Part shown: positions 1-64,000 of the stretch, piece by piece | Layout: every line of letters begins with the position of its first letter | Position numbering within the stretch: position 1 is the stretch's first letter | Source: Escherichia phage vB_EcoM_SP1 | Reading direction: 5' to 3' (one strand) | Sequence record: MT682709.1 | DNA length: 64,000 nucleotides | Notes under the pieces: model-generated | What the model was told of the DNA's origin: nothing | Databases searched by the model: none | What the model saw: the letters and a program-made list of their open reading frames with translations, nothing else | Translations under genes and position numbers: made by a program

Positions 1-264
<264 letters not shown>

Positions 265-276
265 TTTCACAAAGTT

Positions 277-306
277 ATTTACACGGGGTTTTAGTAGTGA
301 TACTAT
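277..306 (+). promoter_or_regulatory. T4-type early promoter
   Basis: ATTTACA -35 (277-283), 17-bp spacer, TACTAT -10 (301-306), upstream of ATG 343. Confidence 0.5.
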
Positions 307-342
307 TACCCTATCAAAACAAATGAGTGATTGGAGAATAAA

Positions 343-615
343 ATGAAAACATTTAAAGAATTTATCAATGAAGCTACTTTTAACGAAAAAGTAAAAATTA
401 GCAAAGCTGTCAAGACTTTGATTGCTGACATCAATTACCTATATGATATTGATTTAACTGACTATGTAACAGTTGGTAACAAACGTAACTTTTTCGTGTT
501 TGACATCTCTGAACTTGACCAGAATCAAATTAACAACATTGAGCGTTTTGCTAATGATAAGGGTCTTCGTCATGAGTCAGCGGGTTATAAAAAATACGCA
601 ATTTATTTAAAATGA
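343..615 (+). CDS. internal-protein-like (capsid-targeting leader MKTFKEFINEA)
   Basis: ATG 343 after GGAGAA RBS (track ORF begins at in-frame TTG 331); N-terminus matches the IP leader consensus. Confidence 0.65.
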   Translation: MKTFKEFINEATFNEKVKISKAVKTLIADINYLYDIDLTDYVTVGNKRNFFVFDISELDQNQINNIERFANDKGLRHESAGYKKYAIYLK

Positions 616-648
616 GTTTACTTTTAAATAGGGTTGTGGTACTATTAT
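616..648 (+). promoter_or_regulatory. T4-type early promoter
   Basis: GTTTAC 616-621, GGTACTATTAT -10 region 638-648. Confidence 0.5.
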
Positions 649-675
649 CTCATCAAAATTAATTAGGAAAATAAA

Positions 676-984
676 ATGAAAACATTTAAAGAATTTATCA
701 ATGAAGCGGCTGCACCAAAGACATTCGTTATTAATACTCAGACGAGTCTTGACGATGAGTATGCAGAGGCAATTCTGAAGTCACTTGCTAAGAACGGCGT
801 TGAAGTAATCGCCTCGGACTTTAAGAAAGGGGCTTCCGAGATGTTTATTTCTATAACTAAAGGATCTAAAGCTAAAATCAAATCATCATTCGGTGTTGCT
901 CGTACCGATCAAATCGACAATCATGACTTTAAACAAACTGGTGTTAAACGGCAGAACACAATTGCATCACGCGGAATAAAATAG
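676..984 (+). CDS. internal-protein-like (leader MKTFKEFINEA), cargo unrelated to 343..615
   Basis: ATG 676 with RBS; first 11 aa identical to the preceding gene, remainder different. Confidence 0.65.
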   Translation: MKTFKEFINEAAAPKTFVINTQTSLDDEYAEAILKSLAKNGVEVIASDFKKGASEMFISITKGSKAKIKSSFGVARTDQIDNHDFKQTGVKRQNTIASRGIK

Positions 985-994
985 TTTATAAACC

Positions 995-1026
995 GTTTAC
1001 TTTTCGATGGGGTAGTGATATTATTA
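995..1026 (+). promoter_or_regulatory. T4-type early promoter
   Basis: GTTTAC 995-1000, GATATTATTA -10 region 1017-1026. Confidence 0.5.
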
Positions 1027-1052
1027 CCCTATCAACTACTGAGGAGAATAAA

Positions 1053-1235
1053 ATGAAACGTTGTGAATTAATTCGAAATGTTGCTATTGCAATTTCTGCT
1101 TCCGCTTTTAGTTTTTCAATGTTTGTTGGATTTATATGCGGATTATTAACTACAGCAGAAAATGTGTTTTCACTTGTAGTAGCATTTTTAATTGGTTTAA
1201 TTGCTATCGTTATGGATAAAATTTCTAAAGGTTAA
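1053..1235 (+). CDS. small hydrophobic membrane protein
   Basis: ATG with GAGGAGAA RBS; 60 aa, mostly hydrophobic. Confidence 0.55.
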   Translation: MKRCELIRNVAIAISASAFSFSMFVGFICGLLTTAENVFSLVVAFLIGLIAIVMDKISKG

Positions 1236-1237
1236 TA

Positions 1238-1525
1238 ATGATTCTTTATGCGAAAGTATCGTCCGTTGAAAATGGATATAAATATGATCAAGATGCGGCT
1301 AAAGCCTTGATTGATGATTATGGCATTTTAACATGTTTTGAAGTTGAAAAGGTTTACATTGACCGTTCATCTTCTCAAGTTAAATTAGTAAAGGAAGACC
1401 GTAAATTTAATACAGTAAATTTTGATTTCTTTATCGAAACAGAAAAAGGTCCTCTTGAATATGATATTTTCAAGAATCCTTTGGGTCTTGAATGCATCGT
1501 AAACATGTATTATCATAAATGGTAA
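1238..1525 (+). CDS. hypothetical protein (95 aa)
   Basis: ORF adjacent to previous stop (TAATG). Confidence 0.5.
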   Translation: MILYAKVSSVENGYKYDQDAAKALIDDYGILTCFEVEKVYIDRSSSQVKLVKEDRKFNTVNFDFFIETEKGPLEYDIFKNPLGLECIVNMYYHKW

Positions 1526-1622
1526 ATATGCTTTAAGAATTATTTGTTATTATTAACTCATATCGCACTGATTAATACCCTCTATCATCAAGGGTTCTTG
1601 CTTGAGAGCCTTTGTTAATAAT

Positions 1623-1695
1623 TGGGAATTAGCCAAGTTGGTAAGGCACTGGATTTTGATTCCAGGATGCAAAGGTTCGAGTCCTTTATTCCCAG
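1623..1695 (+). tRNA. tRNA-Gln (anticodon UUG)
   Basis: Acceptor stem TGGGAAT/ATTCCCA, anticodon loop TTTTGAT, T-arm GGTTCGAGTCC. Confidence 0.85.
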
Positions 1696-1696
1696 C

Positions 1697-1783
1697 GCGA
1701 GAATGGTCAAATTGGTAAAGGCACAGCACTTAAAATGCTGCGGAATGATTTCCTTGTGGGTTCGAGTCCCACTTCTCGCACCA
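1697..1783 (+). tRNA. tRNA-Leu (anticodon UAA), class II, CCA encoded
   Basis: Acceptor GCGAGAA/TTCTCGC, anticodon loop CTTAAAA, long variable arm, CCA 1781-1783. Confidence 0.85.
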
Positions 1784-1788
1784 AATTT

Positions 1789-1862
<74 letters not shown>

Positions 1863-1872
1863 ATTTAATTTA

Positions 1873-1946
1873 CTCCGTGTAGCTCAGTTTGGTAGAGCGC
1901 CTGATTTGGGATCAGGAGGTCCAAGGTTCAAATCCTTGTATGGAGA
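1873..1946 (+). tRNA. tRNA-Pro (anticodon UGG)
   Basis: Acceptor CTCCGTG/TATGGAG with G-U pairs, anticodon loop TTTGGGA, T-arm CAAGGTTCAAATCCTTG. Confidence 0.8.
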
Positions 1947-1948
1947 CT

Positions 1949-2038
1949 GGAGGCGTGGCAGAGTGGTTTAATGCACCGGTCTTGAAAACCGGCAGTCGCT
2001 CCGGCGACTCATAGGTTCAAATCCTATCGCCTCCGCCA
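1949..2038 (+). tRNA. tRNA-Ser (anticodon UGA), class II, CCA encoded
   Basis: Acceptor GGAGGCG/CGCCTCC, anticodon loop CTTGAAA, long variable arm. Confidence 0.85.
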
Positions 2039-2043
2039 GTTTT

Positions 2044-2119
2044 GTTGATTTAGCTCAGTAGGTAGAGCACCTCACTTGTAATGAGGACGTCGGCGGTTCG
2101 ATTCCGTCAATCAGCACCA
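2044..2119 (+). tRNA. tRNA-Thr (anticodon UGU)
   Basis: Acceptor GTTGATT/AATCAGC, anticodon loop CTTGTAA, CCA encoded. Confidence 0.85.
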
Positions 2120-2120
2120 A

Positions 2121-2195
2121 GGCCCTGTAGCTGGAAGGTTCAAGCAAGCGACTCATAATCGCCAGATGGTGGTTCAATTCCACCCAGGGCCACCA
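2121..2195 (+). tRNA. tRNA-Ile (anticodon CAU, lysidine type as in T4) or Met
   Basis: Acceptor GGCCCTG/CAGGGCC, anticodon loop CTCATAA, CCA encoded. Confidence 0.75.
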
Positions 2196-2204
2196 AATTA
2201 ATTT

Positions 2205-2291
2205 GGGGAGTTATCCCGTAGAGGTAGCGGTGTGGACTGTAAATCCATTGTCATTGCGACTCGGGTGGTTCGACTCCATCACTCCCCACCA
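2205..2291 (+). tRNA. tRNA-Tyr (anticodon GUA), class II
   Basis: Acceptor GGGGAGT/ACTCCCC, anticodon loop CTGTAAA, long variable arm; architecture resembles E. coli tRNA-Tyr. Confidence 0.75.
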
Positions 2292-2295
2292 ATTT

Positions 2296-2370
2296 GGATG
2301 TGTAGCTCAATGGCAGAGCGATCGCCTGTTAAGCGATTGGTTATAGGTTCGAATCCTATCACGTCCGCCA
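2296..2370 (+). tRNA. tRNA-Asn (anticodon GUU)
   Basis: Acceptor GGATGTG/CACGTCC, anticodon stem ATCGC/GCGAT with loop CTGTTAA, T-arm ATAGGTTCGAATCCTAT. Confidence 0.75.
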
Positions 2371-2374
2371 AATC

Positions 2375-2450
2375 CGAGGCATAGCTCAGAAGGAAGAGCA
2401 AGGACCTTCTAAGTCCTAGGTCGTAGGTTCGATCCCTACTGCCTCGACCA
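2375..2450 (+). tRNA. tRNA-Arg (anticodon UCU)
   Basis: Acceptor CGAGGCA/TGCCTCG, anticodon stem AGGAC/GTCCT with loop CTTCTAA, CCA encoded. Confidence 0.85.
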
Positions 2451-2466
2451 ATTAAGTGAGGAAAAT

Positions 2467-2817
2467 ATGAAAGGTAATGTTTATTTAGTAGTTCATGATT
2501 TAACATTCTATTTTAATCATAATGACACTGTTATTTCTGAACGTGTAATTAATTTACTTTATCAGCATGCAGATTATGTTTATGTCGAAAACGAATACGG
2601 TCATTGGCAATTTCTCAAAAATCGTTCATTTGGTTTAGATGGTTACGAATACTTTGAACGTAAAGACCTTTTAGATAAAATTCCATTATCTACACAATAT
2701 CAAAATCACAAGTCTTTATATAAATGCCGTCCAATTCGAAATGCTGAATCTGCGTATGAAGTAATTGATTTATGGCGTAAACGTCGTGGACAGGTTGATG
2801 CTTTAAAAGAATACTAA
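2467..2817 (+). CDS. hypothetical protein (116 aa) between tRNA-Arg and the stable-RNA region
   Basis: ATG 2467 after GAGGAAAAT RBS. Confidence 0.55.
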   Translation: MKGNVYLVVHDLTFYFNHNDTVISERVINLLYQHADYVYVENEYGHWQFLKNRSFGLDGYEYFERKDLLDKIPLSTQYQNHKSLYKCRPIRNAESAYEVIDLWRKRRGQVDALKEY

Positions 2818-2821
2818 GAAA

Positions 2822-3123
2822 CCGGGTCGCTACCGGTAAGTCGTCGGACTGATGTTCCCTGGAGTATAGTTTCTCCCACAGTTTTACTGTGTTCTGATTC
2901 TTTACTATCACAGCAGAAACGGCGCACCAAATTATCGATTCGAGGAAATATCTTTGCCGTAAGCCGAGTAGCGTTTTTGACGGAACGTTCGGATATGGTC
3001 GAGATATGGCCTTTTAAAAATATTGAGTAGCGTCAACTACTTAATAACCGGGTTCAAATCCCGGCGTTTCGTACAAACACTTGCCTTAGCAGGTGGAACC
3101 CCGACAAGGTTGCCGCAAGGCTT
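2822..3123 (+). ncRNA. candidate stable small RNA region (T4 species 1/2 RNA-like), contains a tRNA-like T-arm
   Basis: GC-rich, no convincing ORF; CCGGGTTCAAATCCCGG T-arm-like hairpin; possible acceptor pairing CGGAACG/CGTTTCG; ends at a strong terminator. Confidence 0.35.
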
Positions 3124-3151
3124 AGCCCCAGCCGAAAGGTTGGGGCTTTTT
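3124..3151 (+). terminator. rho-independent terminator
   Basis: AGCCCCAGCC-GAAA-GGTTGGGGCT hairpin followed by TTTTT. Confidence 0.65.
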
Positions 3152-3241
3152 AGTTTGAATCACTCGGATAACGCTGTTACGGATAATAACAAAGTAATAA
3201 ATAATTAATAACCAACTGATAGATTATTTCAAGGATTTTAA

Positions 3242-3805
3242 ATGAAAACTTATGCCGAATTTTTAACCGAAGCAGCAAAATTACCATCTGAAGCAGATCT
3301 TACTAAAGTATTCTTTCAATTAGACCCAAAAGACCGTGGCGATTTTCTTAAGTGGAAAGCTAAAGCTATTGAAATGTATAACATCGATAATAGTTCTTTT
3401 ACGATGAGTCAAGAAAATAAATTCAATAAAGCATTTTTCAAAATTTCTAAGAAATTGGCATCTGGCGCTCAGGTTCCTAAATCTGCATTAGCTACTCCTG
3501 AACGTGCACCTGTTAAAATTTCTAAGAATATGTTCGACACTAAAAAATACGTTAATGCTTTGAATAAAGCTCTTGATGCATTGGATGATGCAAAGAAGGC
3601 AGCCCGTGATCTTCAAGACGTGTACACTGATTTTGATCGTAAAACTAAAGGTTCTATTTCAAATAGCGAACGTAATAGTGTAAGTGTTTATTCTGATAGC
3701 CTTGATGTTCTTGGCGATGCGTATACTGAAATTAAAAATCGTATTAACACCGCATCTAAGCTAAAAGCTGCCGCAGAAGCTATAATAACTAAACTGGATA
3801 AATAA
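3242..3805 (+). CDS. internal-protein-like protein with capsid-targeting leader (MKTYAEFLTEAA), 187 aa
   Basis: ATG 3242 with AAGGA RBS; IP-type leader then Lys/Ala-rich helical cargo. Confidence 0.6.
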   Translation: MKTYAEFLTEAAKLPSEADLTKVFFQLDPKDRGDFLKWKAKAIEMYNIDNSSFTMSQENKFNKAFFKISKKLASGAQVPKSALATPERAPVKISKNMFDTKKYVNALNKALDALDDAKKAARDLQDVYTDFDRKTKGSISNSERNSVSVYSDSLDVLGDAYTEIKNRINTASKLKAAAEAIITKLDK

Positions 3806-3811
3806 TTTTAA

Positions 3812-3838
3812 AGCCCTATCTAAATGATAGGGCTTTTT
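3812..3838 (+). terminator. rho-independent terminator
   Basis: AGCCCTATC-TAAAT-GATAGGGCT hairpin plus T-run. Confidence 0.65.
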
Positions 3839-3951
3839 GGTATCTCGGCCTTTCTGGACCTCTCTAGGCATCATTTAGTTTCTACCCTTTATAATATATT
3901 ATCCTATCCTTTAATTGCCCCTTCCATCCCTAGAATTCCCTAAAACTTTTT

Positions 3952-4047
3952 AAAAATTTTTTCACAAAACTGTTTACATCCCTGTTCTTCCATGGTACTA
4001 TATCAATATCAACTACTGATACAGAAAACAACTTGGAGAATGAAATG
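3952..4047 (+). repeat. dispersed early promoter-leader cassette, copy A
   Basis: TTTTCACAAAACTGTTTACATCCCTGTTCTTCCATGGTACTATA... is near-identical to 47485-47570 and similar to 20150-20235 and 21605-21665; GTTTAC 3972-3977, TACTAT 3996-4001. Confidence 0.6.
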
Positions 4048-4308
4048 GATAATTACGGCGAACTGTTCAACTTCTTTATGAAATGCGTTTCAGAAGATTT
4101 CGGTCGTACAGTTAATGATATTAAAGTTATCGGTCCTGACCATCCGATGTTTGAAACTTACGCAGTAATGGGTAATGAAGACGGTCAGTGGTATACTGTA
4201 AAAGTTGTGATTAACATGTTCACTGCTGAAGGTTATGTTAAACTGTCTTCTAAAGTTTACCATGATAACGACGAAATCGCAGAAGAATATTTCAATAATA
4301 TGAAATAA
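4045..4308 (+). CDS. hypothetical acidic protein (87 aa)
   Basis: ATG 4045 after GGAGAA (track ORF starts at in-frame TTG 4033). Confidence 0.55.
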   Translation: MDNYGELFNFFMKCVSEDFGRTVNDIKVIGPDHPMFETYAVMGNEDGQWYTVKVVINMFTAEGYVKLSSKVYHDNDEIAEEYFNNMK

Positions 4309-4339
4309 GTTTACACAGGCTCATGATTGAGATATTATG
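4309..4339 (+). promoter_or_regulatory. T4-type early promoter
   Basis: GTTTAC 4309-4314, TATTAT 4334-4339. Confidence 0.5.
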
Positions 4340-4363
4340 AGCCTATAATTTGAGGAAAATATT

Positions 4364-4699
4364 ATGAAACGTAACTTTAGCAAAGATTTTTGCAATAGAA
4401 ATGATTATCCTGAAGAGCTTTTTGAATCTAAGGACTTTAAAGAGTTTAATGAACGTTCTCAAAACATACCTGTACAATGGGTGTTAGATTATGCCAATCG
4501 TATCTTTGAAGGTGTGCGGGATATTTGTCCTGATGATGAAGCTCCTTATTTTAAAAAGGCTTGGGAACTCGCCAATCAAGCATATATCAATGCTTCAGAA
4601 TCTTATAAAGGTACTGACGACGATTTTATTTTACTGGCTATTAACGATGCCATTGTCGAGGCTATCAACGTCTTTATCGACGAGCTAGACGAAGAATAA
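4364..4699 (+). CDS. hypothetical acidic protein (111 aa)
   Basis: ATG with GAGGAAAAT RBS. Confidence 0.6.
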   Translation: MKRNFSKDFCNRNDYPEELFESKDFKEFNERSQNIPVQWVLDYANRIFEGVRDICPDDEAPYFKKAWELANQAYINASESYKGTDDDFILLAINDAIVEAINVFIDELDEE

Positions 4700-4730
4700 G
4701 TTTACAATCTATTAGAAACGTGATATTATT
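4700..4730 (+). promoter_or_regulatory. T4-type early promoter
   Basis: GTTTAC 4700-4705, GATATTATT -10 region. Confidence 0.5.
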
Positions 4731-4756
4731 TAATTATATCAACCTAAGGAAATACT

Positions 4757-5350
4757 ATGAACACACTGAAGAAAATTGTTGAGTTTATTCGCACTAAACT
4801 TGGTTCTGCTATGGCTAAAAATCTATCTGTTGAAGAACAGTATACTGCTGCAGCAGCAAAACTGCTTGATAAAATTAAAGATCTAAAAACTGCTTCTATT
4901 AAATCTATTAATGAAGAAAAACGTATTCGTGAACTTGTTATCGAAAAGAATCGACAAGCCGAATCAAAAGAGCGTGAAATTCGCAAGCTTCTTTCCGAGG
5001 GTCAAGATGTAACAATGCATGCTAAACTCGGTTTGCTATATCGTCGAACAGCTGAACAGTTGACTACTAAGGCTGATGGTTATGCTGAAATGCGAATTGA
5101 AATCGCCAAGAAAGTAGTTGAGTTAGATGATGCTCGCCAAGAACTTGCAGTTAAATTGGAATATATCCGTGAAACTCGTGCGGCAAATGCCCTTGGAATT
5201 AGTACTGCTGATGATGTAGTTGAAATCGCAGCGCTAACTAAGGTTGATATTGAAGATACTCTTGCTCGAGTTGAAACCTTTAACGGTAATATTTCTGGGG
5301 TTGAAACCACTTCTGCTGATGTTCAGGAATATATTAATTCTCTGAAATAA
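4757..5350 (+). CDS. coiled-coil protein (197 aa)
   Basis: ATG with AAGGAAA RBS; heptad-rich, charged helical sequence; followed by a GGGGC-TTCG-GCCCC hairpin at 5357-5370. Confidence 0.6.
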
Positions 5351-5391
5351 TGATAAGGGGCTTCGGCCCCTATTACTTGGAGTAAATAGGA

Positions 5392-6000
5392 ATGAGAATG
5401 CAAAATGATTTCAATTCAATGTTTGAAGAGTTCCAAAGACAGGTTGATGTTCCAGACCAATTACTGAATGCTCTTAAACGTATGGCAGAAGGACGTAATT
5501 ACTATTGGGGGTCTTCATATGAAACTGATGAAAGTCTTTCTGGAAGATTTTATAGAGGTAAAAAGTCTTTAATACGCCCTGGAATACTCATTAAAAGTAT
5601 TGAATCAATTCATTCATTGACATGTGATTTTGATGTTGAATTTACTGATTTCATTTCTCCTGAATGGACAGTTTGTTATTTAAATGACGATTATGATTAT
5701 CTTGGCATTTATAGTTTAAGTGACGCGGGGTTTAGACGTAATTTACAAAAGTCAAATTTATTTTATATTGATACTACGGTAAAATTTCAGGGAAAGAAAT
5801 ATTTCTTTACTCTTATAGTTGACTCTGAAACAAAATATGAAAATAAGCGTATTCTTAGTAAAAAGAATATCTTGACTATTATTGATGATCTTTTTGATAA
5901 ATTCGTGGAAAATCCCAGTTTTGAAAGCGATTTATTACTAGAAAAATTTGTTAAGGAATGTAGAGAATATGTCAAAGCCATCACTATACCTTCCAAGTAA
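5392..6000 (+). CDS. hypothetical protein (202 aa), C-terminal motif KFVKECREY
   Basis: ATG 5392; shares its C-terminal motif with the next three genes. Confidence 0.6.
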   Translation: MRMQNDFNSMFEEFQRQVDVPDQLLNALKRMAEGRNYYWGSSYETDESLSGRFYRGKKSLIRPGILIKSIESIHSLTCDFDVEFTDFISPEWTVCYLNDDYDYLGIYSLSDAGFRRNLQKSNLFYIDTTVKFQGKKYFFTLIVDSETKYENKRILSKKNILTIIDDLFDKFVENPSFESDLLLEKFVKECREYVKAITIPSK

Positions 6001-6361
6001 ACCTTTGAAGTATGAACTAAAGCGCCAGATAATTTCTACCGATGTATTAATGGGTCCTGTGGTAGCTGTATCATTTGTGATTCTGCTGATTGCTGGAATG
6101 GTTATAGACGTTATGACTGATATTGAATCCGGTGTAATATTTGGAGCAACGTTAATTCTTCCATTAATAATTCCGCTTTTATTAGTACCTGTAAATTGGG
6201 TAGGATACTGGTATCAAGGAAGACATTATCGTAAACGTGTACGTGAATGGAAAGCTCAGTGTAAAAAGATTAAAAAGGAACACCAGCTTAAACTAGATAT
6301 GTATGAATTTAACGAAATTATGAAATTTGTTAAGGAATCACGATGCAAAAGCCAAAACTAA
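5969..6361 (+). CDS. membrane protein (130 aa), C-terminal motif KFVKESRCK
   Basis: ATG 5969 in track frame (track begins at TTG 5948); two predicted TM segments. Confidence 0.55.
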   Translation: MSKPSLYLPSKPLKYELKRQIISTDVLMGPVVAVSFVILLIAGMVIDVMTDIESGVIFGATLILPLIIPLLLVPVNWVGYWYQGRHYRKRVREWKAQCKKIKKEHQLKLDMYEFNEIMKFVKESRCKSQN

Positions 6362-6705
6362 ATAAAGTCAAATATTCGTTTCCCGAGGCACTATTAATTC
6401 TTGCCGTGTCAGTATTTGCAGCTCTTGCTGGTAGTCTTATTGGATTAATGATTGACTGTATTATTTTAAACATCGATGGTTCAGCAATTATAACAGAGGT
6501 TTGGAGTGAACTTCGTTTTACTATAGCGATTTCATTATTTTCATTCTTTGGTACCATGCTATATTTTCATTATGATAATTTTAAAATAAATTGGCAAAGA
6601 AAAAAGGATTACAAAATACAATTAAAAGAATATAATAACTACATGTCTTATATTGAAAATGAATCAATGAAAGAGTTTGTGAGTGATTGTAGGAAAATCA
6701 AATGA
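6343..6705 (+). CDS. membrane protein (120 aa), C-terminal motif KEFVSDCRKIK
   Basis: ATG 6343; TM segments; paralogous C-terminus. Confidence 0.55.
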   Translation: MQKPKLNKVKYSFPEALLILAVSVFAALAGSLIGLMIDCIILNIDGSAIITEVWSELRFTIAISLFSFFGTMLYFHYDNFKINWQRKKDYKIQLKEYNNYMSYIENESMKEFVSDCRKIK

Positions 6706-7190
6706 TTTTAAAAACTCGCTGGTATGATTTAGATGATGGGGATGATGGCATTCCAGTTGATAGAGTTGACTGGAATGGCTGTTCCGAAGATATGAAAAAT
6801 TTGTTGATTAGGGAGTTTAGAATGGGATATCAACCAGTTAAGCCATCTACTATAACAGACGATAAATTCGTGTGTATTCATAATGGTCGCGCTAAGTTAA
6901 CGAACGCTGATTGGTTCACAGATAAAATTATGATTCTGTGGTATATTATTAGTCTTCCTGTGACATCATTCGTATTTTACTTTTTTATAAAAAATCCAAT
7001 GGACAGAATAGGAGATTGGATTCTTTTAACCATACTTGTTAATATTTTTACAGCAGCAATATTATCTGGGATATGGTACACGTTCATTGAAATGCCATGG
7101 CGGCTACGCAGACAACAAAAGATTTTTGATGAAAAGAAATATACTCAAAATTTAAATAACTTTATCACCGAATGCAGGAAATTAAAATGA
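6702..7190 (+). CDS. membrane protein (162 aa), C-terminal motif NNFITECRKLK
   Basis: ATG 6702 overlapping previous stop; TM segments; paralogous C-terminus. Confidence 0.55.
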   Translation: MILKTRWYDLDDGDDGIPVDRVDWNGCSEDMKNLLIREFRMGYQPVKPSTITDDKFVCIHNGRAKLTNADWFTDKIMILWYIISLPVTSFVFYFFIKNPMDRIGDWILLTILVNIFTAAILSGIWYTFIEMPWRLRRQQKIFDEKKYTQNLNNFITECRKLK

Positions 7191-7627
7191 AAACATTATC
7201 AGCTGGTATTATCTTTATGACAGAAGATAAAGATTTATTCATGGGACGGGTTACTGGTTCTCGTAAGCCTGGAATGATGGCACATCGCTGGGATATTCCA
7301 AAGGGCCGTGTAGAAAATTCTGATTTGAGCGCACTAGATGCAGCACGAAGAGAATGCTTAGAAGAGACCGGTTTTAGCAATTATAATCCAGACCTTCTAG
7401 AAGACCTAGGTGTATTTAAATATTCTAGTAATAAAGACTTACAGCTGTTTTATTATACGATTCCAGTAGAGCATGAGATGTTTAGAAATTGCCATTGCGA
7501 GTCTTATTTTGAAAATAAAGATGGTGTTATGATTCCAGAGATGGATGCTTTTGCTCTTATTCCTCGTACTCAGTGGCAATATGTGATGGGTCCTTCACTT
7601 TATCGAATAATGAACAGCCTCTTTTAA
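7187..7627 (+). CDS. nudE: Nudix hydrolase NudE (e.1)
   Basis: Nudix box GRVENSDLSALDAARRECLEETGF; ATG 7187 with AGGAA RBS; immediately upstream of e as in T4. Confidence 0.85.
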   Translation: MKTLSAGIIFMTEDKDLFMGRVTGSRKPGMMAHRWDIPKGRVENSDLSALDAARRECLEETGFSNYNPDLLEDLGVFKYSSNKDLQLFYYTIPVEHEMFRNCHCESYFENKDGVMIPEMDAFALIPRTQWQYVMGPSLYRIMNSLF

Positions 7628-8430
<803 letters not shown>

Positions 8431-8431
8431 T

Positions 8432-8462
8432 GTTTACTTCCTCCAAGGACTTTGATACTATA
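8432..8462 (+). promoter_or_regulatory. T4-type early promoter
   Basis: GTTTAC 8432-8437, GATACTAT -10 region. Confidence 0.5.
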
Positions 8463-8488
8463 CATTCATCAACTACTTGGAGGAAATT

Positions 8489-8902
8489 ATGACTCGTATC
8501 AATTTAACACTTGTTTCTGAACTGACCGACCAACATCTTATGGCTGAGTATCGTGAATTACCACGCGTATTTGGTGCAGTCCGTAAACATGTTCAAAACG
8601 GTAAACGTGTAAAGGATTTTAAAATCTCTCCAACATTTATCTTAGGCACAGGTCACGTAACATTCTTTTACGACAAACTCGAATTTTTACGTTTACGTCA
8701 AATCGAGCTAATCGCTGAATGCTTGAAACGTGGTTTCAAAATCAAGGACACGACTGTCCAGGATATTTCCGACATCCCTGTCGAATTTCGTAATAATTAT
8801 GTCCCGTCCGAAGCGTCCATTGCGATAAGTCAAGCTCGCTTAGATGAAAAAATTGCTCAACGCCCTACTTGGTACAAATACTATGGTAAATCAATTTACT
8901 AA
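8489..8902 (+). CDS. denV: endonuclease V (pyrimidine-dimer DNA glycosylase)
   Basis: [31 protein letters not shown]... matches recalled T4 endo V over its full length; ATG 8489 (track begins at TTG 8477). Confidence 0.9.
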
Positions 8903-8908
8903 GGAAAA

Positions 8909-9169
8909 ATGAAAATGTATCAAGAATTTATCGCTGAAGCAGATGCCAAAGGCCCCAAATTTAAAGTTAAAGCTTTCGTTGGTGATGCAGAAGATTTTGG
9001 CTCATTAAAACGTAATGGGTATTCTTTCCTAGGCGGCGATGGTAGAGAAATAAACACCTATGCAAAACGTAGTGAAATTGCTTATGTTGTAGCAAGCCCT
9101 AAAGTAGATGTTGACGATATTGGATATGATTTTAACAACTTCGGAATTATTTCTGGCGGTAAAGCTTAA
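8909..9169 (+). CDS. internal-protein-like (leader MKMYQEFIAEA), 86 aa
   Basis: ATG with AAGGAAAA RBS; IP-type leader. Confidence 0.65.
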   Translation: MKMYQEFIAEADAKGPKFKVKAFVGDAEDFGSLKRNGYSFLGGDGREINTYAKRSEIAYVVASPKVDVDDIGYDFNNFGIISGGKA

Positions 9170-9172
9170 ACA

Positions 9173-9202
9173 GTTTACGCTTAAGTATTAATATGATATA
9201 AT
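9173..9202 (+). promoter_or_regulatory. T4-type early promoter
   Basis: GTTTAC 9173-9178, TATAAT 9197-9202. Confidence 0.5.
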
Positions 9203-9232
9203 TACTCTATCAAAACAAACAAGGAAACAAAA

Positions 9233-9811
9233 ATGAAAACGTATCAAGAATTTATTGCTGAAGCTTCTGTAGTAAAGGCAAAAGGCATTAATAAGGACGA
9301 GTGGAACTATCGTGGTGGAAACGGCTTTGACCCTAAAACTGCTCCACTTGAACGATATCTAGCCACAAAAGCTTCTGATTTTAAAGCCTTCGCTTGGGAA
9401 GGACTTCGCTGGCGTAACGATCTAAATATTGAAGTTGACGGACTTAAATTTGCTCATATTGAAGATGTTGTTGCTAGTAACTTAGATGCAGCTTTTGTTA
9501 AAGCCGACAGTGATCTTCGTCGCTGGAATTTAAAACTGTTCTCTAAACAAAAAGGCCCGAAGTTTGTGCCTAAAGCCGGTAAATGGGTCATTGATAATAA
9601 ATTAGCTAAGGCTGTCAACTACGCTGGTCTTGAATTCGCCAAGCACAAATCATCATGGAAAGGTCTTGATGCAATGGCTTTCCGTAAAGAATTTGCCGAT
9701 GTTATGGCTAAAGGCGGCTTTAAGGCAGAAATAGATACCTCTAAAGGTACGTTTAAGGACGCTAATGTTCAGTACGCTTATGCCGTTGCTAATGCAGCCC
9801 GTGGTAATTAA
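9233..9811 (+). CDS. ipIII: internal protein III
   Basis: MKTYQEFIAEASVVKAKGINKDEW... near-identical to recalled T4 IPIII. Confidence 0.9.
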   Translation: MKTYQEFIAEASVVKAKGINKDEWNYRGGNGFDPKTAPLERYLATKASDFKAFAWEGLRWRNDLNIEVDGLKFAHIEDVVASNLDAAFVKADSDLRRWNLKLFSKQKGPKFVPKAGKWVIDNKLAKAVNYAGLEFAKHKSSWKGLDAMAFRKEFADVMAKGGFKAEIDTSKGTFKDANVQYAYAVANAARGN

Positions 9812-9852
9812 TAAGGCCTAAGTATAGGCCTATTTACATTTAAAGGAAACAT

Positions 9853-10155
9853 ATGAAAACATATCAAGAATTTATTACTGAAGCGCGAGTGAGTGCAGGT
9901 AAATTAGAAGCCGCTATAAATAAAAAGGCCCATTCATTTCACGATTTGTCCGATAAAGACCGTAAGAAACTTGTAAGCCTTTATATTGACAAAGAGCGTA
10001 TTCTCGCTCTTCCTGGCGCTAATGAAGGTAAACAGGCCAAGCCTTTGAATGCTGTCGAAAAGAAAATTGATAACTTTGCTTCTAAATTCGGTATGTCTAT
10101 GGATGACCTTCAGCAAGCGGCTATCGAAGCAGCTAAAGTAATTAAAGGTAAATAA
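9853..10155 (+). CDS. ipII: internal protein II
   Basis: MKTYQEFITEARVSAGKLEAAINKKAHSFHDL... near-identical to recalled T4 IPII. Confidence 0.9.
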   Translation: MKTYQEFITEARVSAGKLEAAINKKAHSFHDLSDKDRKKLVSLYIDKERILALPGANEGKQAKPLNAVEKKIDNFASKFGMSMDDLQQAAIEAAKVIKGK

Positions 10156-10157
10156 CA

Positions 10158-10187
10158 GTTTACTTTCTCCTAAAATTGTGATAGTAT
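10158..10187 (+). promoter_or_regulatory. T4-type early promoter
   Basis: GTTTAC 10158-10163, TAGTAT -10. Confidence 0.5.
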
Positions 10188-10212
10188 ATTCATAATTACT
10201 TAGAGAGGTAAA

Positions 10213-10276
10213 ATGACTCGATGAAAAAATTTTAATGAAGCCACACTGGTATAAGTATTAAGGCAAAAATATTTAC
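10213..10276 (+). pseudogene. denV deletion remnant (start codon fused to diverged 3' end)
   Basis: ATGACTCG (denV codons 1-3) joined to ATGAAAAAATT...ACTGGTATAAGTATTAAGGCAAAAATATTTAC, alignable to the 3' end of intact denV at 8848-8899; reads M-T-R-stop. Confidence 0.6.
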
Positions 10277-10427
10277 ATTCAAATAACATGGGAACAACCT
10301 GGACCTCATGATTCTATGAGGGATTCCCGCCAACCTGTAATAAGGTCGAGCCCAAGTGCGGTAATGGGTAAATACAGAAATGGACAATTCATGTGCCATG
10401 GAATGGCCCAAATTTAGAGAGAATAAA

Positions 10428-10967
10428 ATGAGAACATTTTTAACTGGACCTTATCTATCCCTGATGAATGCTTTTACACACCATTCTGATGCTAGAGTAG
10501 AAGAAATTTGTAAAAACGATTATATCCCACCATTTGAAGACTTACTCAAACAGTATTGCACACTTCGACTAGATGGTGGACGTCAATCCGGTAAATCAAC
10601 TGCAGTAACTAATTTTGCCGCTAATTGGTTGTATGACGGTGGAACAGTTATTGTTCTTTCTAATACTTCAGCTTACGCTAAAATTTCTGCGGGCCACATT
10701 AAAAAAGAGTTTTCTCGTTATTCTAGCGATGATATTCGATTCCGCTTATTTACCGATTCTGTCCGTAGTTTTATCGGTAATAAAGGAAGCAAGTTCAGAG
10801 GTTTATCGCTTTCGCGGATTTTGTATATAATCGATGAGCCTGTTAAATCTCCTGATATGGATAAAATTTACGATATTCATATTGAAACTGTGCACCACTG
10901 TTGCAATAGTAAATGCTGCATTGGTGGTATTACTCGTCCACAGTTTTTCATAATCGGAATGCAATGA
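10428..10967 (+). CDS. P-loop NTPase (Walker A GGRQSGKST, Walker B ILYIIDE), 179 aa
   Basis: ATG 10428 after GAGAGAATAAA leader (track begins upstream at 10380); Walker motifs. Confidence 0.55.
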   Translation: MRTFLTGPYLSLMNAFTHHSDARVEEICKNDYIPPFEDLLKQYCTLRLDGGRQSGKSTAVTNFAANWLYDGGTVIVLSNTSAYAKISAGHIKKEFSRYSSDDIRFRLFTDSVRSFIGNKGSKFRGLSLSRILYIIDEPVKSPDMDKIYDIHIETVHHCCNSKCCIGGITRPQFFIIGMQ

Positions 10968-11293
10968 TGACAGACACGCAACTTTTCGAATATCTTTATT
11001 TTTCGCCAAAAACTATTAAAAATAAATTGGTGAATCATTTTGAAATTTTGGCAAATAACAACGCCTTGAGCGAATTTTATCCTAAGCAATACAAATTACA
11101 AAAAGGCGTATTCAAAGGATGCAGAGTTTTGTGCACTGCTCCTAATGCAAGATTAATGAATAAAATTCCATATTTTACCATGGAATTTATTGATGGGCCT
11201 TTTAAAGGACTAATCACCCAAAGTTTAATGGCATATGATTCTGAGCCATTTTTAATTAAAGAACAATCTTGGATAAATTTATTTTCTAATTGA
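10964..11293 (+). CDS. hypothetical protein (109 aa)
   Basis: ATG 10964 overlapping previous stop (ATGATGA). Confidence 0.45.
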
Positions 11294-11301
11294 GAGGTTA
11301 T

Positions 11302-11664
11302 ATGAAAGCATATCAAATTCTTGAAGGCACGCATAAAGGTACTATTTATTTTGAAGATGGTATTCAAGCACGAATTATTGTCTCTAAAACTTTTAAAGAG
11401 GACTCTTTTGTAGACCCAGAAATTTTCTATGGTTTGCATGCCCGTGAAATTGAAATTGAAACACAACCTACAGTTAAAATTGAGGGTGGTCAACACCTGA
11501 ACGTAAACGTTCTGCGTCGTGAAACTCTGGAAGATGCAGTTAAGCATCCGGAAAAATATCCGCAGCTGACCATCCGTGTATCCGGTTATGCAGTTCGCTT
11601 TAACTCTCTGACTCCGGAACAGCAGCGCGACGTTATCGCTCGTACCTTTACTGAGAGTTTGTAA
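11302..11664 (+). CDS. autonomous glycyl-radical cofactor (GrcA/YfiD-like)
   Basis: C-terminal 60 aa ([60 protein letters not shown]) identical to recalled E. coli GrcA; ATG 11302 after GAGAGG RBS. Confidence 0.85.
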
Positions 11665-11885
11665 TGGCAAAGATAATTATTGAAGGTTCTGAAGATGTGC
11701 TAAATGCTTTCGCCGAATGGTTTAGTAATTCAGGCGAACAGCAATTTAATGAAGCGTGGAACATGGGTGATATTAATGGAATTTATCCTACGACAGAAAT
11801 TTCTGTTCAAGGATATGGAATTCATGAGCCTATTCGTTTAGTTGAATATGATTTGGGAACAGGTGAGGAAGTAAAATATGATTGA
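11664..11885 (+). CDS. hypothetical protein (73 aa)
   Basis: ATG overlapping previous stop. Confidence 0.5.
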   Translation: MAKIIIEGSEDVLNAFAEWFSNSGEQQFNEAWNMGDINGIYPTTEISVQGYGIHEPIRLVEYDLGTGEEVKYD

Positions 11886-12144
11886 AGACATTAAAGGCTA
11901 TAAGCCACATACTGACGATAAAATCAGTAAAGTGAATGCTATCAAAGATGCTGAAGTTCGTTTAGGACTTATCTTTGATGCTTTATATGATGAATTCTGG
12001 GAAGCGCTAGATAATTGTGAAGACTGCGAATTCGCGAAGAATTATGCTGAAAGTCTCGATCAGTTAACTATTGCTAAAACGAAACTCAAAGAAGCCAGTA
12101 TGTGGGCTTGTCGTGCTGTGTTCCAACCAGAGGAAAAATATTAA
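11878..12144 (+). CDS. hypothetical acidic protein (88 aa)
   Basis: ORF overlapping neighbours in operon style. Confidence 0.5.
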
Positions 12145-12422
12145 TGGCCCAATTAAGCGCAGGGTTTGGTTATGAGTATTATACTGCCCCTCGTCGTGTA
12201 TCTGTTGCTCCTAAGAAAATTCAAAGTCTTGATGATTTCCAGGAAGTAATTCGTAACGCTTTCCAGGACTATGCGCGTTATCTTAAAGAAGATTCACAGG
12301 ACTGTCTCGAAGAAGATGAAATTGCTTACTATACGCAGCGTCTTGAACAGCTTAAAAACCTACATGAGGTCCGTGCAGAAGTTTCAAAGTCTATGAATAA
12401 ATTGATTAGATTTAAAGAATAA
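12144..12422 (+). CDS. hypothetical protein (92 aa)
   Basis: ATG 12144 (TAATG overlap) after GAGGAAAAATA. Confidence 0.5.
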
Positions 12423-12424
12423 CT

Positions 12425-12454
12425 GTTTACTTTTCCTCTTGACTGTGGTATAAT
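12425..12454 (+). promoter_or_regulatory. T4-type early promoter
   Basis: GTTTAC 12425-12430, TGGTATAAT 12446-12454. Confidence 0.55.
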
Positions 12455-12481
12455 TTTTCTATCAGTTAAGAGGAGAATAAC

Positions 12482-12943
12482 ATGACTATCAACACAGAAG
12501 TTTTTATCCGTCGAAATAAGCTCCGTCGTCACTTTGAGTCGGAGTTTCGTCAAATTAACAATGAGATTCGTGAGGCATCAAAAGCAGCAGGGGTCTCATC
12601 GTTTCATCTAAAATATTCTCAACATCTTCTTGATCGTGCAATTCAACGGGAGATTGATGAGACATATGTTTTTGAATTATTCCATAAAATAAAAGACCAT
12701 GTTTTAGAAGTTAATGAATTCCTAAGTATGCCTCCGCGTCCTGACATTAATGAGGATTTTATTGATGGGGTTGAATATCGTCCTGGGCGTTTAGAAATCA
12801 CCGATGGAAATCTTTGGCTTGGATTTACAGTTTGTAAACCTAACGAGAAGTTCAAAGACCCGTCACTTCAGTGCAGGATGGCAATTATCAACAGTCGTCG
12901 TTTACCGGGAAAGGCTTCTAAAGCAGTAATTAAAACTCAATGA
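12482..12943 (+). CDS. regB: RegB endoribonuclease
   Basis: 153 aa; MTINTEVFIRRNKLRRHFESEFRQ... matches recalled T4 RegB; AGGAGAATAA RBS. Confidence 0.8.
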   Translation: MTINTEVFIRRNKLRRHFESEFRQINNEIREASKAAGVSSFHLKYSQHLLDRAIQREIDETYVFELFHKIKDHVLEVNEFLSMPPRPDINEDFIDGVEYRPGRLEITDGNLWLGFTVCKPNEKFKDPSLQCRMAIINSRRLPGKASKAVIKTQ

Positions 12944-12950
12944 GGTAAGC

Positions 12951-13496
12951 ATGAGAAAAGCACTACTCGCTGGTCTATTGGCCATTTCAATGATGGCACA
13001 TAGCTCCGAGCATACTTTCAGTAATGTCCAACTCGATAACATGCGTTACGCGTATCAATTCGGGGAACAATTTTCTAAGGATGGAAAATATAAAACACAC
13101 AAAAATATCCACAAGAGCGGATTAGGTCATATAATGGCTGCTATTTTATGGCAAGAAAGCTCTGCCGGAGTTAATTTAAAATCTAAACCAAAGCATCATG
13201 CCTATGGAATGTTCCAAAATTATTTGCCGACAATGCGAGCAAGAGTTAAGGAACTTGGTTATAATATGACCGATGCTGAAATAAAAAGAATGTTGAATAA
13301 ACGGTCCAATTCAGCTTCCTGGGCGTACATTGAACTTTCTTATTGGTTAAATATACATAAGGGTGATATAAGAAAGGCAATATCCTCTTATAATTCGGGA
13401 TGGAATGTTAAAGCAGGTTCTAAATATGCTTCTGAAGTCCTAGAAAAGGCTAACTACCTTAAAAGTAATAAACTACTGGAAATAGTAAATGACTAA
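12951..13496 (+). CDS. secreted SLT-domain lytic transglycosylase-like protein
   Basis: Signal peptide MRKALLAGLLAISMMAHS; motifs WQESS, GMFQ, SYNSGW resemble SLT family 1. Confidence 0.5.
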   Translation: MRKALLAGLLAISMMAHSSEHTFSNVQLDNMRYAYQFGEQFSKDGKYKTHKNIHKSGLGHIMAAILWQESSAGVNLKSKPKHHAYGMFQNYLPTMRARVKELGYNMTDAEIKRMLNKRSNSASWAYIELSYWLNIHKGDIRKAISSYNSGWNVKAGSKYASEVLEKANYLKSNKLLEIVND

Positions 13497-13830
13497 AATT
13501 TTGGTTTTATGTATAGGATTAATTTCATTTTCTGCGTTAGCAAATACATCATATACTGAAATTAGAGAGTATGTAAACCGTACTGCCGCGGATTATTGCG
13601 GGAAAAATAAAGCATGCCAAGCTGAATTTGCGCAGAAATTAATATATGCATATAAAGACGGAGAAAGAGATAAATCAAGCAGATACAAAAATGATACTTT
13701 ATTAAAACGATATGCTAAAAAGTGGAATACCTTAGAATGTTCAGTTGCGGAGGAGAAAGATAAAGCCGCTTGTCATTCAATGGTTGACCGTTTGGTAGAT
13801 TCTTATAATCGAGGATTGAGTACTAGATGA
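13489..13830 (+). CDS. secreted Cys-containing protein (113 aa)
   Basis: Signal peptide MTKILVLCIGLISFSALA; four Cys. Confidence 0.5.
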   Translation: MTKILVLCIGLISFSALANTSYTEIREYVNRTAADYCGKNKACQAEFAQKLIYAYKDGERDKSSRYKNDTLLKRYAKKWNTLECSVAEEKDKAACHSMVDRLVDSYNRGLSTR

Positions 13831-14306
13831 TTGTAAAATATATCAAGGGCGATATTGTCGCCCTATTTCTTCAAGGTAATATTATTGCGCATGGGTGCAA
13901 CTGCTTTCATACTATGGGTTCAGGTGTAGCAGGTCAATTAGCAAGGGCCTATCCTAAAATTTTAGAAATAGATAAAACCACTACTGAGTACGGTTCTCGT
14001 GATAAATTAGGTGATATGTCTATTGTTTTTAAACATAATCCTACAGGATTTGGTATATGCTATAACCTGTATACACAATACGAACCAGGTCCTAATCTTG
14101 ATTATGGTGCTTTAGTAAACTGCATGATAGAATTAAATCTACAGGCAGAAACCCTTTTGTTTAAACCAGTAATTTACATTCCACGCATAGGTTGTGGTAT
14201 TGCTGGCGGTGATTGGGATAAGGTTTCTAAATTAATCGACATGTTTACTCCTGATATTGATTTAATAGTGGTGGATTATGAAAGCACATTACCCGCATCC
14301 GTTTGA
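13827..14306 (+). CDS. macro-domain protein (ADP-ribose binding/processing), 159 aa
   Basis: GDIV...GNIIAHGCNCFHTMGSGVAGQL and IPRIGCGIAGGDW match the two macro-domain signature regions. Confidence 0.55.
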   Translation: MIVKYIKGDIVALFLQGNIIAHGCNCFHTMGSGVAGQLARAYPKILEIDKTTTEYGSRDKLGDMSIVFKHNPTGFGICYNLYTQYEPGPNLDYGALVNCMIELNLQAETLLFKPVIYIPRIGCGIAGGDWDKVSKLIDMFTPDIDLIVVDYESTLPASV

Positions 14307-14490
14307 TCCTAAAAACAAAGTGGAAATTATTCGTCAATGGGAACGCATTTGCCGTACTAAATGCCCAATTAATAGTCCACATGATGTAGATAAAGACTAT
14401 ATTGGAACATTCGTTGAATATACCTTTATTGATAAGAAAGGTCGTAAACAGCATGTAGAAGAATATTGCTTAAAGGTTACATGGTTATGA
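14278..14490 (+). CDS. hypothetical protein (70 aa)
   Basis: ORF overlapping previous gene end. Confidence 0.45.
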   Translation: MKAHYPHPFDPKNKVEIIRQWERICRTKCPINSPHDVDKDYIGTFVEYTFIDKKGRKQHVEEYCLKVTWL

Positions 14491-14693
14491 GCCAAATTAG
14501 CATTCTTAAAAATGCACATTGTGAAAAGTGTAAATGGCCAGTTGTTTTTGCTTTATGCAATGATGAAATGGCTTGTGATTTCGATTATTGGTGCTATTGC
14601 TCTAATAAAGGATGCATCAATCATAAAGGCGAAGGATTTTATTCAGGATTTTATCCTTATCCTGATTTCGTTAAAGAAGGTAAACCAAAATGA
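14481..14693 (+). CDS. Cys-rich small protein (putative zinc-binding)
   Basis: CEKC...CNDEMACDFDYWCYCSNKGCINH; ATG 14481 or 14487. Confidence 0.45.
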   Translation: MVMSQISILKNAHCEKCKWPVVFALCNDEMACDFDYWCYCSNKGCINHKGEGFYSGFYPYPDFVKEGKPK

Positions 14694-14863
14694 ATAGTTC
14701 TGAGTTACAATATGAAGTGTTACGTGAACTTGATAATTTAATTGAACTCGCTGTTAATAAAGGTTTTGCCATTGGAATTGGTCAAAAAGATACTGATCAT
14801 TTAACTATGGAAATATTTAAGCAAAAACGAATTATTTTAAAACTTCTGGAAATTAATATATGA
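14690..14863 (+). CDS. hypothetical small protein (57 aa)
   Basis: ATG 14690 overlapping previous stop (ATGA), ends ATGA-coupled to the next gene; below the ORF-track size cutoff. Confidence 0.45.
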   Translation: MNSSELQYEVLRELDNLIELAVNKGFAIGIGQKDTDHLTMEIFKQKRIILKLLEINI

Positions 14864-15045
14864 GTCTGAGCAAAGAACAAAAAGATAAATTGTTTGAGCT
14901 TATCCATGAACTTCTAGATGAGCATACAGAAGCAAACACCTTTTATGATGAATACGGCCCGCTATCTCCCGAACAGCAGGAAGAATTTGCTGATCGGTTT
15001 GATAAGAAAGAAAATGAATTAATAGCTTATGTGAATACGCTTTAA
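14860..15045 (+). CDS. hypothetical acidic protein (61 aa)
   Basis: ATG 14860, translationally coupled. Confidence 0.5.
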   Translation: MSLSKEQKDKLFELIHELLDEHTEANTFYDEYGPLSPEQQEEFADRFDKKENELIAYVNTL

Positions 15046-15054
15046 GAAGGTGAT

Positions 15055-15636
15055 ATGGCGAGTTTAATTTTTACTTATGCAGCAATGAATGCTGGAAAAT
15101 CTGCTTCTCTTTTGACTGCTGCGCATAATTATAAAGAACGTGGAATGAGTGTATTAGTTCTTAAGCCTGCTATTGATACTCGCGATTCTGTCTGTGAAGT
15201 CGTTTCTCGCATTGGAATTAAGCAGGAAGCGAATATTATTACGGATGATATGGATATTTTTGAGTTCTATAAATGGGCTGAAGCACAAAAAGATATTCAT
15301 TGCGTATTTGTAGATGAAGCTCAGTTTTTAAAAACTGAACAGGTACATCAATTAAGCCGAATTGTCGATACATATAATGTTCCTGTTATGGCTTATGGTC
15401 TAAGGACTGATTTCGCTGGAAAATTATTTGAAGGTTCTAAAGAACTTTTGGCGATTGCAGATAAACTTATTGAACTAAAGGCAGTTTGTCATTGCGGTAA
15501 AAAAGCGATTATGACAGCTCGATTAATGGAAGATGGAACGCCAGTTAAAGAAGGTAATCAAATCTGTATTGGTGATGAAATTTATGTTTCTTTGTGTAGA
15601 AAACATTGGAATGAATTAACTAAAAAGCTCGGTTAG
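15055..15636 (+). CDS. tk: thymidine kinase
   Basis: 193 aa; P-loop MNAGKSASLL and conserved TK core; matches T4 map position. Confidence 0.9.
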   Translation: MASLIFTYAAMNAGKSASLLTAAHNYKERGMSVLVLKPAIDTRDSVCEVVSRIGIKQEANIITDDMDIFEFYKWAEAQKDIHCVFVDEAQFLKTEQVHQLSRIVDTYNVPVMAYGLRTDFAGKLFEGSKELLAIADKLIELKAVCHCGKKAIMTARLMEDGTPVKEGNQICIGDEIYVSLCRKHWNELTKKLG

Positions 15637-15678
15637 CGCAAAAGTTATAAATAGGTTTATCTAACTAAAGGGGTATAT

Positions 15679-15891
15679 ATGCTACAATTAACTGAAAAGC
15701 AACTTCGCAATCTTACTGTTCTTCAATTAGATGAAATTCGTAGGGAAGTTGGAAATATCATTTCAGCTTTGCGTCGAGAAGTATCACTCAACCAATCTCC
15801 GGCAGACTATACTAGATTGCGAAATTTTGAAAAATACCTTGATAAAGTTAAGGCCGTGCATCGGCATAAAGTAAATACAGGACAAAAATGA
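15679..15891 (+). CDS. hypothetical protein (70 aa)
   Basis: ATG with AGGGGTATAT leader. Confidence 0.5.
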
Positions 15892-15903
15892 TAGGAGGCC
15901 TTT

Positions 15904-16197
15904 ATGGCCTTAAAAGCAACGGCATTATTTGCCATGCTAGGATTAGCGTTTGCTTTATCTCCACCAATTGAAGCGAATGTCGATCCTCATTTTGATAAAT
16001 TTATGGAATCTGGTATTAGACATGTTTATATGCTTTTTGAAAATAAAAGCGTAGAATCATCTGAACAGTTCTATAGTTTTATGCGAACGACCTATAAAAA
16101 TGACCCGTGCTCTTCCGATTTTGAATGTATAGAACGAGGCGCGGAGATGGCACAATCATACGCTAGAATTATGAACATTAAATTGGAGACTGAATGA
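15904..16197 (+). CDS. rI: lysis-inhibition regulator RI
   Basis: 97 aa; MALKATALFAMLGLAFALSPPIEANVDPHFDKFMESGIRH... matches recalled T4 RI. Confidence 0.85.
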   Translation: MALKATALFAMLGLAFALSPPIEANVDPHFDKFMESGIRHVYMLFENKSVESSEQFYSFMRTTYKNDPCSSDFECIERGAEMAQSYARIMNIKLETE

Positions 16198-16580
16198 AAT
16201 TCAGCGACTTTTCACAAAGTGGAAAACCTTCAAAGGCAGATGAATACTTAGGTTTATTAATGGCTGCACAAGCTTATTTTCATTCTGCGCATTTTGAAAC
16301 TAAAAGTTATGCTAGACACAAGGCATACGATTTTATTTTCTCTGAGTTGCCAGATTTGATTGATAAATTTGGTGAGCAGTATTTGGGGTATTCTGGTAGA
16401 AAATACACACCTTCAATTCCAGATGCTAGTAAACTTCCTACCGACACAATTAAAATGATTGATCGTATACTAGACCAATCTAACAGCATTTACAAAGAAA
16501 TGCCTCCAGCCATTCAAAGTACGATAGATGATATTACTGGAATGTTTTATCAAAGTAAATATCTTCTTTCCCTCGAATAA
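16194..16580 (+). CDS. hypothetical protein (128 aa)
   Basis: ATG overlapping rI stop (ATGA). Confidence 0.55.
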
Positions 16581-16584
16581 CATT

Positions 16585-16607
16585 AGTCTCCTTCGGGAGA
16601 CTTTTTT
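16585..16607 (+). terminator. rho-independent terminator (UUCG hairpin)
   Basis: AGTCTCC-TTCG-GGAGACT followed by TTTTT. Confidence 0.7.
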
Positions 16608-16617
16608 CATTTTACCG

Positions 16618-16647
16618 GTTTACTTTCTATTTGAGCTGTGATACTAT
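16618..16647 (+). promoter_or_regulatory. T4-type early promoter
   Basis: GTTTAC 16618-16623, TACTAT 16642-16647. Confidence 0.55.
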
Positions 16648-16675
16648 ACAACCATCGGATAAAGAGGAGAACATC

Positions 16676-16864
16676 ATGAAAATTGAAGCACTTAATCAAG
16701 AAGGAAATATATACGTCATCATTAATGGTGATTTTTTCGTCGACATGGATGAAGTTACCAGTGAAGAACTTGAAGAACTTCTTAAGAAACGTTATGATAT
16801 GTGTGATGAAGCTGCAACTCATATGGCGTGTGCAATATTCTCTCTTTCATATGTGGTGGAATAA
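16676..16864 (+). CDS. hypothetical acidic protein (62 aa)
   Basis: ATG 16676 after AAAGAGGAGAA RBS (track ORF begins upstream). Confidence 0.5.
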
Positions 16865-17046
16865 TGATTAGTATCAAACAAGCAGATAAAATTAAAGAAT
16901 TGGTAGCTTTAATTCGCAAAGCAGATGAGGAACGCATTAACTTTGCCTTATCAGGTATTGAAGAATTTGAAGCTAAAGTTGATAATGCTGTAGAAGCGTT
17001 AGATATGTTTCTTGATGAAATTATCGATCATAATACGAGAGTTTAA
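16864..17046 (+). CDS. hypothetical protein (60 aa)
   Basis: ATG 16864 overlapping previous stop. Confidence 0.45.
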   Translation: MISIKQADKIKELVALIRKADEERINFALSGIEEFEAKVDNAVEALDMFLDEIIDHNTRV

Positions 17047-17048
17047 TT

Positions 17049-17243
17049 ATGCTAACACGTGAACAGTTTGAAAAAATCATTAAATTAGCACGTGATATTG
17101 AAATAGATTCATACCAATTAGCAGTTGAGCATTGTGAAGGATATTCATACGACGGTATAGAAGCAGCTAAAAAGGATTTGGATAAATCCAAAGCTAAGTT
17201 AGTTCAATATCTTGAAATGATTAGGTGGAATAATGAAAACTGA
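17049..17243 (+). CDS. hypothetical protein (64 aa)
   Basis: ORF adjacent to previous stop. Confidence 0.5.
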   Translation: MLTREQFEKIIKLARDIEIDSYQLAVEHCEGYSYDGIEAAKKDLDKSKAKLVQYLEMIRWNNEN

Positions 17244-17406
17244 AAAGCAGATATTTTTAATGAAGCTAATTGAAGAATATGCTAATGCAGTTTCTGACTA
17301 TGAGTGTTCTTCTCGGGAAAGAGGTATAGCTTTCGCCAAAGAAGAAATGAAAATCATGGTTGATGCTCACACAAAGCTTCAGAATTTTATTGAAAACGTC
17401 ATTTAA
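17233..17406 (+). CDS. hypothetical small protein (57 aa)
   Basis: ATG 17233 overlapping previous gene end; below ORF-track cutoff. Confidence 0.4.
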   Translation: MKTEKQIFLMKLIEEYANAVSDYECSSRERGIAFAKEEMKIMVDAHTKLQNFIENVI

Positions 17407-17408
17407 TG

Positions 17409-17450
17409 GTTTACAAGTTGGCAAGGTTATGGTATAGTAATCTTGCCAAC
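17409..17450 (+). promoter_or_regulatory. early promoter embedded in an inverted repeat (PeSL-like)
   Basis: GTTTAC 17409-17414; arms GTTGGCAAG (17417-17425) and CTTGCCAAC (17442-17450) flank a 16-nt spacer containing TATAGT. Confidence 0.55.
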
Positions 17451-17570
17451 TGTCAAGGAGAAGAGAATGAAAGTTTTGTTTGTTGTGTATGTGATGATTC
17501 AATATAATTACCCAATGTTTACTTATAATCTGGTGAATAACATTATTGATATTATTCAAAGGAGTATGTA

Positions 17571-18116
17571 ATGACGGTAGCGGCGAAACGATTAGTATTA
17601 GAAGTTAGTTCACTTTTTGGTGAATTGGCTATAGAAAAAGTAAATAATGTGTATCGTTTGACACAAGAAGACGATATGCTGTATTTTACGCCTAGTGAAA
17701 TCATTCATTTAACCAAAATTGAAAATCCTTATACTGATAAAATTGTAAGCATTAATGATGAGCATAAAATTCATTTTTATTCTTCATGCCCAGGATTTAA
17801 TATTGAAAGCGAGTCAATATGCTTATCAATTAATAATTGGGATAATTTTATAACTAACATTAAATATTTTTATGATTCTACTAAAAGAAAACATAATTTA
17901 AAATGGTTTAAAAAATGTAATGCTATTATTACTAACTCCTGTAATCAGAATGATGAAACTATTTTAAATGTTTCAAAATGCTATGAAGAGGGAGATGTAG
18001 TATCTATTCGTCAAATTGACGATTTTCGATCACATATCATTACATTAAACAAAGACGAAGCTATTGCGCTAAAGACTTATCTTGATTCTGTTATTCCAAC
18101 TATGATTTCAAAGTGA
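17571..18116 (+). CDS. hypothetical protein (181 aa), paralogue of 18123..18644
   Basis: Shares PGFNIESESICLSI and VSIRQ...EAIALKTYLDSVIPTM with the next gene. Confidence 0.6.
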   Translation: MTVAAKRLVLEVSSLFGELAIEKVNNVYRLTQEDDMLYFTPSEIIHLTKIENPYTDKIVSINDEHKIHFYSSCPGFNIESESICLSINNWDNFITNIKYFYDSTKRKHNLKWFKKCNAIITNSCNQNDETILNVSKCYEEGDVVSIRQIDDFRSHIITLNKDEAIALKTYLDSVIPTMISK

Positions 18117-18122
18117 GGAAAT

Positions 18123-18644
18123 ATGTTTATTTCAAGTGGAAGTGGTTTAATTCGTGTTGAATTTAAAAATGACATCTTCCTTATTCAAGGAGATGATATT
18201 ATTAAAATGAGTTATGACGAAATCAAGAAAATTTGTCATGCTCTTGAAATCCGTGGAAAAGTAAATGCTACTATCGATATAGGTGATTTATGGGTGACAC
18301 TTTATGAAGTATCCGAAGGATTTAACATTGAAGATGAAAACAACATCTTAGCTATTGATAAAAGAAGTGATTTGTTTGATGTGTTAAAAGTTTATGAACA
18401 GTCAAACGGTGGAAGAAAAGCTGCATTGATTTATCAAAAACCACATTCATGTGGAACTGCTTCAATCGTTTCAAATATTGAAGATGAAACTGATACTTAT
18501 ATGTGTGTTTTAAAAGCTGGTGGTGACCGTCATCCGGATTTTATTTCTATTCGTCAAAACAATGGAGAAATTTCATTATCAAAATCAGAAGCTGAAGCTA
18601 TGATTAAGTATTTAACAACTGTTACACCTTCAATGAAAGGATAA
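18123..18644 (+). CDS. hypothetical protein (173 aa), paralogue of 17571..18116
   Basis: EGFNIEDENNILAI and ISIRQ...EAEAMIKYLTTVTPSM. Confidence 0.6.
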   Translation: MFISSGSGLIRVEFKNDIFLIQGDDIIKMSYDEIKKICHALEIRGKVNATIDIGDLWVTLYEVSEGFNIEDENNILAIDKRSDLFDVLKVYEQSNGGRKAALIYQKPHSCGTASIVSNIEDETDTYMCVLKAGGDRHPDFISIRQNNGEISLSKSEAEAMIKYLTTVTPSMKG

Positions 18645-18646
18645 TT

Positions 18647-19108
18647 ATGATTATTAATGAAAGCTCTTGGCATTATAAATTATTCAAAATGTTTAACGAC
18701 GAATGGAAACGACCTAAGACACTGTGTGCATACTTTTGGTCTATTGTTATTCCTACATTTTTCGTTTCTTTTTTCGGATGTACTATACTCGCAGGTCTAA
18801 CTATCATCTGTGCAGAAATCATGCAGAAATGGCTTATTTTTGGTAGTTTATGGACTCTTATTCCATCAGCATTTATACTTGCCATTTTGCTTGTTTTACT
18901 TATTATTGGTTCATTTGTTATTCCTGCACAACTGCGTGAAAAATATAAAGATTATAAATGGAAAAAGGATTATGCTTTACATGTAGAAAATATTGATAGG
19001 GCGTATAAAGGTTTACCTCCTATTCAACCAAAGAAATCTATTATCGTCGAATTTTTAAAAGCGCGTAAAGCTAAAGTATGTCCTGTTATTGAATATAAGG
19101 CTAAATGA
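18647..19108 (+). CDS. membrane protein (153 aa; about three TM segments)
   Basis: Hydrophobic stretches; stop overlaps the next start (ATGATGA). Confidence 0.55.
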   Translation: MIINESSWHYKLFKMFNDEWKRPKTLCAYFWSIVIPTFFVSFFGCTILAGLTIICAEIMQKWLIFGSLWTLIPSAFILAILLVLLIIGSFVIPAQLREKYKDYKWKKDYALHVENIDRAYKGLPPIQPKKSIIVEFLKARKAKVCPVIEYKAK

Positions 19109-20118
19109 TGAAAACAATAATGAAAAGCTATTTTGGTAGTCATCTTTATGGAACTTCTACTCCAGAATCTGATGTAGATTTTAAAGAAATCTTTGTTCCT
19201 CCTGCTCGTGATATTCTTATCGGAAATGTTAAAGAGCATATGAGTAAAAACACTAACAACACATCATCTAAAAACACCAAAGATGATATTGACCATGAAC
19301 TATACAGTCTTAAATATTTCTTTAAATTAGCAGCAGATGGTGAAACTGTAGCATTGGATATGCTCCACACTCCACCTGAACTGGTAGTTAAATCTGATTT
19401 GCCTGATGTATGGAAGTTTATTCAAGACAATCGTTCACGGTTTTATACAACTAACATGAAATCCTATTTAGGATATGTTCGCAAGCAAGCTTCTAAATAT
19501 GGTGTTAAGGGTTCTCGTTTGGCCGCATTGCGTGATGTATTGAAAGCAGTTAATCAAATCCCTGATCAGTGGGTTGATTACCAAGAAGACGGTTCCATTA
19601 AGCAGCGTCGAACTAAAGTAGAAGATATTAAGCATCGTCTTCCAGAAAACGAGTTCTGTGAATGGGTATTCCATAATCATGAGAAAACAGGCCCGCAAAC
19701 GTTCTATACTGTGTTGGGTCGTAAATATCAGACAACACTTTCTCTTATTGAGCTTAAGCAGTCTTTGAATAAACTTGATGCTGAATACGGCGAACGTGCT
19801 CGTAAGGCTGAAGCGAATGAGGGTATTGACTGGAAAGCACTGAGCCATGCTTGTCGTGGTGGACTCCAACTATTGGAAATTTACAAAACTGGTGACTTGG
19901 TTTATCCACTCCAAGATGCTCCATTTATTCTCGATGTGAAGTTGGGTAAACATCCATTTAAAACGATCCAAGAGTTTTTGGAAGATGTGGTCGATCAAGT
20001 AGAAGCAGCATCCATTGAAGCTTCTAAGAACGGTATGCAGCAAAAAGTAGACATGGGTTTCTGGGATGACTTCCTTGAGAGGGTTTATCTTGAAAACCAC
20101 CGAAGTTATTATAAATAA
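19105..20118 (+). CDS. predicted nucleotidyltransferase (Pol-beta superfamily fold), 337 aa
   Basis: N-terminal motif GSHLYGTSTPESDVDF (GS-x9-SDxD) with a further acidic residue in DIDHE; helical C-terminal domain. Confidence 0.5.
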   Translation: MMKTIMKSYFGSHLYGTSTPESDVDFKEIFVPPARDILIGNVKEHMSKNTNNTSSKNTKDDIDHELYSLKYFFKLAADGETVALDMLHTPPELVVKSDLPDVWKFIQDNRSRFYTTNMKSYLGYVRKQASKYGVKGSRLAALRDVLKAVNQIPDQWVDYQEDGSIKQRRTKVEDIKHRLPENEFCEWVFHNHEKTGPQTFYTVLGRKYQTTLSLIELKQSLNKLDAEYGERARKAEANEGIDWKALSHACRGGLQLLEIYKTGDLVYPLQDAPFILDVKLGKHPFKTIQEFLEDVVDQVEAASIEASKNGMQQKVDMGFWDDFLERVYLENHRSYYK

Positions 20119-20121
20119 AAA

Positions 20122-20145
20122 GGGAGCCTTCGGGCTCCCTTTTTA
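20122..20145 (+). terminator. rho-independent terminator (UUCG hairpin)
   Basis: GGGAGCC-TTCG-GGCTCCC followed by TTTTT. Confidence 0.7.
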
Positions 20146-20149
20146 TTTC

Positions 20150-20235
20150 AAAATTTTTTCACAAAACGGTTTACAAGCATAAAGCTTTATGGTACTATAC
20201 AACTATCAACTGATACGGATTTGGAGAATAAAATG
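20150..20235 (+). repeat. early promoter-leader cassette, copy C
   Basis: AAATTTTTTCACAAAACGGTTTACA...GGTACTATACAACTATCAACTGATACGGATTTGGAGAATAAAATG; GTTTAC 20169-20174, TACTAT 20193-20198. Confidence 0.6.
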
Positions 20236-21201
20236 AAAACTGTAACTATCAATAAGGGTATCTACTTCGGTAAAGAAATCTCTGGAACTTTTGAGCTCTT
20301 AGGCGAATGGTTCCCAGATAATGCTCCGGTAGATGCACAAGGAGATGGTAAAGTTTTTGTTGAAATTGACGGTAAACGTCGCGGTGTTTGGGTTTACAAA
20401 TCAGATATTTCATATGATGGTGTAAAAGTTGAAGAAGTTAAAGAATCATATGAAGATATGAAAATCCGCATTAATAAAAGATTTAATGTTATGGGAATGA
20501 TGACGAATGGTATTATTAATGGAAATATTCGTTCATTAATTATCTCTGGCGCAGCAGGTATTGGTAAAACGTATTCTTTAGATAAAGCTTTGAATAAAGC
20601 AAATGATATTGGATACATTGAATATAAAAGCATTAATGGTAAAATCTCTGGTATTGGTCTTTATGAGCAGCTTTGGAATAATCGTGAAGAGAATTCTGTC
20701 CTTTTGATTGATGATGTGGATGTTTTCTCTGATATGGACATTCTTAATCTTCTAAAAGCTGCTCTGGACACTGGAGAGACCCGTAAAGTCTGCTGGAGCA
20801 CTGCATCTTCTTACTTAGAAGAAAAAGGCATTGACCGTGAGTTTGAATTTAAAGGAACGATTGTTTTTATCACAAACGTTGACATTGACCGCGAATTAGA
20901 CCGTGGTACTAAACTTGCCCCACACTTACAAGCATTGGTGTCCCGCTCAGTTTATTTGGATTTGGGTGTTCACACTAATGAAGAAATTATGGTCAGGGTT
21001 GAAGATGTTATTCTTTCAACTGACATGATGCAAAAGCGCGGTCTTTCTGATGAAGAAACTTATAAAGCATTATCATGGATGAAAGTTAATGTTAATCGTT
21101 TACGCAATGTTTCACTGCGTACTGCTCTTTATCTTGCTGACTTTATTATGACCGACAAAAACGGTTGGGAAGAAATTGCTGAGGTTACTCTTCTGAAATA
21201 A
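20233..21201 (+). CDS. AAA+ family ATPase (Walker A GAAGIGKT, Walker B LLIDDVD), 322 aa
   Basis: ATG 20233 after GGAGAATAAA (track begins at TTG 20221); Walker motifs. Confidence 0.6.
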   Translation: MKTVTINKGIYFGKEISGTFELLGEWFPDNAPVDAQGDGKVFVEIDGKRRGVWVYKSDISYDGVKVEEVKESYEDMKIRINKRFNVMGMMTNGIINGNIRSLIISGAAGIGKTYSLDKALNKANDIGYIEYKSINGKISGIGLYEQLWNNREENSVLLIDDVDVFSDMDILNLLKAALDTGETRKVCWSTASSYLEEKGIDREFEFKGTIVFITNVDIDRELDRGTKLAPHLQALVSRSVYLDLGVHTNEEIMVRVEDVILSTDMMQKRGLSDEETYKALSWMKVNVNRLRNVSLRTALYLADFIMTDKNGWEEIAEVTLLK

Positions 21202-21302
21202 TTCATAAGAGGACTTCTATGACAAAAAGGCAGTTCAGAAATAGATTATATGGACTGCCATCAAAAAGATGACTAGAATTAAACTGGTAAATGGAGGTAG
21301 TG

Positions 21303-21605
21303 ATGTTATACTCAAAGGCTCGTGAAATTTACGAAACTAAAATTAAAGAAGCAGTATTTCAATTCGCAACGACAATGCGATGGACAAATGACTGGGAGTA
21401 TTCAAAAAATCATAAGAAGCCCATGGTGACAAGAAAGGCTCATATGTTAGTGTTAATAGACCGTGAGCAGATTAAAGCCCGAGAAGCTCTCCAGAATCAT
21501 AAAAAGGCTGCCTTTGAATGGTTTATGGATAACACTGCTCCTGAGACTAAGAAAGCGGTAAGCGCATGGTTCAGTGGAAAAAATTGTGAAAGAAGTTTCT
21601 TTTAG
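21303..21605 (+). CDS. hypothetical protein (about 100 aa)
   Basis: Start uncertain: ATG 21303 after GGAGGT, or ATG 21291. Confidence 0.45.
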   Translation: MLYSKAREIYETKIKEAVFQFATTMRWTNDWEYSKNHKKPMVTRKAHMLVLIDREQIKAREALQNHKKAAFEWFMDNTAPETKKAVSAWFSGKNCERSFF

Positions 21606-21607
21606 TG

Positions 21608-21637
21608 GTTTACAAGACTGTTCCTCTGTGGTACTAT
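21608..21637 (+). promoter_or_regulatory. T4-type early promoter (cassette copy D)
   Basis: GTTTAC 21608-21613, TACTAT 21632-21637, leader ACAACTATCAACTACGGAGGAACAGAAAATG. Confidence 0.55.
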
Positions 21638-21665
21638 ACAACTATCAACTACGGAGGAACAGAAA

Positions 21666-22193
21666 ATGAACGCTAAAGATATTTTCAACCTGGTAAATTA
21701 CAACGATGGTAAATTTAAATCTGAAGCACAAAGTAAGTTCTTTAACGACATCTCAATCGGAGGTGAAATCACTGTTGATGGAGGACAAATTTACAAATCC
21801 CGTTGGAATTGGATCGTTATTATCGATGAGATTGGTATTGTAGAAATTTACAAGAATACGAATAAAAATCGTACATTACACTGGTCTCGTGATACTAACG
21901 AACAGTACAAAAAGGATAAAGCATCTAAAATGTCTCGTGTAACTCAAGAAGATATTGAGTTCATCAAGAAAGATATTTTAATGTATGATAACTTAATTGC
22001 TGAAGAGCAAGCTGTTATTGATAAATTTGATGAGATTAAAGCTTCTCGTGAAATTCCTGATTTTATGAAAGAATCAGTAAATGAACGATACTCTCTCATT
22101 TCAGAGCGTATTGAAACTTACAAAAAGCAAAGAGCTGAACGCCAAAATACTCTTCGGAAGTTTGAAGAACGGTTAAAGACGGTACTCGCATAA
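21666..22193 (+). CDS. hypothetical protein (175 aa)
   Basis: ATG with GGAGGAACAGAAA RBS. Confidence 0.6.
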   Translation: MNAKDIFNLVNYNDGKFKSEAQSKFFNDISIGGEITVDGGQIYKSRWNWIVIIDEIGIVEIYKNTNKNRTLHWSRDTNEQYKKDKASKMSRVTQEDIEFIKKDILMYDNLIAEEQAVIDKFDEIKASREIPDFMKESVNERYSLISERIETYKKQRAERQNTLRKFEERLKTVLA

Positions 22194-22248
22194 CCGCTTT
22201 ATACCAAGGATGGTATAATGGTTCTAAGCCCTTTTAATTGAGATTATT

Positions 22249-22656
22249 ATGAAACAGTTGATAATTAAAAGATTGAATTTATTGATATGTTGTTTATGTG
22301 TAGTAGTTGCATATGGTTATTACGCAATTAATGATTATATGCACTATAAAGATTATGATGTTACTGTAGTTAATACTATTACAGGAACACAAGGAAAGGG
22401 GTCTAGTTTATCGTTTATTGCCGTATATGAACTCAAAGACGGTTATAGATTTAGTGAATATATTTCCCCAGAGATGTATTCTTCAATAGAAAAAGGTGAT
22501 AATATTACTGTAAGTTTACGTCCTTTCGACGTAAAACAGACACTGTTTGATAATATTGTTTGGTTCTTTGGGATGGTATTAGTTCAATCCGTGTGTGGTG
22601 CTTATATAGTCTGTTCAATCATATTCTGTGTATTTAGTAAAATTGAAATTGAGTGA
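22249..22656 (+). CDS. membrane protein (135 aa)
   Basis: N- and C-terminal hydrophobic segments; possible middle promoter (CGCTTTA box, TATAAT 22214-22219) upstream. Confidence 0.5.
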   Translation: MKQLIIKRLNLLICCLCVVVAYGYYAINDYMHYKDYDVTVVNTITGTQGKGSSLSFIAVYELKDGYRFSEYISPEMYSSIEKGDNITVSLRPFDVKQTLFDNIVWFFGMVLVQSVCGAYIVCSIIFCVFSKIEIE

Positions 22657-22663
22657 GGAAAAT

Positions 22664-23551
22664 ATGTCAGTAGTAATTAATAATGTCAATACAGTAATTA
22701 AATCTTTAGTTAATAAAAAATTGAATGAATGGACTGTACTTCGTCGTGGAGAGCCAGATAAATTTTTTCATAGATTTAACCTAACTCTGAATTTGAATGT
22801 TATTGACAAAGATGTTCATGCTGAAATTTTAGATAAATTTAAAGTTGATATTGGATTTGGATTAGAAAAACATCTACAGCGAACACACGAGTCTGGAATG
22901 GATTTATCTAATCGCATTATGAAAGCCCTTAATAAAATTGGAGCGCTGTCTCGTATTAATGCGAGTGAAATCCTTCGTAATTATAATAAAGGATATGACC
23001 TTTATGGTCGACTAATGCCGAAATTATCGTTTGACCAAATGATTGCGGATTTGTGGGAAAATCAACGACGATTATTAGCATTGGGCGCTCGATTAGCTAA
23101 AGGTCTAGATAAACAAATGATTTTTAAGACCAATAATACAGAAGACCTTAAATGCTTTAAATTTAGTATGCGTGGAGATGATTATTACATCAGAGCTCAC
23201 TCTACAGATTATGTTAATATGGGGCATCATCTCTGTTTAGCTTTTGAAGTTTTAAAAGAAGCTGGAACATTAGAATATTCATCTGGTGCAAAATGCCCGA
23301 TTGGTTCAAATTGTATTTTGATTTATCGCCCGGATGAATCCAGTTCAACTAAATTGCCTACAAAACCTGTACCAGTTCGTAGTAACGAAAAACATTCTGA
23401 ACAAATTGATTATTTTAATAAGCAAATTGAAGAGCTGAATATTTCTATTCAACAATACGACGATGAAATTTTCAGACTATCTGGATTGAGTAGTAAAGCT
23501 AAATCTGAGCGTGAAAAATTAATTAAAATTGTTGATTTACTTAAATCTTAA
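22664..23551 (+). CDS. hypothetical protein with C-terminal coiled coil (295 aa), tandem family member 1
   Basis: ATG 22664 after GAGTGAGGAAAAT; C-terminal heptad region ...IEELNISIQQYDDEIFRL...KLIKIVDLLKS. Confidence 0.6.
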   Translation: MSVVINNVNTVIKSLVNKKLNEWTVLRRGEPDKFFHRFNLTLNLNVIDKDVHAEILDKFKVDIGFGLEKHLQRTHESGMDLSNRIMKALNKIGALSRINASEILRNYNKGYDLYGRLMPKLSFDQMIADLWENQRRLLALGARLAKGLDKQMIFKTNNTEDLKCFKFSMRGDDYYIRAHSTDYVNMGHHLCLAFEVLKEAGTLEYSSGAKCPIGSNCILIYRPDESSSTKLPTKPVPVRSNEKHSEQIDYFNKQIEELNISIQQYDDEIFRLSGLSSKAKSEREKLIKIVDLLKS

Positions 23552-23559
23552 GGAACACC

Positions 23560-24588
23560 ATGAAAACTCGTTCTCAAATTGAAGATATGGTTCGTAATGC
23601 CAGCTATACCCGTGATGTTATGACATTTTTGTGTGAAAATAATTTAGACCCTGATAAAGTTAATCGTGTTATTCATCACTTTAAGTATACGAATAGCAGT
23701 GAATGGGTGCGTAATTTTAGCGAAGCAGGGTATATTACGCAAATGACGGCTCGTGAGCAGCTCACCGATTTCTGTAAAACTATTGATTATAAAAATCCTC
23801 TATTTGTTCAAGGCGTTGGTCAAAGTAAGGTCGATTTATCATCTGGATTTTTTAATCCAAATCATTATCGTATTGAATGGAGATTTATTGCTCTGTTCCG
23901 TAGACAATTAAAGCAAATTTTATCAACTGCGAGTCGATTAAAAGGTTCTGATATTAACTTAAAGAATCTGAAATTTGATGGTTATACTCTTCAGATGGAA
24001 GTAAGACCATTAAAAGAAAATAATAGAACTGCACGAATTAGCTTTAAACCTAATACAAAAAATTCTCTTTCAATTTGCGAATGCCTTAAATCACAGTTAA
24101 CAGAAGCATTTAAGTATATGGATGTTGTTGCTGCTGTTCAATCTAAGATTTTACCTCGTTTTGAACGATTTAAGTTAGATACAACATCATATGAACTTGA
24201 TATGATCGTTTCATTTAAATACGATTTTTTGAGAAAGGACGAAGTCCCGCAAGAGAAAAAGCAGGAAGCGCAAGATAACTTAAATTTAAATTTATCCAAT
24301 TACTCATCAAACGATCCTAAATTTTGGATGTATAGCTCAAGCAATATAGATGCATGTAAACTTAATAAAGTGAGTTTTCTTCCTACTGAAAATTCAAATT
24401 TTAAACCTGTAGAAAAATGGCACGCTGACGCGATTGAGAAGTCTCTTAAGGCAGTAGATGATGAACTCGTTAAAGCGACCAATGAAGTGCTAGAAGCTGA
24501 AAAGGCGTTAGAACAAGCTCAGTCAAGGGTTCAAAATCTGACAAAGCAACGTTCTAAACTGAACAATGCACTAAATGCACTGAACTAG
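23560..24588 (+). CDS. hypothetical protein with C-terminal coiled coil (342 aa), family member 2
   Basis: C-terminus ...EAEKALEQAQSRVQNLTKQRSKLNNALNALN. Confidence 0.6.
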   Translation: MKTRSQIEDMVRNASYTRDVMTFLCENNLDPDKVNRVIHHFKYTNSSEWVRNFSEAGYITQMTAREQLTDFCKTIDYKNPLFVQGVGQSKVDLSSGFFNPNHYRIEWRFIALFRRQLKQILSTASRLKGSDINLKNLKFDGYTLQMEVRPLKENNRTARISFKPNTKNSLSICECLKSQLTEAFKYMDVVAAVQSKILPRFERFKLDTTSYELDMIVSFKYDFLRKDEVPQEKKQEAQDNLNLNLSNYSSNDPKFWMYSSSNIDACKLNKVSFLPTENSNFKPVEKWHADAIEKSLKAVDDELVKATNEVLEAEKALEQAQSRVQNLTKQRSKLNNALNALN

Positions 24589-24617
24589 TTTACTTCACCA
24601 CAAGGATGTGGTATAAT
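24588..24617 (+). promoter_or_regulatory. T4-type early promoter
   Basis: GTTTAC 24588-24593, TGGTATAAT 24609-24617. Confidence 0.55.
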
Positions 24618-24645
24618 GTTCTTACTTTCTACTGAGGAGATTATT

Positions 24646-25647
24646 ATGACTCGTAACGAATATATCAAATCATTCAATAGAGTTATTGATGATAAAGCTA
24701 TACCGATGTTTGGCCAAAATAGCGTTCTTTCTATTATCAATCAGTGGCTCAATAGTGTTGATGCAAGTATTGTTTCTTCTGCTAAATTTATTCATGAAAT
24801 TCGTAAAATTTCTAGCCGTGTAGATAAAGATGTTATCAAGAAAACCTTTAAAGAGTCTCGTCTTCTTTCATATTTGGTTAATCGGGATATTCTTGGTAAT
24901 TTTGGGAAAGAAATTAAACGAACCAAAGATGTAGTAGGATATAATTGGTTCGGTGATGTTAATTCTTATCATCTTAATAATAAAGAAGACCCTGAGAATA
25001 TTTTTACTCGTCGTTGGATTAGTAATTTCAGACTTTTCAAAGGACAGATTCTAAAATCAGCTTCTAAATTATGTTATGGCGATTATCGTCAAATTCATCC
25101 TTTGGCTTCTGATATGATTATCATAAAAGAATATGAACTTGATAAAAATAAAGTATCTATTTTTGTGAATTATGGATTTTTTACACCAGAAGCTAACCAA
25201 AAGAACATTAATAAATTTTTCTCAATTGCTAGCACTATAACTCGTCAATTAGAGACCGCATTACTTTGTATGGAAACAGTAGAAAATATTCATACTTATC
25301 CTTTTAAGAATATATGCGGTTGGGAAGGATATAAAATTGTAATTAGTCTTCGTGAAGTAAAGTGCGCGTACTCACCTACTAATAAAGAAATTTATCAACA
25401 AAAATGTGAGGAAATTGTGAATACCCCTAAAGAAGAAACTACCCTTGAGGAACTAATGGATAATCTTGACGATTCGCCTGAACCGGTAGAAATTCGTCCA
25501 GAAGTTATTGCACTAGAAAAAGCTTATAAAGAAGTTCTAGAAATTTCTAATAAAGCACAGAAAGAATATGAGCAGGCTAAAAGGATTTGGGAAGAATCTG
25601 TTAATCGCCTAGATCGTCTTGAACAAGCTTTACAGTTAATTAAGTAA
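24646..25647 (+). CDS. hypothetical protein with C-terminal coiled coil (333 aa), family member 3
   Basis: ATG 24646 after GAGGAGATTATT; C-terminus ...KEYEQAKRIWEESVNRLDRLEQALQLIK. Confidence 0.6.
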   Translation: MTRNEYIKSFNRVIDDKAIPMFGQNSVLSIINQWLNSVDASIVSSAKFIHEIRKISSRVDKDVIKKTFKESRLLSYLVNRDILGNFGKEIKRTKDVVGYNWFGDVNSYHLNNKEDPENIFTRRWISNFRLFKGQILKSASKLCYGDYRQIHPLASDMIIIKEYELDKNKVSIFVNYGFFTPEANQKNINKFFSIASTITRQLETALLCMETVENIHTYPFKNICGWEGYKIVISLREVKCAYSPTNKEIYQQKCEEIVNTPKEETTLEELMDNLDDSPEPVEIRPEVIALEKAYKEVLEISNKAQKEYEQAKRIWEESVNRLDRLEQALQLIK

Positions 25648-25699
25648 TTTAAAGCCAAGGATGGCTCGGAGTATAAATCATTAACCAAGTGAGAAGAAC

Positions 25700-26629
25700 A
25701 TGAAAACTCGTAAACATTATATTGATTATTTTGATAGTCTTATTACTAAACACCGTAATTATCATATCGGGCACAGAGCAGTAATCAATAATATTCTTCG
25801 TGATTTCCTTCAATATGTTGGCCAGGAAAATCATATCTGTAAAGATACTCAAAACGCTTATTCTCATTCGTTAGGCAATTTGCTTGAATGGTTTAAACGT
25901 TCTCGTATGTTATCTTCTACTATAGCTCATGAGAACATTAAAAACTTTATGAAGCCGAGCTTCATTAAATCTGAGACATCTATAACCGATTTGGTTGAAT
26001 TTACTATTGTTAACGATGTTAAAAAGACCCATTTGGCTGATTGGTTATCTACCATTCCCGAAACTAAATTTGCTGATAAATTTGCTTGTCAATTCAATGA
26101 CCAAGTGAATATGCTTTTTAAGCATGCTCGCAAACTGTTTACCGCTGGCGATGACCGTACAAATACAGTTCATGTTAAGGATTGGGTTATTGCTGATGAA
26201 GTAACACACAAGCCAGGTGGTTCATCAGTATTAATTAATATCCAGGTTCCTTATTATTACTCACGTAATCTCGGCACCATGACAGCTAAAGAAATTAATA
26301 AGCACAACAAAACTATTCGTTCGTTGTCTTATAAACTTCGCATGATGTTAAAAATTATGGACGTAGTAGAAATGTATGATGAAACCGAAGATAATGGTTC
26401 AATGTTATACAGTTCACGCATTCTAATTAAACTGAAGAACCCTAATACGTATAAGCCAGTTGTAAAAGAACCTAAAGTAGAAAAGGTTGATAACTTGAGC
26501 GAAGAACGCGAATATCTCAAATCTCGACTGGTTGAAGTTGAAGCCCAAATTGCAGAACACACCAAATTGTTAAAAGCTCTTAATGCAAAAGCAAATGGTT
26601 TACGTAATGCTATTGAGGTACTGAAATGA
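25700..26629 (+). CDS. hypothetical protein with C-terminal coiled coil (309 aa), family member 4
   Basis: C-terminus ...[42 protein letters not shown]. Confidence 0.6.
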   Translation: MKTRKHYIDYFDSLITKHRNYHIGHRAVINNILRDFLQYVGQENHICKDTQNAYSHSLGNLLEWFKRSRMLSSTIAHENIKNFMKPSFIKSETSITDLVEFTIVNDVKKTHLADWLSTIPETKFADKFACQFNDQVNMLFKHARKLFTAGDDRTNTVHVKDWVIADEVTHKPGGSSVLINIQVPYYYSRNLGTMTAKEINKHNKTIRSLSYKLRMMLKIMDVVEMYDETEDNGSMLYSSRILIKLKNPNTYKPVVKEPKVEKVDNLSEEREYLKSRLVEVEAQIAEHTKLLKALNAKANGLRNAIEVLK

Positions 26630-26922
26630 AAAAGCGTTTATTAGAAGATATTGCCGAAGCTTCAGATTTTCCTGAATGGACTCCATGCGTTGGGTTTGAT
26701 AAAGGACTGCTAGTTACTGACGATTTAGATTTTAAACCTCCAGCATGGGATGCCATTATGGCTATGGTTGAACGTCGTGAAAGGGCTTCTAAAAACGTTC
26801 CTAATTGCCCTGAATGTGGAACTGAACAGGTGCAATTGGTCCATTGGCAGACTAGTAATCTTCGTTATAAATGTCGCCATTGCAAACACCGATTTGACCG
26901 AGAAGAAAATGACCAAGCGTAA
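26626..26922 (+). CDS. zinc-ribbon protein (98 aa)
   Basis: CPECG...CRHCKHRF four-Cys motif; ATG overlaps previous stop. Confidence 0.5.
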
Positions 26923-27151
26923 AGAATATATGGAGGCTGCTGAAAAGGCAGTCCGTGAATTAGCAATAGCTTATTATAATGAACATGGTAAATTTCCTGA
27001 TAGATACAGCGTACTTAAATCTGCTTTAACTCGTTCATATAAAAATATGCTATCAGAAGTAAGTGATATTATATACAAACATAAAGAACAAACGGGCCAA
27101 AGTCTTGATTACGACGAGACTTTTAAACAAGTACTAGGAATTAAGGAATAA
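26909..27151 (+). CDS. hypothetical protein (about 80 aa)
   Basis: In-frame ATG 26909 (alternative 26930) within a longer track ORF. Confidence 0.4.
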
Positions 27152-27152
27152 T

Positions 27153-27416
27153 ATGTTTAAAGTATATGGTTATGATAGCAACATTCATAAATGTGTGTAT
27201 TGCGATAATGCAAAACGTCTTTTGACCGTGAAGAAACAGCCGTTTGAATTTATCAACATTATGCCGGAAAAAGGTGTTTTTGATGATGAGAAAATCGCTG
27301 AGCTTCTGACTAAACTAGGTCGTGATACTCAAATCGGCTTGACAATGCCCCAGGTATTTGCTCCTGATGGAAGTCATATTGGTGGATTTGACCAACTGCG
27401 AGAATACTTTAAATGA
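27153..27416 (+). CDS. nrdC: thioredoxin/glutaredoxin NrdC
   Basis: 87 aa; MFKVYGYDSNIHKCVYCDNAKRLL... with CVYC active site; matches recalled T4 NrdC. Confidence 0.9.
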   Translation: MFKVYGYDSNIHKCVYCDNAKRLLTVKKQPFEFINIMPEKGVFDDEKIAELLTKLGRDTQIGLTMPQVFAPDGSHIGGFDQLREYFK

Positions 27417-27628
27417 TGCTCGAAGGAACTGATTATATCCATGACTACCGCGGAAGCGCGGTATATGTAGGTGATGAAGTTGCAGTTTATTATGGGTATG
27501 GAACTTTGATGACAGCCAAGGTTATTCAAATTAAAAATAATCGTGCTAAACTCGAAGTTTATTATTCTAATGGTGAAAAGTCTATTTCTAAGTGGAAATA
27601 CGGCGATTGTATGGTTAAATTGGGGTAA
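27413..27628 (+). CDS. hypothetical protein (71 aa)
   Basis: ATG overlapping nrdC stop. Confidence 0.5.
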   Translation: MMLEGTDYIHDYRGSAVYVGDEVAVYYGYGTLMTAKVIQIKNNRAKLEVYYSNGEKSISKWKYGDCMVKLG

Positions 27629-27630
27629 AT

Positions 27631-27801
27631 ATGATTTACGATATTAATGTATCACGAGCTCCGTCAATGGTTACTATTCCAGCCGAAGAACTAGATCGTC
27701 TTCAGAAAATTGAAGAACTTCTTTGGGAAATTGAATGTGCCCTGCCATCAGGACTAGAATCCTGGATTGATGATGAAGAACTTAATAAATTGCGAAATTA
27801 A
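27631..27801 (+). CDS. hypothetical small protein (56 aa)
   Basis: ATG 27631 right after previous stop; below ORF-track cutoff. Confidence 0.4.
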   Translation: MIYDINVSRAPSMVTIPAEELDRLQKIEELLWEIECALPSGLESWIDDEELNKLRN

Positions 27802-27811
27802 TTGGTGAAAA

Positions 27812-28132
27812 ATGACTATTGAAAATAAATTAGATGTTGATGCAGTTCTGAGCGAAATCATTGAAGACCATGATGCATTTTCGGAAAACTATGATTTCGA
27901 TTTTTCCGATTATCTTAAACCTGTCGAAATAGAAGACTGGGTGCAAGATGGTAAATGTCAATATCGTCAGTGTGTTTACTTTAGTCCAAAACATAATGTA
28001 CATGTGGCTGTAAATGAATCTCGCTCAGGTTCTTACCATTCTGACTGGTATTATGCAGTTCCTACCGTTGAACTGGTTGAGCTTCGAGAACGTGTAGTAA
28101 CTCAGACAGTACGAGAATGGATTACGCTATAA
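27812..28132 (+). CDS. hypothetical acidic protein (106 aa)
   Basis: ATG with GGTGAAAAATG leader. Confidence 0.55.
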   Translation: MTIENKLDVDAVLSEIIEDHDAFSENYDFDFSDYLKPVEIEDWVQDGKCQYRQCVYFSPKHNVHVAVNESRSGSYHSDWYYAVPTVELVELRERVVTQTVREWITL

Positions 28133-28255
28133 AACCTTGGTGGGCGGCTAGATGGGAAACTGTAGAGCCAGAGCCGGAAGAACCGGTTTACACTGATGAA
28201 GAAACAGTATATAATGAACCAACGATAAATGACTTAATTGATATGGAGATGGGAC

Positions 28256-28702
28256 ATGATTACAGTAGATAAGTGGTTTAGAATTAATCGTGCTGATACA
28301 GGGCTGTGTAATTACTGGCCGGAACTTAGTGCAGGTGCTGTCTTTAAAGTTCGTGAACTTGCAAAAGAATGTGAAGATGATATAGAGCCTGACACTGGAA
28401 TTATTGAAATTGAACTTTCTGATGGAAAGATTATTAACATCTACGATAAGCCAATTACGTATTGGTGCTTATGGAATACTGAATCAGTAGAAAATGGTGA
28501 AATTGAAGAAGTTGTAGAGAGAACTAATCAAGTTGTTCAGAAGCCCAAAGCCGATTTTCAAGGTGAACGTATTTCATACGCATTAGCTAAATTAGCTGCG
28601 CAAGAAAATAACGATGGCTATGAAGGAAATTTGATGCAAGCTGCGGCAGAATATATTGAATGGCTTGAAACTCAAAATTCTTTTTCTGACAGGACATTTT
28701 AA
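28256..28702 (+). CDS. hypothetical protein (148 aa)
   Basis: ATG 28256 in track frame (track begins at TTG 28238). Confidence 0.5.
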   Translation: MITVDKWFRINRADTGLCNYWPELSAGAVFKVRELAKECEDDIEPDTGIIEIELSDGKIINIYDKPITYWCLWNTESVENGEIEEVVERTNQVVQKPKADFQGERISYALAKLAAQENNDGYEGNLMQAAAEYIEWLETQNSFSDRTF

Positions 28703-28878
28703 TGAAAACCGAATTGGTTTATACTGAAAAGTTAAATGGCGGTAAGGTTTGGAAACTTTTTATTAAAGGACATTCTACGGACCCTCATATGACTACTTGC
28801 GTAGGAACTTATTCTCGTCCTACTAAAAAGATGATTCGACAGTATAAACGATTGCATCGAATGTTTTACAATACTTGA
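28702..28878 (+). CDS. hypothetical small basic protein (58 aa)
   Basis: ATG 28702 (TAATG overlap); below ORF-track cutoff; hairpin ACCCTTA...TAAGGGT downstream. Confidence 0.4.
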   Translation: MKTELVYTEKLNGGKVWKLFIKGHSTDPHMTTCVGTYSRPTKKMIRQYKRLHRMFYNT

Positions 28879-28919
28879 AAATAATAAATACCCTTATCTA
28901 TTTAAGGTAAGGGTTTATT

Positions 28920-29393
28920 ATGTTATTGACTGGCAAATTATATAAAGAAGAAAAACAGAAATTTTATGATGCACAAAACGGTAAATGCTTAATTTGCCAA
29001 CGAGAACTAAATCCTGATGTTCAAGCTAATCACCTAGATCATGACCATGAATTAAATGGACCAAAAGCAGGAAAGGTACGTGGATTGCTTTGTAATCTCT
29101 GTAATGCCGCAGAAGGTCAAATGAAGCATAAATTTAATCGTTCTGGCTTAAAGGGACAAGGTGTTGATTATCTTGAATGGTTAGAAAATTTACTTACTTA
29201 TTTAAAATCCGATTACACCCAAAATAATATTCACCCTAACTTTGTTGGAGATAAATCAAAGGAATTTTCTCGTTTAGGAAAAGAGGAAATGATGGCCGAG
29301 ATGCTTCAAAGAGGATTTGAATATAATGAATCTGACACCAAAACACAATTAATAGCTTCATTTAAGAAGCAGCTTAGAAAGAGTTTAAAATGA
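28920..29393 (+). CDS. 49: endonuclease VII (Holliday-junction resolvase)
   Basis: 157 aa; MLLTGKLYKEEKQKFYDAQNGKCLICQRELN... matches recalled T4 gp49. Confidence 0.9.
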   Translation: MLLTGKLYKEEKQKFYDAQNGKCLICQRELNPDVQANHLDHDHELNGPKAGKVRGLLCNLCNAAEGQMKHKFNRSGLKGQGVDYLEWLENLLTYLKSDYTQNNIHPNFVGDKSKEFSRLGKEEMMAEMLQRGFEYNESDTKTQLIASFKKQLRKSLK

Positions 29394-29927
29394 CAATTGA
29401 AAAAGAAATTGAAGGATTGATTCATAAAACTAATAAAGACCTTTTAAACGAGAATGCTAATAAAGATTCTCGTGTTTTTCCAACTCAACGGGACCTTATG
29501 GCTGGTATTGTGTCTAAACACATTGCCAAAAATATGGTCCCGTCTTTTATTATGAAAGCGCATGAAAGCGGAATTATCCATTTCCACGATATTGATTATT
29601 CCCCTGCTCTTCCATTTACTAATTGTTGTTTAGTAGATTTAAAAGGAATGCTTGAGAACGGATTTAAGCTAGGTAATGCACAGATTGAAACTCCTAAATC
29701 AATTGGCGTTGCTACTGCAATTATGGCACAAATTACTGCACAGGTTGCTTCTCACCAATACGGCGGAACGACTTTTGCGAATGTAGATAAAGTACTTTCT
29801 CCTTATGTTAAACGCACCTATGCAAAACATATTGAGGATGCAGAAAAATGGCAAATCGCTGATGCGTTGAATTATGCTCAATCTAAAACAGAAAAAGACG
29901 TATACGATGCATTCCAGGCGTATGAGT
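29390..29927 (+). CDS. nrdD: anaerobic ribonucleotide reductase NrdD, exon 1
   Basis: ATG overlaps gene 49 stop; exon ends at T29927 where exon ATGAGT can pair with intron GCTCAT (P1 with U.G at the splice site); in-frame stop follows in the intron. Confidence 0.8.
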
Positions 29928-30138
29928 TAATTTAATTCAGGCTCATGTAAAACCGGTCTAAACGGGGAACCTCTCTAGTAGACAATCCCGTGCTAAATGT
30001 TCTTTTGAACTAAATGCCTAACGACTAACCGTGATGAATGTAGCGGTGTAGAATAGAAGCTAATGCTATTCGAAACGGCCGGCATCGAAAGATGAAGATA
30101 TAGTCTAATCTGCATGGCGACATGCAGCAGTCATCTTG

Positions 30139-30146
30139 TATAAATA
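30139..30146 (+). promoter_or_regulatory. T4 late promoter (TATAAATA) inside the intron
   Basis: Exact TATAAATA 30 bp upstream of the I-TevII ATG. Confidence 0.6.
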
Positions 30147-30175
30147 AGATTATCTTATGAATACGAGGTGAAACA

Positions 30176-30946
30176 ATGAAATGGATAAAAAGACGTTGTA
30201 CTAAAATAAAAGATAAAGACGCATTTACATACTTAGTTAAGTTTTCTAATGGCGACATTTATATCGGTTATAAAAAATTTAGAACAATTAAAAACAAGCC
30301 CACAAACTGGAAAACTTACACAACGTCATCTAAGTATATAAATGAACGCTTAAAAACTGATACACCTACTAAATGGATAATTTTAAAAACATTTGATAGT
30401 TATAAAGATGCATTAAAACATGAAGAAGAGGTCATACGTAAATATTTTTATAGCAAAAAATGTTTAAATAAATCCATAGGCGGTAAAAAGTTTTATAAGC
30501 ATCCGGATACTGAAGAACATATTCAAAAATTAAGAGATGCTCATAAGGGTAAAGTGTTATCCGAATCTCATAAAAACAATATAAAATCTTCTGTAGCTGA
30601 ATATTATGCTAAAAACGGAAGATCTAAGGAACATGTGCAAAATAATATCAATAGTCGAAAAAGTAAAAAACAAGTATCGATAAAGCTTAAAAATAAAACT
30701 TTTAGAAGTTTTAAAAAAGCAGCGGAATATTTAAATTGCACTGAAAGTGAAGTCGAAACTCATCCTCTTGTTTTGAGTATTAAGACTACTATTCATAAAG
30801 TTCCTGAATATGTGGTTGTTGACGGTATTAAGTATACGTCTTATATAGAAGCAGCTAAAGCGCTAAATTTTCATCCTAGCACTATAAAAGAACGTTGCAT
30901 ATCTATGGACTATCCAAATTTTGTTGTTTCATATAAACGGGCATGA
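30176..30946 (+). CDS. I-TevII: GIY-YIG homing endonuclease I-TevII
   Basis: 256 aa; GIY-YIG motif YLVKFSNGDIYIGYK; encoded within the nrdD intron. Confidence 0.85.
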   Translation: MKWIKRRCTKIKDKDAFTYLVKFSNGDIYIGYKKFRTIKNKPTNWKTYTTSSKYINERLKTDTPTKWIILKTFDSYKDALKHEEEVIRKYFYSKKCLNKSIGGKKFYKHPDTEEHIQKLRDAHKGKVLSESHKNNIKSSVAEYYAKNGRSKEHVQNNINSRKSKKQVSIKLKNKTFRSFKKAAEYLNCTESEVETHPLVLSIKTTIHKVPEYVVVDGIKYTSYIEAAKALNFHPSTIKERCISMDYPNFVVSYKRA

Positions 30947-30960
30947 ATTTGCGACTCATG

Positions 30961-32252
30961 CTGAATATAATGATGAAGTAAATACACTTTTCAGCTCTAA
31001 CGGACAAACGCCTTTTGTAACAATTACATTTGGTACGGGAACTGACTGGACTGAACGAATGATTCAGAAAGCAATTCTGAAAAATCGCATTAAAGGTCTT
31101 GGTCGTGACGGGATAACTCCTATTTTTCCTAAGCTTGTTATGTTCGTTGAAGAAGGTGTTAATCTTTATAAAGACGATCCGAACTATGATATTAAGCAGC
31201 TTGCTTTAGAGTGCGCAAGCAAAAGAATGTATCCTGACATCATTTCTGCTAAGAACAATAAAGCTATCACCGGTTCATCTATTCCTGTTTCTCCAATGGG
31301 TTGCCGTAGTTTCTTGAGCGTATGGAAAGATTCGACTGGTAATGAAATTCTTGACGGTCGTAATAATCTTGGCGTTGTAACACTGAATCTTCCTCGCATC
31401 GCATTAGATTCTTATATTGGAACACAGTTCAATGAACAGAAATTTACTGAATTATTCAATGAGCGAATGGATTTATGTTTTGAAGCATTGATGTGTAGAA
31501 TTAGTTCCTTAAAGGGAGTTAAAGCTACTGTTGCTCCTATTCTTTACCAAGAAGGTGCATTCGGGGTTCGTCTTAAACCTGATGACGATATAATTGAGTT
31601 ATTTAAAAACGGTAGAAGTTCAGTGTCCTTAGGATACATTGGTATTCACGAATTGAATATTCTTGTCGGTCGTGATATTGGACGAGAAATTTTAACTAAA
31701 ATGAATGCTCATCTTAAACAGTGGACTGAAAGAACCGGATTTGCTTTTAGTTTATATTCTACTCCTGCTGAAAACCTTTGTTATCGCTTCTGTAAACTCG
31801 ATACAGAAAAATATGGAAGCGTAAAAGATGTTACCGATAAAGGCTGGTACACTAACAGTTTCCATGTTTCAGTAGAAGAAAATATTACTCCGTTTGAAAA
31901 GATTTCTCGTGAAGCGCCATATCATTTCATTGCGACAGGTGGTCACATTTCTTATGTTGAACTTCCTGATATGAAAAATAACTTAAAAGGTCTTGAGGCC
32001 GTATGGGATTATGCTGCACAACATTTAGATTATTTTGGTGTTAATATGCCAGTAGATAAATGTTTTACATGCGGAAGTACCCATGAAATGACTCCTACTG
32101 AAAACGGATTTGTTTGTTCTATTTGTGGAGAAACTGATCCTAAAAAGATGAATACCATAAGAAGAACATGTGGTTATTTGGGAAATCCGAACGAACGCGG
32201 ATTTAATCTCGGTAAAAATAAAGAAATCATGCATAGGGTTAAGCATCAATGA
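30961..32252 (+). CDS. nrdD: anaerobic ribonucleotide reductase NrdD, exon 2
   Basis: Glycyl-radical motif RRTCGYLG near the C-terminus; frame continuous with exon 1 after splicing (about 609 aa). Confidence 0.8.
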
Positions 32253-32719
32253 ATTATGATAGATTTTATCCTTGTGATTTTGTGAATGGCCCTGGTTGCA
32301 GGGTCGTTCTTTTCGTTACAGGTTGTTTGCATAAATGTGAAGGGTGTTATAATAAATCAACATGGAATGCTAGAAATGGTATTCCATTCACTGGTGAAAC
32401 ACTAGAGCAATTAATTGAATGTTTGAATAATGATTATATAGAAGGATTGACTATAACTGGAGGTGACCCTCTCTATCCTGATAACCGAGATGTTATTCAT
32501 TGCATTGTTCAAACAGTAAAAAATCTTTATCCCAATAAAAGCATTTGGTTGTGGACAGGATATAAATTTGAAGATATTAAACAACTAGAAATGCTTAAAT
32601 ATGTTGATGTTATTATTGATGGGAAGTATGAGAAAAATCTTCCGACTAAAAAGCTGTGGCGAGGATCAGATAATCAGCGACTTTGGTCAAATACCGATGG
32701 GGTGTGGAAACATGATTAA
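32249..32719 (+). CDS. nrdG: anaerobic RNR activating enzyme NrdG (radical SAM)
   Basis: CxxxCxxC motif (GCLHKCEGCYNK); ATG overlaps nrdD stop. Confidence 0.85.
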   Translation: MNYDRFYPCDFVNGPGCRVVLFVTGCLHKCEGCYNKSTWNARNGIPFTGETLEQLIECLNNDYIEGLTITGGDPLYPDNRDVIHCIVQTVKNLYPNKSIWLWTGYKFEDIKQLEMLKYVDVIIDGKYEKNLPTKKLWRGSDNQRLWSNTDGVWKHD

Positions 32720-32834
32720 ATTGAATTATATTATGGATACTATAAATGATATGATTTTTCATTTTGGTCCAGAATTTTATTCGCAGTATAGTTTAGTGCT
32801 TATCAATGCTTGGTTAATCAATTAAGGGTAAAAT

Positions 32835-33047
32835 ATGTATAAATTTCGTAAAGGTTTAGCTGATTTTCTTACAACTGTAACATTCTTTCTGTTTATGGCA
32901 GTTGGAGCTATTTTCCTTATTCCTTTTATTGCTATATTTTTCGTGATTAGTTTAATTTCTCCAGAAAAGGGCTTATCTTCCAGTGAGTTCAGTGAGCGTC
33001 TGGATAAAATTACTAACAAGCTGAATGCTGCTCTTAGTAAGGAATAG
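32835..33047 (+). CDS. small membrane protein (70 aa)
   Basis: Hydrophobic TM segment, AAGGGTAAAATATG leader. Confidence 0.5.
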   Translation: MYKFRKGLADFLTTVTFFLFMAVGAIFLIPFIAIFFVISLISPEKGLSSSEFSERLDKITNKLNAALSKE

Positions 33048-33049
33048 TT

Positions 33050-33358
33050 GTGAAACAAAATAAGATTGAAGTCTATGGAATTCCAGATGAAGTAGGTCGT
33101 TGTCCTGGATGTCAATCAGTTACAAAACTTCTAAAGGAGCTCAATGCTCCTTTTACTTTCTATAAAGTTCTTACAAATAATGGTAAGATTGAGTATGATC
33201 GTCCACTGATTGTATCTCTTGCTAAACGCGCTGGATTCACATCTCTTAACATTCGTTATCCAGTCATTTTCATTAATGATTCTAGACAAAAGAACATTAA
33301 ACACTTCAAAGAAACTCTCATTTCACTTGGATATGATAGAGATATCATAGAAGATTAA
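33050..33358 (+). CDS. nrdH: glutaredoxin-like protein NrdH
   Basis: CPGC redox motif; probable GTG start after AAGGAATAG; position as T4 nrdH. Confidence 0.7.
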   Translation: MKQNKIEVYGIPDEVGRCPGCQSVTKLLKELNAPFTFYKVLTNNGKIEYDRPLIVSLAKRAGFTSLNIRYPVIFINDSRQKNIKHFKETLISLGYDRDIIED

Positions 33359-33361
33359 GAC

Positions 33362-33384
33362 GGGCCCTCTGGGCCTTTCTTTCT
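33362..33384 (+). terminator. rho-independent terminator-like hairpin
   Basis: GGCCC-TCT-GGGCC followed by a T-rich tract. Confidence 0.5.
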
Positions 33385-33456
33385 CGCATTCTGTATATTA
33401 CCATTCTAAGCTATCGTTCCCTTCTTGTCATTCCCTAAAATATTTTTCACAAAGTT

Positions 33457-33486
33457 GTTTACAACAAGTTCAAACCGTGGTATTAT
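33457..33486 (+). promoter_or_regulatory. T4-type early promoter
   Basis: TTTTCACAAAG UP-like element, GTTTAC 33457-33462, TATTAT 33481-33486. Confidence 0.55.
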
Positions 33487-33516
33487 TAACATATGAATTA
33501 CCTTTGAGGAATTGAT

Positions 33517-33693
33517 ATGGTTGATAAAGAGATTAAAATTGACCAGTATTATCGTGTTAACGGACATATCGTTATTGTTACAGCAGTCGATGATCTAGAT
33601 GTTCATTATACTGTGATTAAATGGAACAAACGTATGATTTGTGACCGTGCTGTATTTAGTTCAGTTGCTAAGGAAATTAAACTCCATGGGTAA
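33517..33693 (+). CDS. hypothetical small protein (58 aa)
   Basis: ATG 33517 after GAGGAATTGAT; below ORF-track cutoff. Confidence 0.45.
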   Translation: MVDKEIKIDQYYRVNGHIVIVTAVDDLDVHYTVIKWNKRMICDRAVFSSVAKEIKLHG

Positions 33694-33979
33694 AACGTAT
33701 CGTCGTAAAGACTTGAAAGTTCGTGATTATGACTATTTCGGAAAGCGTAAAGCTCCTGATGGTGTAAGTCATAAAGATATGGTTGAAAACATTTTTCGCT
33801 CTGATAAATGGCGTAGAATGAAAGGCATTGATTCAGAAGTTAAAGATGAGTTAAATCGTCAATTACGCGGTGAAGTAAGAAAGTTGAAAAAATCAGTTTA
33901 CATTGACGATGATTTTGATTATAATACTTCTCAACGAGTTGCTAAACGTAAATCAAACGAGTGCTATCGTTACAGCTGA
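33686..33979 (+). CDS. hypothetical basic protein (97 aa)
   Basis: ATG 33686 in track frame. Confidence 0.5.
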   Translation: MGKTYRRKDLKVRDYDYFGKRKAPDGVSHKDMVENIFRSDKWRRMKGIDSEVKDELNRQLRGEVRKLKKSVYIDDDFDYNTSQRVAKRKSNECYRYS

Positions 33980-33986
33980 GGAAAAT

Positions 33987-34118
33987 ATGAATATCAAACG
34001 CATGCTTTTTAAGCAAGGGCTATACACTTTAAATGTTACTCCAAAGGGTGATACGACCAAGTGGTCAGTAAATGACTGGATTAAATTTATTGATGAAAAC
34101 GGTAATTGGGAAATTTAA
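33987..34118 (+). CDS. hypothetical small protein (43 aa)
   Basis: ATG 33987 after GAGGAAAAT. Confidence 0.4.
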   Translation: MNIKRMLFKQGLYTLNVTPKGDTTKWSVNDWIKFIDENGNWEI

Positions 34119-34319
34119 ATGAATCCTGAATCTAAATTATCGCAGCGAATTGCCGAAGCTCGTCGTCAGTTCTTTGAAAATATGATAGCACAAGGTATTG
34201 ATGACGAAGTTTTTCTGAACTGGTTTTGGAATCACAAATATTCAAGTTGCTCAGGAGCAATATTAATATCAGCCGCAATGATGTATGAAGGCTGGAAGGG
34301 TGCCAAAAAGTTTAGCTAA
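34119..34319 (+). CDS. hypothetical protein (66 aa)
   Basis: ATG overlapping previous stop; followed by terminator. Confidence 0.5.
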   Translation: MNPESKLSQRIAEARRQFFENMIAQGIDDEVFLNWFWNHKYSSCSGAILISAAMMYEGWKGAKKFS

Positions 34320-34336
34320 GGGCTTCGGCCCTTTTT
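34320..34336 (+). terminator. rho-independent terminator (UUCG hairpin)
   Basis: GGGC-TTCG-GCCC followed by TTTTT. Confidence 0.65.
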
Positions 34337-34371
34337 GGATAATAAAATTTTAACGTAATTGAGGATAATGT

Positions 34372-34698
34372 ATGACTATTCAAATTAAAAACGTCATTAA
34401 TTCTTACGCATATGATAAAGTAGTTTCTTTGCTAGAAAAAGGCGATATTGTAACTCCTCAAATTTTGGATAAATGGGAAAAAGAGCTTCATCAGACGATG
34501 AAACAGAATGATCAGAAGATTGGACGCAATACTGTCCGTGAATTGTTGGTTCAATATATCTTGTCAGAATTTGATGTTAAAGCTTTTGGTGTAGAATCTA
34601 AAGCTTATCAAAAGCATGAAATTTCCGATAAAACTATTCGTCGTATGAAAAATCAACGCAAGAAAAAATTTGCAGACCTGAAAATTACTAAGGTATGA
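34372..34698 (+). CDS. hypothetical protein (108 aa)
   Basis: ATG with GAGGATAATGT leader. Confidence 0.55.
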   Translation: MTIQIKNVINSYAYDKVVSLLEKGDIVTPQILDKWEKELHQTMKQNDQKIGRNTVRELLVQYILSEFDVKAFGVESKAYQKHEISDKTIRRMKNQRKKKFADLKITKV

Positions 34699-34916
34699 AT
34701 ATGAACGAAGCTCTTATTAACGATTTACGTCTCGCTGGGTATGAAGTAAATACAAATGGCATTGGTTTAACTCAAATTGAAGGAAATGGATTTATCCTTG
34801 AGTATGAATTTAGCCAATGGTGGTTATATGCCAATTATGGCGAATTGATTGAATATGTTGACCAATTTGATTCACTAGATGCAGCTCTTGAAGCGGCTAA
34901 GTTGATGAATGTATGA
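34695..34916 (+). CDS. hypothetical protein (73 aa)
   Basis: Translationally coupled (ATGA). Confidence 0.5.
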   Translation: MNMNEALINDLRLAGYEVNTNGIGLTQIEGNGFILEYEFSQWWLYANYGELIEYVDQFDSLDAALEAAKLMNV

Positions 34917-35182
34917 AATTTATTAATATTTCTATTACTATTGAAAATTATGGCATTTTCTATGTTGACCAATACATGAAAATTTCATTTTTCCCAAATA
35001 AGACTGGTGTTGGATATTGGGAAAGTCATGTTTCTGAATTAAATGAAAGTGAATATGTTAGCACACATGAAAAGTTTTTAGACTTTTTATATCATGCTGA
35101 TTTAACTAGTCATTATATAGATATTCATGAATTTAAAAAGATGATGGAGAAAGTATTCCAAGCATACTGTTTACTTAGATAA
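34913..35182 (+). CDS. hypothetical protein (89 aa)
   Basis: Translationally coupled. Confidence 0.5.
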   Translation: MKFINISITIENYGIFYVDQYMKISFFPNKTGVGYWESHVSELNESEYVSTHEKFLDFLYHADLTSHYIDIHEFKKMMEKVFQAYCLLR

Positions 35183-35193
35183 CTGATATCCTC

Positions 35194-35223
35194 TATGCTT
35201 TAAGATAGGTCTTCAAATATTAT
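35194..35223 (+). promoter_or_regulatory. candidate T4 middle promoter (MotA box plus -10)
   Basis: TATGCTTTA (35194-35202) about 15 bp upstream of TATTAT (35218-35223), ahead of gene 55. Confidence 0.4.
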
Positions 35224-35260
35224 GATATAATAGATCTATGAATTGAGCTAAGAGGTGAAA

Positions 35261-35818
35261 ATGTCAGAAACTAAGCCTAAATATAATTACGTAAACAATA
35301 AAGAGCTTTTACAAGCTATTATTGATTGGAAAACAGAATTAGCAAATAATAAAGACCCAAATAAAGTAGTTCGTCAGAATGATACTATCGGATTAGCCAT
35401 TATGCTTATTGCAGAAGGCTTATCTAAACGTTTCAACTTTTCAGGATACACCCAGTCTTGGAAACAAGAAATGATTGCAGATGGTATAGAAGCTTCTATT
35501 AAGGGGCTTCACAATTTTGATGAAACGAAATATAAAAACCCACATGCGTATATAACTCAAGCTTGTTTTAATGCATTCGTCCAACGTATTAAAAAAGAAC
35601 GTAAGGAAGTTGCAAAGAAATATAGTTACTTCGTTCACAATGTCTATGACAGCCGTGACGACGATATGGTTGCGTTAGTAGATGAAACTTTTATTCAAGA
35701 CATCTACGATAAAATGACGCATTATGAAGAATCAACCTATAGAACACCGGGGGCTGAAAAGAAAAGTGTTGTAGACGATTCTCCTAGTTTGGATTTTTTA
35801 TATGAGGCTAACGATTAA
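35261..35818 (+). CDS. 55: late-transcription sigma factor gp55
   Basis: 185 aa; [24 protein letters not shown]... matches recalled T4 gp55; ATG 35261 (track begins at GTG 35255). Confidence 0.9.
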
Positions 35819-36020
35819 CCTCTCCGGATTCTTGGAAGAAATACCTGAAGTTGAAGCTATTCCCTATTTACTTAAAATGTATCTCAGGGAAGTTTTAGCT
35901 CTTGACATTGATATTGATCCAGAAAATCCGTATGATACCGCTTTTAAATCTAATGGTGTAGAATTAAACTATCGGTATCATTTAACAGATGATGATTTTT
36001 ATTTTATATTAGAGAAATAA
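35802..36020 (+). CDS. hypothetical acidic protein (72 aa)
   Basis: ATG overlapping the end of gene 55. Confidence 0.45.
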
Positions 36021-36021
36021 T

Positions 36022-36339
36022 ATGACTGATAAACCCGAAATTAATGATGAAGTGGAAAAGCTTATTTCTTCTATTGAAGAAAAGAACCGTCTTGAAGCAG
36101 AAAGAAAAGCAAATAAGTTATTGTCTAAAAATAAACGCGAACTGAATCGTCTTTATAAGCATGCTCAGATTGCGGCTGAAAATAATAATTTTGCTCAATA
36201 CGAATATGCTATCAAGAAAAGTCGGGATATTCTAAAACAGCCATATAACGATGAACTCATCAGTATTCTTTGGAAGACTACTAGATCGCAGATTGAGGAT
36301 ATGATTGATGCTTACACACGTAAAATTCAAGCGTCTTAA
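36022..36339 (+). CDS. hypothetical protein (105 aa)
   Basis: TAATATG start context. Confidence 0.55.
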   Translation: MTDKPEINDEVEKLISSIEEKNRLEAERKANKLLSKNKRELNRLYKHAQIAAENNNFAQYEYAIKKSRDILKQPYNDELISILWKTTRSQIEDMIDAYTRKIQAS

Positions 36340-36511
36340 AATTAATGCAGGATTTACTGAATCTTTGAATGGTCATCTTTGTGTGAAAATTTCTGAAAAA
36401 GAATACCATGATAGTTCAATTAAAGAAGTTAATCCTCCTATTGTAAGAGCAGACCCTAATATGAAAGTGTGGGTTGATTCTTATCAAGTTAAAAAATGGT
36501 GGCAGTTATGA
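36305..36511 (+). CDS. hypothetical protein (68 aa)
   Basis: Overlapping ORF in operon. Confidence 0.45.
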   Translation: MMLTHVKFKRLKINAGFTESLNGHLCVKISEKEYHDSSIKEVNPPIVRADPNMKVWVDSYQVKKWWQL

Positions 36512-36514
36512 AAG

Positions 36515-36688
36515 ATGAACACCCAGACTTCTGAAATAGATTATAATAAAATTCGTTCCTCTAAAGAGGAAATGATGAGACGCTTTAAAGAGTCTCATGA
36601 TAAAGCTAAAGCAGAAGGAACTATAACATATAAGCGCATAAAATTTAGAAGCTCTAATGAGCCTCTGTATGGTGTATTATGCGGATAG
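36515..36688 (+). CDS. hypothetical small protein (57 aa)
   Basis: ATG 36515; ends at a GGAGC-TTCG-GCTCC hairpin (36688-36701); below ORF-track cutoff. Confidence 0.4.
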   Translation: MNTQTSEIDYNKIRSSKEEMMRRFKESHDKAKAEGTITYKRIKFRSSNEPLYGVLCG

Positions 36689-36754
36689 GAGCTTCGGCTC
36701 CTATATTGCTTTATAAATTTTTGGTAAAATAAACCAAAACAAAGAGGATATTAA

Positions 36755-37957
36755 ATGAAAGTATGTATTTTTATGGCTCGAGGTCTTGAAGGTTGTGGTG
36801 TAACTAAATTTTCTCTTGAGCAACGTGATTGGTTTATTAAAAATGGTCATGAAGTAACTTTGGTTTATGCTAAAGATAAATCATTTACTCGTAATTGCGC
36901 ACATGATTATAAGTCATTTTCAATTCCGGTTTTATTGGCAAAAGAATACGATAAAACACTTAAGCTGGTAAATGATTGTGATATTCTAGTTATCAATTCA
37001 GTTCCTGCTACTTCAGTCGAAGAAGACACGATTAATAACTATAAAAAAATTATTGATAACATTAAACCTTCGGTTCGTGTTGTAGTTTATCAACATGACC
37101 ATTCTTCTCTTTCTTTGCGTCGAAATTTGGGATTAGAAGAAACTGTTCGTCGGGCTGATGTTATTTTTAGCCATTCTGATAATGGTGATTTTAATAAAGT
37201 TCTGATGAAAGAATGGTATCCAGAAACTGTTTCTCTGTTTGATGATATTGAAGAAGCGCCGACCGTATATAACTTTCAGCCTCCTATGGATATTGCGAAG
37301 GTTCGATCAACCTACTGGAAAGATGTTTCTGAAATTAACATGAATATCAACCGTTGGATTGGTCGTACGACTACATGGAAAGGTTTTTATCAGATGTTTG
37401 ATTTTCATGAAAAACATCTTAAACCTGCAGGACTAAGTACTATTATGGAAGGTCTGGAACGTTCTCCAGCGTTCATTCCTATTAAAGAAAAAGGAATTCC
37501 ATACGAGTATTATCGTCTTCATCAAGTAGACCAAATTAAAATTGCTCCTAATTTGCCAACGCAAATTCTTGACCGTTATGTAAATAGCGAAATGCTTGAA
37601 CGTATGAGTAAATCCGGATTTGGTTATCAGCTGAGTAAGTTGGACAAAAAATATCTACAACGTTCTTTAGAATATACTCATCTCGAGCTTGGTGCATGTG
37701 GAACAATTCCGGTATTTTGGAAATCTACGGGCGAAAATTTAAAATTCCGTATTGATAACACTCCATTAATTTCTCATGATAGCGGTATCATTTGGTTTGA
37801 TGAAAATGATATGGAATCAACATTTGAACGTATTAAAGAACTGTCATCTGACCGAGCTCTTTATGACCGTGAGCGAGAAAAAGCATATGAATTTTTGTAT
37901 CAGCATCAAGATTCAAGCTTCTGCTTTAAAGAACAGTTTGACATTATTACAAAATAA
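36755..37957 (+). CDS. agt: DNA alpha-glucosyltransferase
   Basis: 400 aa; MKVCIFMARGLEGCGVTKFSLEQRDWFIKNGHEVTLVYAKDKSF... highly similar to recalled T4 alpha-gt. Confidence 0.9.
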   Translation: MKVCIFMARGLEGCGVTKFSLEQRDWFIKNGHEVTLVYAKDKSFTRNCAHDYKSFSIPVLLAKEYDKTLKLVNDCDILVINSVPATSVEEDTINNYKKIIDNIKPSVRVVVYQHDHSSLSLRRNLGLEETVRRADVIFSHSDNGDFNKVLMKEWYPETVSLFDDIEEAPTVYNFQPPMDIAKVRSTYWKDVSEINMNINRWIGRTTTWKGFYQMFDFHEKHLKPAGLSTIMEGLERSPAFIPIKEKGIPYEYYRLHQVDQIKIAPNLPTQILDRYVNSEMLERMSKSGFGYQLSKLDKKYLQRSLEYTHLELGACGTIPVFWKSTGENLKFRIDNTPLISHDSGIIWFDENDMESTFERIKELSSDRALYDREREKAYEFLYQHQDSSFCFKEQFDIITK

Positions 37958-37958
37958 A

Positions 37959-37973
37959 GGGCTTCGGCCCTTT
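37959..37973 (+). terminator. terminator-like UUCG hairpin
   Basis: GGGC-TTCG-GCCC followed by TTT. Confidence 0.55.
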
Positions 37974-38133
37974 AGCTTTATACGGAGTTTGATATAATGA
38001 TATTTCTTGGATATGTGATACTTTTTCTCGCATTTTATCTATTCACTAGAGCATGTTGGATTGGGTTCTTTAGCACTCCAGATGGATTTATTTCAATAAT
38101 TTTATTTTGCATTTCAATGACGGTTCTTGATAT

Positions 38134-39153
38134 ATGAAAATTTTAAATTTAGGTGATTGGCATTTAGGCGTTAAAGCCGATGATGAGTGGGTTCAATCAA
38201 TCCAGCTGGATGGAATTAAGCAGGCGATAGAATATTCTAAGAAAAATGGAATTACTACATGGATTCAATACGGTGATATTTTTGATGTGCGAAAAGCAAT
38301 CACGCATAAAACTATGGAGTTCGCACGTGAAATAGTTCAAATGCTTGATGATGCTGGTATTACCCTACATACTGTTGTAGGAAACCATGATATGCACTTT
38401 AAAAATACTTTAACTCCAAATGCTTCTACTGAGCTTTTGGCTAAATATCCTAATGTTAAAGTATATGATAAGCCTACTACAGTAGATTTTGACGGATGTT
38501 TGATTGATTTAATTCCTTGGATGTGTGAAGAAAATACCGGTGAAATTCTTGAACATATTAAAACTTCATCTGCTTCCTTTTGTGTTGGTCACTGGGAACT
38601 GAATGGATTTTATTTTTATAAAGGAATGAAATCTCACGGTCTTGAACCTGATTTCCTTAAGACTTATAAAGAAGTGTGGTCTGGTCACTTCCATACTATC
38701 TCTGAGGCTGCTAACGTCAAATATATTGGGACACCATGGACACTAACTGCAGGTGACGAGAATGACCCTCGCGGGTTCTGGATGTTTGATACAGAAACAG
38801 AACGAATGGAATTTATTCCAAACAACACTACCTGGCATCGTCGAATTCAATATCCATTTAAGGGAAAAATTGACTATAAAGATTTTACAAATCTGTCAGT
38901 ACGTGTTATAGTAACTGAGGTAGACAAAAATCTAACGAAGTTCGAATCTGAACTAGAAAAAGTTGTGCATTCATTACGAGTTGTGTCAAAGATTGATAAC
39001 TCTGTTGAGTCAGATGATAGCGAAGAAGTTGAAGTTCAATCTCTTCAGACATTGATGGAAGAATACATTAATGCAATTCCAGACATCACTGATTCTGACC
39101 GTGAAGCACTTATTCAATATGCAAATCAGTTATATGTAGAGGCAACACAATGA
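38134..39153 (+). CDS. 47: recombination endonuclease subunit gp47 (Mre11-like)
   Basis: 339 aa; phosphoesterase motifs (GDWHLG, GDIFD, GNHD); position as T4 gene 47. Confidence 0.9.
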   Translation: MKILNLGDWHLGVKADDEWVQSIQLDGIKQAIEYSKKNGITTWIQYGDIFDVRKAITHKTMEFAREIVQMLDDAGITLHTVVGNHDMHFKNTLTPNASTELLAKYPNVKVYDKPTTVDFDGCLIDLIPWMCEENTGEILEHIKTSSASFCVGHWELNGFYFYKGMKSHGLEPDFLKTYKEVWSGHFHTISEAANVKYIGTPWTLTAGDENDPRGFWMFDTETERMEFIPNNTTWHRRIQYPFKGKIDYKDFTNLSVRVIVTEVDKNLTKFESELEKVVHSLRVVSKIDNSVESDDSEEVEVQSLQTLMEEYINAIPDITDSDREALIQYANQLYVEATQ

Positions 39154-39413
39154 CTTTTGATGAATTTAAAAATGTTATGATGAGTCAGCATTTTGAATGT
39201 GAAGTAAAAGATGATATTGGGCATAAAGAAATTATTGAATATTGGTTTGAACTGTTAGAGGTTGAAGATAATTGTATTAAAAAGGTCACGGTCTGCACTG
39301 ACTGGGCTGTATCTTTTAACTTCAACATTTTAGATAATGACACACCTAAATCATTACAAGATATGGCTGTATCTTGTATTAAGGATGCATACTGTGAAGT
39401 TTTCGACATTTGA
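39150..39413 (+). CDS. hypothetical protein (87 aa)
   Basis: ATG overlapping gene 47 stop. Confidence 0.55.
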   Translation: MTFDEFKNVMMSQHFECEVKDDIGHKEIIEYWFELLEVEDNCIKKVTVCTDWAVSFNFNILDNDTPKSLQDMAVSCIKDAYCEVFDI

Positions 39414-39600
39414 CATTAACGATGAATTCATAGCAAATATTGATTACACCGAAGAAGATTCTAGATATGTTGGAATAATTTATATCACATCAAAAGCAGC
39501 ACAAGGTGTTGTTTGCATGGCTGAATTTGATGAATACTTTTTAGATTATGATGATATGATAGAATGGTCTAAAAGATACATTAAAAGGAATCTTTTGTGA
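39385..39600 (+). CDS. hypothetical protein (about 71 aa); start uncertain
   Basis: In-frame ATG 39385 or GTG 39394 within track ORF 39337..39600. Confidence 0.4.
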   Translation: MHTVKFSTFDINDEFIANIDYTEEDSRYVGIIYITSKAAQGVVCMAEFDEYFLDYDDMIEWSKRYIKRNLL

Positions 39601-41279
39601 AGAATTTTAAACTAAACCGAGTTAGATATCAAAATATAATGTCAGTAGGTGGAAATCCTATTGACATTCAATTAGATAAGGTTCAAAAAACTCTTATTAC
39701 TGGACGAAATGGTGGTGGTAAGTCTACTATGTTAGAAGCCATCACATTTGGGCTTTTTGGCAAGCCATTTCGTGATGTAAAGAAAGGCCAATTAATAAAC
39801 AGCACAAATAAGAAAGAGCTTTTAGTTGAACTGTGGATGGAATATGATGAGAAAAAGTACTATATCAAAAGAGGACAAAAACCAAATGTTTTCGAAATCA
39901 CCGTTAACGGTACACGTCTTAATGAATCTGCCAGCAGTAAAGATTTCCAAGCAGAATTTGAACAGCTTATCGGAATGTCATACGCCAGTTTCAAACAGAT
40001 CGTCGTACTCGGCACGGCTGGATATACCCCTTTCATGGGCCTATCCACTCCTGCAAGAAGAAAACTCGTCGAAGACCTGCTCGAGGTAGGAACATTAGCT
40101 GAAATGGATAAGCTTAATAAAGCACTAATACGTGAATTAAATTCACAAAACCAAGTGCTTGATGTTAAAAAAGATAGTATTATCCAACAAATTAAAATAT
40201 ATAACGATAATGTTGAACGACAGAAAAAATTGTCTGGTGACAACCTTACTCGTCTACAGAATATGTATGACGATTTGGCAAAGGAAGCTAGAACGCTAAA
40301 ATCGGAAATAGAAGAAGCTAATGAAAGATTAGTTAATATTGTTTTAGATGAAGACCCGACTGATGCATTTAATAAAATCGGTCAAGAAGCAGTTTTGATT
40401 AAATCAAAAATTGACTCGTATAATAAAGTCATTAATATGTATCACGAAGGTGGATTATGTCCAACCTGTTTGTCACAATTAAGTTCCGGTGATAAAGTTG
40501 TTTCTAAAATTAAAGATAAAGTTTCTGAATGCACGCATTCGTTTGAACAGCTTTCAACACACCGTGATAATTTAAAAGTTCTTGTTGATGAATACCGAGA
40601 TAATATTAAAACCCAGCAGACGTTGGCAAATGATATTCGCAATAAAAAGCAATCTCTAATCACGACGGTAGATAAAGCTAAAAAAGTTAAAGCGGCTATA
40701 GAAAAAGCATCATCCGAGTTTATTGACCACGCTGATGAAATAGCACTGCTTCAAGAAGAACTTGATAAAATTGTTAAGACAAAAACTAATTTAGTAATGG
40801 AAAAATACCATAGAGGAATTTTGACTGATATGCTCAAAGATTCTGGTATTAAAGGTGCTATTATTAAAAAGTACATTCCATTATTTAATAAGCAGATTAA
40901 CCATTATCTTAAAATAATGGAAGCGGATTATGTGTTTACATTAGATGAAGAATTTAATGAGACAATTAAATCCCGTGGTCGTGAAGATTTTAGTTATGCT
41001 TCATTTAGCCAAGGTGAAAAAGCACGAATTGATATTGCTCTTTTATTTACTTGGCGTGATATTGCTGAAAAAGTTTCAGGTGTTAAAATAAACACACTAA
41101 TTCTTGATGAAGTTTTTGATTCAGCAACTGATGTTGAAGGCGTAAAAGCTATTTCAACTATTTTAGATAGTTTAAAAAATACTAATGTTTTTGTTATTTC
41201 ACATAGAGACCATGACCCACAAGCATATGGTCAGCATCTTCAAATGAAGAAAGTTGGTCGATTTACTGTAATGGTTTAA
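39597..41279 (+). CDS. 46: recombination endonuclease subunit gp46 (Rad50/SbcC-like ATPase)
   Basis: 560 aa; Walker A GRNGGGKST, coiled-coil region with CPTC zinc hook, signature SQGE, Walker B LILDE; GTG start. Confidence 0.9.
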   Translation: MKNFKLNRVRYQNIMSVGGNPIDIQLDKVQKTLITGRNGGGKSTMLEAITFGLFGKPFRDVKKGQLINSTNKKELLVELWMEYDEKKYYIKRGQKPNVFEITVNGTRLNESASSKDFQAEFEQLIGMSYASFKQIVVLGTAGYTPFMGLSTPARRKLVEDLLEVGTLAEMDKLNKALIRELNSQNQVLDVKKDSIIQQIKIYNDNVERQKKLSGDNLTRLQNMYDDLAKEARTLKSEIEEANERLVNIVLDEDPTDAFNKIGQEAVLIKSKIDSYNKVINMYHEGGLCPTCLSQLSSGDKVVSKIKDKVSECTHSFEQLSTHRDNLKVLVDEYRDNIKTQQTLANDIRNKKQSLITTVDKAKKVKAAIEKASSEFIDHADEIALLQEELDKIVKTKTNLVMEKYHRGILTDMLKDSGIKGAIIKKYIPLFNKQINHYLKIMEADYVFTLDEEFNETIKSRGREDFSYASFSQGEKARIDIALLFTWRDIAEKVSGVKINTLILDEVFDSATDVEGVKAISTILDSLKNTNVFVISHRDHDPQAYGQHLQMKKVGRFTVMV

Positions 41280-41334
41280 TTTATAAGAGATTATGCTTTA
41301 ATTTATTAGAGTATAATCTCTATGGAGGAAAAAC

Positions 41335-41523
41335 ATGGAATATTCAACTGGACAGCATCTATTAACTATTCCTGAAATAAAACGATATATTCTGAGAAAT
41401 AATTTTTCTAATGAAGAGCATATAGTTACTGAATCTATGCTTAAGAATGCATTTAAAGCAGAATATACGAAAATAATGTCCAACAGAAATGAAGCTTGGA
41501 CTGTTACTGATTATTATGACTAA
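41335..41523 (+). CDS. hypothetical protein (62 aa)
   Basis: ATG with GGAGGAAAAAC RBS. Confidence 0.5.
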   Translation: MEYSTGQHLLTIPEIKRYILRNNFSNEEHIVTESMLKNAFKAEYTKIMSNRNEAWTVTDYYD

Positions 41524-41532
41524 AGGTGTATT

Positions 41533-41922
41533 ATGACTAAAATTACTGTGAATTATACTGTTGATGTAAAAGATATTCAGCCAAAACACGTGCGTTCTGA
41601 ATCAAATCCGCAAAACCAAAATAAAATTCGTCGAGCATGGGTTTTGTCTCTTTCTAATAACGCAATGGAAGTTATTCAGAACAAAATTAAATCTGCACCT
41701 GCTCGTCATGCGTATTATGAAGCTATCGATCGTGAAGTGAGTGATAAATGGATTGAACTAATGCGCAAACATACGACAGAATCTCTAAATGCTGGTGCTA
41801 AATTTATTATGACTTCATGTGGTGAACGCCTTGAAGATGATTATTGCGGTAATGCAGATGAACGTCTAATTGTTGCTGCTCAAATTGTTGCGGAAACAAT
41901 TGCTGCTGATTTTAATCGTTAA
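41533..41922 (+). CDS. rpbA: RNA polymerase-binding protein RpbA
   Basis: 129 aa ORF between genes 46 and 45 as in T4. Confidence 0.65.
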
Positions 41923-41977
41923 TTGCTTTATTAAATTAGTTATAAAATTAAATCTCATTTGAATTGAAGGAAATTAC

Positions 41978-42664
41978 ATGAAACTGTCTAAAGATACTAC
42001 TGCTCTGCTTAAAAATTTCGCTACTATTAACTCTGGTATTATGCTTAAATCCGGTCAATTTATTATGACTCGCGCGGTTAATGGTACAACTTATGCGGAA
42101 GCAAATATTTCTGACACTATTGATTTTGATGTAGCAATTTACGATTTGAACGGTTTTCTCGGTATTCTGTCTCTCGTTAATGATGATGCAGAAATTTCCC
42201 AGTCAGAAGATGGTAATATTAAAATTGCTGATGCCCGTTCAACAATTTTTTGGCCAGCAGCCGATCCGAGTACAGTAGTTGCTCCTAATAAACCAATTCC
42301 ATTCCCAGTAGCATCTGTTGTTACTGAAATTAAAGCTGAAGACCTTCAACAGCTGTTGCGTGTATCTCGCGGTCTGCAGATTGATACAATTGCTATCACA
42401 GTAAAAGAAGGTAAAATCGTAATTAACGGTTTTAATAAAGTAGAAGATTCTGCTTTGACCCGTGTTAAATATTCTTTGACTCTTGGTGATTATGATGGTG
42501 AAAATACATTTAATTTCATTATCAATATGGCAAATATGAAAATGCAACCAGGAAATTATAAACTTCTGCTCTGGGCAAAAGGTAAACAAGGTGCTGCTAA
42601 ATTTGAAGGTGAACATGCGAATTATGTAGTAGCTCTTGAAGCTGATTCTACTCACGATTTTTAA
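41978..42664 (+). CDS. 45: sliding clamp gp45
   Basis: 228 aa; MKLSKDTTALLKNFATINSGIMLKSGQFIMTRAVNGTTYAEANISD... matches recalled T4 gp45. Confidence 0.9.
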   Translation: MKLSKDTTALLKNFATINSGIMLKSGQFIMTRAVNGTTYAEANISDTIDFDVAIYDLNGFLGILSLVNDDAEISQSEDGNIKIADARSTIFWPAADPSTVVAPNKPIPFPVASVVTEIKAEDLQQLLRVSRGLQIDTIAITVKEGKIVINGFNKVEDSALTRVKYSLTLGDYDGENTFNFIINMANMKMQPGNYKLLLWAKGKQGAAKFEGEHANYVVALEADSTHDF

Positions 42665-42668
42665 TAAA

Positions 42669-42683
42669 GGGCTTCGGCCCTTT
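42669..42683 (+). terminator. terminator-like UUCG hairpin
   Basis: GGGC-TTCG-GCCC followed by TTT. Confidence 0.55.
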
Positions 42684-42715
42684 ATAATTTACACTAAAAC
42701 TTGAATGAGGAAATT

Positions 42716-43675
42716 ATGATTACTGTAAATGAAAAAGAACACATTCTTGAACAGAAATATCGTCCATCTACTATCGATGAATGTATTCTTCCCGCCTTTG
42801 ATAAAGAAACCTTTAAATCTATTACAAGTAAAGGTAAGATTCCACATATTATTCTTCATTCTCCTTCTCCAGGAACAGGTAAAACAACCGTAGCAAAAGC
42901 ATTGTGTCATGACGTAAATGCTGATATGATGTTTGTGAATGGGTCAGATTGTAAAATTGATTTCGTTCGCGGTCCTTTGACCAATTTTGCTAGTGCAGCT
43001 TCATTTGATGGTCGTCAAAAAGTAATCGTCATTGATGAATTTGACCGTTCAGGGTTAGCAGAGTCTCAGCGACATCTTCGTTCCTTTATGGAAGCTTATA
43101 GTTCAAACTGTAGTATTATTATTACTGCTAACAATATTGATGGTATTATTAAACCGCTTCAGTCACGCTGCCGAGTTATTACGTTCGGTCAACCAACCGA
43201 TGAAGATAAAATTGAAATGATGAAGCAGATGATTCGTCGATTGACTGAAATCTGCAAGCGTGAAGGAATTGCTATAGCTGATATGAAAGTTGTAGCAGCT
43301 TTGGTTAAAAAGAATTTTCCTGATTTTCGTAAAACTATTGGCGAGCTCGATAGTTATTCATCTAAAGGTGTTTTGGATGCTGGTATTTTATCACTGGTTA
43401 CTAACGATCGTGGTGCTATTGATGATGTTCTTGAATCTCTCAAAAATAAAGATGTTAAACAGCTCAGAGCTTTAGCACCAAAATATGCAGCTGATTATTC
43501 GTGGTTCGTAGGTAAACTTGCCGAAGAAATTTATTCACGTGTAACTCCGCAAAGTATTATTCGTATGTATGAAATTGTTGGTGAAAATAATCAGTATCAT
43601 GGAATTGCGGCTAATACTGAGTTACATTTAGCATATCTTTTCATTCAATTGGCATGCGAAATGCAGTGGAAGTGA
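42716..43675 (+). CDS. 44: clamp loader large subunit gp44
   Basis: 319 aa from ATG 42716 ([17 protein letters not shown]...); Walker [11 protein letters not shown]. Confidence 0.9.
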
Positions 43676-43676
43676 T

Positions 43677-44240
43677 ATGAGCTTATTTGAAGATGATATT
43701 CAATTAAACGAGCATCAAGTTGCTTGGTATTCAAAAGATTGGACAGCTGTCCAATCTGCTGCTGATTCTTTTAAAGAAAAAGCTGAAAATGAATTTTTTG
43801 AAATAATTGGGGCTATCAATAATAAAACTAAATGCTCTATTGCTCAAAAAGATTATTCAAAATACATGGTTGAGAATGCATTATCACAATTTCCGGAGTG
43901 CATGCCAGCTGTATATGCTATGAATTTAATTGGATCAGGTTTAAGCGATGAAGCCCATTTTAATTATCTGATGGCTGCTGTTCCTCGTGGTAAAAGATAT
44001 GGTAAATGGGCAAAACTGGTCGAAGATTCTACTGAAGTATTGATTATTAAGTTACTTGCTAAGCGGTATCAAGTTAATACAAATGATGCAATTAACTATA
44101 AATCAATTCTTACTAAAAATGGAAAACTTCCTTTAGTATTAAAGGAACTAAAAGGTTTAGTCACGGATGATTTTTTGAAAGAAGTGACTAAGAACGTAAA
44201 AGAACAGAAACAACTCAAAAAACTAGCATTGGAATGGTAA
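43677..44240 (+). CDS. 62: clamp loader small subunit gp62
   Basis: 187 aa immediately downstream of gene 44. Confidence 0.85.
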
Positions 44241-44241
44241 A

Positions 44242-44610
44242 ATGATTGAAATTACTCTTAAAAAACCTGAAGATTTTCTGAAAGTTAAAGAAACTCTGAC
44301 TCGTATGGGAATTGCTAATAATAAAGATAAAGTTCTGTATCAATCCTGTCATATTCTCCAGAAAAAAGGACTATACTATATCGTTCATTTTAAAGAAATG
44401 CTTCGTATGGATGGTCGCCAGGTTGAAATGACAGAAGAAGATGAAGTTCGTCGTGATTCGATTGCATGGCTGTTAGAAGATTGGGGACTGATTGAAATCG
44501 TTCCTGGTCAAAGAACTTTTATGAAAGATTTAACTAATAACTTCCGAGTTATTTCTTTTAAGCAAAAACATGAATGGAAACTCGTTCCTAAATATACGAT
44601 TGGTAATTAA
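44242..44610 (+). CDS. regA: translational repressor RegA
   Basis: 122 aa; MIEITLKKPEDFLKVKETLTRMGIANNKDKVLYQSCHILQKKGLYYIVHFKEM... Confidence 0.9.
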   Translation: MIEITLKKPEDFLKVKETLTRMGIANNKDKVLYQSCHILQKKGLYYIVHFKEMLRMDGRQVEMTEEDEVRRDSIAWLLEDWGLIEIVPGQRTFMKDLTNNFRVISFKQKHEWKLVPKYTIGN

Positions 44611-44614
44611 GCAA

Positions 44615-44636
44615 GGGGGCTTCGGCCCCTTATTTG
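44615..44636 (+). terminator. terminator-like UUCG hairpin
   Basis: GGGGC-TTCG-GCCCC followed by a T-rich tract. Confidence 0.55.
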
Positions 44637-44652
44637 GAGTATAATATATCAA

Positions 44653-44671
44653 GAGCCTAATAACTCGGGCT
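44653..44671 (+). promoter_or_regulatory. gene 43 translational operator hairpin
   Basis: GAGCCTAATAACTCGGGCT just upstream of the gene 43 SD and ATG; matches the recalled T4 gp43 autoregulatory operator. Confidence 0.7.
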
Positions 44672-44689
44672 ATAAACTAAGGAATATCT

Positions 44690-47386
44690 ATGAAAGAATT
44701 TTATATCTCTATCGAAACAGTCGGAAATAATATTGTTGAACGTTATATTGATGAAAATGGAAAGGAACGTACTCGTGAAGTAGAATATCTTCCGACTATG
44801 TTTAGACATTGTAAGGAAGAATCAAAATACAAAGACATTTACGGTAAAAACTGCGCTCCTCAAAAATTTCCATCAATGAAAGATGCCCGAGATTGGATGA
44901 AACGAATGGAAGACATCGGTCTCGAAGCTCTCGGTATGAACGATTTTAAACTCGCTTATATCAGTGATACATATGGTTCAGAAATTGTTTATGACCGAAA
45001 ATTTGTTCGTGTAGCTAACTGTGACATTGAGGTTACTGGCGATAAATTTCCTGACCCAATGAAAGCAGAATATGAAATTGATGCTATCACTCATTATGAT
45101 TCAATTGACGACCGTTTTTACGTCTTTGATTTGTTGAATTCAATGTACGGTTCAGTATCAAAATGGGATGCAAAGTTAGCTGCTAAGCTTGACTGTGAAG
45201 GTGGTGATGAAGTTCCTCAAGAAATTCTTGACCGAGTAATTTATATGCCATTTGATAATGAGCGTGATATGCTCATGGAATATATTAATCTCTGGGAACA
45301 GAAACGACCTGCTATTTTTACCGGTTGGAATATTGAGGGATTTGACGTTCCGTATATCATGAATCGTGTTAAAATGGTTCTCGGTGAACGTAGTATGAAA
45401 CGCTTCTCTCCAATCGGTCGAGTAAAATCTAAACTAATTCAAAATATGTACGGTAGCAAAGAAATTTATTCTATTGATGGCGTATCTATTCTTGATTATT
45501 TAGATTTGTACAAGAAATTCGCATTTACTAATTTGCCATCATTCTCTTTGGAATCAGTTGCTCAACATGAAACCAAAAAAGGTAAATTACCATATGATGG
45601 TCCTATTAATAAACTTCGTGAGACTAATCATCAACGATACATTAGTTATAATATTATTGACGTAGAATCAGTTCAAGCAATTGATAAAATTCGTGGGTTT
45701 ATCGATCTAGTTTTAAGTATGTCTTATTATGCTAAAATGCCTTTTTCTGGTGTAATGAGTCCTATTAAAACTTGGGATGCTATTATTTTTAACTCATTGA
45801 AAGGTGAACATAAGGTTATTCCTCAACAAGGTTCGCACGTTAAACAAAGTTTTCCAGGTGCATTTGTGTTTGAACCTAAAGCGATTGCCCGTCGATACAT
45901 TATGAGTTTTGACTTGACGTCTCTGTATCCAAGTATTATTCGTCAGGTTAACATTAGTCCTGAGACTATTCGCGGACAGTTCAAAGTTCATCCAATTCAT
46001 GAATATATCGCAGGAACAGCTCCTAAGCCAAGTGATGAGTATTCATGTTCTCCGAATGGATGGATGTATGATAAGCATCAAGAAGGTATCATTCCAAAGG
46101 AAATCGCTAAAGTATTTTTCCAGCGTAAAGATTGGAAAAAGAAAATGTTCGCTGAAGAAATGAATGCCGAAGCTATTAAAAAGATTATTATGAAAGGTGC
46201 AGGGTCTTGTTCAACTAAACCAGAAGTTGAACGATATGTTAAGTTCAATGATGATTTCTTAAATGAATTATCGAATTACACCGAATCTGTTCTTAATAGT
46301 CTGATCGAAGAATGTGAAAAAGCAGCTACACTTGCTAACACAAATCAGCTGAACCGTAAAATTCTTATTAACAGTCTTTATGGTGCTCTTGGCAATATTC
46401 ATTTCCGCTATTATGATTTGCGAAATGCTACTGCTATCACAATTTTTGGTCAAGTTGGTATTCAGTGGATTGCTCGTAAAATTAATGAATATCTGAATAA
46501 AGTATGTGGAACTGATGGTGAAGATTTCATCGCAGCAGGTGATACTGATTCGGTATATGTTTGTGTAGATAAAGTAATTGAAAAAGTAGGTCTTGACCGC
46601 TTTAAAGAACAAAATGATTTAGTTGAATTCATGAATCAGTTCGGTAAGAAAAAGATGGAACCTATGATTGATGTTGCATATCGTGAGTTATGTGATTATA
46701 TGAATAACCGCGAGCATCTGATGCATATGGACCGTGAAGCTATTTCTTGTCCTCCGCTTGGTTCAAAGGGTGTTGGTGGATTTTGGAAAGCGAAAAAACG
46801 TTATGCTCTAAACGTTTATGATATGGAAGATAAGCGATTTGCTGAACCACATCTAAAAATCATGGGTATGGAAACTCAGCAGAGTTCAACACCAAAAGCA
46901 GTACAAGAAGCTCTCGAAGAAAGTATTCGTCGCATTCTTCAGGAAGGCGAAGAGTCTGTCCAAGAATACTATAAGAACTTTGAGAAAGAATATCGTCAAC
47001 TTGACTATAAAGTTATTGCTGAAGTAAAAACCGCAAACGATATAGCGAAATATGACGATAAAGGTTGGCCAGGATTTAAATGCCCGTTCCACATTCGTGG
47101 GGTGCTAACTTATCGTCGAGCTGTTAGCGGTTTAGGTGTAGCTCCAATTTTGGATGGAAATAAAGTAATGGTTCTTCCATTACGTGAGGGAAATCCATTT
47201 GGTGACAAGTGTATTGCTTGGCCATCGGGTACGGAACTTCCAAAAGAAATTCGTTCTGATGTACTGTCTTGGATTGACTACTCAACTTTGTTCCAAAAAT
47301 CGTTTGTTAAACCGCTTGCGGGTATGTGTGAATCGGCGGGTATGGACTATGAAGAAAAAGCTTCGTTAGACTTCCTGTTTGGCTGA
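44690..47386 (+). CDS. 43: DNA polymerase gp43
   Basis: 898 aa; family B polymerase motifs (exo FDIE, pol DTDS); N-terminus MKEFYISIETVGNNIVERYIDENGKERTREVEYLPTMF... Confidence 0.95.
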   Translation: MKEFYISIETVGNNIVERYIDENGKERTREVEYLPTMFRHCKEESKYKDIYGKNCAPQKFPSMKDARDWMKRMEDIGLEALGMNDFKLAYISDTYGSEIVYDRKFVRVANCDIEVTGDKFPDPMKAEYEIDAITHYDSIDDRFYVFDLLNSMYGSVSKWDAKLAAKLDCEGGDEVPQEILDRVIYMPFDNERDMLMEYINLWEQKRPAIFTGWNIEGFDVPYIMNRVKMVLGERSMKRFSPIGRVKSKLIQNMYGSKEIYSIDGVSILDYLDLYKKFAFTNLPSFSLESVAQHETKKGKLPYDGPINKLRETNHQRYISYNIIDVESVQAIDKIRGFIDLVLSMSYYAKMPFSGVMSPIKTWDAIIFNSLKGEHKVIPQQGSHVKQSFPGAFVFEPKAIARRYIMSFDLTSLYPSIIRQVNISPETIRGQFKVHPIHEYIAGTAPKPSDEYSCSPNGWMYDKHQEGIIPKEIAKVFFQRKDWKKKMFAEEMNAEAIKKIIMKGAGSCSTKPEVERYVKFNDDFLNELSNYTESVLNSLIEECEKAATLANTNQLNRKILINSLYGALGNIHFRYYDLRNATAITIFGQVGIQWIARKINEYLNKVCGTDGEDFIAAGDTDSVYVCVDKVIEKVGLDRFKEQNDLVEFMNQFGKKKMEPMIDVAYRELCDYMNNREHLMHMDREAISCPPLGSKGVGGFWKAKKRYALNVYDMEDKRFAEPHLKIMGMETQQSSTPKAVQEALEESIRRILQEGEESVQEYYKNFEKEYRQLDYKVIAEVKTANDIAKYDDKGWPGFKCPFHIRGVLTYRRAVSGLGVAPILDGNKVMVLPLREGNPFGDKCIAWPSGTELPKEIRSDVLSWIDYSTLFQKSFVKPLAGMCESAGMDYEEKASLDFLFG

Positions 47387-47399
47387 TAGAATAAATCTA

Positions 47400-47420
47400 G
47401 GGACCTCCGGGTCCCTTTTT
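47400..47420 (+). terminator. rho-independent terminator
   Basis: GGGACC-TCCG-GGTCCC followed by TTTTT. Confidence 0.7.
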
Positions 47421-47484
47421 CATACAAGTAATATAAATCTATACTTAGGAAAAATAGATGATTCTGGACCTCTGGAATTCATTA

Positions 47485-47570
47485 AAAGTTTTTTCACAAA
47501 ACTGTTTACATCTCTGTTCTTCCGTGGTACTATACAACTATCAACTGATGCGGATTTGGAGAATGAAATG
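47485..47570 (+). repeat. early promoter-leader cassette, copy B
   Basis: AAAGTTTTTTCACAAAACTGTTTACATCTCTGTTCTTCCGTGGTACTATACAACTATCAACTGATGCGGATTTGGAGAATGAAATG; near-identical to copy A; GTTTAC 47504-47509. Confidence 0.6.
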
Positions 47571-47948
47571 AAAATCGCTATTTTGGTTATTGCATTGGGT
47601 CTTACTGGTTGTGTAGCTCAAGGACCGGTAGTAAATCAATCTGATGTAGGAAAAATTGTAAACTGTTCAAGCAAATTTTATAATCCTAATGTTAAGTGTT
47701 ATAAAGAAGCTCCAAAACAGACAGTAGAACAAATGCAGGCGAATTTTGACGAAGCTATTCGTCCAGATGAATCTGCACAAGCATATCGTAATTCAGATGT
47801 GATTACGCGTGAAGAAAAAATTGAAAGTTACTGTGCCGAACTTTGGGCTAATTGGGCTAATAATTATCAATGGCGTACTGGTAAAAATGCTCCGATGGAG
47901 TATGTAGTAAATTCTTATAATTCATGTGTAAAAAATTTGACTAAGTGA
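47568..47948 (+). CDS. lipoprotein (126 aa)
   Basis: ATG 47568 after GGAGAATGAA; signal peptide with lipobox LTGC; the longer track ORF 47379..47948 spans the promoter and is not the real N-terminus. Confidence 0.6.
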   Translation: MKIAILVIALGLTGCVAQGPVVNQSDVGKIVNCSSKFYNPNVKCYKEAPKQTVEQMQANFDEAIRPDESAQAYRNSDVITREEKIESYCAELWANWANNYQWRTGKNAPMEYVVNSYNSCVKNLTK

Positions 47949-47955
47949 GGAAAAC

Positions 47956-48207
47956 ATGGAAACTTTAGTAGCAGGTTCAATTTTTATGGTTTTAGTTTCA
48001 GGTGTGTTGGCTATTATTATATACATGCTTCCGTGGTTCATCGCCTTGATGCGTGGGTCAAAATCGACAGTAGGAATCTTTTTCACATCTTTACTGTTTA
48101 ACTGGTCAATCATTGGTTGGTTTATTACATTTATTTGGTCAATTGCGGGTGAAACTAAAAAATCTGTACAGCAAAATCAAGTAATTATCATCAGAGAGAA
48201 GGAATGA
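47956..48207 (+). CDS. imm: immunity (superinfection exclusion) membrane protein Imm
   Basis: 83 aa with two TM segments between genes 43 and 42, as T4 imm. Confidence 0.75.
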   Translation: METLVAGSIFMVLVSGVLAIIIYMLPWFIALMRGSKSTVGIFFTSLLFNWSIIGWFITFIWSIAGETKKSVQQNQVIIIREKE

Positions 48208-48353
48208 AAAGCAAAATTTTAGCAGTATTGCTTTTAATCTTGATGATTATAATAAGTATATACTATAGCGTAGCAGTTCCTTGTATGATTCCAACTATTA
48301 TTTTAGGCTGGAGCTTATTACTGTTACAAGTTAAATATGAATGTATCAATTGA
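48204..48353 (+). CDS. small hydrophobic peptide (49 aa)
   Basis: ATG overlapping imm stop (ATGA); below ORF-track cutoff. Confidence 0.4.
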   Translation: MKSKILAVLLLILMIIISIYYSVAVPCMIPTIILGWSLLLLQVKYECIN

Positions 48354-48360
48354 GGTTTAA

Positions 48361-49101
48361 ATGATTAATGACTCTATGACAGTTGAAGAAACCCGTCTTC
48401 ATTTGGGAATTGCATTAAAGGAAAAAGATTTCGTAGTTGATAAAACTGGTGTTAAAACTATTGAAATTATTGGCGCATCATTTGTAGCAGATGAACCTTT
48501 TATTTTTGGTGCTCTTAATGATGAATACATTCAACGTGAACTTGAATGGTATAAATCTAAAAGTTTGTTTGTTAAAGATATTCCAGGCGAAACGCCAAAG
48601 ATTTGGCAACAGGTAGCATCTTCTAAAGGTGAAATTAACTCGAATTATGGTTGGGCTATCTGGTCAGAAGATAACTATGCCCAGTATGATATGTGTTTAG
48701 CTGAACTTGGTCAAAATCCTGATTCTCGCCGCGGTATCATGATTTATACTCGTCCATCCATGCAGTTTGACTACAACAAAGATGGTATGTCAGATTTCAT
48801 GTGTACGAATACAGTACAGTACCTGATTCGTGATAAGAAAGTCAATGCAGTAGTAAGCATGCGTTCAAATGACGTGGTCTTTGGATTCCGTAATGATTAT
48901 GCATGGCAAAAATACGTACTAGATAAATTAGTATCTGATTTGAATGCAGGTGATTCAACTCGTCAGTATAAAGCAGGTTCCATTATATGGAATGTTGGAA
49001 GCCTTCATGTGTATTCTCGTCATTTTTATTTGGTTGACCATTGGTGGAAAACTGGCGAAACTCATATTGCGAAAAAAGATTATAACGGTGAGTGGAAATG
49101 A
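48361..49101 (+). CDS. 42: dCMP hydroxymethylase gp42
   Basis: 246 aa; thymidylate-synthase-like fold; position as T4 gene 42. Confidence 0.9.
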   Translation: MINDSMTVEETRLHLGIALKEKDFVVDKTGVKTIEIIGASFVADEPFIFGALNDEYIQRELEWYKSKSLFVKDIPGETPKIWQQVASSKGEINSNYGWAIWSEDNYAQYDMCLAELGQNPDSRRGIMIYTRPSMQFDYNKDGMSDFMCTNTVQYLIRDKKVNAVVSMRSNDVVFGFRNDYAWQKYVLDKLVSDLNAGDSTRQYKAGSIIWNVGSLHVYSRHFYLVDHWWKTGETHIAKKDYNGEWK

Positions 49102-49940
49102 TTCAATTCGTAATTCCAAGCTATCAACGCGTAGGGGCAGTTTCTGCCCTTGATATGTTTCCGACTGATTATGAACCTCATATTGTAGTACGTGAACACG
49201 AAGAAAAAGCTTATTATGACGCTTACGGGTCTAGAGCTAAAATTGTAGTTATTCCCGATGATGTAAATGGAATTGCTGGAACTCGTAAAGCAATTACTGA
49301 TATGTATGCAGGTCAACGAATTTGGATGATCGATGATGATACTACTATTCGTATGAGTTCAATGCGAAAGAAAGATGATCGTCGCTGCGTAGATAAAATT
49401 AATCAATTAACTCGTGAACAGTTCTATGAATTGATTCAATACGTTGAAGATGCCATGGATTGCGGGTATTATCATGGCCATGCTCGTCTACCTATTTTTA
49501 AAATTACTTCATCTTGGGGTAATTATCGTGAAAATTCATATGGATTCACGAATACATGGTATGACCTTGGAAAACTTACAACAGAACAAATTGGGTATGG
49601 AAAAATTGATTTATGCGAAGATATGTATGCATTTCTCAATTTAATTAATCAAGGTTATCCGCATTTGGCCTTGTTCAAATATCTGGTTGTATCCGGAAAA
49701 GCACAAGCCCCCGGTGGATGTAGTTCAATTCGTAGCAATTCTAAACATAATAGAGCGCTTGAGCAAATCAATAGAGAATTTCCAGAGCAAGCTCGTTGGA
49801 AAACATCGAATATTGAAAAGAGAAAATCGTTGGGTGAAGAAGATGAGCCATTAAAGGTTCTTCGCATGTGTGTTTCGCGCAAAGAAAAATCAGAAGCGTT
49901 TCATAAGTTTAATGCTATTCATCCAATAGTAGTTGATTAA
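49098..49940 (+). CDS. putative GT-A fold glycosyltransferase (DxD motif) at the T4 beta-gt position
   Basis: 280 aa from ATG 49098 (ATGA overlap with gene 42); WMIDDDTT motif; not similar to recalled T4 beta-gt. Confidence 0.6.
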   Translation: MIQFVIPSYQRVGAVSALDMFPTDYEPHIVVREHEEKAYYDAYGSRAKIVVIPDDVNGIAGTRKAITDMYAGQRIWMIDDDTTIRMSSMRKKDDRRCVDKINQLTREQFYELIQYVEDAMDCGYYHGHARLPIFKITSSWGNYRENSYGFTNTWYDLGKLTTEQIGYGKIDLCEDMYAFLNLINQGYPHLALFKYLVVSGKAQAPGGCSSIRSNSKHNRALEQINREFPEQARWKTSNIEKRKSLGEEDEPLKVLRMCVSRKEKSEAFHKFNAIHPIVVD

Positions 49941-50017
49941 TGCCTAAATTTATTGTGTTATAATTACTCTATCTTTAACCGGTGAGGAAAATATAATGAT
50001 GCCTATGGAAAAAATGA

Positions 50018-51199
50018 ATGTCTATTGCAGATTTAAAATCCCGTTTGATTAAAGCTTCCACTTCTAAAATGACTGCTGAACTGACTACATCTAAATTCTT
50101 TAATGAAAAGGATGTAATCCGTACAAAAATCCCAATGCTTAATATTGCTATTTCCGGTGCGATTGATGGTGGTATGCAGTCTGGTTTAACCATTTTTGCA
50201 GGTCCTTCTAAACACTTTAAATCAAATATGTCTTTGACTATGGTTGCGGCGTATTTGAACAAATATCCTGATGCAGTTTGTCTATTTTATGATAGCGAAT
50301 TTGGTATCACTCCAGCTTATTTGCGATCCATGGGAGTTGACCCGGAACGAGTAATTCATACACCAATTCAGTCAGTTGAACAACTGAAAATTGATATGGT
50401 GAATCAGCTTGAAGCTATTGAGCGTGGTGAAAAGGTTATTGTATTCATCGACTCAATCGGTAATATGGCTTCTAAGAAAGAAACGGAAGATGCCTTGAAT
50501 GAAAAATCTGTGGCAGATATGACTCGTGCTAAATCGCTGAAGTCATTATTCCGTATTGTTACTCCTTATTTTAGTATTAAAAATATTCCATGCGTTGCGG
50601 TTAACCATACAATTGAAACAATTGAAATGTTTAGTAAAACCGTGATGACAGGTGGTACAGGCGTAATGTATTCGGCTGATACTGTATTCATTATCGGTAA
50701 GCGCCAGATTAAAGATGGTTCTGATCTTCAGGGGTATCAATTTGTTCTAAATGTAGAAAAATCTCGTACCGTTAAAGAAAAAAGTAAATTCTTTATTGAT
50801 GTTAAATTTGACGGTGGTATCGATCCTTATTCTGGATTGTTAGATATGGCTCTTGAATTAGGATTTGTAGTAAAACCTAAAAATGGCTGGTATGCTCGTG
50901 AATTTCTTGACGAAGAAACAGGCGAGATGATTCGCGAAGAAAAATCTTGGCGTGCAAAAGATACCAACTGCACTACATTCTGGGGTCCTTTATTTAAGCA
51001 TCAACCATTCCGAGATGCTATTAAACGTGCTTATCAATTAGGTGCTATTGATAGTAATGAAATTGTTGAAGCCGAAGTTGATGAATTAATTAACTCAAAG
51101 GTTGAAAAATTTAAATCTCCAGAAAGTAAAAGTAAATCAGCAGCTGATTTAGAAACTGACCTAGATCAGTTAAGTGATATGGAAGAATTTAATGAATAA
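50018..51199 (+). CDS. uvsX: RecA-like recombinase UvsX
   Basis: 393 aa; MSIADLKSRLIKASTSK...; Walker A GPSKHFKS; matches recalled T4 UvsX. Confidence 0.9.
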   Translation: MSIADLKSRLIKASTSKMTAELTTSKFFNEKDVIRTKIPMLNIAISGAIDGGMQSGLTIFAGPSKHFKSNMSLTMVAAYLNKYPDAVCLFYDSEFGITPAYLRSMGVDPERVIHTPIQSVEQLKIDMVNQLEAIERGEKVIVFIDSIGNMASKKETEDALNEKSVADMTRAKSLKSLFRIVTPYFSIKNIPCVAVNHTIETIEMFSKTVMTGGTGVMYSADTVFIIGKRQIKDGSDLQGYQFVLNVEKSRTVKEKSKFFIDVKFDGGIDPYSGLLDMALELGFVVKPKNGWYAREFLDEETGEMIREEKSWRAKDTNCTTFWGPLFKHQPFRDAIKRAYQLGAIDSNEIVEAEVDELINSKVEKFKSPESKSKSAADLETDLDQLSDMEEFNE

Positions 51200-51530
51200 A
51201 GATGATTTAGATTTAGAAATTATCGACGAATCCCCCTCTTCGGAGGGGGAAGAAGAAAGAAAAGAACGTCTTTTTAATGAATCTCTTAAGATAATTAAAT
51301 CTGCCATGGAAAATGTTATCCAGGAGATTATCATTAAACTAGAAGATGGTTCTACACACATTGTGTATGTGACAAAATTAGATTGGGTTGATGGAAAAGT
51401 CGTAATGGACTTTGCTGTTCTTGACCAAGAAAGAAAAGCTGAGTTAGCTCCTCATGTAGAAAAATGTATTACAATGCAACTACAAGATGCATTTAATAAA
51501 AGGTCAAAGAAAAAATTTAAATTCTTTTAA
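51192..51530 (+). CDS. 40: gp40-like protein (112 aa)
   Basis: ATG 51192 overlapping uvsX stop; sits between uvsX and 41 as T4 gene 40. Confidence 0.55.
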   Translation: MNKDDLDLEIIDESPSSEGEEERKERLFNESLKIIKSAMENVIQEIIIKLEDGSTHIVYVTKLDWVDGKVVMDFAVLDQERKAELAPHVEKCITMQLQDAFNKRSKKKFKFF

Positions 51531-51539
51531 GGAGTAAGT

Positions 51540-52967
51540 GTGGTAGAAATTATTCTTTCTCATCTCATATTTGATCAAGCTTATTTTTCAAAAGTTTGGC
51601 CATATATGGATTCAGAATATTTTGAAAGTGGTCCAGCTAAAAATACATTCAAATTAATTAAATCTCATGTTAATGAGTACCATAGCGTTCCATCTATTAA
51701 TGCGTTAAATGTTGCATTAGAAAATAGTTCATTTACTGAAACAGAATATTCTGGTGTAAAAACACTTATTTCAAAACTAACCGATTCTCCGGAAGACCAT
51801 AGCTGGTTAGTAAAAGAAACAGAAAAATATGTTCAGCAAAGGGCGATGTTTAACGCCACATCTAAAATAATTGAAATTCAAACCAATGCTGAGCTTCCTC
51901 CAGAAAAACGAAATAAGAAAATGCCAGATGTAGGTGCTATTCCTGACATCATGCGCCAAGCATTATCAATTTCATTTGATAGCTACGTTGGCCATGATTG
52001 GATGGATGACTACGAAGCACGTTGGCTATCTTATATGAATAAAGCTCGTAAGGTTCCATTTAGACTCAAAATTCTAAATAAAATTACTAAAGGCGGAGCT
52101 GAAACTGGAACACTGAACGTTTTAATGGCTGGTGTTAACGTTGGTAAGTCATTAGGTCTGTGTTCATTGGCAGCAGATTATTTGCAGCTCGGACATAATG
52201 TTCTTTACATTTCCATGGAAATGGCAGAAGAAGTCTGTGCTAAACGTATTGACGCTAATATGCTCGATGTTTCTCTTGATGACATTGATGATGGGCATAT
52301 TTCTTACGCTGAATATAAAGGAAAAATGGAAAAATGGCGTGAGAAATCTACTCTCGGCCGTTTAATCGTTAAACAGTATCCTACTGGTGGAGCAGACGCT
52401 AATACATTTCGATCGCTTTTAAACGAATTGAAGCTCAAGAAGAATTTTGTTCCAACGATCATTATTGTCGACTATCTAGGTATTTGTAAATCTTGCCGCA
52501 TCAGAGTTTACTCAGAAAATAGTTACACAACTGTTAAAGCTATCGCAGAGGAATTGCGTGCTCTGGCTGTTGAAACCGAAACTGTTCTTTGGACTGCAGC
52601 ACAGGTTGGTAAGCAAGCTTGGGATTCTTCTGATGTTAACATGAGCGATATTGCAGAATCTGCCGGTCTTCCAGCAACAGCCGATTTTATGCTTGCGGTC
52701 ATTGAAACCGAGGAGTTAGCAGCTGCTGAACAACAACTCATTAAGCAAATCAAATCACGATATGGTGATAAGAATAAATGGAATAAGTTTTTGATGGGTG
52801 TTCAAAAAGGAAATCAGAAATGGGTAGAAATTGAACAAGATTCTACTCCAACTGAAGTTAACGAAGTAGCAGGTTCGCAACAGATACAAGCTGAGCAGAA
52901 TCGCTATCAAAGAAATGAATCTACTCGAGCCCAGTTAGATGCTTTAGCAAACGAATTAAAATTTTAG
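51540..52967 (+). CDS. 41: replicative DNA helicase gp41 (DnaB-like)
   Basis: 475 aa; GTG start; Walker A AGVNVGKS; matches recalled T4 gp41. Confidence 0.9.
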   Translation: MVEIILSHLIFDQAYFSKVWPYMDSEYFESGPAKNTFKLIKSHVNEYHSVPSINALNVALENSSFTETEYSGVKTLISKLTDSPEDHSWLVKETEKYVQQRAMFNATSKIIEIQTNAELPPEKRNKKMPDVGAIPDIMRQALSISFDSYVGHDWMDDYEARWLSYMNKARKVPFRLKILNKITKGGAETGTLNVLMAGVNVGKSLGLCSLAADYLQLGHNVLYISMEMAEEVCAKRIDANMLDVSLDDIDDGHISYAEYKGKMEKWREKSTLGRLIVKQYPTGGADANTFRSLLNELKLKKNFVPTIIIVDYLGICKSCRIRVYSENSYTTVKAIAEELRALAVETETVLWTAAQVGKQAWDSSDVNMSDIAESAGLPATADFMLAVIETEELAAAEQQLIKQIKSRYGDKNKWNKFLMGVQKGNQKWVEIEQDSTPTEVNEVAGSQQIQAEQNRYQRNESTRAQLDALANELKF

Positions 52968-53003
52968 TTTACAATCTGACAAGACTATGGTATAGTAGTC
53001 TTG
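52967..53003 (+). promoter_or_regulatory. early promoter with inverted repeat around the -10 (PeSL-like)
   Basis: GTTTAC 52967-52972; CAAGACTA (52980-52987) / TAGTCTTG (52996-53003) flank TGGTATAG. Confidence 0.55.
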
Positions 53004-53026
53004 TTGGTTAAATTGGGGAAATTATT

Positions 53027-53218
53027 ATGGAATTAGCAAAGATTGTTTTTATTGGCTGGTTTGAAAATGGTAATATGTTTACCAAAGAAATCACTATGGA
53101 TGTGTCTGATAAAGATCAAATTCTATGGGTCACTTCACAACTTGCTGAAGTTAATAAAGCTTTAGTTAAAGCATTTGTTAATGATAAAAAAGTTTTTGAA
53201 TCTGATTGGCGAGGGTAA
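53027..53218 (+). CDS. dmd: Dmd (discriminator of mRNA degradation; antitoxin to host RnlA/LsoA)
   Basis: 63 aa; MELAKIVFIGWFENGNMFTKEITM... resembles recalled T4 Dmd; immediately downstream of gene 41. Confidence 0.7.
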   Translation: MELAKIVFIGWFENGNMFTKEITMDVSDKDQILWVTSQLAEVNKALVKAFVNDKKVFESDWRG

Positions 53219-53219
53219 T

Positions 53220-53462
53220 ATGCATACGGTTTTATTTAAACCTACTCCGTATAACGTCAGGAAAAATACTCAATTCAAAGCACTTATTGCAGATACGTGG
53301 GAATTGGTGTTAGATATTCCAGCAGAAGAAAGTCCTCCATTTGGTCGAGTGGAATTTATTAAGTTTGCTGTGCGCCATACGAAGCGACAGATTCGCCAAT
53401 GCAAAAGATACTTTCGTAAAATAGTCAAGTTAGAGAAACAGTTATTGATGCTAGTAAAATAG
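53220..53462 (+). CDS. hypothetical basic protein (80 aa)
   Basis: ATG 53220 (TAATATG) in track frame. Confidence 0.5.
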   Translation: MHTVLFKPTPYNVRKNTQFKALIADTWELVLDIPAEESPPFGRVEFIKFAVRHTKRQIRQCKRYFRKIVKLEKQLLMLVK

Positions 53463-53464
53463 TA

Positions 53465-53507
53465 GTTTACAAGCTGATAGAGTTGTGTTATAGTAATTCT
53501 ATCAGCT
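53465..53507 (+). promoter_or_regulatory. early promoter embedded in a 10-bp inverted repeat (PeSL-like)
   Basis: GTTTAC 53465-53470; arms AGCTGATAGA (53472-53481) / TCTATCAGCT (53498-53507) with TATAGT in the 16-nt spacer. Confidence 0.55.
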
Positions 53508-53525
53508 AATCGCGGAGAAAAGAAA

Positions 53526-53780
53526 ATGATGCTAGTTAATAGAGAATATCAGTTTAAATCAGAAGAAGATTTGGAAAAATTCGCAAGTGGTTGTGAACTG
53601 AATAGACGCACAGCTAAAGTCATAGGATTAAAACCCTTTACAGTTCTAGATTGTGAAGTTTCTAAATTCCGCAGAGGGTGTTCTATTAGCGGTCATGCTC
53701 TGGTTGATGGGAACACATTTTTCTTTGTTTTTAGCGTCAGAGAACTTTTATTGATTAACGAACTTGAGGAAATAAAATAG
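53526..53780 (+). CDS. hypothetical protein (84 aa)
   Basis: ATG after GGAGAAAAGAAA leader. Confidence 0.55.
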   Translation: MMLVNREYQFKSEEDLEKFASGCELNRRTAKVIGLKPFTVLDCEVSKFRRGCSISGHALVDGNTFFFVFSVRELLLINELEEIK

Positions 53781-53810
53781 TTTACTTTTGTTAGAAATTG
53801 AGATACTATA
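53780..53810 (+). promoter_or_regulatory. T4-type early promoter
   Basis: GTTTAC 53780-53785, TACTAT 53805-53810. Confidence 0.55.
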
Positions 53811-53837
53811 TAAACATAAACTACTGAGGAGATTATC

Positions 53838-54131
53838 ATGAAAAAATTTGTTTTTGCTGCAATTTTTGCTTTAGCTTCTTGCGCTGCTCAGCCTGCTATG
53901 GCAGGTTATGATAAAGATTTGTGCGAATGGTCTATGACTGCAGATCAGACTGAGGTTGAAACTCAGATTGAAGCAGATATTATGAATATCGTTGAGCGTG
54001 ATCGCCCTGAAATGAAAGCTAAAGTACAAAAACAGCTTAAGTCTGGTGGTGTAATGCAGTATAATTATGTTCTGTATTGCGATAAAAACTTCAATAATAA
54101 AAATATCATCGCTGAAGTGGTAGGTGAATAA
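53838..54131 (+). CDS. sp: spackle periplasmic protein Sp
   Basis: 97 aa with signal peptide; MKKFVFAAIFALASCAAQPAMAGYDKDLCEWSMTADQ... matches recalled T4 Sp. Confidence 0.8.
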   Translation: MKKFVFAAIFALASCAAQPAMAGYDKDLCEWSMTADQTEVETQIEADIMNIVERDRPEMKAKVQKQLKSGGVMQYNYVLYCDKNFNNKNIIAEVVGE

Positions 54132-54757
54132 TGCTTTATCAAATGCACAAGTGCAAAGACACGTACAAATATAAAGGTGCCCAGTGTTATATCATTAATC
54201 GTGAAAACGCAGGTCCAGGTCATTCGCATCAATCAAGATTTGTATTTGTTAAAAATAATGAAATTATAGCAGTTGCTAATTACGTGCTTGTGACTAGTGA
54301 TGTTAATCCGGTGCCTTTTACATATTATAATCTAATGGACTTGGCGTACGATTATAATTGGTTTAATCGTGACACTTTGGCTCATATCGAAGGCGTAGGA
54401 TTTGACATCTCTTACTCTAGTTACTCGTTGTGTCCTATGAGCCGAGCTCATAAAGAGCCTGAATATTTTTCATTTCGGCGGCGCGTAGACTTTAAACGCA
54501 GCACAGAGTATATTGGTGGAATCTTTGTTAAAGATAATCGAATTACTCGCATTATTTATCCTTTGGGTTGTGGTCAAAAAGATATTGATGTTGATTTAGA
54601 CTTTACTGAAAACATCATTAATCATATTGCTTCTGTGTATTTTGATATTGATCACAAAATTGTAATATGCGGATATGAATTACCATCGGAAAAACAGTTT
54701 AAAGTAAAAGTTTCTATTGATGACCAAATTTTTAATGCTTTTATGAATAGAGGTTAA
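54131..54757 (+). CDS. hypothetical protein (208 aa)
   Basis: ATG overlapping sp stop. Confidence 0.6.
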   Translation: MLYQMHKCKDTYKYKGAQCYIINRENAGPGHSHQSRFVFVKNNEIIAVANYVLVTSDVNPVPFTYYNLMDLAYDYNWFNRDTLAHIEGVGFDISYSSYSLCPMSRAHKEPEYFSFRRRVDFKRSTEYIGGIFVKDNRITRIIYPLGCGQKDIDVDLDFTENIINHIASVYFDIDHKIVICGYELPSEKQFKVKVSIDDQIFNAFMNRG

Positions 54758-54758
54758 T

Positions 54759-54923
54759 ATGAAAACATATAAAGAATTTATTAAAGAAGATATGGTAGCT
54801 GGAGATTCAGGTGGTAATCCTGAAAATATCTCTACTGGAACAACGTCAGGCGCTGTAGTAAATAAAGGTCCTGAACAGATTCCTAAAAAGAAAAAAGAGG
54901 AATCTAAAGAAAAAGAAGAGTAA
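54759..54923 (+). CDS. small internal-protein-like peptide with capsid-targeting leader (MKTYKEFIKED), 54 aa
   Basis: ATG 54759 right after previous stop, ends 3 nt before the gene 61 ATG; Gly/Lys-rich tail; below ORF-track cutoff. Confidence 0.5.
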   Translation: MKTYKEFIKEDMVAGDSGGNPENISTGTTSGAVVNKGPEQIPKKKKEESKEKEE

Positions 54924-54925
54924 AA

Positions 54926-55954
54926 ATGTCATCAATACCTTGGATTGATAATGAGTTTGCATATCGTGCGCTAGCTCATTTACCTAAATTCGCACAAGTA
55001 AATAATAGTTCAACTTTTAAATTACGGTTTAGATGTCCTGTTTGTGGAGATTCAAAAACCGACCAAAATAAAGCCCGTGGATGGTATTATGGTGATAATA
55101 ATGAAGGAAATATTCATTGTTATAACTGTAACTATCATGCACCAATCGGAATATATTTAAAGGAGTTTGAACCTGATTTATATCGTGAGTATATCTTTGA
55201 AATAAGAAAAGAAAAAGGTAAAAGTCGTCCAGTAGAAAAACCTAAAGAACTTCCTAAACAACCTGAGAAGAAAATAATTAAATCTCTTCCGTCATGCATT
55301 AGATTAGATAAACTGGCGGAAGACCATCCAATTATAAAATACGTAAAAGCTCGTTGTATTCCAAAGGATAAATGGAAATATCTTTGGTTTACAACTGAAT
55401 GGCCTAAATTAGTTAATAGTATAGCACCAGGAACATATAAAAAGGAAATACCTGAGCCTCGTCTTGTTATTCCAATTTATAATGCTAATGGAAAAGCTGA
55501 GTCTTTTCAGGGACGTGCATTAAAGAAAGATGCTCCCCAAAAATATATCACCATCAAAGCTTATCCTGAGGCAACAAAAATTTATGGTGTTGAACGGGTT
55601 AAAGATGGCGATGTATATGTTCTAGAAGGACCTATAGATTCGCTTTTTATTGAAAATGGTATAGCTATTACAGGCGGTCAATTAGACCTAGAAATTGTTC
55701 CATTTAAAGATAGACGTGTATGGGTTTTAGATAATGAACCTCGTCACCCTGACACTATTAAACGAATGACTAAATTAGTTGATGCAGGAGAAAGGGTTAT
55801 GTTTTGGGACAAATCTCCCTGGAAATCAAAAGATGTTAATGATATGATTAGAAAGGAAGGTGCAACCCCTGAACAAATTATGGAATATATGAAAAATAAT
55901 ATTGCCCAAGGGTTGATGGCTAAAATGCGGCTATCTAAATATGCTAAGATTTAA
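54926..55954 (+). CDS. 61: DNA primase gp61
   Basis: 342 aa; zinc-binding CPVCGDS...CYNCNYH and TOPRIM-like region; position as T4 gene 61. Confidence 0.9.
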   Translation: MSSIPWIDNEFAYRALAHLPKFAQVNNSSTFKLRFRCPVCGDSKTDQNKARGWYYGDNNEGNIHCYNCNYHAPIGIYLKEFEPDLYREYIFEIRKEKGKSRPVEKPKELPKQPEKKIIKSLPSCIRLDKLAEDHPIIKYVKARCIPKDKWKYLWFTTEWPKLVNSIAPGTYKKEIPEPRLVIPIYNANGKAESFQGRALKKDAPQKYITIKAYPEATKIYGVERVKDGDVYVLEGPIDSLFIENGIAITGGQLDLEIVPFKDRRVWVLDNEPRHPDTIKRMTKLVDAGERVMFWDKSPWKSKDVNDMIRKEGATPEQIMEYMKNNIAQGLMAKMRLSKYAKI

Positions 55955-56151
55955 ATTAACCCAACTAAAGCAAATGCTAAATCCACGAATGTATCAAGAG
56001 TAATTACTGGAATACTAACGCCATGAGCAATAGCAACTGGTGATAAAACAAAATTCCAAAGTAAAATTCCTATCATAGCAGAAATAGTAAAAGCTATACG
56101 TTTTTTATTACCTTTGATGGCATTAACAAGTGCCATTAATTTTTGTACCAT
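55951..56151 (-). CDS. small membrane protein (66 aa) on the opposite strand
   Basis: Reverse strand reads TAAGGAGGACATATG (strong SD plus ATG at 56151); two hydrophobic segments; stop overlaps the end of gene 61. Confidence 0.55.
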   Translation of the reverse strand: MVQKLMALVNAIKGNKKRIAFTISAMIGILLWNFVLSPVAIAHGVSIPVITLDTFVDLAFALVGLI

Positions 56152-56222
56152 ATGTCCTCCTTATTGCTTTATATATTTATTGTATAATTAATCTACTAAT
56201 CCATGAATTGAAAGGAAAAATA

Positions 56223-56741
56223 ATGGCATACTTTAATGAATGTTCACAATTGATCGAAGGCGCTGATAAAGCTCAAAATGAATACTGGGATATTCTCGGT
56301 GATGAAAAAGACCCGCTGCAAGTTATGCTTGATATGCAAAAATCTCTGCAAGTTCGTTTAGCTAAAGATAAACCTGAATATAACCGTCATCCTGATGATT
56401 TGGCTACTGCTGGTGAAGTTGTTGATTGGCTACGTAATCAGAAAGATTATATTGACGATGAATTCCGTGAACTTCTGACATCTCTTGGCGGTATGAGCAA
56501 TGGCGAAAAAGATGCATCTGCTGTATGGAAGCCTTGGAAAGCTCAACATGGTGAACGTCGTGAAACTCTGATTACTGATTTGTCTCCACAAGACCAGTTG
56601 GAAATTAAATTCGAAATGATTGATATTCTTCATTTCGTTCTGAACATGTTCCAAGGTCTTGGTCTTACGGCTGAAGAAATCTTTAAACTTTATTATCTGA
56701 AAAATGCTGAAAACTTCGCTCGTCAAGACCGAGGTTATTAA
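56223..56741 (+). CDS. 56: dCTPase/dCTP pyrophosphatase gp56 (MazG-like)
   Basis: 172 aa from ATG 56223; MAYFNECSQLIEGADKAQNEYWD...; the longer track ORF starting at 56130 is an upstream extension. Confidence 0.85.
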   Translation: MAYFNECSQLIEGADKAQNEYWDILGDEKDPLQVMLDMQKSLQVRLAKDKPEYNRHPDDLATAGEVVDWLRNQKDYIDDEFRELLTSLGGMSNGEKDASAVWKPWKAQHGERRETLITDLSPQDQLEIKFEMIDILHFVLNMFQGLGLTAEEIFKLYYLKNAENFARQDRGY

Positions 56742-56823
56742 TAGCTCGTTTATTTAAACGACGACTTAAAAGCCGCGAGAATTATTATAAATAATCATGT
56801 AATTTAAATAAAAGGAGAATTAC

Positions 56824-57069
56824 ATGGCTAGTACTCGCGGTTATGTTAATATCAAAACGTTTGAGCAGAAATTAGATGGAAATAAGAAAATTGAAGGAAA
56901 GGAAATTTCTGTAGCTTTCCCTCTTTATTCTGACGTTCACAAAATTTCTGGCGCTCATTACCAGACATTCCCTTCAGAAAAAGCAGCATATACTACTGTA
57001 TATGAAGAAAATCAACGTACTGAATGGATTGCTGCAAACGAAGATTTGTGGAAAGTAACTGGCGGTTAA
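56824..57069 (+). CDS. soc: small outer capsid protein Soc
   Basis: 81 aa; MASTRGYVNIKTFEQKLDGNKKIEGKEISVAFPLYSDVHKISGAHYQTF... matches recalled T4 Soc. Confidence 0.9.
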   Translation: MASTRGYVNIKTFEQKLDGNKKIEGKEISVAFPLYSDVHKISGAHYQTFPSEKAAYTTVYEENQRTEWIAANEDLWKVTGG

Positions 57070-57076
57070 AATTCAA

Positions 57077-57100
57077 GGACTCCCGAAGGAGTCCTTTTTT
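57077..57100 (+). terminator. rho-independent terminator
   Basis: GGACTCC-CGAA-GGAGTCC followed by TTTTTT. Confidence 0.75.
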
Positions 57101-57110
57101 CATTTAAACA

Positions 57111-57140
57111 GTTTACTTTCCAAAATGAGTATGGTATAAT
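57111..57140 (+). promoter_or_regulatory. T4-type early promoter
   Basis: GTTTAC 57111-57116, TGGTATAAT 57132-57140. Confidence 0.6.
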
Positions 57141-57166
57141 AGAATTATCTTATAGAGGAGAGCACT

Positions 57167-57373
57167 ATGTTAAATCGCTGGATTAAACCAAATGAAGATT
57201 TAGATATTATCATTTCACGACATGTAATGAAGAAATATGAACTACAGCCATGGTCTACAGAAGTTGTTGTGCATTCATTTATGATGTACGCAGATGGTTC
57301 TGTCGAATTTAATGCAGAGATTCGATATGATTATGGCGAGAAGCAAGTTGAATTCAAGAGAGGCTTTTTGTAA
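57167..57373 (+). CDS. hypothetical protein (68 aa)
   Basis: ATG with GAGGAGAGCACT leader. Confidence 0.55.
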   Translation: MLNRWIKPNEDLDIIISRHVMKKYELQPWSTEVVVHSFMMYADGSVEFNAEIRYDYGEKQVEFKRGFL

Positions 57374-57714
57374 TGTTTATCTTTAATTGGTTTAAAAATT
57401 TCTTTACGGATTTTTTCTCTACAACTCCCGGAGAAGGTGTAGTTCCTATTTCAAATGACTACCTTCCTTTAACTGTAGTTGAATATGTTTATATGGGAGA
57501 TGGAACAGTAGAAGCAGTTACTATGACTTATGAAGAAGCCCAGGAATATTATAAAAATCCTTGGCGCTGGTCAACACCTACTACATCATCTAATACACAG
57601 AATACACAGTCTAATTCTGATTCATATGACACTAATGTTCTTGTTCATGTATGGACGGGCGATTCATGTGGAAGTTCTTGTGATTCTAGTTGTTCATCTA
57701 CATCTTGCGATTGA
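57373..57714 (+). CDS. hypothetical protein with Cys/Ser-rich C-terminal tail (113 aa)
   Basis: C-terminus ...[20 protein letters not shown]. Confidence 0.5.
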
Positions 57715-57722
57715 GGAAAATT

Positions 57723-58208
57723 ATGGAAGCGATTTTGTTTGAAATGTATATTAATAGCGATAGCATGGCGTTTGCTAAAGACGTTCCAATTACCGTAGCA
57801 GTAATGATTGATAAGGGTTATTGTGACCCAATGTATCTCGTAGAAAATTTCGTTTCAATGCCAGTTCCAGAAGATGCTGAAATAAAACTTAAAAAGATTG
57901 GTATTATTGAAACTGTACCAAATATTCCGTTTAGAGCAATTGAAGCATTTACTAAATCCGAATACATTAATGTTAGCGCAGAACAATATAATGATAAGCC
58001 TTTATCTTTTTATTCGTACGATTCACTATATAGTTGGAAAATAGATAAAGGAAATAAATTTATAATTGCAGGTGAAGATGCTTTATCATATTTTATTTCT
58101 TCTGTATGGAATAGTTTACATCCAAATTTGCTAAAAATTCATGAATTTGACGATGCTCCTACTGTTGTTTTAGGTAAAACAAATGAAAGTTCTGAAGAAA
58201 ATGTTTGA
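57723..58208 (+). CDS. hypothetical protein (161 aa)
   Basis: ATG 57723 after GAGGAAAATT (track ORF begins upstream at 57690). Confidence 0.55.
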
Positions 58209-58386
58209 ATGGTTCAGTAGACCAAACTCAATGTACATTGATGACGGTTGGGTTGAACAGGCAAATAAAGAAATGCAGAACGAATCAGAAGAATGGATGA
58301 AATCAATGATTAGTGCCGAGAAAGAAAAGAAATTAGAACGCTCAGCTCTTAAATTGATGAGAGACATCTATGGGGATAAATCATGA
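58183..58386 (+). CDS. hypothetical protein (67 aa)
   Basis: ORF overlapping previous gene end. Confidence 0.45.
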
Positions 58387-58547
58387 ACAGAGATATGACG
58401 TTAGAAGAGGCCAAGGCTAAAGCAAATGAAGCATTGGATTTGCTTCTTAAAATTGGCAGTAAAATGATGGAAGAAAATGAGAAATATATCCAGGAAAACA
58501 AAATTCCTGACGGTCCATTAGTAGGCAAGAGGAAATCATATGATTGA
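58383..58547 (+). CDS. hypothetical small protein (54 aa)
   Basis: ATG 58383 (ATGA coupling), ends overlapping the next start; below ORF-track cutoff. Confidence 0.4.
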
Positions 58548-59010
58548 AGTAGCAAAACATTATTCAATAGAATTTATGTCTAACGAAGGTAAATCAGTAA
58601 ATACACTTGATAAAAAGTGCTCATTAATTATTCCTTTAGCAGAAAATCCGGATATTTTAATTAAAGATATAAAAGAAAGAAAATACCCAGAAAATGTTAT
58701 CCTAATTATAAAGCATACTGAAGATATTTTGCAGAATACTGATTCACCATTTTCTTCTTCTGAAGCTTTAACTATTAAAGGATATAAAAGAGCTCATGAA
58801 TATGGTCTTTTTGACCTGTTTGAAGATGATAACGTTAAATTAGCGAGTCAACCTTCTAAAAGTAAAACATTCATTATTGAAGATATTAAAGACATAAATG
58901 CATTTGTTAAGATGGTCTGGGCTCATTTTGATGTTGGACTACGCTGGAGAATGTCCGAAGAAGAAAGAAAGATTATTGAAACTAATCGTTATTTTGGTTT
59001 TTATCGCTAG
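58540..59010 (+). CDS. hypothetical protein (156 aa)
   Basis: ATG with AGAGGAAATCAT leader. Confidence 0.55.
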
Positions 59011-59018
59011 GAATTAAT

Positions 59019-59201
59019 ATGGATTTATTTGAGATGTTAGAAGATAATCATTCTACGAATATCCAGAATGATTCTAGTGATTATAAGAAAGAATACCGTA
59101 TAGTATTACAGAATTATGGAATTGAAGCCCCAGATGCTCTTCTAGAAGAACTAGCTTCATACCATCTTGACCCTCCGCCCTGGGCTCCCTGGGCAAAATA
59201 A
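59019..59201 (+). CDS. hypothetical protein (60 aa)
   Basis: ATG after GGAATTAAT. Confidence 0.45.
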   Translation: MDLFEMLEDNHSTNIQNDSSDYKKEYRIVLQNYGIEAPDALLEELASYHLDPPPWAPWAK

Positions 59202-59212
59202 TTCAAAAAGTT

Positions 59213-59242
59213 GTTTACTTTCCTTCCTAACAATGATATGAT
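59213..59242 (+). promoter_or_regulatory. T4-type early promoter
   Basis: GTTTAC 59213-59218, TATGAT 59237-59242. Confidence 0.55.
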
Positions 59243-59268
59243 AGCTTCTGAAGTATATGGAGGCTATC

Positions 59269-59892
59269 ATGATTATTAATCTTGCAGATGTTGAACAGTT
59301 ATCTATAAAAGCTGAAAGTGTTGATTTTCAATATGATATGTATAAAAAGGTCTGTGAAAAATTTACTGACTTTGAACAGTCAGTTCTTTGGCAATGTATG
59401 GAAGCCAAAAAGAATGAAGCTCTTCATCGGCAGTTGAATAAAATCATTAAAAAGCATTTAACTAAATCGCCTTATCAGCTATATCGTGGTATATCAAAAT
59501 CGACAAAAGAACTCATTAAAGATTTACAAGTTGGAGAAGTGTTTTCAACGAACAGAGTAGATTCATTTACTACTAGTTTGCATACAGCGTGTTCTTTTTC
59601 TTATGCTGAATATTTCACTGAAATAGTACTTCGCTTAAAAACTGATAAAGCTTTTAATTACTCTGACCATATCAGCGATATTATACTTTCTTCTCCTAAT
59701 ACTGAGTTTAAGTATACATATGAAGATACTGATGGATTAGATTCAGAACGTACTGATAACTTAATGATGATTGTGCGTGAACAAGAATGGATGATTCCAA
59801 TTGGAAAGTATAAAATAACTTCTATTTCAAAAGAAAAATTACACGATTCATTTGGAACATTTAAAGTGTATGATATTGAGGTAGTTGAATGA
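59269..59892 (+). CDS. modB: ADP-ribosyltransferase ModB
   Basis: 207 aa from ATG 59269 (MIINLADVEQL...); size and order as T4 modB. Confidence 0.7.
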   Translation: MIINLADVEQLSIKAESVDFQYDMYKKVCEKFTDFEQSVLWQCMEAKKNEALHRQLNKIIKKHLTKSPYQLYRGISKSTKELIKDLQVGEVFSTNRVDSFTTSLHTACSFSYAEYFTEIVLRLKTDKAFNYSDHISDIILSSPNTEFKYTYEDTDGLDSERTDNLMMIVREQEWMIPIGKYKITSISKEKLHDSFGTFKVYDIEVVE

Positions 59893-60491
59893 AATATTCA
59901 GCAATGCAATTAAAAGATTTTAAAATCAAATCAATGGATGCATCGGTGCGTGCTTCTATTCGTGAAGAATTACTTTCTGAAGGATTTAATTTATCCGAAA
60001 TTGAACTTTTAATTCATTGTATTACTAATAAGCCAGACGACCACTCTTGGTTAAATGAAATAATCAAATCTCGTTTGGAACCAAACGATAAACCTCTTTG
60101 GAGAGGTATTCCAGTTGAGACTAAGCAAGTGTTAAATCAAGGAATTGATATTATTACATTTGATAAAGTAGTATCAGCTTCATATGATAAAAATATAGCT
60201 CTACATTTTGCTTCTGGATTAGAATACAACACACAAGTTATTTTTGAATTCAAAGCTCCTATGGTATTTAATTTCCAGGAGTATGCTATAAAAGCTCTAC
60301 GCTGTAAAGAATACAGTCCAAGTTTTAAGTTTCCGGATAGCCATCGCTATCGTAATATGGAATTAGTTTCAGATGAACAAGAAGTAATGATACCAGCTGG
60401 AAGTGTATTTAGAATTGCGGATAGATATGAGTATAAAAAGTATTCAACATACACTATCTATACTCTTGATTTTGAAGGATTTAATCTATAA
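59889..60491 (+). CDS. modA: ADP-ribosyltransferase ModA
   Basis: 200 aa; MKYSAMQLKDFKIKSMDASVRASIREELLSEGFNL...; paralogue of the preceding gene. Confidence 0.7.
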   Translation: MKYSAMQLKDFKIKSMDASVRASIREELLSEGFNLSEIELLIHCITNKPDDHSWLNEIIKSRLEPNDKPLWRGIPVETKQVLNQGIDIITFDKVVSASYDKNIALHFASGLEYNTQVIFEFKAPMVFNFQEYAIKALRCKEYSPSFKFPDSHRYRNMELVSDEQEVMIPAGSVFRIADRYEYKKYSTYTIYTLDFEGFNL

Positions 60492-60547
60492 TGGAAGGAC
60501 TTAGATTCATTATACCATGAAAGTTTTAAAGCATTTTTCATAAAGTT

Positions 60548-60578
60548 GTTTACAAGCTGAAGTAAAAATGATATAGTA
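60548..60578 (+). promoter_or_regulatory. T4-type early promoter
   Basis: GTTTAC 60548-60553, TATAGT 60573-60578. Confidence 0.55.
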
Positions 60579-60606
60579 TAAGTAGTTAACCGTCCGTGAG
60601 AAAAAT

Positions 60607-61353
60607 ATGAAACTGTCTAAAAATCAAATTCGTAAAATTACACGTCGTTTAGAGCACACTCAGGCATCAGCTAAAAGACGTTCTAAAGATTTTAACTTAG
60701 ACTTCAATTACATTAAGAACATTTTAGATCAGAAAGTTTGCGCTTACTCAGGAGAACCTTTTGATAATCGTATTGAAGGAGAGAAATTATCGTTAGAACG
60801 TTTTGATAATAACGTTGGATACATTAAAGGGAATGTTATTGCAGTAAAGAAAAAGTATAATACATTTCGTTCTGATTATACTTTAGAAGAGCTGATTGAA
60901 AAGCGTGATTTATTTGCTTTGCGAATTGGTCGTTCATCTGCGAAAAAAGTTCATAAACTAAATTTAGATGAAAAGAAATGGGCTAAAATCAAAAAGACTT
61001 ATAATCAAATTAAAGCTATACAGAAAAAACGTGAAAACCGAATTGAGCACATTTCTCAGCTTTCTAAATCAAAACAAACTTCTGACGTTAAGCTAACGAT
61101 TATAGCACTTAAAGCTCGTATTGATGGTTCTCGTATAGCAGAAGGCGCTGAAGTTGTTAAATTGAACGTTCTTCTTAAAGGCTCGGATTGGAAAACTGTG
61201 AAAAAGTTGTCAGAAGCAGAAATGCAATATGATATGTGTGATAAAATTATTCAAGGTGTAGAGCGGTATCAAAACTTGTCTTTTATTGATAAATTTAAAC
61301 TGAAAAGAGGATACCCGCTAAATTGTTCAATTTTTAAACTTATCCGAGGATAA
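60607..61353 (+). CDS. srd: Srd-like protein (248 aa)
   Basis: Size and position between modA and dda as T4 srd; assignment by synteny only. Confidence 0.5.
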   Translation: MKLSKNQIRKITRRLEHTQASAKRRSKDFNLDFNYIKNILDQKVCAYSGEPFDNRIEGEKLSLERFDNNVGYIKGNVIAVKKKYNTFRSDYTLEELIEKRDLFALRIGRSSAKKVHKLNLDEKKWAKIKKTYNQIKAIQKKRENRIEHISQLSKSKQTSDVKLTIIALKARIDGSRIAEGAEVVKLNVLLKGSDWKTVKKLSEAEMQYDMCDKIIQGVERYQNLSFIDKFKLKRGYPLNCSIFKLIRG

Positions 61354-61354
61354 T

Positions 61355-61666
61355 ATGTTTTATGTATACGCGATAGTGTATAGAGATAAAGATGGATTTG
61401 CGGTGCCTGTTCCTCTTGATGAACATCGCCCTGCTGTATTTTTTGAAAGGGAGATTGCTGATAAAGTATTTACAACTCTTAAAGAGCAGTATCAACTAGC
61501 TTTAGGTATGGGAATTCCGAGATTAGTTGAGACTCCACGTAAGTTTTGGTTTAATAAAATAGAAGTTAAACACGTTAAGCCTGATGTAGACACACAAAGA
61601 TTATATCGGCGAATTTTAGATACTGGGCGTATTGTTAGTATACCAATTGCAGGGAATTTACGATGA
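61355..61666 (+). CDS. hypothetical protein (103 aa; dda.1 position)
   Basis: ORF immediately upstream of dda, translationally coupled. Confidence 0.55.
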   Translation: MFYVYAIVYRDKDGFAVPVPLDEHRPAVFFEREIADKVFTTLKEQYQLALGMGIPRLVETPRKFWFNKIEVKHVKPDVDTQRLYRRILDTGRIVSIPIAGNLR

Positions 61667-62982
61667 CATTTGATGATTTGACAGAAGGCCAGAAAAATGC
61701 CTTTAACATCGTTATGAGGGCTATCAAAGAAAAGAAACATCATGTAACTATTAATGGACCTGCTGGTACCGGTAAGACTACTCTTACTAAGTTCATCATT
61801 GAAGCCTTAATATCTACGGGCGAAACTGGAATTATTTTAGCAGCTCCTACACACGCAGCTAAAAAGATTCTTTCAAAACTATCAGGGAAAGAAGCGAGTA
61901 CTATTCACAGTATTCTTAAAATTAACCCAGTAACATACGAAGAAAACGTTCTTTTTGAGCAAAAAGAAGTACCGGATTTGGCTAAATGCAGAGTATTAAT
62001 CTGTGACGAAGTGTCAATGTATGATAGAAAGCTATTTAAAATTCTGCTTTCAACTATCCCGCCATGGTGTACTATAATTGGAATAGGTGATAATAAGCAA
62101 ATTAGACCTGTTGACCCAGGAGAAAATACTGCTTATATCAGTCCATTCTTTACACATAAAGATTTTTATCAGTGTGAACTCACTGAAGTTAAACGCAGTA
62201 ATGCTCCTATTATTGATGTAGCTACTGATGTTCGTAACGGTAAGTGGATTTATGATAAAATTGTTGACGGACATGGAGTACATGGATTTACCGGTGATAC
62301 CGCTTTACGCGATTTTATGGTAAATTATTTTTCAATCGTTAAATCACTAGATGATTTGTTTGAAAATCGCGTAATGGCATTTACAAATAAATCTGTTGAC
62401 AAGTTAAATAGCATTATTCGCAAAAAGATTTTTGAAACTGATAAAGATTTTATCGTTGGTGAAATTATTGTAATGCAGGAACCATTAATTAAAACATATA
62501 AAATTGATGGAAAGCCTGTGTCAGAAATTATTTTTAATAATGGACAATTAGTTCGTATTATAGAAGCAGAGTATACATCAACATTTGTTAAAGCTCGTGG
62601 TGTTTCTGGAGAATATCTAATTCGTCATTGGGATTTAACAGTAGAAACTTACGGCGATGATGAATATTATCGTGAAAAGATTAAAATAATTTCATCTGAT
62701 GAAGAGCTGTATAAGTTTAACTTATTTTTAGGTAAAACGGCAGAAACTTATAAAAATTGGAATAAAGGCGGAAAAGCTCCGTGGAGTGATTTTTGGGATG
62801 CTAAATCACAGTTTAGTAAAGTGAAAGCACTTCCTGCATCAACATTCCATAAAGCTCAGGGCATGTCTGTAGATCGTGCTTTCATTTATACACCTTGCAT
62901 TCATTATGCAGATGCTGAACTAGCTCAGCAGCTTCTTTATGTTGGTGTAACACGTGGTCGTTATGATGTGTTTTATGTATGA
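61663..62982 (+). CDS. dda: DNA helicase Dda (SF1B)
   Basis: 439 aa; Walker A GPAGTGKTT, Walker B ICDEVSM; MTFDDLTEGQKNAFNIVMRAIKEKKHHVTINGPAGTGKTTLTKF... Confidence 0.9.
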   Translation: MTFDDLTEGQKNAFNIVMRAIKEKKHHVTINGPAGTGKTTLTKFIIEALISTGETGIILAAPTHAAKKILSKLSGKEASTIHSILKINPVTYEENVLFEQKEVPDLAKCRVLICDEVSMYDRKLFKILLSTIPPWCTIIGIGDNKQIRPVDPGENTAYISPFFTHKDFYQCELTEVKRSNAPIIDVATDVRNGKWIYDKIVDGHGVHGFTGDTALRDFMVNYFSIVKSLDDLFENRVMAFTNKSVDKLNSIIRKKIFETDKDFIVGEIIVMQEPLIKTYKIDGKPVSEIIFNNGQLVRIIEAEYTSTFVKARGVSGEYLIRHWDLTVETYGDDEYYREKIKIISSDEELYKFNLFLGKTAETYKNWNKGGKAPWSDFWDAKSQFSKVKALPASTFHKAQGMSVDRAFIYTPCIHYADAELAQQLLYVGVTRGRYDVFYV

Positions 62983-63003
62983 TTAAATTTGAGGAAGCTA
63001 TTC

Positions 63004-63249
63004 GTGGAAATAACTAAAGACCAGTTTTATCTACTTCAAGATAAAGTGAGCGAAATATATGAAATAGCTTATAGTAAAAATCGCAGAAATGTAAAAATTG
63101 AATCAGGAAAGTTAATGCTTCAACTAGAAGAAATTGAACGAGATTTGACTGCGTTAGAATTCTTTTGTGGTGAAGTGAAAACTGTTACAATCAGTGATTA
63201 CATTTTAGGTGAAATTAGCCATCTTTATAAGGCGGTTATTAATGATTGA
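63004..63249 (+). CDS. hypothetical protein (81 aa)
   Basis: Probable GTG start 63004 after GAGGAAG (track begins at TTG 62989). Confidence 0.45.
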   Translation: MEITKDQFYLLQDKVSEIYEIAYSKNRRNVKIESGKLMLQLEEIERDLTALEFFCGEVKTVTISDYILGEISHLYKAVIND

Positions 63250-63484
63250 ATTAAGTTTACACCAATTTAAATCTCTTATGACAAATGTTAAAGCTGTCAT
63301 TGAGGAAAATCCAGGACCTGATAATGTTACTATTCGCGAAAAAGCTTCAAAGATAGTATACAGTCTTGAAGAGATACAAAAAGATATTGAATCTATGGCA
63401 AAATTTATTGATGAGCCTATTAATAAAGTTTATATCCAAGATTATACTGTAGGTCAAATTCGCGATTTAGCGAGGAAAATTTAA
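63242..63484 (+). CDS. hypothetical protein (80 aa), weak paralogue of 63004..63249
   Basis: ATG 63242 overlapping previous stop; shares an LEEI-x-x-D...DY-x-x-G-x-I pattern. Confidence 0.45.
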   Translation: MIELSLHQFKSLMTNVKAVIEENPGPDNVTIREKASKIVYSLEEIQKDIESMAKFIDEPINKVYIQDYTVGQIRDLARKI

Positions 63485-64000
63485 TGTTTGATTTTATTAT
63501 AGATTTTGAAACAATGGGAAGCGGTGAAAAAGCAGCTGTTATTGATTTGGCTGTTATTGCCTTTGACCCTAACCCAGAAGTGGTTGAAACATTTGATGAA
63601 TTAGTTTCACGTGGCATTAAAATCAAATTTGATTTAAAAAGCCAAAAAGGACATCGTCTTTTTACTAAAAGCACTATCGAATGGTGGAAAAATCAGTCTC
63701 CTGAAGCTCGAAAAAATATTGCACCATCAGATGAAGATGTAAGCACTATCGATGGTATTGTAAAATTTAATGATTACATCAATGCACATAATATCGATCC
63801 TTGGAAATCTCAAGGCTGGTGCCGTGGAATGTCGTTTGATTTTCCAATTTTAGTCGATCTCATTCGCGATATTCAACGTCTTAATGGCGTTTCTGAGAAT
63901 GAACTTGACACATTTAAGTTAGAACCATGTAAATTCTGGAATCAGCGTGATATTCGTACCAGAATTGAAGCACTTCTCCTTGTTCGTGATATGACCACAT
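63484..64000 (+). CDS. dexA: exonuclease A DexA, 5' portion (continues past window end)
   Basis: MFDFIIDFETMGSGEKAAVIDLAVIAF... DEDDh exonuclease N-terminus matching recalled T4 DexA; no stop within window. Confidence 0.85.
   Translation, partial: MFDFIIDFETMGSGEKAAVIDLAVIAFDPNPEVVETFDELVSRGIKIKFDLKSQKGHRLFTKSTIEWWKNQSPEARKNIAPSDEDVSTIDGIVKFNDYINAHNIDPWKSQGWCRGMSFDFPILVDLIRDIQRLNGVSENELDTFKLEPCKFWNQRDIRTRIEALLLVRDMTT

Follow-up and report, generated by a model that had tools for sequence, protein, structure and literature searches.

The gene at positions 49098..49940 of the DNA analyzed here (the window, a stretch of 64,000 nucleotides from Escherichia phage vB_EcoM_SP1, MT682709.1) is very probably the Tequatrovirus orthologue of the beta-glucosyl-HMC-alpha-glucosyltransferase of phages T2 and T6, which is the best explanation of the data. 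This enzyme, also named ba-gt, g-gt, EC 2.4.1.28, or, in Pfam, TAGT, is a single-domain GT-A glycosyltransferase of about 32 kDa. Orthology, synteny, intactness, the GT-A fold, the complete set of family-invariant residues, the presence of alpha-gt, and the absence of a T4-type beta-gt from the window are established in our analysis. The enzyme, the gene, its fold, and its distribution have all been published already, so the gene described here is a textbook one at its customary locus. Its activity belongs to classical biochemistry, reportedly from the Kornberg and Lehman laboratories at around 1960 to 1962, and the gene is said to have been cloned by Winkler and Rüger in 1993.

The gene is an intact open reading frame of 280 amino acids on the plus strand, running from the ATG at 49098 to the TAA at 49938-49940. 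The start codon and the TGA stop of gene 42, which precedes it, overlap in the sequence ATGA (49098-49101), and GGTGAG lies directly 5' of the start. A GTG at 49092 is merely the mechanical first start in the ORF list, and the gene as annotated in public records begins at the ATG and spans 843 nt. The 843-nt gene has 100% nucleotide identity to the copy in Escherichia phage vB_Eco_F25 (OP870144, genus Tequatrovirus). Since the same gene is found at a nucleotide identity of at least 90% in 474 phage records of the phage collection and its product matches PHROG and Pfam families, it is not a chance ORF. Scans around 49098..49940 stayed at chance level both for promoters (12 promoter-like sites, 11.5 expected) and for terminators (1 terminator-like site, 1.2 expected); the sole terminator-like hairpin, at 49132..49152, falls inside the ORF and was given no interpretation.

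The product is identical to the T2 protein of the same locus at 273 of 280 residues (98%, over the full 280 aa) and to the annotated T6 "ggt" product at 253 of 261 (97%), which is the homology check that had been proposed in an earlier note on this DNA. It matches PHROG 842, "beta-glucosyl-HMC-alpha-glucosyltransferase," with an E value of 5.9e-89 over residues 1-275, and the Pfam family TAGT (TET-associated glycosyltransferase, PF20691) with 40.4 bits against a gathering cutoff of 27.5. The TAGT match places residues 3-207 on profile positions 2-205 of 205, that is, the whole domain. No match to Glycos_transf_2 (PF00535, CAZy GT2) was found even at E values up to 1, and the likeness to GT2 is purely structural. 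NCBIfam gave no match for either the ba-gt or the alpha-gt protein. The PDB sequence search returned only chance matches to RNA-binding proteins (E of at least 0.77) and no phage glucosyltransferase entry, so the protein has no relative with a solved structure. The C-terminal tail also gave a weak Pfam match to "RNA_binding," which fell under its cutoff (E = 0.16) and was dismissed.

The genes flanking the locus, and those of the hydroxymethylcytosine (hmC) pathway, were identified by tblastn with T4 proteins, and identities in the following list are to T4.

36755..37957, plus strand: alpha-glucosyltransferase (a-gt), the maker of the alpha-glucosyl-hmC acceptor, 91% over 400 aa
44690..47386: gp43, 99%
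47956..48207: Imm, 96%
48361..49101, plus strand: gene 42, dCMP hydroxymethylase, which makes hm-dCMP, 96%
49098..49940, plus strand: ba-gt (TAGT) gene, beta-glucosyl-HMC-alpha-glucosyltransferase, 280 aa, GT-A fold
50018..51199, plus strand: uvsX, the downstream neighbor, 90%
56223..56741, plus strand: gene 56, dCTPase/dUTPase, which excludes dCTP, 74%

The protein thus lies between gene 42 and uvsX, as the earlier note had it, in the slot that T4 fills with b-gt and the homing endonuclease gene segA; in the window, this interval holds ba-gt alone, as the same slot holds ba-gt in T2, T6, F25, Geo, and NR1. No segA homologue was found in the window with the T4 protein, and 77 nt (49941..50017) separate ba-gt from uvsX. 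The conservation of alpha-gt claimed in the same note is also borne out, as the product of 36755..37957 matches PDB 1XV5 at an E value of 7e-257. The genes for gp42, gp56, and alpha-gt are all present in the 64-kb window. The 56-61 interval consists of the primase gene (gene 61, 54926..55954), a reverse ORF of 201 nt (55951..56151), and then gene 56. No Dam homologue was detected in this interval or elsewhere in the window. NR1 has the same dam-less layout, including the 201-nt reverse ORF, whereas T4 and Geo carry dam between the two genes.

Some other features of the region were recorded along the way. Between imm and gene 42, there is a strongly hydrophobic ORF of 49 codons (48204..48353, plus strand), for which the NR1 and Geo records have an annotated counterpart (NR1_177 and GEO_049) and those of F25 and T4 have none. 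The gp56 protein is only 74% identical to that of T4, with neighbors at 90 to 99%. Compared by blastn with vB_Eco_F25, the window is a mosaic, with 99.25% identity over 33059-63998 and blocks of 94 to 98% over 27103-33035, where the spacing is rearranged. For a 25-kb stretch of the window, the best identity among the records of the phage collection is about 96.6%. SP1 is therefore a further mosaic phage of the genus Tequatrovirus, distinct from F25.

The ba-gt protein occurs at an identity of at least 95% in 471 phage records, and a T4-type beta-gt occurs at 90% or more in only 29. With T4 beta-gt as the tblastn query, no homologue appeared in the 64-kb window or in the remainder of the F25 genome. 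T4-like coliphages usually have the pair alpha-gt plus ba-gt, which is the norm for the genus Tequatrovirus. What the earlier note took for a departure from T4 is therefore the majority state of the genus, already described, and T4 is the exception. Published work agrees that an alpha-GT or a beta-GT paired with TAGT is the rule, with alpha-GT plus TAGT being common and the alpha plus beta pair of T4 being rare (PMC13216743).

Outside these coliphages, T4-like phages of Klebsiella, Enterobacter, Salmonella, Citrobacter, and Serratia carry TAGT proteins 47 to 65% identical to that of the window (for example, Salmonella phage S16, NC_020416, 20781-21608). In several of these phages, a beta-gt feature is annotated under or beside the TAGT match, which gives a beta-GT plus TAGT pairing; they include one phage of Klebsiella and others of Enterobacter, Salmonella (S16 type), Citrobacter, and Serratia. 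Homologues of T4 beta-gt that are about 49 to 53% identical are found in phages of those same hosts. The labels in public records are uneven: gene 42 is widely mislabeled "thymidylate synthase," the T4-type b-gt genes of RB55 (KM607002) and 236Ecol005PP (PP434423) are labeled "beta-glucosyl-HMC-alpha-glucosyl-transferase," and many true ba-gt genes are labeled "hypothetical protein."

A confident AlphaFold2 model of the protein, built from 14 homologues (pLDDT 87.9, pTM 0.87), has one Rossmann-like alpha/beta/alpha domain. Its DxD motif comes after a central strand (residues 74-78), a position typical of GT-A enzymes, and a Foldseek search of BFVD with this model returned TAGT proteins. The resemblance to cellular GT2-like GT-A enzymes is structural, at only 8 to 16% identity. 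The GT-A assignment made earlier from the sequence is thus upheld, and the T6 TAGT has likewise been modeled with AF3 as a GT-A enzyme, sister to GT2 (PMC13216743). The size of the family became apparent only with a full HMM scan, which gave 2597 TAGT family representatives at E values up to 1e-3; a word-indexed protein search reached just 10 to 15 relatives even with a profile, and the scan of IMG/VR gave only 5 loci. Conservation was assessed in an alignment of 97 diverse representatives, 19 to 64% identical, in which the following elements stand out.

49128..49130, plus strand: codon of R11, in the N-terminal IPSYxR nucleotide-binding strand and loop, Arg in 97 of 97 and His in T2
49332..49340, plus strand: DxD motif D79-D80-D81, in WMIDDDTT, with D80 in 97 of 97 and D79 and D81 in 96 of 97 each
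49617..49622, plus strand: E174-D175, the "ED" motif, with D175 in 97 of 97 and E174 in 83 of 97
49713..49733, plus strand: conserved loop G206-G207 to R212, with G207 in 97 of 97 and G206 and R212 in 95 of 97 each

Four residues (R11, D80, D175, and G207) are present in every representative, and I6, P7, D79, D81, G186, G206, and R212 are near-invariant. The window protein keeps R11, DDD at 79-81, D175, GG at 206-207, R212, and all of the other invariant or near-invariant residues. The motif WMIDDDTT noticed previously corresponds to residues 76-83 (49323..49346) of the 280-aa ORF. The loop around G206 is flexible in the model, with pLDDT below 50 at residues 203-208. By analogy with GT2-like enzymes, DDD may be the binding site for the metal and the UDP-sugar diphosphate, and D175 is a candidate for the catalytic base of an inverting GT-A enzyme. 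An inverting mechanism with E174-D175 as the base would fit a beta-linked product from UDP-alpha-glucose.

The donor, acceptor, and linkage of the enzyme, and the composition of the DNA, can be predicted by analogy with what has been published for T2, T6, and near-identical isolates. The gp42 enzyme would make hm-dCMP and gp56 would remove dCTP, and replication would therefore lay down hmC throughout the DNA. The alpha-gt product would add an alpha-linked glucose to roughly three of every four hmC residues, and ba-gt would then use UDP-glucose to attach a second glucose by a beta-1,6 linkage to the first, giving alpha-gentiobiosyl-hmC. The T2/T6 enzymes of PF20691 have been described as glucosylating alpha-glucosylated hmC to the gentiobiosyl base (PMC13216743, NAR 2026), and deletion of ba-gt in T6 leaves only alpha-glucosyl-hmC, with loss of gentiobiosyl-hmC and increased sensitivity to Brig1 (PMC11078745, Nature 2024). 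Nucleosides have also been measured by LC-MS in ten Tequatrovirus isolates that encode alpha-GT as well as a TAGT syntenic with the beta-GT of T4, and hmC, alpha-glucosyl-hmC, and alpha-gentiobiosyl-hmC were found, with no beta-glucosyl-hmC (PMC13390438, AEM 2026). We can thus expect that the virion DNA contains naked hmC, alpha-glucosyl-hmC, and gentiobiosyl-hmC and no beta-glucosyl-hmC. The T2/T6-style modification pattern suggested in the earlier note is accordingly supported at the sequence level, as the protein is close to both T2 and T6 enzymes, alpha-gt is present, and the window has no T4 beta-gt homologue.

The proportion of diglucosylation is not readable from sequence, as the T2 and T6 enzymes differ at few residues, yet their DNAs have 5% and 72% gentiobiosyl-hmC. 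In the measured isolates, the ratio of hmC, alpha-glucosyl-hmC, and gentiobiosyl-hmC is about 1:2:2 in EL, BGP, and Geo, and NR1 and six others have about one-third hmC and two-thirds gentiobiosyl-hmC (PMC13390438). We lean toward a T6/NR1-like profile of the latter kind for the window, rather than the 5% or so of T2, because of the R11 allele and the dam-less 56-61 layout shared with NR1. Both are correlations, and this is the weakest step of the proposal.

A different outcome would be an activity as low as that in T2, in which the gene is present and the DNA is mostly alpha-monoglucosylated, with a few per cent gentiobiosyl-hmC. We consider this unlikely, even if T2 itself, with a gene 98% identical, makes only about 5% gentiobiosyl-hmC (PMC11078745), the ratio is not fixed by sequence alone, and an intermediate ratio of about 1:2:2 is seen in Geo-type phages (PMC13390438). 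Against it, the window keeps the family-invariant R11, changed to His only in T2; the ten natural isolates have roughly 40 to 67% gentiobiosyl-hmC (PMC13390438), with R11 in the two checked, Geo and NR1; and the window shares with the high-gentiobiosyl NR1 group a 56-61 interval that lacks dam.

The change R11H is present in all three independent T2 records (AP018813, MH751506, and LC348380), and R11 is kept in T6, Geo, NR1, the five IMG/VR relatives, the window, and every other Tequatrovirus copy examined. The T2 ba-gt may therefore be a hypomorphic allele, with R11H explaining its low diglucosylation. A stronger version holds that the R11 allele, which the window shares with nearly all natural isolates, is fully active and that the difference between T2 (about 5%) and T6 (about 72%) comes from R11H, fixed in the T2 laboratory lineage, and not from regulation or alpha-gt. 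This version is tentative and on balance doubtful, though the evidence mildly favors it, and it concerns T2 more than the window; if true, SP1 DNA would be T6-like and heavily diglucosylated, with T2 as a natural hypomorph. The T6 records have lesions of their own, as MH550421 has a TAG (amber) at codon 10 of ba-gt, with the CDS annotated from Met20, and in AP018814 a 3-nt deletion shortens WMIDDDTT to WMIDDTT, with one Asp lost. These could be laboratory stock divergence or sequencing errors. R11H and the T6-record lesions are the only points possibly worth a short follow-up, and they are about T2 and T6, not the window.

It is very improbable that the protein is a TAGT enzyme of different specificity, using another sugar, making another linkage, or taking naked hmC as the acceptor. 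The family is large, with its 2597 representatives, and TAGT also occurs with beta-GT or alone (PMC13216743), so specificities within it must vary. However, the window protein is 97 to 98% identical to the T2, T6, Geo, and NR1 proteins, the products of which are known, which makes a change of specificity very unlikely, and all of the substitutions lie outside the invariant positions. Finally, a diverged orthologue of T4 beta-glucosyltransferase, placing a first beta-linked glucose directly on hmC, is suggested by position alone, in the slot of b-gt in T4, and can be dismissed as next to impossible: orthology is already refuted at the homology level by the sequence comparisons, with a BLASTP E value of 3.4 against T4 b-gt, no Pfam beta-gt match, and no b-gt entry from the PDB sequence search, in line with the earlier remark that the protein does not resemble T4 beta-gt; the modeled fold is GT-A against the GT-B of T4 b-gt (PMC13216743); and phages with near-identical genes have no beta-glucosyl-hmC by LC-MS (PMC13390438).

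The assignment to the T2/T6-type enzyme has a consequence for annotation, as the gene should be named beta-glucosyl-HMC-alpha-glucosyltransferase (TAGT), where vB_Eco_F25, the closest record, has just "glycosyltransferase." The consequences for sensitivity to host defense that had been anticipated in the earlier note are documented in print (PMC11078745; bioRxiv 10.64898/2026.02.25.707755; PMC13390438). The predicted DNA would be partially protected from two enzymes, namely Brig1, a glycosylase that acts on alpha-glucosyl-hmC, and the deglucosylase BapA, which cannot strip gentiobiosyl-hmC (bioRxiv 10.64898/2026.02.25.707755). With about a quarter to a third of its hmC left naked, it would remain a target of the 5hmC glycosylase Brig3, which restricts T2/T6-type phages via the approximately 25% of naked hmC (bioRxiv 10.64898/2026.02.25.707755). 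Exposure to GmrSD-family enzymes such as BrxU would also persist, as BrxU cuts all of these hmC forms (PMC13390438). Such predictions are useful for choosing phages against hosts with known defense systems.

Among known systems, T6 provides the genetically tested reference in the same slot, under the names ba-gt, g-gt, and TAGT, and it differs from the window by few substitutions (Y40N, D55G, R106H, and others); its deposited sequences each carry an apparent lesion, and the window gene has neither. The T2 gene (AP018813, 22282-23124; "ggt" in MH751506 and "b-gt" in LC348380) also codes for 280 aa in the same slot and likewise overlaps gene 42 by ATGA, and its seven substitutions include R11H. 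Geo (vB_Eco_Geo), with the same synteny and 8 of 280 residues different from the window, has a Dam gene and one further ORF in its 56-61 interval and shows a lower gentiobiosyl fraction (PMC13390438). The NR1 protein (vB_Eco_NR1) differs at 6 of 280 residues; both phages belong to the Durham collection, and their DNA composition was measured by HPLC/MS. T4 b-gt and the T2/T6-type enzyme both take UDP-glucose as the donor and give a beta-linked product, that is, they are inverting. They differ in the acceptor, which is hmC itself for T4 b-gt and the first glucose for the T2/T6-type enzyme, and in architecture, as T4 b-gt (PDB 1JG7 as cited in PMC13216743) has a two-domain GT-B fold and 351 aa, compared to GT-A and 280 aa in the window. 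Cellular GT2-like GT-A enzymes (for example, TarS 5TZE, TarP 6H1J, RmlT 8BZ4, and AvpGT 9JMA) act on a polysaccharide or teichoic acid, whereas the acceptor of TAGT is a sugar on duplex DNA.

Follow-up and report, generated by a model that had tools for sequence, protein, structure and literature searches.

Gene 61.1 occupies positions 54759–54923 on the + strand of the window, by which is meant the whole 64,000-nt stretch of Escherichia phage vB_EcoM_SP1 DNA (MT682709.1) analysed here. The ORF comprises 54 codons and a TAA stop (ATG at 54759, TAA at 54921–54923) and encodes the 54-aa protein MKTYKEFIKEDMVAGDSGGNPENISTGTTSGAVVNKGPEQIPKKKKEESKEKEE; a Shine-Dalgarno sequence, GAGG, was recognised from the sequence at 54750–54753 (+), 5 nt 5' of the ATG. 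The upstream neighbour is adfA (61.2; 54131–54757, +), whose 208-aa product matches the Pfam AdfA family at 2.4e-133 and whose stop lies 1 nt 5' of the 61.1 ATG. Downstream, the DNA primase gene 61 (54926–55954, +) begins with its ATG at 54926, 2 nt past the 61.1 stop. A preliminary description of this DNA had given the coordinates and strand of the ORF exactly, the ribosome-binding site is present, and the ORF is wedged between the 208-aa gene and gene 61 as that description stated. The gene order in the window (41, dmd, 61.4, an 84-aa ORF, sp, adfA, 61.1, 61, 56, soc) is the same as in T4.

The 54-codon ORF is the long-annotated gene 61.1 of T4, which is conserved across the Straboviridae and whose function is uncharacterised. 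Its product is identical to T4 61.1 (NP_049649) at 52 of 54 residues, the other two differing, and is 100% identical to F25_0034 of Escherichia phage vB_Eco_F25 (OP870144.1, Tequatrovirus). The window and this record are 100% identical over the 2.2 kb tested, the + strand of the window corresponding to the − strand of the record. Both attributes used to assign the protein to the 61.1 family were found: a full-length match to the phrog_1823 profile (residues 1–54, E = 7e-34) and a same-strand position directly 5' of gene 61. Pfam and NCBIfam scans of the 54-aa protein gave no family match (nothing in Pfam at E ≤ 1). Gene 61.1 has stood on the T4 map as "hypothetical" for decades, and the searchable literature contains gene-table mentions of 61.1 or gp61.1, with no functional study found. 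The ORFs 61.1–61.5 were reportedly described by Selick et al. in 1993 (J Virol) as conserved among T2, T4 and T6. Beyond the primase gene, a 66-aa hydrophobic ORF (55951–56151), annotated in F25 and relatives as hypothetical, runs on the − strand and shares 4 nt with the 3' end of gene 61; a terminator-like hairpin is present on the + strand at 56114–56139.

Three parts can be distinguished in the protein. Codons 1–10, MKTYKEFIKE (54759–54788, +), form a CTS-like leader of the internal-protein type, ending in a gp21-type [L/I]-x-E cleavage motif, I-K-E, at codons 8–10 (54780–54788, +). Codons 11–42, DMVAGDSGGNPENISTGTTSGAVVNKGPEQIP (54789–54884, +), form a conserved core, a paralogue of the N terminus of mature gp23* (the N-fist and the start of the N-arm). 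Codons 43–54, KKKKEESKEKEE (54885–54920, +), encode from A-runs a Lys-rich tail that aligns with M98-V-R-R of gp23.

Conservation and relatives of gene 61.1

The preliminary description had called the ORF an orphan and had held that its absence from all related genomes would speak against it. The first statement was wrong and the absence was not found, as tblastn detected homologs in 1432 phage records, including phages of Escherichia, Klebsiella, Aeromonas, Acinetobacter and Vibrio. Among 1.84 billion representative proteins, a profile search recovered 51 family members or clusters of 50–251 aa. The dN/dS of the gene is 0.05–0.3, with synonymous sites saturated between genera, and judged by this pattern 61.1 is a conserved coding gene under purifying selection. 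The ORF is very short, has no Pfam or NCBIfam match and has no protein-level class in T4, all of which would suit a spurious ORF or a decaying fragment of a gene 23 duplication. The number of phage records, the low dN/dS at saturated synonymous sites, the good ribosome-binding site and the 51 family members speak against this; the conservation pattern effectively refutes the view that 61.1 is not a gene, and the chance that either version is right is negligible.

The alignment of the short forms contains 19 invariant columns, almost all of them within residues 10–44, whereas the leader and tail vary more. The tail is variable in sequence, yet Lys/Arg-rich in all relatives. In T6- and G28-type phages (P0002, P0004) a frameshift in the A-runs of the Lys tail (window ~54885–54923) gives a 62-aa variant, ...PKKKKRNLKKKKSKNVINTLD, that reads into the start of gene 61, and because of this variant the tail sequence is evidently dispensable or slippage-prone.

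Many distant relatives are long forms of 120–250 aa, in which an N-domain of ~100 aa stands in place of the leader and is followed by the core and a Lys/Arg-rich tail. Long forms of 120–180 aa (phrog_2086) occur in Vibrio phage VH7D, Aeromonas phage CC2, Acinetobacter phage DP45, RB69-type, S16-type, Enterobacter and many other phages. The long homologs, which include the KVP40-type "gp61.1 conserved hypothetical", Aeh1 61.1 and proteins of Acinetobacter, Salmonella S16-type and RB69-type phages, share with 61.1 the core, the [LIVM]-x-E junction, the Lys-rich tail and the pre-primase position, and differ from it in carrying a helical N-domain instead of a 10-residue leader. Only positions 109–154 of the 156 in the phrog_2086 profile match 61.1, from which the ~100-aa helical N-domain is absent. 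In an AlphaFold2 model of a long form (pLDDT 61), the helical N-domain has a pLDDT of 75–87 and the core a pLDDT of <50. A BFVD fold search returned uncharacterised relatives only, larger proteins included; on the N-domain side, unnamed proteins of 387–913 aa were also matched. Comparison of the N-domain with adfA, RB49 Dc1/Dc2, the gp23 propeptide and the other neighbours tested gave no similarity beyond gp23 residue ~48. In environmental T4-like phages the N-domain was also observed fused to other C-terminal modules, in a 399-aa protein and in ORFs of ~195–230 aa lacking an N-fist-like core (L147 5230–6426; L155 10540–11124; L175 4692–4087; L177 6144–5449; L209 5072–4458), and it may be a general carrier module.

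Similarity to the gp23 cleavage junction and N-fist

BLASTP aligned residues 2–38 of 61.1 with residues 57–93 of F25 gp23 without gaps (16/37 identical, 36.2 bits, E = 1e-8), and an hhalign comparison of 88 family cores with 32 gp23 N-termini matched 61.1 residues 4–47 to gp23 residues 59–102 (98.9% probability, E = 3.6e-17). When a 61.1-family HMM was run against 1218 ORFs of at least 30 aa from the window and the head-gene locus, only the family itself and gp23 matched (gp23 E = 1.8e-14); a profile of the short forms, searched against all PDB sequences, matched T4-type gp23 chains only (best E = 8.9e-6). Some relatives are nearer gp23 still, with ...AEVIGDSGYDAENIASGVTSGDV... against AEIGGDSGYDAQNIAAGQTSGAV in gp23. 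A counterpart of the gp23 junction and N-fist (gp23 residues 59–102) is found in 61.1, and on the strength of these alignments the homology of its residues 4–47 to that segment is real. The case is built on targeted comparisons, because the profile search of the 1.84 billion representative proteins gave no gp23-length protein at library-wide significance; a homologous-protein search with the gp23 N terminus as query returned fragments only. Co-variation between the 61.1 core and the cognate gp23 was also examined, and the near-invariance of the gp23 N-fist left that test without power. The core and tail had been described at first as a Gly/Ser/Lys-rich tail. Its Lys-rich end is indeed there, but the rest is not filler, the BLASTP, hhalign, HMM and PDB comparisons indicating a paralogue of the gp23 cleavage junction and N-fist.

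The alignment places Glu10/Asp11 of 61.1 at the Glu65/Ala66 cut of gp23. In the BLASTP alignment Y4, F7, I8 and E10 of 61.1 correspond to gp23 F59, F62, L63 and E65; since Y4, F7 and I8 fall on F59, F62 and L63, the internal-protein leader pattern is therefore also the pattern at the cut of gp23 itself. The gp23 segment at residues 57–102, which comprises the end of the propeptide, the Glu65/Ala66 cut, the N-fist and the start of the N-arm, is thus homologous to 61.1 in the register of the cut, and like 61.1 it is disordered alone. AlphaFold2 modelled the 54-aa protein with low confidence (pLDDT 60) except for a short leader helix, and the core is probably disordered on its own. The two differ in that the hydrophobic MGMVRR of gp23 is replaced in 61.1 by the Lys-rich tail. 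The Gol region of gp23 (~residues 93–122) lies just downstream of the segment copied in 61.1. The Gol peptide (Lit/EF-Tu exclusion) resembles 61.1 in being a short N-proximal piece of gp23 and has an activity of its own, but it belongs to the gp23 chain and has no separate gene. Mimicry of the Gol peptide by 61.1 was set aside, as the copied segment ends at about the point where Gol starts.

Deposited labels for 61.1 include "hypothetical protein", "major capsid protein" and "major capsid domain-containing protein". No Pfam family matches 61.1 at E ≤ 1, the Gp23 domain with its HK97-fold body included; PF07068 spans gp23 residues 88–517, and 61.1 has only 54 residues. A role for 61.1 as a capsid protein or subunit is excluded, the HK97-fold body and the first 56 residues of the propeptide being absent. 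Since the current Pfam Gp23 model covers gp23 only from residue 88 onwards and gives no match to 61.1, the "major capsid" labels are mis-annotations that have propagated, presumably from the short gp23 similarity. Records mislabelled in this way include OP870144.1 (F25_0034), PV390659.2 (XQU42784.1), PQ571308.1 (XPO97851/2) and others, and in some of them adfA is mislabelled too.

According to gp23 structural papers, gp21 removes a propeptide of exactly 65 residues from gp23. Residues 66–105 of gp23* are disordered in the unexpanded head, inside which they lie, probably touching the scaffold, and after expansion they move outside to form the N-arm and the N-fist, the latter being the first 25 residues of gp23* (structural papers). 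The N-fist touches four subunits and helps to build the Soc site, and the head-length mutations A66D, A94V and G97S map to this N-terminal segment of gp23* (structural papers). These properties invite the idea that a freed 61.1 peptide docks on gp23* wherever the N-fist of a neighbour is missing, as at gp24 vertices or the portal, or that it modulates head expansion or length. The contacts of the N-fist with four subunits and the Soc site agree with such a role, as does the presence of the head-length mutations in the segment, 61.1 naturally having Asp at the equivalent of A66. The T4 head structure papers examined describe no such extra component, however, a disordered 44-residue peptide carrying a charged tail would hardly be expected to serve as a structural element, and no phenotype is known; a capsid-lattice accessory of this kind seems improbable.

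A leader resembling capsid-targeting sequences

Translated in six frames, the window contains seven copies of the motif M[KR][TS][YF]x[ED]F[IL], all of them at the start of an ORF, compared with an expectation of 0.004 from residue frequencies and a mean of 0.005 in 200 triplet shuffles. The other six leader ORFs (343–615, 676–984, 3242–3805, 8149–8430, 9233–9811 and 9853–10155, all +) start with MKT[YF]xEF[IL]xE, and for five of them the matching PHROGs carry an internal head or virion protein annotation. The sixth, a 187-aa leader ORF at 3242–3805, matches only phrog_2280 (unknown function), and its RB69 counterpart shares the leader. Over the first 33 nt, 61.1 is identical to the six other leaders at 23–29 positions, the same range as is found among those leaders.

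For capsid targeting the N-terminal 10 residues of IPIII are sufficient; within the T4 CTS, targeting depends mostly on positions 4 and 7, and processing by gp21 on positions 8 and 10 (review of Black's work, PMC9026906). Cleavage by gp21 follows the Glu of I/L-x-E (PMC12991175, preprint). Sequence features that define a CTS are present in 61.1, with Y4 and F7 at the targeting positions and I8-K9-E10 as the gp21 processing motif; K5 and K9 differ from IPIII, at positions that also vary among the genuine leaders of this window. The residue after E10 is Asp in 61.1, as against Ala or Ser in all six other window leaders. The preliminary description had identified MKTYKEFIKED as the internal-protein leader, and the match of the first 10 residues to the six window leaders and to the CTS rules bears this out; the ORF is also, as was noted there, far from the ip loci, ~45 kb from the ip-type ORFs of the window in this genome. 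With Y4, F7, I8 and E10 present and K5 and K9 at variable positions, it is fair to suppose that 61.1 could be packaged and cut.

Upstream of the core, [LIVM]-x-E is kept in all forms, as IKE, LNE, VTE, LSE or VEE in the short and LFE, LYE or LNE in the long. Short forms of distant lineages keep an N terminus of the MK[TS]F-x-E[FL] type, even with a long linker (P0029, P0034, P0051). The leader has drifted in other lineages, to MKSFKEVMNE (F7 to V) in the JS98 type and MTLLEKYKQSLSE in the L042 type, and the enterobacterial long forms are without the aromatic P4/P7 pattern. Set beside the internal-protein leaders of the same phage, those of RB69 are canonical and the JS98-type 61.1 leader has drifted; a search of RB49 from 40 to 90 kb revealed no further leader-type ORF. 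Co-variation of the 61.1 leader with internal-protein leaders is unsupported, and the evidence runs mildly against it.

Leader-like sequences recur elsewhere in the family. In some long forms (P0040, P0042, P0054, P0058, P0061) a leader-like motif follows the Lys tail, or an extra domain is preceded by ...FKQFVE..., and an environmental long form (L161/L218) reads ...MFTFKQFVEE/APANN... at the junction of N-domain and core, with Ala following FKQFVEE. When IMG/VR was scanned for the leader type of RB49 61.1, M-x-x-FKQFVE, 79 loci were found, nearly all of the matches lying at the extreme N terminus of small unrelated ORFs on environmental T4-like contigs, many of them between helicase and primase homologs. 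An MK[TS]FKQFVE leader is seen on dozens of unrelated small ORFs in loci L144–L222, often between gp41 and gp61 homologs. From its sequence, the helicase–primase interval of environmental T4-like phages looks like an internal-protein-type locus. RB49 61.1 itself (L008 2501–2677) overlaps the dc1 stop by 4 nt (ATGA) and is separated from gene 61 by two small ORFs; its N terminus, MIGFKQFVEE/NKLKE/D, contains two possible gp21 sites.

Genomic context and expression

A primase homolog lies downstream of the 61.1 family in 60 of 60 loci examined, at a gap of 2–50 nt in most. The distance from gene 41 to the 61.1-family gene ranges from 3 to 3175 nt in these loci, and adfA is nearby in only six of them, so the 5' neighbour is not kept beyond close relatives. 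In RB49 and a few others, other ORFs intervene between the 61.1 homolog and gene 61. The constant primase neighbour, and the position of the family member directly after gene 41 in some phages, would suit an accessory of the replication module acting with the helicase–primase genes, its Lys tail perhaps binding DNA or the primosome. A variant of this explanation makes 61.1 mainly a device for translational coupling and late transcription of the primase gene; coupling is plausible because the Shine-Dalgarno of gene 61 is weak in this window (AAGAAGAG), and a late-promoter box could serve gene 61. The stop and start codons are indeed 2 nt apart, but the peptide is strongly constrained, not the unconstrained product of a coupling uORF, and an ORF serving purely for coupling would not keep 19 invariant residues, a dN/dS of 0.05–0.3 and homology to a capsid segment. 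As nothing ties the gp23 N-fist to replication, and the intervening ORFs of RB49 and a few others also speak against it, a replication or expression role is judged unlikely.

A late-promoter-like box, TATGAATA (54742–54749, +), with one mismatch to the T4 late box TATAAATA, starts 17 nt and ends 9 nt before the ATG. The exact TATAAATA is found 21–32 nt 5' of the ATG in 11 of 44 distinct relatives; of the 680 starts of other ORFs in these loci that served as control, 18 have it (Fisher p = 2e-7, uncorrected for phylogeny). ATAAATA lies ≤45 nt upstream in 18 of the 44 relatives (41%) and at 25 of the 680 control ORF starts (Fisher p = 7e-13, likewise uncorrected for phylogeny). The window's TATGAATA falls in the same 45-nt upstream region as these boxes but nearer the ATG (17 vs 21–32 nt). 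Because the flanking sequence is not conserved, the box itself is, on this comparison, the conserved element in the relatives, and it points to late, morphogenetic expression in those that bear it. Within the window no exact TATAAATA occurs between 30146 and 56786. Other morphogenesis genes (40 and soc) also lie in this otherwise early region, and early-type promoters are present at 52968 and 53466 with no terminator between them and 61.1. A MotA-box-like TAATGCTTTT (54733–54742, +), followed after 12 bp by TAATAT (54755–54760), resembles a T4 middle promoter; a transcript from this putative promoter would begin within codons 3–4 of 61.1 and give a gene 61 mRNA unable to make 61.1.

In a time-resolved T4 proteome, the 61.1 mRNA is classed as early and the protein-level class is NA (supplement of PMC9697503), which we read as not quantified. 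Text searches of a T4 particle mass-spectrometry paper, supplementary files included, gave no mention of 61.1. Mass spectrometry can readily overlook a 4.6-kDa peptide that has few tryptic sites; the peptides predicted are the tryptic EDMVAGDSGGNPENIS[T/I]GTTSGAVVNK, the semi-tryptic DMVAGDSGGNPENIS[T/I]GTTSGAVVNK starting from D11, and GPEQIPK.

The early expression of 61.1 in T4, before heads exist, is in keeping with the possibility that 61.1 remains in the cytoplasm and acts outside the capsid as a mimic or decoy, imitating the gp23 junction and N terminus. It might compete for gp21, buffering or timing the protease; it might interact with a partner of nascent gp23; or it might dampen a host defence that detects gp21 activity or gp23. 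Its leader would then be merely conserved junction sequence without a targeting role. Known targets for such a decoy would exist, since host CBASS CD-NTases are triggered when gp21 cuts a loop containing I/L-x-E (preprint, PMC12991175) and a gp23 peptide located in the first quarter of that protein activates the Lit protease (PMC3014915). Conservation is strongest in the core and not in the leader, the core is predicted to be disordered, as would be expected of a linear-motif mimic, and the T4-type neighbours dmd and adfA are counter-defence genes. On the other side, the Gol region lies C-terminal to the stretch of gp23 that 61.1 matches, 61.1 has no known defence phenotype, and its near-universal presence in Straboviridae of very different hosts is unusual for an anti-defence gene. 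The neighbouring anti-defence genes are not conserved with 61.1, and the late boxes of many relatives fit morphogenesis equally well or better. A decoy function is thus a credible minority possibility.

Proposed role in head assembly

The reading that we favour, although tentatively and at somewhat less than even confidence, is that 61.1 is a prohead-targeted mini-protein that would be cleaved by gp21 to release a 4.6-kDa N-fist-like peptide; more generally, it is probably a small head-assembly or protease substrate. The protein would consist of a 10-residue capsid-targeting leader ending in I-K-E, a copy of ~32 residues of the N-fist segment, and the Lys-rich tail. It would be recruited to the assembling scaffolding core through the leader, in the manner of the internal proteins and the N-terminal region of gp23; in the long forms this task would fall to the N-domain. 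Cutting by gp21 after Glu10, in register with the cut of gp23 after Glu65, would then free a 44-residue, intrinsically disordered peptide of 4.6 kDa inside the prohead. This peptide might stay with the DNA and be injected, fill N-fist docking sites, or exit through capsomer pores as scaffold fragments do. The recruitment, the cleavage and any role after cleavage are inferred. The leader that follows the CTS rules, the E10/D11 register, the gp23 homology, the conserved [LIVM]-x-E and the late boxes of relatives all support a prohead substrate.

Several observations count against this reading. Once processed, the T4-type peptide would have an acidic pI of 5.0, whereas the internal proteins are basic. 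The mRNA is of the early class in T4, the protein class is NA, 61.1 is not mentioned in the T4 particle mass-spectrometry study, and T4-type phages have TATGAATA only and not TATAAATA. Asp follows the predicted cut, some lineages have a degraded leader, and the enterobacterial long forms are without the aromatic pattern. A head function also leaves the invariant position beside the primase gene unexplained.

Comparison with IPI, IPII, IPIII and other CTS cargo of T4 (Mullaney & Black 1996, via PMC9026906) shows both likenesses and differences. These proteins share with 61.1 an M-K-T-(Y/F)-x-E-F-(I/L)-x-E leader that ends in a gp21 site, and the internal proteins are, like 61.1, small with a charged tail. 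They are, however, hypervariable, basic and clustered in ip loci, with Ala or Ser after the cut, whereas 61.1 is conserved family-wide, acidic once processed (T4-type), located at the primase gene and has Asp after the cut; some relatives of 61.1 also carry a ~100-aa domain where the leader would be. Basic, rapidly diverging ip-locus cargo is therefore not what 61.1 looks like, given its conservation from T4 to Vibrio and Acinetobacter phages, its processed pI of 5.0 and the ~45 kb between it and the ip-type ORFs. Presence in the head has been shown for the internal proteins, and 61.1 is placed beside them by sequence criteria.

A broader and more speculative proposal, which we consider rather unlikely, is that 61.1 and its long relatives constitute a separately encoded, family-wide N-fist module that would present the gp23 junction to the protease, the lattice or both independently of the capsid subunit. 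Such a module may be a timer or decoy for gp21 or a filler of N-fist sites. The internal-protein leader would on this proposal be derived from the motif at the gp23 junction (aromatic-x-x-F-[ILV]-x-E), and 61.1 would be what survives to connect the two.

Significance

What was not found described before is the combination in 61.1 of a leader, a gp21 site and an N-fist copy, together with the division of the family into long and short forms and the late-promoter box. The recurrent GenBank annotation of 61.1 as a major capsid protein is corrected, and the analysis suggests an origin for the capsid-targeting leader used in T4 protein-delivery vectors. The joining of leader, gp21 site and gp23* N terminus in one small protein, its conservation from T4 to Vibrio, Aeromonas and Acinetobacter phages and the late box in many relatives make 61.1 directly testable. 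Should it act as a decoy, 61.1 would be relevant to the recently reported ability of CBASS to sense prohead proteases, and that possibility is of greater interest because cleavage of an I/L-x-E loop by gp21 triggers CBASS and a gp23 peptide triggers Lit. If it is packaged, the 61.1 peptide would add a conserved component to one of the best-studied virus heads.

Follow-up and report, generated by a model that had tools for sequence, protein, structure and literature searches.

The window analysed in this study is a stretch of 64,000 nucleotides from Escherichia phage vB_EcoM_SP1 (MT682709.1). In this window, gene 61 (DNA primase, 54926-55954, plus strand) and gene 56 (dCTPase, 56223-56741, plus strand) are separated by a gap of 268 bp (55955-56222), as read from the sequence. 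The gap holds an open reading frame (ORF) on the minus strand. The ORF list and the sequence place its coding region at 55951-56151, stop codon included: it starts with an ATG at 56151, runs for 66 codons and ends with a TAA at 55953-55951. The ORF converges with gene 61, the stop codons of the two genes sharing 3 nt, and diverges from gene 56, with an ATG-to-ATG distance of 71 bp. The gene order in the window is 61 - ORF - 56 - soc.

A Shine-Dalgarno (SD) sequence, TAAGGAGG, was read directly at 56156-56163 on the minus strand, 4 nt before the ATG; the sequence 5' of the ORF is TAAGGAGGACATATG. The product is a small membrane protein of 66 residues that belongs to the family PHROG 2024 and whose sequence includes MVQKLMALVNAIK. 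The initial annotation of this DNA had described a 66-aa minus-strand ORF in the 268-bp gap between genes 61 and 56, and its coordinates and upstream sequence agree with our reading. The description of the product as a small membrane protein, encoded on the strand opposite to nearly all of its neighbors, was also borne out.

Predicted anatomy of the protein

Two transmembrane (TM) segments had initially been assigned to the protein. The first of them is robust. Residues 19-42 have a summed Hessa free energy of about +0.4 kcal/mol and a mean Kyte-Doolittle hydropathy of 1.98. The second, the C-terminal segment of residues 47-66, passes the Kyte-Doolittle threshold, but its best 19-residue stretch scores +6.2 kcal/mol in the window protein and +5 to +11 kcal/mol in the orthologues. 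It is therefore marginal as an independent TM helix. In the orthologue of phage KP182, the C-terminal part clearly lacks the length and the hydrophobicity needed to cross the membrane.

The AlphaFold2 model, calculated from an alignment of only six sequences, shows helices at residues 2-12, 16-42 and 52-65 with a mean pLDDT of 74.7. The lysine-rich amphipathic helix of residues 1-18 has a net charge of +5, against -2 for the part from residue 43 onward; the terminal residues are hydrophobic. As is characteristic of inner-membrane proteins, a hydrophobic helix of about 20 residues is thus combined with a positive-inside charge bias. From these features we infer a single-pass topology with the N-terminus inside, in which the acidic, hydrophobic C-terminal helix would lie at the periplasmic leaflet or be weakly folded back.

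A cluster of residues that are invariant in the family, W32-N33...P38...G44...P48, occupies the half of the TM helix nearer the periplasm and the turn after it. It is well known that helices commonly associate through an Asn buried in this way. Together with the conserved motif near the periplasm, this residue therefore suggests that the protein self-associates or binds a membrane partner.

Conservation and coding status

A tblastn search with the protein matched 695 phage records, and the match always lay beside the primase gene. Orthologues were found at the same place and in the same orientation in all eight Tevenvirinae genera sampled, the Karamvirus member being a probable one that came from the fold search described below. 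Beyond Tequatrovirus, orthologues were fetched from Mosigvirus (RB69ORF029w), Gaprivervirus (VR20 and TH15), Kanagawavirus (ZX14 and KLB31), Dhakavirus (MX01), Gelderlandvirus (CGG4-1) and Jiaodavirus (KP182). In every genus representative fetched, the frame is open for 61-74 codons, directly 3' of the primase gene and on the opposite strand. The flanking intergenic DNA is no longer alignable across the genera, yet the frame of the ORF stays open. At the equivalent position, the ORF was absent from five T4-like phages outside the Tevenvirinae, namely Krischvirus KFS-EC, Pseudotevenvirus GAP161, Aeromonas phage 31 (Biquartavirus), Bragavirus Pm5461 and an unclassified Klebsiella strabovirus.

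The window protein matched the profile of PHROG 2024 with an E value of 1.9e-30, residues 2-66 aligning with profile positions 1-65 of 65. The orthologues of Dhakavirus, Jiaodavirus and Gelderlandvirus matched the same profile with E values of 1e-24 to 1e-28. PHROG 2024 is a family of unknown function that includes RB69ORF029w, F25_0032, VR20_029 and MX01 ORF29, all of the same length class, position and orientation as the window protein. The window protein is an ordinary member of this family and has no distinguishing trait. The family is already catalogued and the gene is annotated in phage F25; the gene itself is not new.

The ORFs of the window and T4 differ at nine synonymous and five non-synonymous sites, which gives a dN/dS of 0.15. 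A similar value, 0.16, was obtained between the ORFs of VR20 and TH15. Between genera, the synonymous sites are saturated, and the frame, the length and the residues M1, W32, N33, P38, G44 and P48 are invariant. As judged from these substitution patterns, the ORF is under purifying selection at the protein level. Upstream of the ORF, a GGAGG or GGAG core was found at the same place in all nine orthologous regions.

Comparison with F25 and T4

An 801-bp query around the gap was 100% identical to the Tequatrovirus phages vB_Eco_F25 and vB-Eco-KMB39, and 589 phage records matched it. In F25, the ORF is annotated as F25_0032, a hypothetical protein. In the T4 reference genome (NC_000866), the gene order is 61 - the same ORF - dam - 56 - segF (69) - soc. 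The 61-dam gap of T4, 309 bp in length, carries no annotation in NC_000866. The 66-codon ORF is present in it in the same relative orientation, at 17738-17938 on the plus strand of that record. The historical T4 records X01416 and K03113 do not annotate the ORF either. The T4 and window proteins are 92% identical: five of the 66 residues differ, four of them conservatively (V/I, S/N) and one by a change from A to T. The T4 ORF resembles the window ORF in having the same type of SD sequence, an ATAAATA box and a 3-nt stop overlap with gene 61. It differs in the late promoter box, which is GATAAATA in T4 and AATAAATA in the window, and in the dam cassette, which lies beyond the ORF in T4 and is missing from the window.

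The homology between the window and T4 was divided into two BLAST blocks. Window positions 55900-56162 aligned with T4 positions 17989-17725 (92.8% identity), and window positions 56183-56300 aligned with T4 positions 16825-16708 (88% identity). These breakpoints indicate that T4 has about 900 bp extra, comprising dam and its promoter, where the window has 20 bp. A tblastn search with T4 Dam and SegF gave no match in the window or in the remaining ~103 kb of the F25 genome. The gene order and the tblastn result thus agree with the initial claim that dam and gene 69 (segF) are absent between gene 61 and soc. According to the initial annotation, its interpretation would be refuted if T4 showed the same arrangement with dam located elsewhere. 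This is half the case: the ORF is present in T4, but dam is found between it and gene 56 there.

The initial annotation further proposed that the ORF could be a remnant of a replaced module. This candidate was rejected. T4 has the 92% identical ORF beside gene 61 with dam beyond it, and this coexistence of the ORF and dam is incompatible with the ORF being left over from a replacement of dam. The absence of dam would instead be a separate indel, in which the ~0.9-kb cassette of T4 (dam and its promoter) is placed between the late promoter of the small gene and the middle promoter of gene 56. Insertions have occurred recurrently at the junction of the ORF with gene 56.

Dam was found in 182 phage records at an identity of at least 90%, and the ORF in about 500 records at an identity of at least 80%. 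Judging from these numbers, the dam-less state appears to be that of the majority in Tequatrovirus, about two thirds of the records. RB69 and VR20 share the dam-less order 61 - ORF - 56 - soc. A T4 mutant clone (OL964745), in which the ORF appears frameshifted, was considered as evidence that the ORF is dispensable and was not accepted. Since dam is also split in this record, sequencing or indel errors are suspected.

Predicted late promoter of the ORF

In T4, the early and middle transcripts are of one polarity, and the other strand is used by late transcripts only (PMC2988020). Because the ORF lies on the strand that is unused by early and middle transcription, late-only expression is predicted for it. 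In the T4 late genes, a TATAAATA-type box precedes the transcription start by about one helical turn and there is no -35 element; their expression depends on gp55, gp33, gp45 and DNA replication. In the window, a putative gp55-type late promoter box, AATAAATA, occupies 56181-56174 of the minus strand. Measured to the ATAAATA heptamer, its distance from the ATG is 29 nt. The box is the A(-13) variant of TATAAATA. Among the 50 listed T4 late promoters, 32 are perfect, and A(-13), which occurs in 9 of the 50, is the commonest variant (PMC2988020).

The position of the box is conserved. In eight of the nine genus representatives, ATAAATA precedes the ATG by 19-29 nt, and CGG4-1 has ATTAAATA in place of an ATAAATA-type box. 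In most genera the box is off the consensus at its first base; the perfect TATAAATA octamer is present in ZX14 and MX01. The heptamer is depleted three-fold in the window, with 14 copies versus 42 +/- 7 in shuffled sequences. Three copies are on the minus strand, and only the copy at the small ORF precedes an SD sequence and a substantial ORF. As a positive control, the plus strand carries TATAAATA at 56786, just upstream of soc, and X01416 annotates the putative T4 late promoter P(L)15.32 at the corresponding soc site. From the sequence of the box and its position, the small gene would be transcribed late in a gp55-dependent manner, with a start near 56168 and a leader of about 17 nt.

The predicted middle promoter of gene 56 and the embedded hairpin

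On the plus strand, the sequence and the homology with T4 predict a middle promoter of gene 56 at 56162-56188, the counterpart of the T4 promoter P56/69 (the oriA promoter). It consists of a MotA box, TATTGCTTTA (56162-56171), an 11-bp spacer and a perfect -10 element, TATAAT (56183-56188). The consensus of the MotA box is wwwTGCTTtA, located 12 +/- 1 bp from the -10 element, and T4 P56/69 is among the listed middle promoters (PMC2988021). At the homologous position of T4, X01416 annotates the mot-box and the -10 element of P(M)16.53. The homology between the window and T4 resumes exactly at the -10 TATAAT.

The late box of the small gene falls within the spacer of the predicted middle promoter. 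The two divergent promoters therefore physically overlap in the dam-less phages, whereas they are separated by the dam cassette in T4. Since this cassette lies beyond the T4 ORF, about 0.9 kb separate the T4 late box from the gene 56 middle promoter, and there is no overlap.

A pattern scan and folding detected a terminator-like hairpin (11 bp, -12.4 kcal/mol) at 56114-56139 on the plus strand, followed by TTTTT, so that the whole element extends over 56114-56144. The hairpin sits in codons 5-13 of the minus-strand ORF, on the primase-sense strand, and judging from its form it could terminate the transcripts of gene 61. T4 has a shorter form of the hairpin. It was not found in RB69, VR20, ZX14, MX01, CGG4-1 or KP182, representatives of six other genera. 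The hairpin is thus at best genus-specific, and perhaps fortuitous. An embedded terminator had been a candidate for the cause of the conservation of the ORF. Since the hairpin is absent from the six genera outside Tequatrovirus, it does not explain this conservation.

Searches for function

A full-text literature search found no publications on the ORF. A word-indexed search of 5.8 billion proteins gave 33 matches, all of them close relatives, the names of which were uninformative except for one 'Holin'. An exhaustive profile search of 1.84 billion representatives gave seven matches, six of which were family members or fragments. The seventh, a protein of 1255 aa, was weak and was judged to be spurious. 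Searches of Pfam, NCBIfam and the PDB, both with the single sequence and with the family alignment, returned nothing meaningful. In a fold search of BFVD with the AlphaFold2 model, where a 66-residue helical model at a pLDDT of 75 gives meaningless matches, only family members were above the noise; one of these is the probable Karamvirus orthologue. No paralogue was found when the family HMM was compared with all six-frame ORFs of the F25 genome.

The names given in the source records are 'hypothetical protein', except for 'Holin' in one UniRef/BFVD entry and 'putative head morphogenesis protein' in phage BW-1. These two labels are without homology support and were not adopted. Because the searches revealed no homology to a known function or structure, the functional assignment is based solely on the anatomy of the protein.

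Discussion

We consider it probable that the ORF is a real and conserved gene, independent of dam, for a small inner-membrane protein that is expressed late. In the mechanism that we propose, the variant late promoter AATAAATA, at a distance of about 29 nt from the ATG, would be used by the gp55-RNA polymerase to transcribe the small gene, and the strong SD site would then drive translation of the ORF. When the product of about 7 kDa enters the inner membrane, its lysine-rich, amphipathic N-terminus would remain in the cytoplasm. The single TM helix would hold the invariant Trp-Asn pair in the middle of the membrane, and the Pro...Gly...Pro turn would be located at the periplasmic face. The short acidic C-terminal helix would lie at the outer leaflet or fold back as a weak second helix.

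As to what the protein does, we tentatively propose a late, non-catalytic accessory factor of the inner membrane that acts at the envelope, in lysis timing, lysis inhibition or envelope integrity. This is one possibility among several, and we advance it with reserve. The lysis system of T4 is already genetically complete, and we know of no unexplained lysis locus between genes 61 and 56.

The protein might itself be a holin, a pinholin or an antiholin-like lysis protein that, as infection ends, opens lesions in the membrane or controls their formation. Its small size and hydrophobicity, the polar residues in its TM segment (N33, and D27 in one subgroup), the predicted late promoter and the name 'Holin' of one UniRef/BFVD member speak for this. 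Class II holins and pinholins such as phage 21 S68 are likewise small and late membrane proteins with polar residues within a TM helix. The name, however, is a depositor's label without supporting homology, and the protein matched no holin family of Pfam, NCBIfam or PHROG even at E<=10. It shows no sequence or profile similarity to the class II holins. Holins of classes I and II have at least two robust TM domains and a charged hydrophilic C-terminal tail. In the protein, only one TM segment is robust, the second being marginal, and the charged cytoplasmic C-terminal tail and the dual-start motif of the class II holins are missing. In addition, T4-type phages use the unrelated T holin, and the F25 genome already contains genes for a canonical T holin (F25_0250), rIII and a spanin. 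A holin-like function is therefore unlikely.

A role in superinfection exclusion or in envelope protection, similar to that of Imm or Sp, would fit an inner-membrane protein that is restricted to the Tevenvirinae, and sp is a nearby gene of this region, at a distance of about 2 kb. Imm and Sp are likewise small envelope proteins confined to the T-even-type phages, but they are encoded by early genes on the other strand than the small ORF. Exclusion by imm and sp in T4 is set up within minutes by early genes. The protein has no similarity to Imm or Sp and no paralogue in the genome, and the strand of the ORF predicts late-only expression (PMC2988020). We thus regard a function in exclusion as improbable as well.

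Still less can be said for a helper of morphogenesis, for example a membrane anchor or chaperone for the initiation of proheads at the inner membrane. Co-expression with the structural genes would be expected of such a helper, and the GenBank record of BW-1 carries the label 'putative head morphogenesis protein'. This label lacks homology support, however, the function of the PHROG family is unknown, and nothing ties the protein to gp20 or gp40. We consider such a role quite unlikely.

It could also be argued that the protein is incidental and that primase expression is lowered late in infection, either by a late antisense transcript that extends into the 3' end of gene 61 or by the embedded terminator. 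The stops of the two genes converge with a 3-nt overlap, a scan found no minus-strand terminator between 55600 and the stop of the ORF, and the terminator-like hairpin of the plus strand lies within the ORF. This explanation is nevertheless very improbable. Purifying selection acts on the amino acids, and residues remain invariant despite saturated synonymous divergence; moreover, about 200 bp separate the ORF from the primase gene in VR20, and the hairpin is not conserved outside Tequatrovirus.

Finally, it is hardly conceivable that the ORF is spurious, a frame left open by chance antisense in AT-rich intergenic DNA: many spurious antisense ORFs of 30-98 codons do occur in the window, but the strong SD sequence, the conservation in eight genera, the dN/dS of 0.15 and the conserved promoter box are against it, and the purifying selection on the protein together with its invariant residues excludes a chance ORF.

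A conserved gene for a late inner-membrane protein is therefore the interpretation that we retain. The gene is conserved throughout the eight Tevenvirinae genera sampled, with purifying selection acting on it, but it is missing from the T4 records NC_000866, X01416 and K03113. Omics and screening studies based on the T4 reference annotation would not score this ORF. The observation has a small yet real practical value: T4 has been studied intensively, and its reference annotation still lacks the gene. The interest of the finding is mild and is limited to this absence. As for the layout without dam and segF, it does not represent a replaced module and appears to be the commoner state.

For the biology of these phages, the wider meaning can be put forward only as a speculation that we hold to be rather doubtful. 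The late microprotein, present throughout the subfamily, may be an unrecognized part of lysis timing or lysis inhibition, of the initiation of proheads at the membrane, or of late protection of the envelope, and in the dam-less phages, occupancy of its late promoter could also help to silence the gene 56/oriA promoter.

Insertions at the junction of the small ORF with gene 56

The junction between the minus-strand small ORF (55951-56151) and gene 56, which encodes the dCTPase, is a recurrent insertion site. The corresponding interval of the window (56163-56182) was compared with the loci of T4 (L002), the Dhakavirus MX01 (L007), the Kanagawavirus phages ZX14 (L006) and KLB31 (L016), JE01 and GRNsp7. 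The inserted DNA is dam in T4, a hypothetical gene together with dam in MX01 and a mazG-like or 94-aa ORF in the Kanagawavirus phages; JE01 and GRNsp7 carry a homing endonuclease at this site.

In the Krischvirus KFS-EC, the gap between the primase gene and the dCTPase/dUTPase gene (2327-2918 of its locus L010) is 592 bp long and unannotated, and it contains a long plus-strand open frame. This frame occupies the expected position of the small membrane ORF. Judged by eye, its motifs resemble those of an HNH/AP2-type homing endonuclease.

Several labels in public records are doubtful. In the Tequatrovirus F25 (F25_0034) and KP182 alike, the 54-aa homologue of gene 61.1 is named "major capsid protein". 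For the small membrane ORF itself, CGG4-1 has the name "dCTP pyrophosphatase", and BW-1 lists it as a "putative head morphogenesis protein". The positions given for these labels are 54759-54923 of the window (F25_0034), 2332-2556 of locus L008 and the BW-1 record OR125554. These labels are likely to be annotation errors. In the record of a mutant T4 clone, T4_7t1 (OL964745; L021), the small ORF and dam both appear frameshifted or split. These disruptions are probably indel sequencing errors and not a sign that the small ORF is dispensable.

Transcription signals around the small ORF

An 11-bp hairpin followed by TTTTT is located at 56114-56144 on the plus strand, in the sense of the primase gene (gene 61), and lies within codons 5-13 of the small ORF. 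Transcripts of gene 61 could end here by intrinsic termination. The hairpin is also present in T4, in a shorter form; no counterpart was found in six other genera.

The late-promoter heptamer ATAAATA is depleted about 3-fold in the whole window (14 copies vs 42 +/- 7 in shuffles), as would fit selection that keeps stray late promoters out. The plus strand holds 11 of the 14 copies, eight of which form full TATAAATA boxes, and one such full box lies at 56786, just upstream of soc.

The late box of the small gene, AATAAATA, is on the minus strand, within the spacer between the MotA box and the -10 element of the plus-strand gene 56 middle promoter (56162-56188). The two promoter elements thus overlap in the window, whereas in T4 they are separated by about 0.9 kb because dam sits between them. 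It is conceivable that occupancy of the late promoter and use of the oriA-type middle promoter would be mutually exclusive.
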